Shown here one piece after another: positions 1 to 38,053 of a stretch of 38,053 nucleotides of DNA; the first letter of the stretch is position 1; every line of letters starts with the position of its first letter. The DNA is taken from the NCBI GenBank assembly GCA_002633005.1, contig NMRA01000065.1:13164-51216 (forward strand), read 5' to 3'. The stretch comes from Phoronis australis. Its lineage: Eukaryota; Animalia; Phoronida. Made by a program: the position numbers and the translations under genes. The notes under the pieces are model-generated. The model saw nothing but the letters and a program-made list of their open reading frames with translations. It had not been told where the DNA came from and did no database searches.

Positions 1-617
1 ATCCCTGGTGGAACCAGTCACTGAAAACCGCAATAAATTGCACACCTCACAAGATGACAATAATATGTATACAAGAATTTGCTTTTCAAGATAACCATGT
101 GGAAATGACAGGGTCATTGCAAAACTTAGTAAAAAATCTGCATTTCAGCCTAAAAAACAACCATTTTCAAAACCACACCAGGAGTCACTGAATAAAAATA
201 CTAAAAAGACAGTATGTAATTCACTTCTTGGGATGCAAACAATAACTATCCTAAACTGAAAAGATCAGTCATCCAAGGCTTGAAGAATATTCAAAATAGA
301 TACACTGGTTAAGCAATAAACTAGTAACAACAATAACGGACACATGTCGCAATAAATACGTCCCTAGTTTTATAGGAGTAAAACTAGCATTTCAAGGCGA
401 GAATTTCGCGAGTATGCTCGGACGTCATTCGCTATAGGCCCAATCTAATCCCAAGATTTCACAGTCGGATTCAGAAATAGTCTGCAGGTATTACTATTCT
501 TCTGAAAAAGTTTAATATGCTTTCTACTAACGGTGATATAATTGCATGACACAGAACAAGATAGTGTTTCGTACAATAAACATACCTACATAACTTATAA
601 GATTGAGGGTAGAGGTA

Positions 618-2003
618 CACGGGTGAGCCTGAAACAACATGACCGCCGGTCCTCTAAATCGGACTGACTCACCCAAAACAGGACCTCCGGGGATCAAATG
701 GGACCGTCGCACCAGAAAATGAGACTGACGCACCTAAAAACATGACCACCCCACCAGAAAACAGGACCGCCGGGGACTGAACATTACCGCTAGACAGTAT
801 GTAGGTATCAATGTCTTTGTATGATACTGCTTGTGATTACGTAACCGGTCAGCTAACTGTGTAAAGACTCTCCAAAATAAAGCTTGGTAGCACTGCGTTG
901 TTAAGCTCCGTTACATCCCCGAAATTTCCCACCCCTCCTGCGGGGGTATAGTTCTGCTCGTCACCTCGTCGTGAAACTTATATCAACATGTAGAGCTAGC
1001 GAGCGGAGCAGGCGCATGCAAAATCTAGGAGTCAATCAACACTCACCTTGCAGGTTGCAGCCGCTTGAGTGAAAAACAATCTAATGAACGTCATTATTTT
1101 GCCTAATGTAACAAAAAAATCTGTCGCGCTTGTGACATGAGCACGCGACCTAAAATTTTGCGACATCTTTCGGAAGATGATGATTCAACTTCGCAGCAGC
1201 ACGATTTGTTCTGAAATTCGATTTGCTAGTATTAAAATACTGACAACCTGTGACGAAATGAAACCAGTTCCCATAAGTGTGCCAGGTGCGCAACCTCGTA
1301 GAAGAGAAGAAGAGCTGACTGAATGGTGAAAAAATTAAGGAACTGGTCAATGTAAGCCAACCAAAAAGAACGCATCTCAATTTTAGCAGCAGAATAACGA
1401 CAGACGAACGCCGATAAATAATTTAGTTTGCTCAAGGAAGAGTGTCGTCATTAACACTAATTCGGTAAAGATTTTACATGTTCAGTGTTTTACCCACACC
1501 GGCGCCAAGCTGTATATTTAGTATACTGCTTTGCCGCACAAAGGCTAGTTATGATGCTTCACCCGAGAACCAAAACGCCCGTTTTTTCTTGACTAAAACG
1601 TCAAATTGGAGAAAACGATATTCATTTTGTTCTAAAACTTACGCAGTGGATAAAGTTACAATTATTTAGCTAAAAAGCGTACAACGTGGTTGGTAGCGCA
1701 CAAAAGATTTCGTTGGATTAATTGGCACAAGACCTGCTGCCTATGCATACGTACGTGTATATAGCTCCATATGATCTGTGTAGGTCTACAGGTAATAAAT
1801 CTTAACTTGTTTTCACTGCGGTTTCAATCCCCGGCGGTCATGTTCAGACCCCGGCGGTCCTGTTTTCTGGTGGGAAGGTCATGTTTTTAGGTGCGTCAGT
1901 CCCATTTTCTGGTGCGACGGTCCCATTTGATCCTCGGAGGTCCTGTTTTGGGTGAGTCGGTCCGATTTAAGAGGACCGGCGGTCATCTTGTTTCTCACCC
2001 GTG
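618..2003. mobile_element. Non-autonomous DNA transposon, CMC/Transib-like (CAC...GTG termini, ~170-bp TIRs, 5-bp TSD)
   Basis: 618-790 (CACGGGTGAG...) is the near-perfect reverse complement of 1834-2003 (...CTCACCCGTG). AGGTA flanks both ends (613-617 and 2004-2008). The TIRs consist of ~20-21-bp subrepeats with an AAA..GGACC-like core. No transposase ORF inside. Confidence 0.85.
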
Positions 2004-2092
2004 AGGTAGGGGAATCAAAAACATTTCAAAAACGGCATTTTCTAATTGTTCTCGTGAAATCCTTTGGCTGGCAGATTGTATATTTTTTGCAG

Positions 2093-4286
2093 TTGCCAAG
2101 ATGGTAGCGCCGTGCCCATATCGTCCTACTGTGATTACGTCAACGACTGCCTTGATGGAAGTGACGAAGAAAGTTGTACATATCCTGAGTGTTCCGTCGA
2201 TCAGTACACGTGCAAATCTCGACAGTGTATCTCAAAAGACGAGATGTGTGACTTTACGAAAAACTGTTGGGACGGCAGTGACGAGTTTGAAAGCACTTGT
2301 CGCTGGATGGAACGTTGTGAGCAGCTTAACGGATTTAGATGTTTGTCTGGGGATTGCATTGATCCGAAGTTAAAGACTGATTTAAGATATGACTGTCCAG
2401 GTCAACTGCAGGAGGACGAACACTTCCTTGAAGAGGACTATTCTCGCGGAGTTATTAGAACGTCTCGAAATGGCTATCTTCAGCACATTGTAAATCTTCG
2501 TCCGTATTGTTCGAAAGACAACGAAGTTCGATGCTTGCACAATCATCCGTCATGTTTCAACAGAGGTCAAACTTGTATTTTTGATGGGTTCAGCGGGTGT
2601 GCGGATAATAGTCATCTTAAGGACTGTGAAAACTTCACGTGTCCTGGACACTTCAAATGCCCTTTCAGTTATTGTATTCCGAAACACAGAGTATGCAATG
2701 GAGTGTGGGATTGCAACGGCGGTGTGGATGAAACCGATTGTTCCATTTATTCCTGTCCAGGTGAATTCAGGTGTCGCGAAGAACGCAGGTGTTTGGAACA
2801 GAAACTTGTTTGTAATGGTGTTGTTGATTGCAGAAACTTTGGAGACGACGAAAAGTATTGCGATTTGGAAACGCCATGTCCTAGAGGGTGTAACTGCTTA
2901 GCTTATATTCTTTCTTGTGTTAACACGTCTCTTGCAGTTGTCCCCGGGGGATTTATCAATATGCGCGTGATCCAATTTCCGGGAAACAGAATTGTGATCA
3001 GTAATTCCACATCACTTAGGTATCCATATCTAGGCAAGCTAGACTTGTCGTATAACCAGCTGAAGTATTTGCCAGCATTCACCTTTCGAGGGCTTCCGAA
3101 CTTGTTTGAACTGGTCTTAACGGGGAATATGCTGCGTTCTCTGAGCCCCAACACTTTTGATGGATTAGCACTTTCGCTCTTGGACCTCCGAAAGAACAGG
3201 CTCGCAACAATTTCTGCGGACGCGTTTGAAGGGTTGCAAAGTGTTGAGATTCTGCGTTTGCAAGAAAATGACGAGTTCCTTTTCATTGATAAATCAGTCC
3301 TTTTTAATTTAAACGTGTCGACATTACTCACTGACAACTTCCGGTTTTGCTGTTCAGTGAAAACCTCAGTTAACTGTTCGCCAAAAAACGACCAATTTTC
3401 GTCGTGTTCGGATATGATTGCCAACTCCTTCCTGAGGGTGTCCTTATGGGTTCTTGGTACGTTTGCTTTCGCGGGTAACTTAGCTGTTTTTGTTTGGAGA
3501 TTAAAAACGGATAGAGATAAGCCCAATTCCGTATTTTTGATCAATTTAGCACTATCAGACTTGATGATGGGAGTGTATATGATCGTAATCGCCTCTGTCG
3601 ATATGTATTACGTTGCCATTGGTGATTATTATTTACATGATCCAATATGGCGGAACAGCTTCCTTTGTCAGCTGTCAGGGGTGATATCATTTGTAGCATC
3701 AGAAATGTCAGTCTACGTGTTGGCTATCATCACCATAGATCGTGTCATTGCTACAGTTTTCGTATTTAAAGTTCCACCTATGACAAAGGGTATTGGCGTT
3801 GCCTTAATGGTGATTGGTTGGCTTGTTTGGGCAGCTATGGCTTCCCTTCCGTTTTACGTGAGGCACGGTACCTCAGGGAAGACTTTTTATGGCGAAACCT
3901 CTGTATGTCTTCCGTTCACTCTTTCTACTGAGTTTAATTGGATATCTGTTTCCGTTTTTCTTATTTTCAATTCTGTTGCCTTCCTGGTAATATTTGTAGG
4001 TTATTTACTGATTTACGTCAACGTTAAAAGAAGTGCCACTAATGTCGGTAAAAAGTCTGTTGAACAAGATATCAAGCTTGCTAAAAAGCTGAGTTTCATC
4101 GTATTTACCGATTTTTGTTGCTGGGTTCCTATAACAATTGCTGGATTCCTGAGCCTCAGTGGATATCGGGTTTTCCCAGAATTCTCCGCTTGGGTTGCAG
4201 TATTCATAATGCCAATAAATTCGGCGCTGAACCCATATATTTATACCCTTTCTTCATTTAAGGCCAGGAAAAAACGCCAATCGTAA
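2093..4286 (+). CDS. GRL101-like leucine-rich-repeat GPCR (LDLa repeats + LRR + 7TM), terminal exon; 5' part missing
   Basis: Acceptor TTTTTTGCAG ends at 2092 and the frame is open to TAA at 4286. About 6 LDLa-type modules (e.g. CDYVNDCLDGSDEESC, CNGVWDCNGGVDETDC), an LRRNT (CPRGCNC), LRRs (LGKLDLSYNQL, LSLLDLRKNRL), an LGR hinge (FRFCC...FSSCSDMI) and 7 hydrophobic helices with NLALSD, IDR, FTDFCCWVPI and NSALNPYIY motifs. The track's TTG start at 2064 is intronic. Confidence 0.92.
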
Positions 4287-4789
4287 ATCCGCCTCACGTA
4301 GCTTCTACCAAACCGCGAATATGCTTTTAAAAATAATACATCAACACCGTCTTTTTGTTTTATACATAATCAATTATTTGAAGTCATACAAGTATATTAT
4401 AAGAAGACAAATGCAAGGTCTATAGGATACGGTTTGCATCATGCTCATTCTGTTTGCGTGTGACGTTATCGTGTACATTTACCACGTAGTATCTATACAT
4501 ATAACGTCTTACGGAAAATGCCGAATTTTGTGTATTGTATCAAATGACCGTGGTTTGCATCAATGCTACGCATTTACTGCGAAACAACTGTCAAAGTATA
4601 CGCGGATAATGCTACGCTGTCTTTGCCGCGCTTCAAATACGTGTAATAGGCGACTATAATGCTGTGGTGGCCATTCTGTACCCTTGTTGGGAGAGCCAGC
4701 GTTCTTTAAAAATCGCTTTCACGTCAGGAGGGATTCTAATCTACTTCGTTTTCCCTTTTCAGTGAAATGTTAACATCCGGATATATATC

Positions 4790-4950
4790 TCCAATTTCAA
4801 AGAAAACTTGGAAGTCATCTGCAAATTCATTATTTTGCCTCACTTTGATTATTGCGACATGGTTTGCAACTGCGCCACCAGCGAATTATTATTTGCACTT
4901 GAACGCGTTCAATATTACATCAGATTGCGTAAGCGGTCGTGGAAGGTAGT
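4790..4950 (+). mobile_element. Degenerate non-LTR retrotransposon (CR1/L2-like) ORF2 C-terminal fragment
   Basis: Translation ICKFIILPHFDYCDMVCNC...LERVQ resembles the conserved ILPxFDYCDxVWxNC...LxxLQ motif downstream of CR1/L2 reverse transcriptase. Confidence 0.6.
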
Positions 4951-6807
4951 ATCACGACTTTTTCTAATTATTCGAATAAAGATGAAAAATAGTCGGCTTG
5001 GTGTTACAGCAGGTTAATGGAGTAGTTCGCTCAATGCTTTAAATGCGAGTGGGCTATTCACTTAATTAAGTTATTGTGCGATGAATAACCCGACTGGTTG
5101 ATGCCACTAGGCGGGTCAGGATCGACTCTTGTCTGTTGTAACAGCGTTCATTGATTTTGAACTTTTGTACGAATTTGAGTAACGAACTGTTCGGGTAGAA
5201 TGTGTCATATGCTCATTACTTCCTCTTCCCAAAGTTTGTTGTGATCCCCATCTTGTATTTATTCACTTTGTACTTTGTTGTTATATCTCTTGGTGATCTG
5301 CTGTTGTTCTCCCGAGATTCGACAAATACACTCAGAATTCGAACGAGAATGCTTGAAAGTTGTCAACCGACAACCCTGTCATGTATTCGATAAATTCTGC
5401 TTAGGGGCTGCGGTCAAACTGACGAACATGCATGTATAGATGTAAGCATGCGTTCGCCATTCCACTGGCATCGCTCGTGCTAATGTTAGACATACCGTAC
5501 ATACACTAAAGGCTGGTGTGTCTTTAGTGATATTTAACACGTTTATTAATATGATTACCCAGTTTCGCCATTGTTTGGTTAGAGTTCGCTCGTTCACAGT
5601 TTTATAAAAAGAGTTTCATCCTCGGTTATTTCCAAGATCGCTGTCAGTTTGCTTTAGACCTTAGACGTAGTTGCACATAGATTTTTAAGCCTTGTATTGC
5701 CATTTAGTTCAGATAAAATGTACTCCAGTTGTTGTCATAGTTGCAAGAATTAATAACAGAATCGAGTGTATAATGTGTGTATAGTTGTGTGTGATCGAGA
5801 GGCTTCTTGCCGAATGATTCCTGAACAAACCTCTTTCATATGCAACGAAGCAAATCATGATCTTTGATCCGGGTATAAAAATCCACTATACCGATTTTTT
5901 TTACCTTGCAAGGACTAACTGCCAGTCCGTTATTTCTACAGTGACCAAGCTCGGCGAATAAAATGGTAAGTATCAAATGATAACCATCTTCCGGGTATAA
6001 AACATTCACTAAACCGTGTGTCTGCATTATCTAACAATAATCGTGTATCAGATTTTTTTTCGGAGACCAACGCTTAATTTTTCGCTATTTTGCCATGCGA
6101 AAATATACGGCTTTGGGTATTTATGTTACAAAATCAAAGATGATGATTCCTTGCAGTGTATAAAATCATACGTTCATCTTCTTTGCCGAAGTCGGTTCCA
6201 GCAACTTTAACTCTGGGCAACATTGGTTGGATTCCACGGAGAACCACCTCTCGTTTTTACATAACATGTAATCTGTGGTTAAGCTTAGTTAGTCATTGTC
6301 TGTTGATGGTATTCACGTATGTAGCACAACCAGTCAAGTGACTTGTTGAAGCTCTCTGCTCAAAAGCTAAGGGAAAAATAAAACCTCGTTCGGTCGACGA
6401 AGAAACTAAGTAAGTTTTGATTCCGCGGTAGAATTGGTCTCAACTTTCTCAGAACTCATATGAGAAGTAACATTTGGCCTTGCGAATAAAATCATTTCGA
6501 AAACCTAAATTAACACTAGGGGACATCACCGTAGTTGGATTTGTCCTAAAATCAGAACCAGCCGTGCAATAGGAACATATCAATCAAACTCAATGAATAT
6601 CGAACAAAAAACTTGATCGGTACAGAGGCAAAGATAAAAAACTAATATTGCCATTAGGGGCATAGCCTAAAACAAAGCAGCTTAACTGGAACACAACAGC
6701 CAAATTTCATAAAGATCAGATACAGCAGCAGATGCACGAATGGACCAAGCAGAGGGTGATAAACGCTATGTCACAGATTCTCTTTATATTTTCTCTGTGT
6801 TATGACA

Positions 6808-7096
6808 TAGGCGGATTTAGGGGGGGGNNNNNNNNNNNNNNNNNNNNNCCCCCCCCCTTTGCTGACGCAAGCAAAGTGGAACAGCAACAGCGCAAAGCGT
6901 GGGGAAATGCTCAGTAACCAGGACCGGTAGCAGAGAAGGGGAGGGTTCAGAACCCGGACCGCGATTTCCCGAACAGAAAGGGTCACAAGACCGGTCCCCG
7001 CAACTTTTCGGGTCTCTGCTCAAACACAATCACGCTTTGCCCAATTCCCCGAGACGTCATCTTCGCATGTAGGGCCCCCTCCAAGATCCGCCACTA
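6808..7096. mobile_element. GC-rich MITE (hAT-like)
   Basis: Termini TAGGCGGATTT... and ...GATCCGCCACTA. TATGACA is duplicated at 6801-6807 and 7097-7103. Contains a G/C homopolymer with an N gap. Confidence 0.6.
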
Positions 7097-8795
7097 TATG
7101 ACACTTTCCCCGCCCCATTGACTCCAGACCACCTTCATTTTTTTCCAAAACGCCTCCCTTTGGTTTCCATGGATACTATTTGTTTCCGGTAAGTTTTGAG
7201 CCTGGCGGCAGTTGAGTTTTAGTAAAATTTCGACAGTTACGTTACGCAGTGGAAGTAACGTTGAAATATTGAACCCCGGCTGTGTTATTGATCAGGTGTG
7301 ACCTTCGAATACTTTATTCATGCAAATTTAAAAGATTTTAATAATTTTTTGTCTATTTTTAGAGCCGCATAAGATGAGTACTTTTAGTGATTTTTGAAAC
7401 TGTCAAAATTGGCTAAATTCGTATCCCGGTTTCTCATCTGGCACAGGTTTCAGAACATTTCAGTACCAACCAATGTGTTGAGCTAACTCAGAATAAGACA
7501 AAAAATCCTCTGGCGCTAACGGATTTCATGACATTTGAAATCGAAGTGACTGGTAGTTACGCCGTTTCACCACAATGAATAATGCCGACAGACGTTAACA
7601 AAAATTGAATATTTGCTACTAGTTGGGCCGCAAACTGCGAGTTAATTTATCATTTAATTAAATTTCGTATTTTATAGGCACCGAGGGTACTCTACTTTAT
7701 TTCTGAAAAGTGCTCGTAGACCTGGAATTAGTATACTTACAAGACAAACAGCAGTAGTTTTGGCAGGAGACGTTTTGCGAGAGTCGGAATTCAAATCTAA
7801 CTGGTTTTACAAAGCTCAGTAATCTTATTCGCACAGCTAAAAAAACAAAACACTGCCTATAAACGCTTTCATTAAAATTTTCCTTCAAAAATCGTGGTTG
7901 CCCCCTCCCCCCTTGCGACTTTCCAAATCTTACAATGTTGTATGAACAATATCAATTATTTTGGTTTTATCCGTTATTGCCCTGTTAACAAAGAAGATGT
8001 TTACTGTGAGATAGCTCTGGTGTGTGTCTGAACAAACGTTATTTTTGAGGAATCTTCAAGTGGTTTTGATGCAGGGCGTTGAAAGCGGAGGACAGTGTCA
8101 AGGTGAAAGATTCATTGGCAATTACAGGCAAAGGCAAAACCACTGGTGACCAGATTTCCCTGGACGTTATATAGCCGCCGGTGCCCCAATAACTTCACTT
8201 TTTGGAGTGGAATGGTTGTCTATTGTTACCCTTTTGCTATCTGTATGCAGTTTGTTGTGACTGACACAAGTGAAAAATGGTAAACTTTCAAATACTTTCA
8301 AGTAGCAACAGGGGCTGACTACATGGAACCAGCTACCGGTGAGAAGACACTTCATCTGCGCCGTGGGAGGCACAGAGGAAGATAGTTGAATAAGCGTACT
8401 GTGACTAGTTGTGAGAAGTTTAAAGAAATTAATTCAAATTACTTCCCAGTCCTCCAGAGGGCAACGGTATCCTGTTCGAGGTGATCGGCTGTTACTTGAC
8501 TACATCAATGCCTCCTGTTGGAAGCATGATCAGATTTTCGTCGACTACAGAAGTCACGTGAAAGAAGTGAGGATGATAAAGATTGCTTTCAGTATAAAGT
8601 CCATAAGTACACAACAAGTATTGTATTGTAGCTCATGTTTTTCCATGACTTCCCAGAAGACAAGCAATATACAGCATATAAACTTTGAAACAGTCTCGAC
8701 TTGATATAGCTTCGTGCACATTGAGTTCTTACTGCTCAAGTCTTTGTGGTGCTTTAATAGCAAGACAGCCAACATTTCTTAGGCAACATCACAAC

Positions 8796-9375
8796 AGAGA
8801 TATCTAAATGTGGTGACTGATCTAATTGCTAATGGACTGGTTCAAATATGACACTCCTATGTTAACTGTTCAAAATACAGGTGATCTCGCTTACATGTAC
8901 CTCCTCATTCCATACTGTACACGTAACTCCTCAGTCTGTATATGCAATGTTGGACCACTTTAAAGTAAAAAGTGATATTTAATGCCTCTACAATCTGGTT
9001 TAACACTCATCGCCCAGTTAATTTATACAAAGTAGCATGGAAATTACGAGATATCTAAATGTGTTAAAATATCTAAATGCCAGTGAATTGGCTCAAGTAT
9101 GACATTCCTGATGTTAACCATTCACAATACAGGTGACCTCGGCACCTCCCTGACTCATCATCACACACCGTGGAAATAACTCGTCATTCGCAGAAACAAT
9201 GTTGAAACAAATTAAAGTCAAAAATGACATTTAATTTGATTGCAATCTCTGGTCATCCAGTTAAGAGGTCCAAAGTAGCATGGAAAAACGAGATATCTAA
9301 ATGTGTTCTTTGATCTAAATGCCAATGAATTGGTTCAAGTATGACATTCCCGAATTTAACCTTTCAAAATACAGG
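8796..9375. repeat. Degenerate tandem repeat, ~245-bp unit, ~2.4 copies
   Basis: GAGATATCTAAATGTG...TGG(T/C)TCAA(A/G)TATGACA(C/T)TCC...AATACAGG recurs at ~8797, ~9048 and ~9289. Confidence 0.8.
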
Positions 9376-11009
9376 GCCTACCCTTCAACTTGTCATCACA
9401 TATACTACCTGAAACTTGCCAATCTGCCTAAGTCACCACCTTTCTTTAAGCTTGTACATAAGTCAACACTCAGATAAGGCCTCGCTTTATAGTTAAGTGA
9501 GGTTGAGTGTAATATGAATTTGAAAGATGAAAACTGAAATACCAGCATACTTAATTAAATAAATTGCACAACGAAGTTTCAACCAGAACACTGACTAAAT
9601 ATCCTAATTTTTTCTGACAAAATCACAACAAGTGCTCTTACATTGCATTTTGCATTTGCCTCAGTTTCTATAATATCACATCATTAACAACTGCTTAAAT
9701 CACTCAGGCAACCCAACAGATTGTACAATATTCGGGTGGATATGAACTCCGGAGTATTCCTGGACATCACTTACTGTCAACTTCATTATCTCCCTAGTCA
9801 AAAAGCCAAAATTGGCAATTTTCAGCCACCCCATGTTAAATACAAAATTTTGTCTAATTTTCTTCAAACTCCTACATTTCAATCTTGATTATACTGACAT
9901 CTGTTGGGTCTATCGGCAACTAACCGCACATGAAAGGCTTGGTCGAAAATTATCGTTTTCTCACTGCACTTTCGGGTTTTTAGCGGCGATTCTACTGATC
10001 GAAGCGACAAAATAAGCCAAAACTTTGGCCATACCATGTAAAACATAATTTTTTTTTCCAATTTTGCTGAAACTTGGCCACGTTTTTAACAAAATACTTA
10101 CCTATGTTATGTGCTATCGGCAAATGTGATTGATTCATAAATAAGACCCTCACGCTGTCACGGTTTTCTGCGAATCCCATGTATCCGGAAGGGGGCTGAG
10201 TGATTTTCGCGCATGCGCAGTTCACGGTTTCAATATTGCTGGTAATGGCTACCCTGTGGAATAAAATGTTTGAGACCCGCCGGCATAGCACCCACGTAAT
10301 ATGCAAATGGAACCTGCCATGCAGCGTACGTTAACACATGCCACGATTGTCTTGACTAGAAGGCTGGTTGCTGTTCAAACATTATAGATTTTCAAAAAAC
10401 TCTTGAAAGCATGAATGCGGTTTGCAGTCGATATCCGATTACCTGATTTCGGATTCAAACTACAGGCCCGAGGCCTAATACGTACCGGAGACGCTCAGAA
10501 CTGGAGCACGCGGTTAGAAAGCACATGCTAAGCAAAGACGTGGTTAAATTTGTAAAAAAATGCCGATTACTGATGGGCCGAATCTAAACACTTGTCGTCT
10601 GAGCTACTTCAGTGGAAATTTCTCTCGTCCGGCAGCGATGCAGAGAATGAAATTACAGTGCATTGTAGGTACGCAAAACGCATGACATGACTCCGCAAAA
10701 TTGTGCGTTATTGACGTCCACATGCTAACTGCCACGGTACCTGTTTACGGCCACCCGCGGTGACTTAATTTTAACGAGTTTTTCAAGAGGTCGACAAATG
10801 CATCTAATATAGTTTTTTATCTAATGTGACATGGCACCTTCTTTTAGCGCCGATTGTCTCCTTCATCGGGATTAAAACGAGGGCGCTGCAAAACTAGTTA
10901 GGAACAGCAGTGCGGATTTTCCGCTGAATTGAGTGCAGCCCGCATCCGTCACTGCCGGGACCAACTTGCTTCAGCTCGTTCACATCCATCAGTGATAGTT
11001 TTATCCCGA

Positions 11010-11225
11010 ATGCGCGCTCCCAGCCTAAAATTTAAGGGGGCTCGAATTCTTCGATATGCGGACCTTTTACTGAGAAAAATCAACGAAGACTAAAAAAAAT
11101 AAGTAAAAAACCACTGCCACTAGGTTCAGGCCTGTCAGTCGTGCATTCGCGCCGAATTCCTGTGGACTTTGTGGACTCTCGTTTACTCGGACTTTTTGTT
11201 TCACTGAGGCTGACCTTTTTGCCCA
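11010..11225. repeat. Left arm of ~215-bp inverted repeat pair (partner 13167-13383)
   Basis: ATGCGCGCTCCCAGCCTAAAAT...GATATGCGGACCTTTTACTGA...CCACTAGGTTCAGGCC...TTTTTGTTTCACTGAGGC is the reverse complement of 13167-13383. Confidence 0.8.
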
Positions 11226-12261
11226 ATTCGCCAAATTGGGGAGCTCGTTCGAGCCCGCCCCCAAGCCCCCCTGGGTGCTCCCATGCTTCCTATCAGTTCT
11301 CTGTTGACTAACCAGCCGGGGTTTTTGGCCGGGGCTTCATAGTGAAACAAGAGCTGCATTCTGAGTCAGCTTTGTCGCTAAACGAAAATATCATTAGTCC
11401 GCCCGTTATATGGCCGTTAATATCGTGAGAGTTTCACCATTTCCATAATACTCAACACGAGTCACGTACGTACAAGCAATGCGGACGTTAGCCGCTCANN
11501 NNNNNNNNNNNNNNNNNNNNNNNNNNNNNNNNNNNNNNNNNNNNNNNNNNNNNNNNNNNNNNNNNNNNNNNNNNNNNNNNNNNNNNNNNNNNNNNNNNNN
11601 NNNNNNNNNNNNNNNNNNNNNNNNNNNNNNNNNNNNNNNNNNNNNNNNNNNNNTGTTGTTAAACATTAAAATGTCAAATATGTGCACAAAGACTATTAAA
11701 TGTCATATCAACAGCATTTATTTTTATCAAATACAAACAATAATTCATTGAAATACAAACAGTTTCAAGTAACGCCAATTAAAGACAAGTATAAGTGGTG
11801 GCATTTTGGAAACGAACATTTGACTGACAAGACCGCAATGGCTCACCTTTGGCCTATTTAAAAATTGAGCTGATGAAGTCTCATCACCTAGCGAGCGCGT
11901 TAAAAATTGGAGCGTGCGCAGTACAAAAATTTTGATTTCACGATTTTGGGAACTGAAATAGGGACTGCTCGAAGAAAAAGTTTGATAACGGGAGTATTTG
12001 TTCGATTTGGAAGGAATTAAACACATCGACAACCTCCTAAGGTGTTCCTCTATGCGCAAAAGGTATTTATAACAGCCTGACTTTGATGGTTTAGTCGGTG
12101 CGAGGCATAATTCGCCGAAAAGCTTCCGGCGTACAGAGCGCCTTTAGCCTCTGCATCGCCTCTGGCTCGGGCCAACAGAGGCGATGGTCATTGCCTAACC
12201 TTGTAGTATACTATTATATGTAGTGAATTGGGGACGATCAGAAGCTGAGGACGCCTGTGAC

Positions 12262-12418
12262 TACTACAAGGTATGACACTCGGGACAAGGAATTCCACGG
12301 GTGGTTTACTACCAGGAGAAAGATATATTGCTCGTGGTTTGTTGGACCCCTGTTTTGTGTACATTTATTGAGATTTGTGTTTGATATGGGCGAATCTCGA
12401 GTGTCATATCTTGTAGTA
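12262..12418. mobile_element. Small MITE with ~21-bp TIRs (TA-flanked)
   Basis: TACTACAAGGTATGACACTCG ... CGAGTGTCATATCTTGTAGTA. Related sequence occurs at ~36880-37040. Confidence 0.6.
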
Positions 12419-13166
12419 TATTGTGCGCCCAATTTGTATTGGGCATTGGCGACGATCAGAACTAGAAGCTGAGAACGTCTGTGGTATAAATCATGTTTTG
12501 TATACTCTTACAGACACTAGCATGGCATGCAAAGTGAACAAATATGAAACTTACCAGAAATCTGAAGTTCACTGTGAAAATCCTTCACTATTCTGTTACA
12601 CACGTTGGTTTCAAACTCTAAACAACTCGAGTGTTCTTCAACGGAAATTTCAAAATGGCGGTTTTTTCATGAAGGTCATCCGGTGGAAAGTTTTCTTTAA
12701 AAAATAAAATTATACTGTAATACAGCTGCTGGTAATTAATTTTTTATGAAAATTGAAAAGTTTTATTGTCACATGTCTGATTTAAAAAAAAAATCAAAAG
12801 TTTTAGCCTTCCTGTGGGCAAGCCTCTAACTGCCCTCTTGTGTTCAAGTCTGTGTTTACCGGTCCAATACCGGCGAGCCGCTAAGGGAAAGTTCACTGGG
12901 TTAGTGTCGTGGGGACGGTACTGGGCCATTCGTGGCCCAGAAACGTAAACCGGTATACGGTACAAGCGTTATCAAGCAACAGAAATCCAGTACTGGGCCA
13001 ATACTGTCATGTTTACTGGGTTGTAGCCGGAGGGCTCATGAGCCAGCGTATAATCCATTTGAATTGGCAATTTTGGCCAACCCTGATCTCGCTGCACTAC
13101 TAATGAGTAAATGAGTCCGACGCTTACGGGTAATCAGTGCGTTCTCGTTAGCTGGAATAGAATCCC

Positions 13167-13383
13167 ATGGACAAAAAGGTCCGCCTCAGTGAAACAAAAA
13201 GACTGGGTAAACGCGACGACAGTCCACAAAATCCAGGGGAAGTCGGCGCGGATGCACAATTCGTGGGCCTGAACCTAGTGGCTCCAAGTTTTTTTAGTCC
13301 TCGTTGATTTCTTTCAGTAAAAGGTCCGCATATCGGAAAATTCGAGCCCCGTCCTCTATATATTTTAGGCTGGGTGCGCGCAT
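13167..13383. repeat. Right arm of ~215-bp inverted repeat pair (partner 11010-11225)
   Basis: GCCTCAGTGAAACAAAAAG...GGCCTGAACCTAGTGG...TCAGTAAAAGGTCCGCATATC...ATTTTAGGCTGGGTGCGCGCAT. Confidence 0.8.
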
Positions 13384-13733
13384 GAATCCTATCGTGGTAA
13401 TTACTATTTTATGAGAGTAATCGACATAATTCGATTTTCCTTTTTACGTCACGGTGGCGAAATGCAGCCCAACGAGCATTCGGGTTTATGGCATTATTTA
13501 CACACGGTACAGTATTTACGGCTCTGACGCTATTATAGTTAATAACAATTAATTTCCGAACATAATTTACGAAAGTAACATTTGTCCACGAAATGCGAGT
13601 CTCGCTGAAGCCACTGACAAGTCAGTCCAGTGACCAGTCATTTATGCCCAAAAGAGTGACGCCTCCAGCTCGGAAATCACAGGCTTCACCAATGACTGAG
13701 AGATATTTGTAGCTCATTGGGCTTCACAATCTA

Positions 13734-13798
13734 CTCGCTGGTTCCCTACGTGCCCAACCAGCTGGCTACCCCCTAGCGGCACACAGGGAACCAGCGAG
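13734..13798. repeat. 65-bp palindromic mini-element just upstream of the PDE12 ATG
   Basis: CTCGCTGGTTCCCT...AGGGAACCAGCGAG (14-bp perfect, ~21-bp imperfect arms), flanked by AATCTA on both sides (13728-13733, 13799-13804). Confidence 0.7.
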
Positions 13799-13849
13799 AA
13801 TCTATTGAAACTCTTCAGTTGCCGGAGGTAAAAGTTGTCATCCACTCCA

Positions 13850-14007
13850 ATGTGGTTGCTGAGATATGATGCAACTTGGCGATATTTAAAGTCTTTGTCT
13901 CTGTTTGCGATTACCAGAAAGTGCTCACAATTCCAGGGCAAAATGTCAAACCTCTATGTCAGGTGTCTGAGTGACAGTGATCGGATGCAGATGAGTTTTA
14001 ATTTTGG
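13850..14007 (+). CDS. PDE12: PDE12 exon 1 (MWLLRYDATWRYLKSLSLFAITRKCSQFQGKMSNLYVRCLSDSDRMQMSFNFG)
   Basis: ATG at 13850 and donor GG|GTAGGT. Basic/hydrophobic leader followed by a segment resembling vertebrate PDE12 (MERAVVRC...LSF). Not in the ORF track. Confidence 0.8.
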
Positions 14008-17000
14008 GTAGGTCATAATGTTGGTTACCCGCTTACGGGTTCAACAGCAGCTTAACGCCAGACAACAACCGTCGTCAGTGTCCGTCATTGAACTGTGGCT
14101 GGTGAACAGCTGAGCTGAATGACTGAATCAGGTTATAAAATGTGGAGAATTAATCTGTATGGGGGCTATGTTGTAGATGTGCTTCCGGTGAATTATATGA
14201 GCCTCTGTTAGCTATTCGCTAACGGGCAATTGCCTATTACTAGCTGAATGGTTAGCACGCTTGCCGGTTTTATAGGGGTCGCTGGTTCGATCCCCGGGCC
14301 GGGTAATCTCGGCTATTACTACAAATGGCGTAGTCGGCAAATGGATGATCTACCGATGAAGCACAGCTGCCAACTAGTACCCACGGATCTTGGGACGGCG
14401 CGCGTGGAAGGTTCCAGGAGTCAAGGACCTGTATGAGAGACTACCTTGTGTTCACCTGTGTTGTGGTGGTAAAGGTACCAAGGGACGTTGATGACCTGTA
14501 TGCGAGACATCCTGGTGTTCACCTTCCTGGTCGCGTGCCTGTTTCGTAGGAAAGGGGGGAATGTTGTANTCCCTGGGTCGGTTAATCTCGGCTATTACTA
14601 CAGCTATTTTGCCTTAGGCTTGAGGATCATGGATTGACAGCTCTCGCGTGTCGAAAAAAATGTTTCATTATTCAACTTCAAGTAAATTTTATTAGAAGTA
14701 CAAGCATATACTGTTATTGTTATATAACAGAAAAAAAATAGTGGGAAGTTTTTAGTTAGTGAAATGACATTTCTCCAAGTATGTTGCTGTGTCGTGAACT
14801 TGTTTGTTTGAGTGATGTAGGTTGCATTCATTGTCTGATCGATATGAAATTCTCGTGTACAATGGGTATATTTCCTCTATAGCTCAAGGCCTTTTACTTT
14901 TGGACAAAATCTGACCAAAGGTGGCACTGTGATGGCCATTTTTCAAAGTTTTGTTTCTGCAGAACTCATCAAGGGCTATAGAAAATGTGTTATCAGAACA
15001 TGCATGTAAAAAATCCACATTGCCTAGAAAGGAGTCAGGGTGGTTTCTGGCATGTTGTCCATGCATGTACAGCAGTTGGCAAAAGGCCAATTGCCCTCTG
15101 GTCAGCATTTCAGAGGGGCACATGCAACAACTAGATTTTTTTTCCACAAAAGTCCTCAGAAGAATAGAGCACTGCCAGGCGTCAGTTCTTAGAATTGTCC
15201 CTCATGTTGGACCCGTCACTGTTCACAACTCCACAATGTGAGCATCTCACATTTAAGTAACATACATGTTTCTCGTTTTCTCATGGTCCCTACCTGGAAA
15301 TTGACTCCAGTTTCGCCACTCAAGGACCTTTACCATTCCACCTAAGAGCAATTGTCTGAAGGTCAAGTGAATTAACACTGTCTAGACAATCTATCTGAAG
15401 TCTTGCTACAGATTCTCCATGCTATTCCTCATTCTAAGAACTTATGGGGGCTGCCTGTAGGTCCCCTTCAGAGCACTTATGGCATTTAAGGTGTAATGGA
15501 ATTTACTATCTGACCAATCCCCTCACCATCCACCATGTGATCCATCCCTGCCATTGTGAGTTGGTTCCACCAATGTTGAAAAAGTCATTGAAAGATTTTG
15601 TTGGTCCAGCAAGATATCGAACCCGTGATCCCCGGCACCAAAGTCACGGATCTTTTAAGAATAGTTTAAACTAGTATACGACTTAAGAGCTGTTGCTTCT
15701 GGTGAGCAGTTCTGTGCTTCTTAAACTTTCATAGGAAGGAAATTTAAGGAATATTTTTACAACCTGAGTCATGTAATGAGATTGCCTACAGTACAGAATA
15801 TGTTTTTGTTTGACAATGAAAACAAACTCTGTCCATCTTTTACAGGTTACCTGGTAAAAAAGAGAAGTCGTTCAATTTAAACAGGCTTAAAAGTGAGGAG
15901 CTTGGTAAGTGTTTGGAGCGAATATCTTTGGGCATTTCCAAATTTCTTGCCAGCAAAAAGAAGAAGAGAAAAGATCAAGACGATGACACTGGGCAGTCAG
16001 AAGTCAACGTGTGTTTATTTGATGGTGACAGTAGGGTGGATGAATGCACTACCAATGTTGAGGCATGGCTAGATGGGTCAAGGTTAAAACTCAATGATTA
16101 TGAATATTCCGTTCTGGTAAATGTTCCAACTGTTACTTCACTTACTTTACCGCAGAATATCATGGCTGGCTTTCCTGTCTTTCCCAAGTATGACTTGGAA
16201 TTTGCTGAAGTGGAGGAGTGCGTTTTCACATGGAGCAAATCTAGAAGCATAGACTGTAGTAGTGTTGGTGGCTCTACAGTGGAACGGAAGTCAGAGTTTG
16301 ATCGAAATTCACTCGAATCAGCAGACGGATGTAGTGAATTTAAAGAGGCTGGATGTGGACTATATTACACGCCCTCTGTGGACGATATAGGTTGCCAAAT
16401 CAAATTGTCATGCGAGCCAGTGCAGGGAAGGAGGCGTGGTGAGATTATGACTGCAGTGTCAACTCAAGTGGTGGATGCGGGCCCGGGGCTGTGTCCATTT
16501 GAAGATCGACACAGTTATACTATGAAAAGTACGATGGAAGGATGGTGAGATATTGACATGTTCTTTATTGCGTCACTCATGCCTGCTTCACTTTACAACT
16601 AGAGTGCATCCTCCAAAAACTATTCTCATTGAAGCTGCTCGACTTCAGTTTTCAAATACGATTTTAGAAATGAAGCAATGAGTCAAAAGAGTTCAAAATA
16701 CAAATTATGAACTGTGCATTTAACTGCGGTCTTTTAAAGTTACATTATATGCTGTTTACAAATAACCAAAAACTTTTTCTTTCCTTTTTTGGCTTGAAAG
16801 CTCTGTTGATAATAGAAAGTCCATGTTTGATAATTTTAGTCATAGGTAATGATTTTCAGTAAATAGTATCATTTGTTAGCATTTGCAATTCTAACATTTC
16901 ATGACACTTAAAACTTCACATGTGACTAAGTATAGACAAACATAGATTCACATCGAATATATTGTTTAGTATTCTTATTATAATATCTTAAGTTTCTAGA

Positions 17001-20000
17001 TGCAAAGTTGCTTGGTTGTTTTTTCTAGCAGCTGCCACTTTGACCAAAATAGGATGTTTTTATTTATTGATTATAAACTTTCTTGTGTGTGCTTTCAGTC
17101 TGCGTATGGTATCTTACAATGTACTAGCAGATTACTACGCTGACTCGGACTTCTCTAGAGAGCACCTCTTCCCGCAGTGTCCACCCTATGCATTGAATAT
17201 TGACTACAGGAAGCAGCTCTTTCTAAAAGAAATTCTAGGTATTGCCATTCTAACGTATGACCCGATGAATATTAGGGCAATGGTCTGATATAACGTGCCT
17301 GCATTTTGAGAACCAGTTCATGCCCATTATTCAGTGGAGAAAACTGGTTCTCAAAATGCGGGCATGTTTTATCAGATTATTTCGGATATTGATTTTGATT
17401 TATACACTCGGCTTTTACAAAGAAGTTTTGTAAAATTTTCTCATCAGAATGGAGAAATTGTAGTTGACAATTTATTGATGGCTTTGAAGAATCATTGCAT
17501 ACTAAAACTCATGTAAGTTGCTTAAGTGGGAATTTAGCTTAACTCGGAAACAGTTGTTCTAGTTTTTGCACTCAGCCATTAAGATAAGACGAATTTTGTC
17601 ATACTCGGACAAACCCTCACGATCTGATTGGATACGTCTAAATGCAAGTTTGATTGTATTAATTTTGTTTTAAATGTTCAATTTTTATATTGGTCTGGAT
17701 ATGTTTATTGTTGAGTAAGAGGGATGCTTGGCTAATGTCAATGTTTATTCATATTTTTGTGATTTATTTAAATGTCAATGTTTATTCATATTTTTGTGAT
17801 TTATTTAACATTTGCAAACCTTTTTTGCAAGACATATAATTTATTAGTTGAATACTTTTATCAGGGAACGCTCAAAATATGTCACTTAAGAGTTCTAGAT
17901 ATAAACGCTGTGTTACTAAGTGGACGGTACTTTGCACAATAGTTGTTCACTACAGTTTCTCGGTCTTCACAGGTTACAATGCTGACCTCATCTGTCTGCA
18001 GGAGATGGACAAGCGGGTGTTTCACAGTGACCTATCCCCTGCCCTCCATCTACTGGGCTACAAGTCTCTTCTCAAACAGAAGGCAGGCCAGGTGCCAGAG
18101 GGATGTGCAATGTTTTTCAGGGAATCCAAGCTAAAGTGAGTTTCCAGCTGCAGGTGAATGTTTTGTCTTTGCTCTTACTTGACTGCATAACTGTGAATTT
18201 AATCTGAGAACTGGGACCCGAATCAGCCTTGAAATGTAAACAGTCACACTGCGTGATTTGAGTACACAATGTTTTAAGCTGGGCTTGAAATTTTCCTGTT
18301 TTATGAGGATTTCCTCTTTTTTGGTTTCATTGTTCTCTTGTTCGATTTCCAGTTTCCCCTCTTCATCTCTTGTTTATCATTATTTTACTTTTATTCAATG
18401 TAAAAATGATTATTTCAGTTAAATTTTACAACACAATATATATATATTTCTATCTCAAGCCTCTTTTGTGGAAGGATACATCATCTGGAAATTTTTCCGA
18501 TCTCTTTTTTTGTCAGTGGTCATTCCAAGCCCTTTTCAAGTTATTGGGAGCGTGAAGTGCAATTTGTCAAATTTCTAGTCGAAATTGGAATGCGGATATT
18601 AAACTGCAGTTGTGGGGTGTGTTTCATGAAAAGTGAGTTAGGACTTGGATCACTTGAGCAAAAGTCAAAAGTCTCTGAGAATGCACACGCACTTGCTTAG
18701 TATTCACATAATTTCTATGAGTTGTTTCTGGACTATGATATGCTCTTAATTACTTATTTAACTAAACCTTTGTTTAGCAGTTGTGAATTTAGAGCGTAAG
18801 ATCAAATTTCTGTCTTAAGTCTTGGCTCACTTTTCATGAAACAGACACAACCTCACGAGTCTGAGCAATGTTCCAAGTTCTGGCAATTTCAAATTTTGTC
18901 ATTTTGATAGGCAATTGAAGTACTTTGAATTACTGAAGATTTTGGTGTCACACACCTGCAAACGCTTGAGCAGAATCTCTTACAATTACACTTGCCTGTT
19001 CTCCTCAACCCCTTTGGGCTCAGGGCAGTAACAAGTGTGTTGCCCTAATGGGTTTGACTTGCTTGCATTGAGTTTAGAAACTCGATATGAACAAATTTCA
19101 AATTTTTGGAGTGTGGTCATTTCTTAAGGAAATTGGGACATTTTGATCTTCCGTCACTCATTCAGGACACTTATTCCTATACTTATCATATTAACCATCA
19201 TAATGGGGTTGACAAATGGTGCTTGTAAGTGGGTAACCTAATTTCCGTCGGGTGTGAATGTCCTGTTAGGAGTATCAATTTGAAAATTGTGTACTTATGT
19301 CCTGTCTAATAAATCTTGTTTAGAGTCTGATTCCAGCCATTACAACACCCAAGTCTATGATGCACTAGTTGGATGTTGTGGTATTAGATTGTAACTAAGA
19401 CTGGGGAACTTAGCGACTAAGTCTTTATTTCCAGGTTAGTTGCTCAACATGATGTAGATTTCTCAGATTCCCTGGGGAATGATGAAGCGTATGAGGACCT
19501 GTTGGAAGCTGTGAGTCGCAGCGAACCCCTCAAGACCAACATACTGGCTAAGAGTACCACATTACAGGTATTTGTATAGTCGAGAGTGTTGTTCAGTGCC
19601 ATGTTTTACACAATGGCTAGTGTCGACTGTTTTCGTTTAAATTTGCAATCTTTGCTTTGAATAAAGGATGTTGACACTTGTAGTTTTCTATTGGTTACAC
19701 TGTGGTCATGGGACGATGTTATTTTTGTCTTGATAAACTGCTTCATTCTGATTAAAATGTTGGTCCATTACTGTCCTACTGATATCACAATTCTTAGTAT
19801 AAATTTAATTGATCATAAAAAAGAAATTTTCATGTTTCACTGTTGGTAGGAATAGTACTTTGACTCATTTACGCAGCCCTGAAAATTTGCACAGGCACTG
19901 TCAAGTTGATCCAGAACAAGTTGTGTTTGCACGATGTCTCACTTCAGAACAGCTTGTGTAATGTAAAATCACTTTTCAATTTTTCCTCCTTCGTCGTTAT

Positions 20001-23000
20001 GAGAATTACTATGTACTGCATAATTATTTGAATTCACATGCCTTTATCCTGAATAATGTGTTTTTTAAGAATCTTTTGTACTCAAGGGTTCACAGAATTG
20101 TGTGCGCCTAAGTTTTCAGAAGAATTACCTTTCATGTTCACTCATCAGGTGGCAGTACTAGACTATGTTGAGAGACCAGGGAAGAAGTTGGTTGCCATGA
20201 ACACCCACTTCTACTTCCATCCGAAGTCTGCACACATACGACTCATTCACTCTGCAATGGCAATGAGACACATGGAATACGTGTGTGAACTGTATAAAGA
20301 TGCAACGGTAATGTGCTTTGTGTGATACTTTTCTGAAGGAAGCAAAATGAATAAACTTTGCACAGAATGGTCTTGGAAGGAACTTAAGCCTAGTCCACAT
20401 TTCAGGACAATTGTTGGAACTAGGCAAATTTTGCTATTCTTTTAGCAAAGATCATGAAGTGACAATTACCACCGAATGTTTCAATAATGACATGTTTTGG
20501 CAAAGCCATCCTCAACTGACTTCGTTTATTGATCGACATTGGTGGACGTATCCTCTAAAACATGTCACTGTTGAAACGCTGTTGTCATTATTCAAACATT
20601 TTTGGTTTTGCGATTGAAATTTTTCTCCCATAAAGTCAATTTTCAGGGATATGAGCTTCAAATTTACATTTTTATTAGCAACCAAGAAATCTCGCTTGTT
20701 TGAAAGTCGCGGGCACAAGCCCCAGTTTCTAAGACTATGTTAAACTTTGTTGTTGGAATTTTAGAAGTTTTTCTACAGTTATGTCTTTTGAATAGATTGC
20801 GTTAAAAGTTGCACTTCTTGATCAGCTGCTTTGTATATTAATTGACTTCGATGGTCCATTTGTCCTTACAAATCAATCTCATTTGATTAAAGGATAATGA
20901 GATTGGATTTCATTGTTCAAAATCATTGATTGATGTTTGAGTTTCAGTTTGTTTAAACCAGTGTGTGATGCTGGTTCAAAAGTAAACATCAAGTATTATC
21001 GCCTGCAACGTTTTATTATAGATCGTATTCTGCAAATTCTTAATCTGTCATTTAAAACTGAACGGTTTGTAAAAACATCCAGTGGAATTTTCTACCCCGC
21101 AGATAATTTTCTTTGAAACAAGTTCCTCACAACTTAACACAGCCTTGAAATGTGAGGAAAATTAGTTTTGTAATATTGTGCTTTGTTTTGTCCTGACTGT
21201 TCAGTGACTGAATATTTTTCGTAAGTTAATGTTTGGTTACTCATTGATTCCAGGGTGAACCTCCTGCTGTGGTCTTCTGCGGTGACTTCAACAGCACTCC
21301 AGAAACAGGCTTTTATACATTCATTACAGATAATCGCCTGATGGCTGATCACCCTGACTGGTGGGCAGGTTTGTATGATTTTTTTGGCAGCATGTTGTGA
21401 ACTATTTTAAGTTTGCAAATATTAGAATAAGTGAGAGGAGGCACTGTGGCGTAGTAGAATAAGCAGGACTTGGAATTTTCCGCGGAAACGCGGATTTCCG
21501 CTTTTTTGAAATGTTCTGTCCGCGCATTTTATTATATTTCCGCGTAAAAAAAATCGGATTTGATATAAAATTTCCGCAGTAAATTCCTTTCTTACCGCGG
21601 CGTTGCCGACGACGTTCACCTCGAAAAGCGGAAGTTTCTCTTTATGTTTCGGAGGAACGTAAATTGTCAACATTACCGGGGCATCTGGGATAGCGTGGTG
21701 GCATTTTCAATGGCGTCTCGTGTGATTGTAAACCGCGGTGACAAATACTACGGCTCTGCAGTCAAAAATGTGTGGGGGTGGGAGTGGAGGATTGGATGGA
21801 TGAGATAAAAAGACGCAGTCGCACGCCACTGATGGTGGTAACGTTTTTTTTTTTTTAGTCCTACCGAATTTTATCGGCGAAAGGTTCACAAGGCCGGGTA
21901 GCGCGCATGTTTTGGGCCGTAAAAGTTTCCGCGTTTTTTGTCTTTGGTCATTTCAAGCCCTGAATAAGTGTCCACTTCCTTCACTCAAGGTCGCCAAATG
22001 GAAACTCAGCATGCCAAAACAAGGAAACCTACGTGGATTTGCAAAGTCTTGTCCCCTGTATATGACTAACTAATAGTTGGCAAGAGCCAAAAATGAAATA
22101 AACGAGATACCTGAAGTGAAAACCTGGTGAATTGGCAAATGTCCAGCAGACTAAGAGAGCCTAACAGGAGTGTATTGCATGCTCAGTAACGACCAATCTC
22201 CCCCTTGCCTTGTGTCTGTTTCCTTCCTGCAGTAATGAATGGATGCTCGGATGTGTGCTTGGCGACATCGTGGCGACCTGGGATTTTTACCTGCAGGCCG
22301 CCAAATTAAGCCCTGCAGACCGAGTTTAAAAAGTATATTTTATAAAGCCATTTTCAACGGTACACTGCAAATTTTCTGTATTTGTATCAGAGATTTTATT
22401 GAGCGTCGGCCATTGACTGGGTCTGATTTATGTTCAAAATGTATGTTTGATTTCACTTTAGGCCAGAAATTTGTCTGACTCATTTCCGGGAATGGTGTAG
22501 ACAGAATCCATGTTCATGTTTGTGGCAAACTTGACAATTCAATGTAAAGAACTAACTCTGTTGGAAGTTTTTTTGTTTTCTCTGTCGATCAATTTAGGCC
22601 AACGTTACGGCGTTTTCCCGTTGAGACCAACTTGTTCGATTGTATAGCCCAACCAGCAGTTGGGAAGATGACTGCCATATCCAATACCTTACACGACTGA
22701 TTAACCCCATTCTGGTGTTTATGGTTGAAGGGCCAGCTCTCTTTTGTTCGATAATTGCTCTAATCTCCGATAATCTCTCGCTAGCCTGACTGGGCTGTGC
22801 TGTTAATAATAAAAGTTATAAGTTATAACATATTTGAACATAAACCAATAGCATTTCTGAATTCCTCGTCAAATGCTGATGATGTTTAGTTTTTGAATTA
22901 CCAAAATTGCCCAACTACAACTGAAGTTATGACACTCTATTATTTCCGAAGATACCAATTCACACTGGGTTTGACTGTGTTCAGATGTGGTCGGTAATAA

Positions 23001-24407
23001 GCCTGGTAGATAATTGGCCTGCATGTTGTCATACCAGACAAAAGACTGTGCTTGGCAGTTAACAAAGGAGCTAGATGTTATCACAGGCTTACAACTGCTC
23101 TGTCCTGTTAAGTCACGCCCTAATGAAAGTTTGGTCGCCATACTCCAATCTTAATAGGTGTTGCTTATGCATTTCTTACTTAAACGAATACTATCGGTTG
23201 TTTTGTTGCATCTTTCAAGTCATCATCCAATCAGAATTGAGCACATCTCATAAATTTTTAATGAGTTTCGTTGGCTGATCCAATATGTATGATTACTTCC
23301 TGTGAAAAACTGCCATGCTGTTCACAACTCTTTGCTGTGACAGCAGCAGAGCGCTATATTTGCGTGTTTGGGGGAGTAATTCCGGCATTTTGTGTTTCGT
23401 CTATAGCAGCTTCTGTTATGATATGACATGCGGATTTGGCACATTGTAGTGAACATTGAGTTTTGTCGTTTGCTTCGCAAAATCCTAAAGAGACTGGATT
23501 TGGCCAATTGAAATAAAATCTCAAGTGTTTTTTGAGTTGCTAATGATTTTGATATTCTACTTTGTAAACGGAAATAGAAATAATAATATCACATTTTGTC
23601 CTGGCCAAATTTGAATTTTGGCTAGCTAAACACTGCAAAATACAACTTTTATTTAACGGACTCCTAAAATGGCCGTGAAGAACCATAAGATTGAACTTGG
23701 ATTGGATGATCTTCAAATTGGATAATGGGGTAGGAGTAGTATCCATGTACACCAGATGCCATTGTGATTTTTGTACAGTGACGCATTTGAAATTGTGGTC
23801 TAAACGAGCCGAGTTTTATAATGAGGGCGGAACACAATTTCTTTCATTCTCAGACATTTCACAGCATTGGACTTTTTTACCTAAACATTCCACTGGACAA
23901 CAATGGGGATTCGACTACTTTGGGATGGGAAAGAATTAAAAAAAACGTGATATTGCACTTAATATTCTTCTCCCAAGTTATTAAATGTAGGAGGCGATTT
24001 ACGTTACTTTATTTTCGAAATACTCCAACGCCATCTAACAGAGCAAATTTCATTGTGTCGCCGGTATATCAGAAAATGGCTGTTGTACAAACTGTCAGTT
24101 AACTGCTCTAAATGGCACGCATGTATTGGTCATTTCAGAGGGCGGGGAAGAGTACTTTGGTGGTCTGGATATCCAACACAACTACAAAAAGTTACTAAGT
24201 GCATGTGAGACACCTGCATTTACCAACTTCACCTGCGGCTTCCGCGGGTGCCTGGACTACATCTTCATAGATTCCAAACACCTGGAAACAGAACAGATTA
24301 TCCCTCTTCCTAGCGAAGAAGTTGTCACCCAGCATATTGCTCTGCCGAATATTGTCTTTCCATCAGACCACTTAGCATTAGTTTGTGATGTAAAGTGGAA
24401 GGACTAG
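13850..24407 (+). CDS. PDE12: 2',5'-phosphodiesterase 12 (mitochondrial deadenylase, EEP/CCR4-nocturnin family), 8 coding exons, 611 aa
   Basis: Exons 13850-14007, 15846-16544, 17099-17238, 17973-18135, 19435-19567, 20149-20307, 21254-21368, 24139-24407. All introns are GT-AG and phase-compatible; total 1836 nt. Motifs: VRC..S....MSF N-terminus, YTPSVDDIG, GPGLCPFEDRH, SYNVLAD, ICLQE, NTH, CGDFNS, GCLDYIF, FPSDH. Confidence 0.93.
14169..14602 (+). mobile_element. TRIM (miniature non-autonomous LTR retrotransposon) with tRNA-like sequence in the LTR (Helenus-like)
   Basis: 5' LTR 14169-14323 (TGTTGTA...TACTACA). PBS TGGCGTAGTCGGCA at 14326-14339. PPT AGGAAAGGGGGGAA at 14548-14561. 3' LTR 14562-14602 is shortened across the N at 14569. 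TSD GCTA at 14165-14168 and 14603-14606. A box TAGCTGAATGG at 14241-14251 and B box GGTTCGATCCC at 14284-14294. Confidence 0.85.
15846..16544 (+). CDS. PDE12: PDE12 exon 2
   Basis: Acceptor CTTTTACAG, open frame LPGKKEKSFNLNRLKSEELGKCLERIS...GPGLCPFEDRH, donor TG|GTGAGA. Confidence 0.9.
17099..17238 (+). CDS. PDE12: PDE12 exon 3
   Basis: Acceptor CTTTCAG; LRMVSYNVLADYYADSDFSREHLFPQCPPYALNIDYRKQLFLKEIL; donor G|GTATTG. Confidence 0.92.
17284..17376. repeat. Foldback hairpin (~35-bp arms) in PDE12 intron 3
   Basis: TCTGATATAACGTGCCTGCATTTTGAGAACCAGTT ... AACTGGTTCTCAAAATGCGGGCATGTTTTATCAGA. Confidence 0.75.
17734..17808. repeat. Perfect 37-bp tandem duplication
   Basis: AATGTCAATGTTTATTCATATTTTTGTGATTTATTTA x2 (starts 17734 and 17771). 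Confidence 0.9.
17973..18135 (+). CDS. PDE12: PDE12 exon 4
   Basis: GYNADLICLQEMDK...KAGQVPEGCAMFFRESK; AG/GT boundaries. Confidence 0.92.
18279..18534. mobile_element. hAT-like MITE (same family as 21464-21962)
   Basis: CTGGGCTTGAAATT ... GGTCATTCCAAGCCCT; flanks TTTAAG/TTCAAG. Confidence 0.5.
18617..18848. mobile_element. MITE with ~30-bp TIRs (PIF/Harbinger-like)
   Basis: GTGTGTTTCATGAAAAGTGAGTTAGGACTT ... AAGTCTTGGCTCACTTTTCATGAAACAGAC. Confidence 0.65.
19435..19567 (+). CDS. PDE12: PDE12 exon 5
   Basis: Acceptor TTTCCAG; LVAQHDVDFSDSLGNDEAYEDLLEAVSRSEPLKTNILAKSTTLQ; donor CAG|GTATTT. Not in the ORF track; phase-compatible with both neighbours. Confidence 0.85.
20149..20307 (+). CDS. 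PDE12: PDE12 exon 6
   Basis: VAVLDYVERPGKKLVAMNTHFYFHPKSAHIRLIH...; donor ACG|GTAATG. Confidence 0.9.
21254..21368 (+). CDS. PDE12: PDE12 exon 7 (catalytic GDFN motif)
   Basis: GEPPAVVFCGDFNSTPETGFYTFITDNRLMADHPDWWA; acceptor TTCCAG, donor G|GTTTGT. Confidence 0.9.
21464..21962. mobile_element. hAT-like MITE (~500 bp) in PDE12 intron 7
   Basis: CAGGACTTGGAATT ... CATTTCAAGCCCTG, with AATAAG directly on both sides and internal TTTCCGCG subterminal repeats. Confidence 0.65.
22605..23115. mobile_element. Copy 1 of a ~520-bp MITE family (right TIR lost)
   Basis: Collinear with 24760-25260 along its length (TTACGGCGTTTTCCCGTTG...GGCCAGCTCTCTTTTGTTCGATAATTGCTC...GCTAGATGTTATCACA). Confidence 0.8.
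24139..24407 (+). CDS. PDE12: PDE12 exon 8 (terminal)
   Basis: ...FTNFTCGFRGCLDYIFID...HIALPNIVFPSDHLALVCDVKWKD*. Confidence 0.93.
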
Positions 24408-24759
24408 CAGGCTATACGTTGTACAACTACTTATGGACATCACACACAGTTCCATTTTTAAAGACCTCTGTCTGTATTTCTTGGAATGTATGTCAGAGGG
24501 CAAGTCTAATTGTTCACAATTAAACTGTGGGTAAAATTGATTTGCTGTTGTTTAAATTTGGTCAGCTCTACTTTAATTTCTAATCTTATGATTACTTTAG
24601 GCTCATTATTTTATTCATAAAGTGTCTTGTCAGCTACTAGAATCACGGATTGTTTCTGATGGAAGATCTGTAGAACCCCTGATTAATCATATGTTAATTA
24701 TATTTTCTTTCTCCAAAATGTCATTAACTTCTAGGAGCACTTCGCTGCTCTCTAGCCAT

Positions 24760-25286
24760 TACGGCGTTTTCCCGTTGCTCCCAACTTGTTCAATTCCATA
24801 GCCCAACAACAGGTTGGGAAGATAACCCCTGTAGCCAATATCTAACATGACTAAGTCCATTCTGGCATTATTAGTAGGAGGGCCAGCTCTCTTTTGTTCG
24901 ATAATTGCTCTAATCTCCAATAAGATCGTGTCTGTCCTGACTGGACTGTGCTGTTAAAAATTAAAAGTTAAGCTATAACATATTTGAACATAAATCAATA
25001 GCATTTCTGAAATCCTCGTCAGATGGTGATCATGTTTAATTTTTGAATCGCCAAAATCACCCAACTACAACCGAAGTTACCACAATCTATTTTTTCCGAA
25101 CGTACCAATTCGCTTTGGGTTTGACTGTGTTCAAATGTGGTCTGTAATAAGCCTGGTAGATAATTGGCCTGCCTGTTGTCATGCCAGACAAAATACTGTG
25201 CTTGGCAGTTAACACAGAAGCTAGATGTTATCACACACTCACAACCCTCTATGTCTGGTAAAATCACTCAACGGGAAAACACTGTC
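24760..25286. mobile_element. Copy 2 of the ~520-bp MITE family, both TIRs present, downstream of the PDE12 stop
   Basis: ACGGCGTTTTCCCGTTG ... CAACGGGAAAACACTGT; direct-orientation homolog of 22605-23115. Confidence 0.8.
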
Positions 25287-25873
25287 ATGGATCAATGTTG
25301 AATTCATAACCAAAGTGCTTACTAGGGGTTTAAAAAGATCATCACGCTGATCTGATTTTGAATTGATATTGAATAAACCAGTCACAAGTGGCAAAGCAAA
25401 CACATGACATTTTCAAATTAATTCCTAAGTTGAGTGTTTGCCAGCCGCAACTACGTAAGCCTGAAGTGTTCTTGAGTGCTGATGGTTTCGATATTGTTGA
25501 TGGAAATAGGATCCTGCAAGGAATGTGAGGAGACTGATTTTATGAAAATGAAAGCCCTATTCATTTTTATTTATTTTTTATCTGGCTAAACAGGGTGAAA
25601 TACATATTTAGTAATTGTGGCATAAGACATTTGGCCTTCTTCATTTCTGTAGCGTCATTGAGTGATAATTCACACAGTGCCCAATTTTAACCAAATACTT
25701 CATTCTGTGTGGAATGGACTTTGAATCAGGGAACAAATGGTGTACGTAGGAAGTAAATCGAATTTGACATTGCAGTGTATACGTCTTTTCCACCTCAGGC
25801 TTCTTCACATTAAAGGACAATATTTGTTATGCACTTACGCAATTATTTAAATGTGGGTGCATTATGACATCAT

Positions 25874-26627
25874 CTCTGTCTGTCTGGCGTCTGCTGCTTT
25901 ATCTCCAAAATCCTTTGATGTACGTTCATGAAATTTTCCACAATTAGTGTTCCTTTCACGGATTGGACAGCATGAGCGAACTTTTGGACAGGTCTGATTA
26001 CCAATGTGCCCCCTAGTGGCAATTTTATTTTTTTATGTTTACCTCAGTCTGTATTTTCAAAGGTCCTCAAATGATTTTCATAAAATTTGGGAAATAGGTA
26101 TCCATTAGTGGGATGACATTACCCTCCCATTTTCGGGTGGATTCGAGGTATTTTGTGCTACTTAGTGGTCAGTTTTAGTGTTTTCAAGTCTGTTTTTTGG
26201 CGTTGCCCCTTTATCAACCAAACCACATTGAGGGTGTTGCTTCTATATCTGCCAAACCATGCAGAGGATCATGAAAATTGGTAAATGTGTCCCTACTGAA
26301 AAAGAGCATGACTGATGTGGGTTTTCAAATGGGTCCAATTACTGTGGTGCCCTCTGACTTTTTTCACATCAACGTTGTATCTCGTATAACCCTTGCAATT
26401 TTTTTTTTTGAATTTTGCGATTGCATTCCTAATGGCAGTTTTTTATTGCCTTCGCTTCCTTGGAATTCTTTGAAGGACTTTTTTTAAATTTGGCAAATAG
26501 TTTTGAGAGACGATACCTTCCTATTTTTGGATGGGTTCAATGTATTCTGAGCCATCAATTTAAAAGCATATCCATTTGCGGAGCAGGCATGGATGCATTT
26601 CAACGCTCTGCGTTGCTCTTGTCTAGT
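25874..26627. mobile_element. HINE/pearl-like non-autonomous element with internal tandem repeats (inverted relative to 28760-29950)
   Basis: Starts with a CTGTCTGTCTG microsatellite and ends CATTTCAACGCTCTGCGTTGCTCTTGT. The reverse complement matches 28763 (ACAAGAGCAACGCGGAACGTTGAAATG) and 29230-29940. Confidence 0.65.
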
Positions 26628-28455
26628 GTTTCTCACTGTGTACTCTGGCATAATTGCCCTCCATGTTTGCCACCCATAACTATAACTACTGACAAAATAT
26701 TTATTAAAATCAGTTTAAAACTTTAATACACAAAACAGATTCTGAACCAAACCTGATGCATGTAATAATAGAATACATTTTGGCCTAGTATTCTAGAGCA
26801 CTTTACCTCACACTTCATTGTAAACCAATAAATACATTGTTAAATAGTGCAACATCTATTAGGATATACTCATGCAAGTTAATGCCTAGGGGACTACAAA
26901 ATCAGAAGGGTGTCGAGCTAAGCGTGGACATTTGAAACAAAATTTTGAGTTAAGTGGGTGCATTTTCCTGTTTGAGTAAAACGAGGTGTTATTGCATTAG
27001 TTACTCAAAAGTAAATGAGTTTCGTATGGTTTGCAAGCTAACCTGTACATGACAAGCATTTAGACACAAGCAGTTGTATTAAATAAGGGCGAGTATAGAG
27101 CATGATGAACAGTTGCACATGGATGTTCATGAAGATGAGTACGGTACTTTGATGATAAGTACTTGCACTGTCTTACTGAGCGTATGTTTGCTCTAATAAC
27201 CTTGGCAAGGGTTGACCAGTGTTCGCCTGATAGTATTGAAAGGATCCTTTTTGTAATCCAAGCCAAAAGGCTGTGCTAACCTACAGTCATGTTTACAGAC
27301 CATTGCCATGCTCAAATGCTAACAGACTGCATAAATGACCAGATCAGTTTGTTATCCTGGTAAGGAGTGAGCGAGATCAAAACTTAGAATATAAGTTGTT
27401 ATCTGTAGTTGTATGACTTCTTACCCTAGCGCAAAGCTGCTTTACACAACTCTTTGGTGTTTGTCTCTACAAAGATTAATTCATTATTAGAAATTAACTA
27501 TTCCATGCAACCTTATATTTTAGTGGGCAACTTTTTATCCACTAGGTGGTGCTAATGAGTAAAATTTCCTGTTTTTAATATGTGAATAGATTGAGAGCAG
27601 AAAGTAATCCATCAGCATGGGTTGTTAGTGTGATAAAGGATATGAATACAGACATTTCTATCTAGTGAATTACCGCAGTTCCCCATTAACTTTAAAATAA
27701 TGATAGAATAAGCACATCCCAACTCCACAACTGCAGATACGACAGGAATAAGAAGAAAGCTAGATTTAGAACCATCAACAACATGATTTCTAACATCTGT
27801 AACTGACCTAGCTATGTTAGGAATATTCAAAAGTGATATACACATAGCGCCATCTACAATTATCTAGATTGTAGTTAACTTTAAAAGTGCACCACCTGAA
27901 CAGCTGTATTGCAGGCACGCACAGTAATCGTTCTTTTCAAAAACCCATATCAAAAATGTAGATTATGTCACTTAGTTGTAGCAGATAAAAATGTCAAAGC
28001 CTTATATTCAAAACACAATAGAGATTAAAATTAAAAGGTAATTAAGCAAACAGTAAAAAGGTAGAAGGCAACAGCATTTACACATTCATCAACTAATCTT
28101 CGCAGAAATTGTAAACCTTGGTTATCACATTTCACCATAAATTCCCGTTTCTCCTGCTGCTGTTATCAGCAATAGTCACATACCAAGGTCCCACAATTTG
28201 AGAACCTTCTGCATAACAGGCACCAAACTGGTTCTCAACATCTGAAACACCTCTGTAAGTGACTATTCCCCTATTTGTGCAAGCTACAACATGATGTTTC
28301 ACACATGTTGTTTCTGCATTTACTCCATTCAACCAATATAGCAGCTGACTCAACATTGAGCTCAGCAGTCAGTGTAGTAGTTAGCTCTTCCCTTCAGTGT
28401 ACATTAAAAGGAATGCAGTTTCAATCACTGCCAACACTACAAGTAGACTCCCATT

Positions 28456-28728
28456 TTATGGACCAGCATTCATGGGACCGACAATCAACTGATCAAAATC
28501 GACTGTTAGATGGGCGTTCTTCATATCGCGCAGAGTGCGTAGATAGTCGAAGGACATTTTGTGATTGACGTTGGCCAGCCCTAAGGTACTGTAGAGATCT
28601 CTGAGGCCGTCTGAACGAGCATTCTCCAAGGTGGCTGTGTAGTTTGCATTGGCTTTTGACAGGATCAGTGTAGCCTGTGCAGTTGCATTCTGCTTGATCA
28701 CTTGTGCTTGGTTGTGTATTTCATTTAC
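28456..28728 (-). CDS. SPFH protein, last exon
   Basis: Acceptor TTTACCCCGCAG; [19 protein letters not shown]...[15 protein letters not shown]. Confidence 0.85.
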   Translation of the reverse strand, partial: VNEIHNQAQVIKQNATAQATLILSKANANYTATLENARSDGLRDLYSTLGLANVNHKMSFDYLRTLRDMKNAHLTVDFDQLIVGPMNAGP

Positions 28729-31700
28729 CTGCGGGGTAAAGAGATTCAAAACATTAGTAACTACAAGAGCAACGCGGAACGTTGAAATGCGCCCATGAAT
28801 GCACCGCGAACGGAGTGCGTCTAGGGTTGATTATTTGCATCGTAAAAATGATCACTAGATGGCGCAAAAATGTCCAATACATTCGAAAATGGGAAGTCCC
28901 ATCCCTTCTCTAATTACTATTTACCAAAGCTGTCACGGATCTTCAGAGAAACAAAGAAAAACAAAAAAAAATTAAATTGCCACTAACGTGCACAGCATTC
29001 CTTGGATCTGTCTAAAAGTCGTCATTGTTTGTTAGCTTTATAGAGATACACTCACTAAATTTAATAAAGATTCTGCAGTGGGCGTAAAATAAAACTACCA
29101 CTAGGAGGCACCACAGTATTCAAAGTCATCGCCAACCGTCCTTTTCACACTGAGAACATATACGCCAATTTTCCAAATCATCTTTAGAATTGATTGGTTG
29201 ATAGATGGTGGCTTCAGAACCAGCAAAAATGGCCAGTAGGTGGCGCAAAATACCTCGATTTCATCCGAAAACGGGAGCCGGGAGGGTAGTGTCATCTCAC
29301 CAATAGATGCCTGGATTCCAAATTTTATGAAAATTCGTTAAAGACCTTTGGAGATACAGACTGAGGTAAATGTAAAAAATTAAAATTGCAACTAGGGGGC
29401 TCACAAGTAGTCAGATCCGTCCAAAAGCTGTGGTTGTCTGTTGCCAATATCATATAAATACACTTGCTAAATTTAGTAAAGATCTTACAAACGGTTTAGG
29501 AGATATAGCCATGGCCGCAAAAAAACAAAAGTGCCACTAGGAGGCGCCGCAGTAGTCAAAGTCATTGGAAAATCATCGACAGCTGTCCTCTTCCTAGTAA
29601 GAACAAACATGCCAATTTTCACAATCATCCTTAGAGCAGTTTGATTGATAGAAGTGTGGACACCAAAACAGTAAAAATGGCCATTAGGTGGTGCAAACTA
29701 TGTCGAATCCATCCGAAAATGGGAGGATAGCGTCATCTCACTAATAGATGGCTATATGCCATATTTTATGAAAATACATTGAGGACCTTTGAAGATACAG
29801 AGGTAAATGTAAAAAACTAAAATTGCCCCTAGGGGGCACACCGGTAGTCAGATCAGTCCAAAAGTTTGCTCATGCCGTCCCATTCATGTGATGAACATAC
29901 GTCAAGCAGGTTTGGAGATAGAGCAGCGGACACTGCCCAGACGGACTGAGAAGGCGTGAAATGTCTGTAAAGACTGCCCAGTTGAGCTGACAAAATAGTC
30001 TACTCGTGAAAAAGTATTTCAACTATGAACTCAGGTACGTTAATTTACAACAGGTGCTCTAAATGTCTATCGTCAGCATCTAAGTACAACTAGTGGTTTT
30101 GAACAAAAAATACACGCTGATCTATGGAATACATGAGTCGAGTGCAAAATTGACACTCTGTCGAAAAATGGTGAAAAGCGGCGTTGAACACTTTTCGTAC
30201 CGAGCGCTACATTAGCTCCCTAAGTTCAAGTAAAAAAATATTAGCAAAAGTTGTTTAAATGACAATTTTCAACTGCTATGTAATGAACAGCTGTTGTAGA
30301 GTTTTGTGATATATCTTTAAGTACTGATTATTCCTCATTTCCATTCTCGTGGAAATCTCAATCAAACTTGGCATTGGAGTGTCGACTGTCGAGCTTAACT
30401 AGTTTCACGCTGACTGACTGACACATAAACACGAAAACATGAAATCTTTATGACTATTGAAATCATACGTCTGGAAACTTTCTGTTCTGTTTATTGTTGT
30501 AGAAATAACTTAGCATAGTGATCGTACCACTACAATATTAGTACTTAAACTGCAGAGTGAAAAAGTCAATTTAAACAGTAACTCAGTTGAGGAGCATTTG
30601 ACTTTAATAAAAGAACCTTTGTCACTGTCTATCATGGCACAGTAATTCATCTAGCCAAGAACCTGAAGCCATGGTCATACAGTTTTGTGTCCGACATATG
30701 AACCACTAGACTGGCGCTAGACTTTTATAGCCAAAATGGCTAAAGCATCTGAAAACGTTTAGCCATTTTCAAAAATTATTAGCTTATTTTACTATCTCTT
30801 TTCGCAACTCCCACAATTGATTAATAATACATAAATTCGATCTTCCCGGCATCGTCCGCGCCTTTTACTCCTTGAAAAGAAAATCTGTAAGTGTCAAGTC
30901 TCAAATAATATTTAGCACGACAAATTATGCACTGAAAATTGGTAAAGCTACTATTTGAGTCAGCTCAACTCAGTTCAGTCTTATCCCTTGGGTAACTTAA
31001 TAACGTCAGACCGCCTCACACCATATCGCGAGTTTAAAAGTTATTGAGAGACTGGATTGCGTTTGCCACTGAAATACTTTCTATTTGTTGTTTTGCCACT
31101 AGCAGACGACAAGCGGCAGCACATTTACGACATCTCGCTATGAAGTGAGAAATGGTAAAAGAGTGATTTCAGGGGGAGTGACGAACATGAACATTTGCTC
31201 GTTATTTTTAGTATTTTGAATCCAAGGAGATTGTCATTTGAGATGCAACTTGATTCGAGCTGACTGTGAGTCGACTCGCGAGTAGGTTTCCCCAAAATAT
31301 CTGTATTGTCAAGTTCCGAAAGTATTCAAAAAGTTTGCAAATAGACTTAAGTTAGCTCTACCATCGCCACTGCCGCTCAGAATTCACCAATAGCGAGCTG
31401 GCGAGCGGCTAGCACAAGCCTAAAACCACAAGACATGCCTTTCAGTCTTACCTCCTGTTCAGTTACTTTCCTAACAACCTGTGCCTCTTGGATGAAAACC
31501 TCCTTGCTGTTCTCTTCATTGAGAACAAGAGCTTGTAGAAACCGGTCTTCTACATCAAATGGAATGTTGATATAGCCCAACTGGAAGTAACCCACGGTTG
31601 CATAGAGTCCAAAGTTAGTGCAGGACGATCGAGGAGTACAGCCAGGCACACAGTTACCTACAAGAAACAAACATGAAGAGAATTACTCTGCGTTTACCAG

Positions 31701-34700
31701 CAGTCTTTCTGGTTTTTATTTTTTCTTAATATCGTGCTCCTTTCTGACCTTTTCTAGTGATTAATAACTCTCAAACAACTCAACTTCCAACTTTGAAACT
31801 TTCAAGTACATTTGTGCCCTCCATAATTTTAAAAAATATATTTTTGATTCATAATGCACCGGAAGTGGTCAATAAGTGCAAAGGTCATCTAATTTTCAAA
31901 ATGCTATTTTTGCTACATTTTTCAAGGTATTCTTTTCGATTTCAGTATACAGCTGTAATTTTACATAATTGTCAACATGTCAATCAAATGCATTACTTCA
32001 TCCAATCACATTAAATAGGTCAAATGTCATTGAGTGCAAGCTAAGATTTTGAGCTAAACACTTCAAATTCATATATTTGGTTGGTACATGTAATTGAGTG
32101 ACAATTCCAAAGTTTCAGGTCATTTGGTGCAACCATGGGGTCGTTAAGTACATTTTTCTTTGGAAATTTTGACCTTTTCATTCAACATGTATTCAGATGT
32201 GTCAACAGTTAGACAACAGTGACTGTCAGCATTAAGCAAACTTTTCATGGACATCGCAATACTTCCACTACAAAGGCTTCTAAAGCACCGAAAAGGTCAA
32301 ATACTACAAAGGATCTCTAATTTCATTTTCATTTTTATTCTACTATGCCAACATTTAAATGTGTGTGATTTAGCATGATCCGCATTTTTTATTTTCTTGA
32401 CTGTACAGTTCTACTAGCCTGCACAAGCCACTGGAAAGGTTGTAAACTTTCCAAAAAGTCTCAGTCACACAGTCATAATCTCTTTCTGACGACAATCTTT
32501 CTAGTTACCCTCCATTCTGTCAAGTTCTGAGTGAGGCGGCAACTCAGCTGAGAGATTCAGACTGGCCGGACTGGCCACAAAACTCAAACAGGACTCAGTA
32601 AATAACAATGTGGCTGATCCAAACGGAACAAGATCAGTTAGAATGGGTCATGTAGCATGTGAAATTTAGCACAAACTTTGGAACAACTCTTCATAAACGT
32701 GGAGTGAAAGTCGGTCAAAAAGTGTTTTTTGAAAACGTCGATACCATACACTGGCATCATCACTGAACCACCCACCTTTCTGGTCACAGCCAGGAGCACA
32801 ACAGGGCCCACCCAGTCGATCTCTGACAGCTTTAAACAGAATCTGCTCAATTTCAGTTCGGTTGCTGATGAATTCTCTCGTAGTGAAAATAGTGGCAGCC
32901 CCCTGAAAGTTCAAAGATCAGAGCTATATAAAAAACCATTTCCCTATATCTCAATAATGCACTATTGGAATACAACAAATTTTTAGAGACATTAATTTTT
33001 ATTGAATTAACTGGATACCTGTCCAGATTATACTTTAAAAATCATAATACGATTAGTGTTTCTTGATCATACCGACACTACCAAGTCAACATTACACAGT
33101 ACACCAAATGATAAAAACTGGTAAACCAAGTTGTCATTAGCAAAAAGTGATTCTTCTTTCTTGTTTGACATGCAGTATGGCAGAATGGTGAAATTTAGTT
33201 CCAGCTTAAAGTTTACAGCTGGTCAGTAGACATTGGATTTCCCAGTTTGGTTATCCAATCAGTGGTTGGATGTTTGTTTATAATAGTCATCTGGTTTCCA
33301 TGGAGCAACTTAGAATAAGCCGCAAATTTCAACCAAACTTACAAAGTATGAAGTGAGCTTGTATTACCATACCTTATCGATTTCTGGTGAAATCCACATG
33401 TGATGGACTCTGATAATCCTAAAATTTCTTTGAGGATTCATTGGGACAACGTCATTTTTGATCTTGTGACCTCAATTCTTTGTCTCAAGTGTAGGACTAT
33501 TTGTGAAATCGGTAGGCGCAGCCTGGCTGACAACTGAATTTGTTTGAAAATCTGATTTTATTTGTGAATTTTCTTAATGAAAATAAATAAGACAAAGTTG
33601 AACAGTGACTTCGTTAGTGACCCTGTAATGCATGTTCTGTCTAAAGGTTAGTGAAGATACACTGCAAATAAACATTTCCTATAAAACATTACATAACATT
33701 TCCGAGAAAGTTTTCCTTAAAATAATGTTCATTCAACCATCTGATGTCATAGAGGTGAATTACTGCTGATAGGCTAATAGGCTCACTTTCAATGCATCAA
33801 TTGCATTCGTCCTGAGTATGGGTTCGTAGTAGATGTCGTAAGCGTCATGAAGTTTGGCCAGATCTTCTTTTCGCAGAAAATACTGATACGTTGCTGACAA
33901 GGTAACCTGAAAGATAAAGAGATATACAATGACCAAAGTAAGGTGGAAAGGCCTCTATGCGCGGTTGCATGAAATGGCCTCAAATAGGAACTTGGCTAAG
34001 TTCCCTGAGTCTACTGCGTATTTGCTTGTGAAAACACCAATTGTCCGGTGTTATGATGTTTTAGTTTCATCACTAAGTCAATTTGAGGCTTTTATACAAA
34101 TCGAGAGTGAAGTCTGTACTGAATTCTCATTTAATTATTGAAAATAAACAGGTAAGGGATATTTTCATGCAACACCCCTAAGTTAAGGATTAACTCCCTA
34201 TTTATTTTCATTGAAATCAGGGCTCAGGTTTCAGATACGTTATTAGAATGTCATTAGTTAAAGAGGAGCTTATAATAAAGATGAAATGATAGAAAAATAA
34301 TAAGTCCATACAGACACAAATATGCAAATAATTTAAGAAATTTAGTCGACTCCCTATTTGGGCACTGAACCCCTAGGACTGTTTCCTTGCCCCCATTGAG
34401 GACGAACAGTTTGGTTTGCATCTAGATGAAACCTTTTTAAATTTCGAGACATCAAAGTTAAAAACTCAATGTTATGACAATTTGCACACCTTTAATATCC
34501 AGCTTGTGGTTCATGCTACAAATATTGCAATGTAAATTACATGATCATGGCAATTCAGGAACAGTTTAATCTCCCCCCATACCTCCAATTTATCCGCTGT
34601 AAAGATTGCAATGTTAGTCAGTCTTTCAAACTTGGCATCTGCTTTGAACACCTTAAATTCAAAGTCAGGTCCTACGCAGTATCTTCCTGTGGTATAAGTC

Positions 34701-35335
34701 TGCGTCAACGACACAGCGCCTGTTGACTTCCGCCTAAGAAATCCATACTGTGGAATAGAAGATTAATTATAACGTGACAAGACATGAGAAGCAAAATGAT
34801 GTTGTATGCCAGATTCTTTCCATATCAGTAGTGGAGACCTGAGCTGATGCAATGAAACTGATGACATTCATTCTGTACGTGCGAGAACTTCCCGAAAACC
34901 AAAGATTACAAAAACTTTGCAAGACATCGACAGCCATGTATTACAAGTCAGGACTTGACATAAGTGAGTAAATGTTTGAAAACACAAGTGGAAAAGTAAA
35001 TATGAGTAGAAAATTGACCTCACTACTATCACTCATATGCCCAAGTGGATTTTCGGCATCTTTTTGGTCGCCATCATTTACGAGCCCAAATCCAAAAATA
35101 CAAGTGGCAGATATGTTGTCACTGGTGCTTTCGTGCGGACATTTTCACCGAGTGCCGAGCACTGCAAGTGATCACACCAGCTCCCTTCATGAGGTTCCCA
35201 TGGAAACAGAACACATGACATGCTTACCTCGTAGTAGTTAACATCACTGAAACTGATGGACAGAAGGACGGTGAGAAGAATAGCAGCCAGCGCAACAGCC
35301 CCACCAATCACAACACCTTTTCCATCTTCCGACAT
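28456..35335 (-). CDS. SPFH/band-7 (prohibitin/erlin/HflC-like) single-pass membrane protein, 6 coding exons, 332 aa
   Basis: Exons 35335-35228, 34747-34583, 33906-33787, 32902-32776, 31657-31452, 28728-28456. All GT-AG and in phase; total 999 nt. N-terminal TM helix, [55 protein letters not shown] and an Ala-rich coiled coil ([21 protein letters not shown]) follow the SPFH layout. Family assignment is by pattern recognition only. Confidence 0.82.
28760..29950. mobile_element. HINE/pearl-like element with ~120-155-bp tandem subrepeats (~435-bp higher-order unit) in the last SPFH intron
   Basis: A CCACTAGRTGGCGC-like core recurs at ~28854, 28981, 29098, 29232, 29389, 29534, 29681 and 29826. 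Blocks 29100-29400 and 29535-29840 are collinear. Ends in CAGACGGAC. Confidence 0.7.
31452..31657 (-). CDS. SPFH protein, coding exon 5
   Basis: [49 protein letters not shown]...VTEQE|GTAAGA. Confidence 0.85.
32776..32902 (-). CDS. SPFH protein, coding exon 4
   Basis: [42 protein letters not shown]; donor G|GTGGGT. Confidence 0.82.
33787..33906 (-). CDS. SPFH protein, coding exon 3
   Basis: Acceptor TCTTTCAG; [40 protein letters not shown]; donor AAA|GTGAGC. This frame is not in the ORF track. Confidence 0.85.
34583..34747 (-). CDS. SPFH protein, coding exon 2
   Basis: Acceptor TTCCACAG; [55 protein letters not shown]; donor GAG|GTATGG. Confidence 0.85.
35228..35335 (-). CDS. SPFH protein, first coding exon (signal-anchor helix)
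   Basis: [36 protein letters not shown]|GTAAGC. An upstream acceptor (TTTTAG near 35369) implies a non-coding 5' exon. Confidence 0.85.
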
Positions 35336-35689
35336 CTTTCTTTAATTGTTTGAAGCTCAGAAACCAGCTAAAATGCATCAATTATAAATATTTGTACAAA
35401 ATTAGGCAATACAACACGTTGCCTGTCATAAGCATATGGGTGATAACCTTGTATTGGAGCTGCTCCACCGATTTACTTTAATGTTGATTAACAAAATAAA
35501 GTATTCTTCACAATATGTGTGAAAAGAGTTACCTGTCAATAATAGATTGGATATAAATACACTTATGTCAAATCTACAAACTCCCTTTCATTTTTGGCCT
35601 AAACGTGCAAATTATAGGTCACCTAACCAAAAAATAAATGGCTGAAAGAGAACATGGGTGACAATATACGAATTTTAAAAAGAGGCCAA

Positions 35690-35880
35690 GTAAATTGCAG
35701 AGGAGGTAGTGCTGTCTAGTGCTGTCTTTTACTCAAGGTCGGGGGTTCAAGTTCCACTGAGGCACACTGCTAAACCCTTAAGTCTCTAGCTCCTCAGCTC
35801 AGTTTTAACAAAATATTAATAAAGTATAAACATGGTTCCAGGTGATCACTGGGTGCACTGGGCCTGAGCTCGTCAGGTAC
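35690..35880 (+). mobile_element. Possible decayed tRNA-derived SINE
   Basis: B-box-like GGTCGGGGGTTCAAGTTCCACT near 35737-35758, followed by a SINE-core-like AAGTATAAACATGG; the A box is weak. Confidence 0.3.
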
Positions 35881-36271
35881 AATATATACCAAACTGCCTG
35901 CAGTAAATTGCACTAGTAATAAGATTGAATTTAAACAACTTAATTGCATGATTAAAGGATTGACCAGTAAGTCTGAGCTTATTGGGCTTTCTGATTTTCA
36001 ATTTATATTTTCACTCTTGTCACCAGCTCCCAGCGATACTGGTGATTATCGCTTGGCAAGTTACCTTAAGTACCAATAGTTGGCCTACAAGTTGGTGACA
36101 TACATTCACCTAATAATGACATTACATTCATATACAATCCGCCCATTAAACTTTGATTTAATCAAACACGTAATTATGTTTTGGATTAAACCAAATCACT
36201 AGTAGGCGAAACAAACATTTCATCCTTCATTGTACAACAATAAGAGACGTAACTGATGATGTGAGCTGGTG

Positions 36272-36673
36272 GTGTTTTTTCATCTAACAATTGTTTAAGT
36301 TAGAATATGAGACTTTTATTGGTCACCTTTTAGCAGTATGTGACAGCGAGTATACAAGTACTTGTTAATTTTACTGCTGACCTGGAAATAACTTCAACTA
36401 TTACAATAATTCAAATGTCTTTTTGGTGTAAACTCTAAGTACAAAAAATTAAATTCTATTAAATGTACTTCAGTGTTTTTTCATCTAACAATTGTATAAC
36501 TCAGAATATGAGACTCTTATTGGTCAGCTTTTAGAAGTACTTGACAGCGGGTATACTAATGCCTGCTACTTTTACCGCTGACCAGGAAATAATGTCAACT
36601 ATTACAATAATTCAAACGTCTTTTTGGTGTAAAGTCTAATTACAAAAAATTGTCTATAAAATGTACTCCAGTG
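36272..36673. repeat. 201-bp tandem duplication (diverged)
   Basis: GTGTTTTTTCATCTAACAATTGT...AGAATATGAGACT...CAACTATTACAATAATTCAAA...TTTTTGGTGTAAA starts at 36272 and 36473. Confidence 0.9.
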
Positions 36674-37164
36674 ACTATGTTTCTGCAGACATATAAATAA
36701 GTTGTATTTGCAACTGAAGTTCAACTCCTCCATACCGTCCTTGACCTTGAACCAACAAAGTGCGAAGTGTGTTTGGGTTTTTGGGAACATTTCTGTGCTT
36801 TGACTGCAAATTTGCTAACTCGCTGGAGCAGGACATCGTGAATGGTATTATAAAAACAACAATTTCCCATGGTTTGTTGAACCCGTTTTGTGTAAATTTA
36901 TTGAGATATGTGTTTAATATGAACGGCTGAATCGAAGCACCCGTGCAATTTCTAGTCCCGAGTGTCATACCTTGTACTACAAGGTATGATGTAGTATTAT
37001 ATGTAGTATTGGGGACGATCAGAAGCTGAGAATGCCTGTGGCCAAAGTCAAATGTTCTCACTTAAAAATACACGGCAATATCTCACGTAATCTTGGTTTT
37101 CAGCGAGGTCCTATAGCGTTACTGAACCGAAGACTGGTTACTGCTTTCCATGGCTTGCGGCTAT

Positions 37165-37221
37165 TAGGCAATGACCATCGCCTCTGTTGGCCCGATCAAC
37201 AGAGGCAATGGTCATTGCCTA
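37165..37221. mobile_element. 57-bp foldback hAT-like mini-MITE with perfect 8-bp TSD
   Basis: TAGGCAATGACCATCGCCTCTGTTG-gcccgat-CAACAGAGGCAATGGTCATTGCCTA, with GCGGCTAT at 37157-37164 and 37222-37229. A related copy lies at ~12154-12197. Confidence 0.85.
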
Positions 37222-38053
37222 GCGGCTATTCAGATACTAGAACAGTTAAACACATCCACAGTAGCCTACCTCGGGGAGGGCAATATCAACAAACTAATAG
37301 AGGTAAACTGACAATCTACAATGAAAATTTAGATCACAAGAGACAGGTAACTCGTCTGCCTAAACAGTGACCAGTCAGGAGTGCGCCAAATGCGGTCTGG
37401 TCACTGTGCACTCACCCGTAAGCCTAAGTACTAGGCTACTTACTCGGCAACACGTACTGTAGCCCTTGAATTTGATCAGCTGCCTGTAGCATTCAGGCCG
37501 ATTCAGGGCGATGTACACTCCGAAACCCTATAGTCGTCCGCCTAAGCATAAAACCGGCTTGTTGTCTTACTCACTCAATTATTCCACTTCAAAGTTATGA
37601 TCTGAATAGGACTTGATTTAACTCTCACAAATATATAGTATTCGTTGATTCAAACGTTTTCTTTTACTTAAGCCGAGTTGTTCAAATGTGCATTGCTTTT
37701 CGGCAGCCATTTTATAATGACACCTATGGTCGTCATGTGCTGCCGCCTTTTGAAAGGACAGAAAACCACACATAAAAAGGCCAAGAAAATAGTGGAAAGT
37801 GGTTTACAGCAACTCTACTTCAACCACAAACTGTTTTACTGGTATGATATCGATTTTTAAATCGATTAAAATTGATTTAGAATTTCAGTTCTGGAAAATA
37901 AATCACAATTGTTTTATTCCAGGCAGACCTTACTTATTTTGTATTTGTGACCTCTTTATTTGACTTTTTGCTCTTGTTGTTCTTAACATCACTTATCTCT
38001 GCTGTCCTTCTTTTTCTTTTCAGTTTCTCTTCATTCTCTGTTAACACCTTGTC

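What the first reader, a model, noticed from the sequence alone, without database searches (positions are those of the whole stretch)
14169..14602. Miniature LTR retroelement carrying a tRNA-derived Pol III promoter in its LTR (SINE/LTR hybrid)
Seen: a 155-bp TG...CA LTR containing tRNA-spaced A and B boxes. The PBS lies 2 nt after the LTR and matches 14 nt of the tRNA-Ser 3' end (…TGCCGACTACG-CCA). The non-coding 238-bp interior has a duplicated ~32-bp motif (GACCTGTATG.GAGAC...GTGTTCACCT at ~14427 and ~14493). The PPT abuts the 3' LTR, and the TSD is 4 bp (GCTA). Established: Cassandra TRIMs use a 5S-derived Pol III promoter in their LTRs. From memory, the recently described Helenus group has tRNA-like LTRs and 4-bp TSDs in animals. 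Inference: a member of this rare class, probably a new family, transcribed by Pol III and mobilised in trans by a Gypsy-type element with the same Ser primer. The internal duplicate may be a packaging/dimerisation signal. It would be mis-annotated as a pseudo-tRNA or SINE.
Basis: partly seen in the sequence, partly recalled or inferred. Interest (0 to 1): 0.8.

Follow-up and report, generated by a model that had tools for sequence, protein, structure and literature searches.

The report
Helenus mini-retrotransposon with self-pairing RNA start
This is one copy of an abundant, gene-less jumping element whose end repeats carry tRNA-type promoter boxes (the Helenus type described in 2024), and it shares with published fish, bivalve and ribbon-worm relatives a short self-complementary stretch that likely sits at the start of its RNA and would let two RNA ends pair for packaging or copying.

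Summary
The element is real. It has a 155-nt TG...CA LTR with A and B boxes (0 of 20,000 shuffles), a 14-nt tRNA-Ser PBS, a 238-nt interior with a 32-nt duplicate, a PPT and a GCTA TSD. Only 40 nt of the 3' LTR are assembled, around one N. Reads from the same organism show the N is a collapsed gap: sister copies run from the PPT into a full LTR, and dozens of contigs leave the LTR ends into unrelated flanks. It is a new family of Helenus (Kojima 2024); this scan noted Helenus families before on other DNA. One addition I did not find in print: a self-complementary 10-mer, preceded by a hairpin, lies just before box A. By eye, 54 of 76 published non-insect animal Helenus LTRs have such a stretch at this place, with 14 different perfect 6-mer cores and G-U pairs tolerated. 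It begins where Pol III would likely start. I infer an RNA-RNA pairing signal and a shared origin of these families. Not shown: Pol III transcription, the Gypsy helper, TSDs of other copies, the host phylum. A T4 run inside the LTR argues against simple Pol III read-through.

The parts
14165..14168 (+). 5' target-site duplication (GCTA)
   Evidence: flank-to-LTR junction held by a 428-nt single-copy contig with 0 differences (X1 record 1)
14169..14323 (+). 5' LTR, 155 nt, TG...CA
   Evidence: 63 and 32 contigs of run X1 leave it into unrelated flanks exactly at 14169 and 14323
14173..14195 (+). U3 stretch predicted to pair with the PBS-proximal interior (14346-14370); possible cyclisation pair
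   Evidence: duplex -22.6 kcal/mol; windowed test 3 of 300 shuffles, whole-segment test 0.23 of 2000; post hoc and weak
14207..14223 (+). hairpin, 6-bp stem and 5-nt loop, matching the TAGC-loop-GCTA module of fish, bivalve and nemertean Helenus
   Evidence: fold; the common read variants here, 14213 and 14215, lie in the loop; a smaller C>T at 14223 keeps a G-U pair; comparison by eye
14225..14234 (+). perfect 10-nt palindrome (12 bp with G-U) at the likely Pol III start; predicted RNA-RNA pairing signal
   Evidence: two-strand fold -21.0 vs -9.8 kcal/mol for two monomers; not significant alone, 3220 of 20,000 shuffles; position kept in 54 of 76 published LTRs (by eye)
14241..14251 (+). Pol III box A
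14268..14271 (+). T4 run between the boxes, the only one in the assembled element; possible leaky Pol III terminator
   Evidence: mostly kept in reads (14270 T>A in about 2% of X1 depth)
14284..14294 (+). Pol III box B
14326..14339 (+). primer-binding site, 14 nt, for the 3' end of a tRNA-Ser
   Evidence: host tRNA not available for a direct test
14426..14457 (+). internal 32-nt repeat, copy 1
   Evidence: other copies span both repeats without gaps (X1 records 5-7)
14493..14524 (+). internal 32-nt repeat, copy 2
14548..14561 (+). polypurine tract abutting the 3' LTR
14562..14602 (+). 3' LTR, collapsed: 7 nt + N + 33 nt (about 114 nt missing if it is full length)
   Evidence: contigs of the 3' flank begin at 14570, and loose letters behind 14568 continue like the 5' LTR
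14603..14606 (+). 3' target-site duplication (GCTA)
   Evidence: LTR-to-flank junction held by a single-copy contig (X1 record 8)

Best explanation
This is one aged copy of a dispersed, non-coding LTR retrotransposon family of the Helenus type, with tRNA-type A and B boxes in its LTR, a tRNA-Ser primer site, a polypurine tract and a 4-bp target duplication; it is likely transcribed by RNA polymerase III and likely copied and inserted by the enzymes of a Gypsy element. Shown: the anatomy, the multi-copy dispersal, the full LTR behind the PPT in sister copies. Inferred steps: (1) Pol III starts 12-14 nt before box A, so the RNA would begin with the palindrome. (2) Some polymerases pass the T4 in the 5' LTR and stop in the 3' LTR, giving a short R region (about 45 nt if they stop at the second T4) with a palindrome at each RNA end. 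(3) The palindromes pair with each other, between two RNAs (dimer for packaging) or between the two ends of one RNA (first strand transfer). (4) A host tRNA-Ser primes the minus strand, the PPT the plus strand, and a Gypsy integrase leaves the 4-bp duplication. Many copies later recombine to solo LTRs.
For: Anatomy. Family: 1091 contigs of run X1 lie on the LTR; summed depth is 7e4 to 2.2e5 against 35-41 on the unique flanks (rough, not a copy number); depth falls to 1.4e4-2e4 just past the LTR into the PBS, below the half expected without solo LTRs. PPT-to-full-LTR joints in 3 of 3 DNA runs laid and in RNA reads. All of Kojima's Helenus criteria that can be tested are met. Close likeness to published animal Helenus: 20 nt around box B found exactly in Helenus-5_PeMa; 18 of the first 21 nt from the PBS match Helenus-2_PiNo, which also has an internal duplicate (by eye). 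Promoter boxes kept while the D-arm and cloverleaf are lost. Palindrome position and covariation in 54 of 76 LTRs (five of six motifs re-found by text search). Alu start 12 bp before box A (PMC4333407). Palindrome-driven dimerisation shown for Ty1 (PMC6844567 abstract).
Against: No pile-up of RNA starts or ends in 3 of 3 RNA runs; 70-77% of laid reads run on into unrelated sequence, so they mostly come from host transcripts. A T4 run 44 nt after the predicted start could end Pol III transcripts inside the 5' LTR (T4 is a canonical terminator). No helper element could be sought: no genome is held. No contig spans this locus. The palindrome is not significant in this sequence alone (16% of shuffles), and a minority variant at 14227 breaks one pair (about 2% of X1 depth, but 100 of 186 reads of one strand in X7). 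The 54-of-76 tally is by eye on related consensus sequences, and 22 of 76 lack the layout.
Confidence: 0.75

Rival explanations
1. A Helenus-type TRIM whose template RNA is made by Pol II or host read-through. The Pol III boxes would give only a short RNA ending at the T4 in the 5' LTR, or would act on chromatin rather than make the template.
For: T4 between the boxes. RNA reads are mostly read-through, on both strands, with no start or end pile-up. Many published Helenus LTRs also carry T4 just behind box B (by eye). Cassandra arrays give read-through transcripts (PMC7215508 passage).
Against: The boxes are perfect while the tRNA fold has decayed. The palindrome starts at the usual Pol III start offset across families. 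The interior has no T4 (weak, roughly even odds by chance). The RNA libraries may not keep small Pol III RNAs.
Confidence: 0.15
2. The family is real but this locus is mis-joined: the gap hides a tandem array, or the interior was pulled in from another copy at what is a solo LTR.
For: Single N; no contig spans the locus; the short-read contigs break 28 nt and 33 nt inside the LTR ends. The 5' flank ends in a G-run that resembles the PPT.
Against: Identical 4-bp TSD on both unique flanks. The two LTR ends differ at 3 of 33 letters, which a solo LTR duplicated by the assembler would not show.
Confidence: 0.07
3. An ordinary TRIM with a tRNA-derived SINE inserted in one LTR only, or a SINE or pseudo-tRNA next to LTR-like ends by chance.
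For: The boxes of this copy's 3' LTR are not assembled.
Against: Contigs run through the whole boxed LTR and end at its CA without a PBS (3' or solo LTRs, records 2, 3, 5). PPT-to-LTR joints. No SINE tail and no inner TSD. The same layout is in published Helenus LTRs.
Confidence: 0.03

Closest known systems
Helenus TRIMs / TRIMp3 (Kojima 2024, PMC10886601; whole main text read, supplement parts 1, 5, 6, 7, 10, 11 of 11 read, the rest only text-searched)
   Same: Short non-coding two-LTR element, tRNA-like A and B boxes in the LTR, PBS, PPT, 4-bp TSD as in animal families; sizes (LTR 155, interior 238) close to the mussel Ser-primed families Helenus-2_MyGa, -2_MoPh and -2_LimFor (LTR 141-156, interior 226-268).
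   Different: Sequence not among the published families (5 of 5 short motifs absent; the palindrome absent). PBS fits a different tRNA-Ser 3' end than those in Fig. S2. The host seems not to nest with the molluscs, vertebrates or arthropods in a weak tree. The paper does not mention the hairpin, the palindrome or dimerisation (0 occurrences) and favours multiple origins.
Helenus-2_PiNo / -3_PiNo (Pinna nobilis) and Helenus-5_PeMa (Pecten maximus)
   Same: PiNo-2: 18 of the first 21 nt from the PBS alike, long interior with an internal duplicate, similar box B region. PeMa-5: 20 nt around box B identical, same hairpin + palindrome + box A order.
   Different: Different palindrome letters, different duplicated motif, different U3; Kojima assigns the PiNo PBS to tRNA-Glu.
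Cassandra and Ajax TRIMs
   Same: Pol III promoter inside the LTR; Cassandra's RNA starts and ends inside the small-RNA part with an 18-nt terminal repeat (as summarised in PMC10886601; the 2008 paper was not held).
   Different: 5S-derived promoter and 5-bp TSD (Ajax); no 5S match here.
Ty1 PAL1/PAL2 dimerisation palindromes and CYC5/CYC3 cyclisation pair (PMC6844567 abstract; PMC7969010 passages)
   Same: Self-complementary stretch near the RNA 5' end; PBS-proximal sequence able to pair with the 3' end region.
   Different: Ty1 is an autonomous Pol II-driven Copia element; the functions are tested there and only predicted here.

Membership tests
Helenus (TRIMp3) | Non-coding TRIM, short (under 1000 bp screen) | tested here: met
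   about 548 nt if the 3' LTR is full length; longest ATG frame 62 codons
Helenus (TRIMp3) | Two LTRs, both with the tRNA-like part | tested here: met
   met at family level (PPT-to-full-LTR joints); for this copy only 40 nt of the 3' LTR are assembled
Helenus (TRIMp3) | Box A (TRGCY...YGG) and box B (GGTTC) at tRNA spacing | tested here: met
   14241-14251 and 14284-14294; 0 of 20,000 shuffles
Helenus (TRIMp3) | PBS for a tRNA 3' end just behind the 5' LTR; PPT before the 3' LTR | tested here: met
   tested against human tRNA-Ser, host tRNA not available
Helenus (TRIMp3) | 4-bp TSD (animal families) | tested here: met
   GCTA on both sides of this one copy; flanks of other copies could not be read
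Helenus (TRIMp3) | tRNA-like part is not a functional tRNA and not its own primer | tested here: met
   ARAGORN 0; no Rfam tRNA row; no LTR-to-PBS match in the self-comparison
Helenus (TRIMp3) | Transcription by Pol III (unvalidated for the whole group) | tested here: inconclusive
   no start or end pile-ups in 3 RNA runs whose library selection is unspecified
Helenus (TRIMp3) | Gypsy helper sharing the PBS | not testable with these tools
   no genome held; collection scans gave no LTR element
Cassandra / Ajax | 5S rRNA-derived promoter in the LTR | tested here: not met
   no 5S row at E up to 5; boxes are of the tRNA type
tRNA-derived SINE (SINE2) | Starts at the tRNA head, ends in an A-rich or simple-repeat tail, no LTR ends | tested here: not met
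   repeat boundaries in reads are the TG and CA LTR ends; no tail
Ribozyme-bearing LTR element (retrozyme or twister-Helenus of earlier notes) | Self-cleaving ribozyme in the LTR | tested here: not met
   no ribozyme row in Rfam at E up to 5; only 29 nt lie behind box B; no hammerhead core by eye

The most novel reading that the evidence does not exclude
Most non-insect animal Helenus families (coelacanth, sturgeon, carp-like fishes, bivalves, ribbon worms and this host) descend from one old LTR cassette: hairpin, self-complementary 8-13-mer, then box A. Their Pol III RNA begins with that stretch, and it is a sequence-free, covarying RNA pairing signal that dimerises the RNA or joins its two ends for strand transfer. 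It would explain how a parasite with no LTR likeness to its helper gets packaged and copied with a very short R region.
Probability: 0.45. Interest if true: 0.68.

Novelty: new member of a known kind. Interest (0 to 1): 0.48.

Why it matters
The element itself adds one family, with a tRNA-Ser primer type not listed before and possibly a new host group, to a class published in 2024. Such LTRs can be mistaken for tRNA pseudogenes or SINEs. The covarying palindrome matters more. Kojima states that it is not known how TRIMs stay dependent on their helpers, and that no Helenus promoter has been validated. A 10-nt self-complementary stretch at the predicted RNA start, kept in place with changing letters across phyla, gives two simple bench tests (RNA 5' end; dimer formation with scrambled and compensated letters). 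It also speaks against many separate origins for the animal families.

Tried and rejected
No whole genome is held, so copies, TSDs of other copies, host tRNA-Ser and Gypsy helpers could not be collected. A slight excess of one read direction at the LTR-PBS junction (36 vs 20, 35 vs 23, 34 vs 9) cannot be read, as strandedness is not on record. A step in depth near 14220 in run X6 alone was not seen in X5 or X7. Host lineage: PDE12 searches and a quick tree left the host on a long branch among bilaterian invertebrates, with no starred group holding it and no named echinoderm, annelid or brachiopod reference; best identity 46% to a limpet. The Atlas search did not run. Ribozyme idea from earlier notes: not supported. 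U3-to-interior pairing: significant in one test, not in the other, kept only as a lead. Paper searches for a prior description: Helenus + TRIM since 2024 (8 listed, 3 relevant), five-term palindrome search (0 papers), passages of PMC12859917, PMC13570524, PMC6934838: none describes it. Repbase and Dfam could not be searched, so a family entry there is not excluded.

Full report
Observation. The PBS is the reverse complement of the last 14 nt of human tRNA-Ser(UGA) (one passage of PMC3299991). Box A at 14241 and box B at 14284 are the only A-B pair in the window; 0 of 20,000 shuffles of the LTR gave the strict pair (the consensus patterns are recalled and agree with Kojima's TRGCY, YGG and GGTTC). 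No tRNA gene is called. The weak point is the 3' LTR: 7 nt, one N, then 33 nt.

The gap. No genome is held, so I laid public runs of the same organism (the DNA runs may be the source of the window and are one sample). A single-copy contig joins the 5' flank to the LTR with 0 differences, and another joins the last 33 nt of the 3' LTR to the 3' flank, starting exactly behind the N. The N therefore marks a collapsed repeat. Sister copies go from the PPT into the start of a full LTR: joint 14560 to 14168 in 3 of 3 DNA runs laid and in 12 RNA reads from 10 starts; the loose letters behind 14568 continue like the 5' LTR. No piece spans this locus, so two LTRs are shown for the family and inferred for this copy. 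The two LTR ends differ at 3 of 40 comparable letters, so this copy is not recent.

The family. In run X1, 1091 contigs lie on the LTR; 63 leave it at 14169 and 32 at 14323 into unrelated flanks (agreement 0.35 and 0.38). Summed depth is 7e4 to 2.2e5 on the LTR against 35-41 on the flanks. The tool warns that this is no copy number; it points to thousands of LTR copies at most roughly. Depth falls to 1.4e4-2e4 just past the LTR, which suggests many solo LTRs. Most laid records are under 95% alike to this copy, with many C>T and G>A changes at CpG sites. Other copies span both internal repeats without gaps, and several joints show shorter interiors sharing the same LTR. TSDs of other copies could not be read.

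Membership. I read the whole main text of Kojima 2024 and 6 of 11 parts of its supplement. Every testable Helenus criterion is met. The family is not in Data S1 (5 of 5 motifs absent), and its PBS type is not in Fig. S2. It is close to the bivalve group: 20 nt around box B occur exactly in Helenus-5_PeMa, and 18 of the first 21 nt from the PBS match Helenus-2_PiNo, which also has an internal duplicate (by eye). Earlier notes of this scan record other Helenus families in other genomes; I did not test them.

An added feature. Just before box A lie a hairpin (14207-14223) and a perfect 10-nt palindrome (14225-14234). Alone the palindrome means little (3220 of 20,000 shuffles). But I went by eye through all 76 non-hymenopteran animal LTRs in Data S1. 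In 54 (18 chordate, 33 bivalve, 3 nemertean) box A opens with a T-run, and all 54 have a self-complementary stretch of 8-13 nt directly before it: 48 without a centre letter (G-U allowed), 5 with one unpaired centre letter, 1 with an ambiguity code. They show 14 different perfect 6-mer cores; this window adds a fifteenth. A random 6-mer is a palindrome about 1.8% of the time. The families are related, so 54 is not 54 events, but each new core needs paired changes. The other 22 (18 bivalve, 3 Lingula, 1 ctenophore) lack this layout; insect and fungal families were not tallied. Five of six motifs were re-found by text search (line breaks hide some). Changing letters speak against a DNA-binding protein; tolerated G-U pairs point to RNA; paired centre letters cannot form in a hairpin, so they point to pairing between two copies. 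The paper has 0 occurrences of palindrome, hairpin or dimer, and my searches found no other description.

Mechanism. Alu transcripts start 12 bp before the T of box A (PMC4333407 passage). In the published LTRs the palindrome begins about 10-15 nt before that T, most often 12-14. In this family many copies are 3 nt shorter at 14238-14240 than the window (about two thirds of X1 depth), which gives 13-14 nt. So the RNA would likely begin with the palindrome. If it ends in the 3' LTR behind the second palindrome, both ends carry one. Two copies fold together at -21.0 kcal/mol against -9.8 as two monomers. Ty1 uses 5' palindromes for dimerisation and mobility (PMC6844567 abstract). I infer the same role, or end-to-end pairing for strand transfer. 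A second, weaker lead: the interior behind the PBS can pair with the start of U3 (-22.6 kcal/mol; 3 of 300 shuffles in a windowed test, 0.23 in a whole-segment test), like Ty1 CYC5/CYC3 (PMC7969010 passages); fish Helenus show a 13-14-nt match of this kind by eye. Priming by tRNA-Ser, plus-strand priming at the PPT and insertion by a Gypsy integrase follow from general LTR biology and from Kojima's PBS comparisons; no helper was identified here.

Against. Three RNA runs show 444-517 reads on the LTR, on both strands, 70-77% running on into other sequence, with no pile-up of starts or ends. They show host read-through and give no support for an own transcript; the libraries may not keep such an RNA. 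A T4 run at 14268-14271 is a canonical Pol III stop and lies 44 nt behind the predicted start; the model needs it to leak. A minority variant at 14227 breaks one palindrome pair. Collection scans found no relatives. The host is an animal (PDE12 with introns, GRL101-like receptor), but a quick tree did not place it, so a new host group is possible and not shown.

Verdict. A real new family of a known, rare class; interest 0.48, carried mainly by the covarying palindrome, which is testable by simple means. Unread supplement parts (2-4, 8, 9: fungal and insect families) do not bear on the 54-of-76 tally but may bear on how wide the feature is.

Noticed in passing
window 13721-13811: A strong 91-nt hairpin (-41.8 kcal/mol; inverted arms). 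Its part 13761-13798 is a high-depth repeat in DNA and RNA runs with a sharp right end at 13798. Possibly the end of another mobile element; weak miRNA-family Rfam rows are below the gathering scores.
   Followed up: partly
window 15820-24404 (+): PDE12 gene with at least seven coding exons; the element lies about 1.2 kb upstream of the first matching exon, on the same strand.
   Followed up: partly
window 2058-4286 (+): 742-codon intron-free frame of a GRL101-like receptor (LDLa repeats, LRR, 7TM).
   Followed up: partly
window 28456-28830 and 31377-31682 (-): Two frames that look by eye like exons of an SPFH/band-7 protein; not tested.
   Followed up: no
Kojima 2024 Data S1, fish Helenus: The 13-14 nt directly behind the PBS are complementary to a conserved U3 stretch in the carp-like fish families; a likely cyclisation pair not mentioned in the paper.
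   Followed up: partly
Kojima 2024 Data S1, Helenus-2_PiNo and -3_PiNo: Their PBS and leader resemble this element's Ser-type PBS, so the paper's tRNA-Glu assignment may instead be a tRNA-Ser; both have internal duplicates.
   Followed up: no
reads on window 14169-14568: Joints from 14341, 14364, 14509 and 14531 back to the LTR start point to subfamilies or deletion forms with shorter interiors that share this LTR.
   Followed up: no
window 22605-23095 / 24759-25245, 11010-11225 / 13168-13383, 25948-26184 / 29086-29897, 618-790 / 1834-2003: Other dispersed repeats of 170-490 nt at 76-93% identity within the window; not classified.
   Followed up: no
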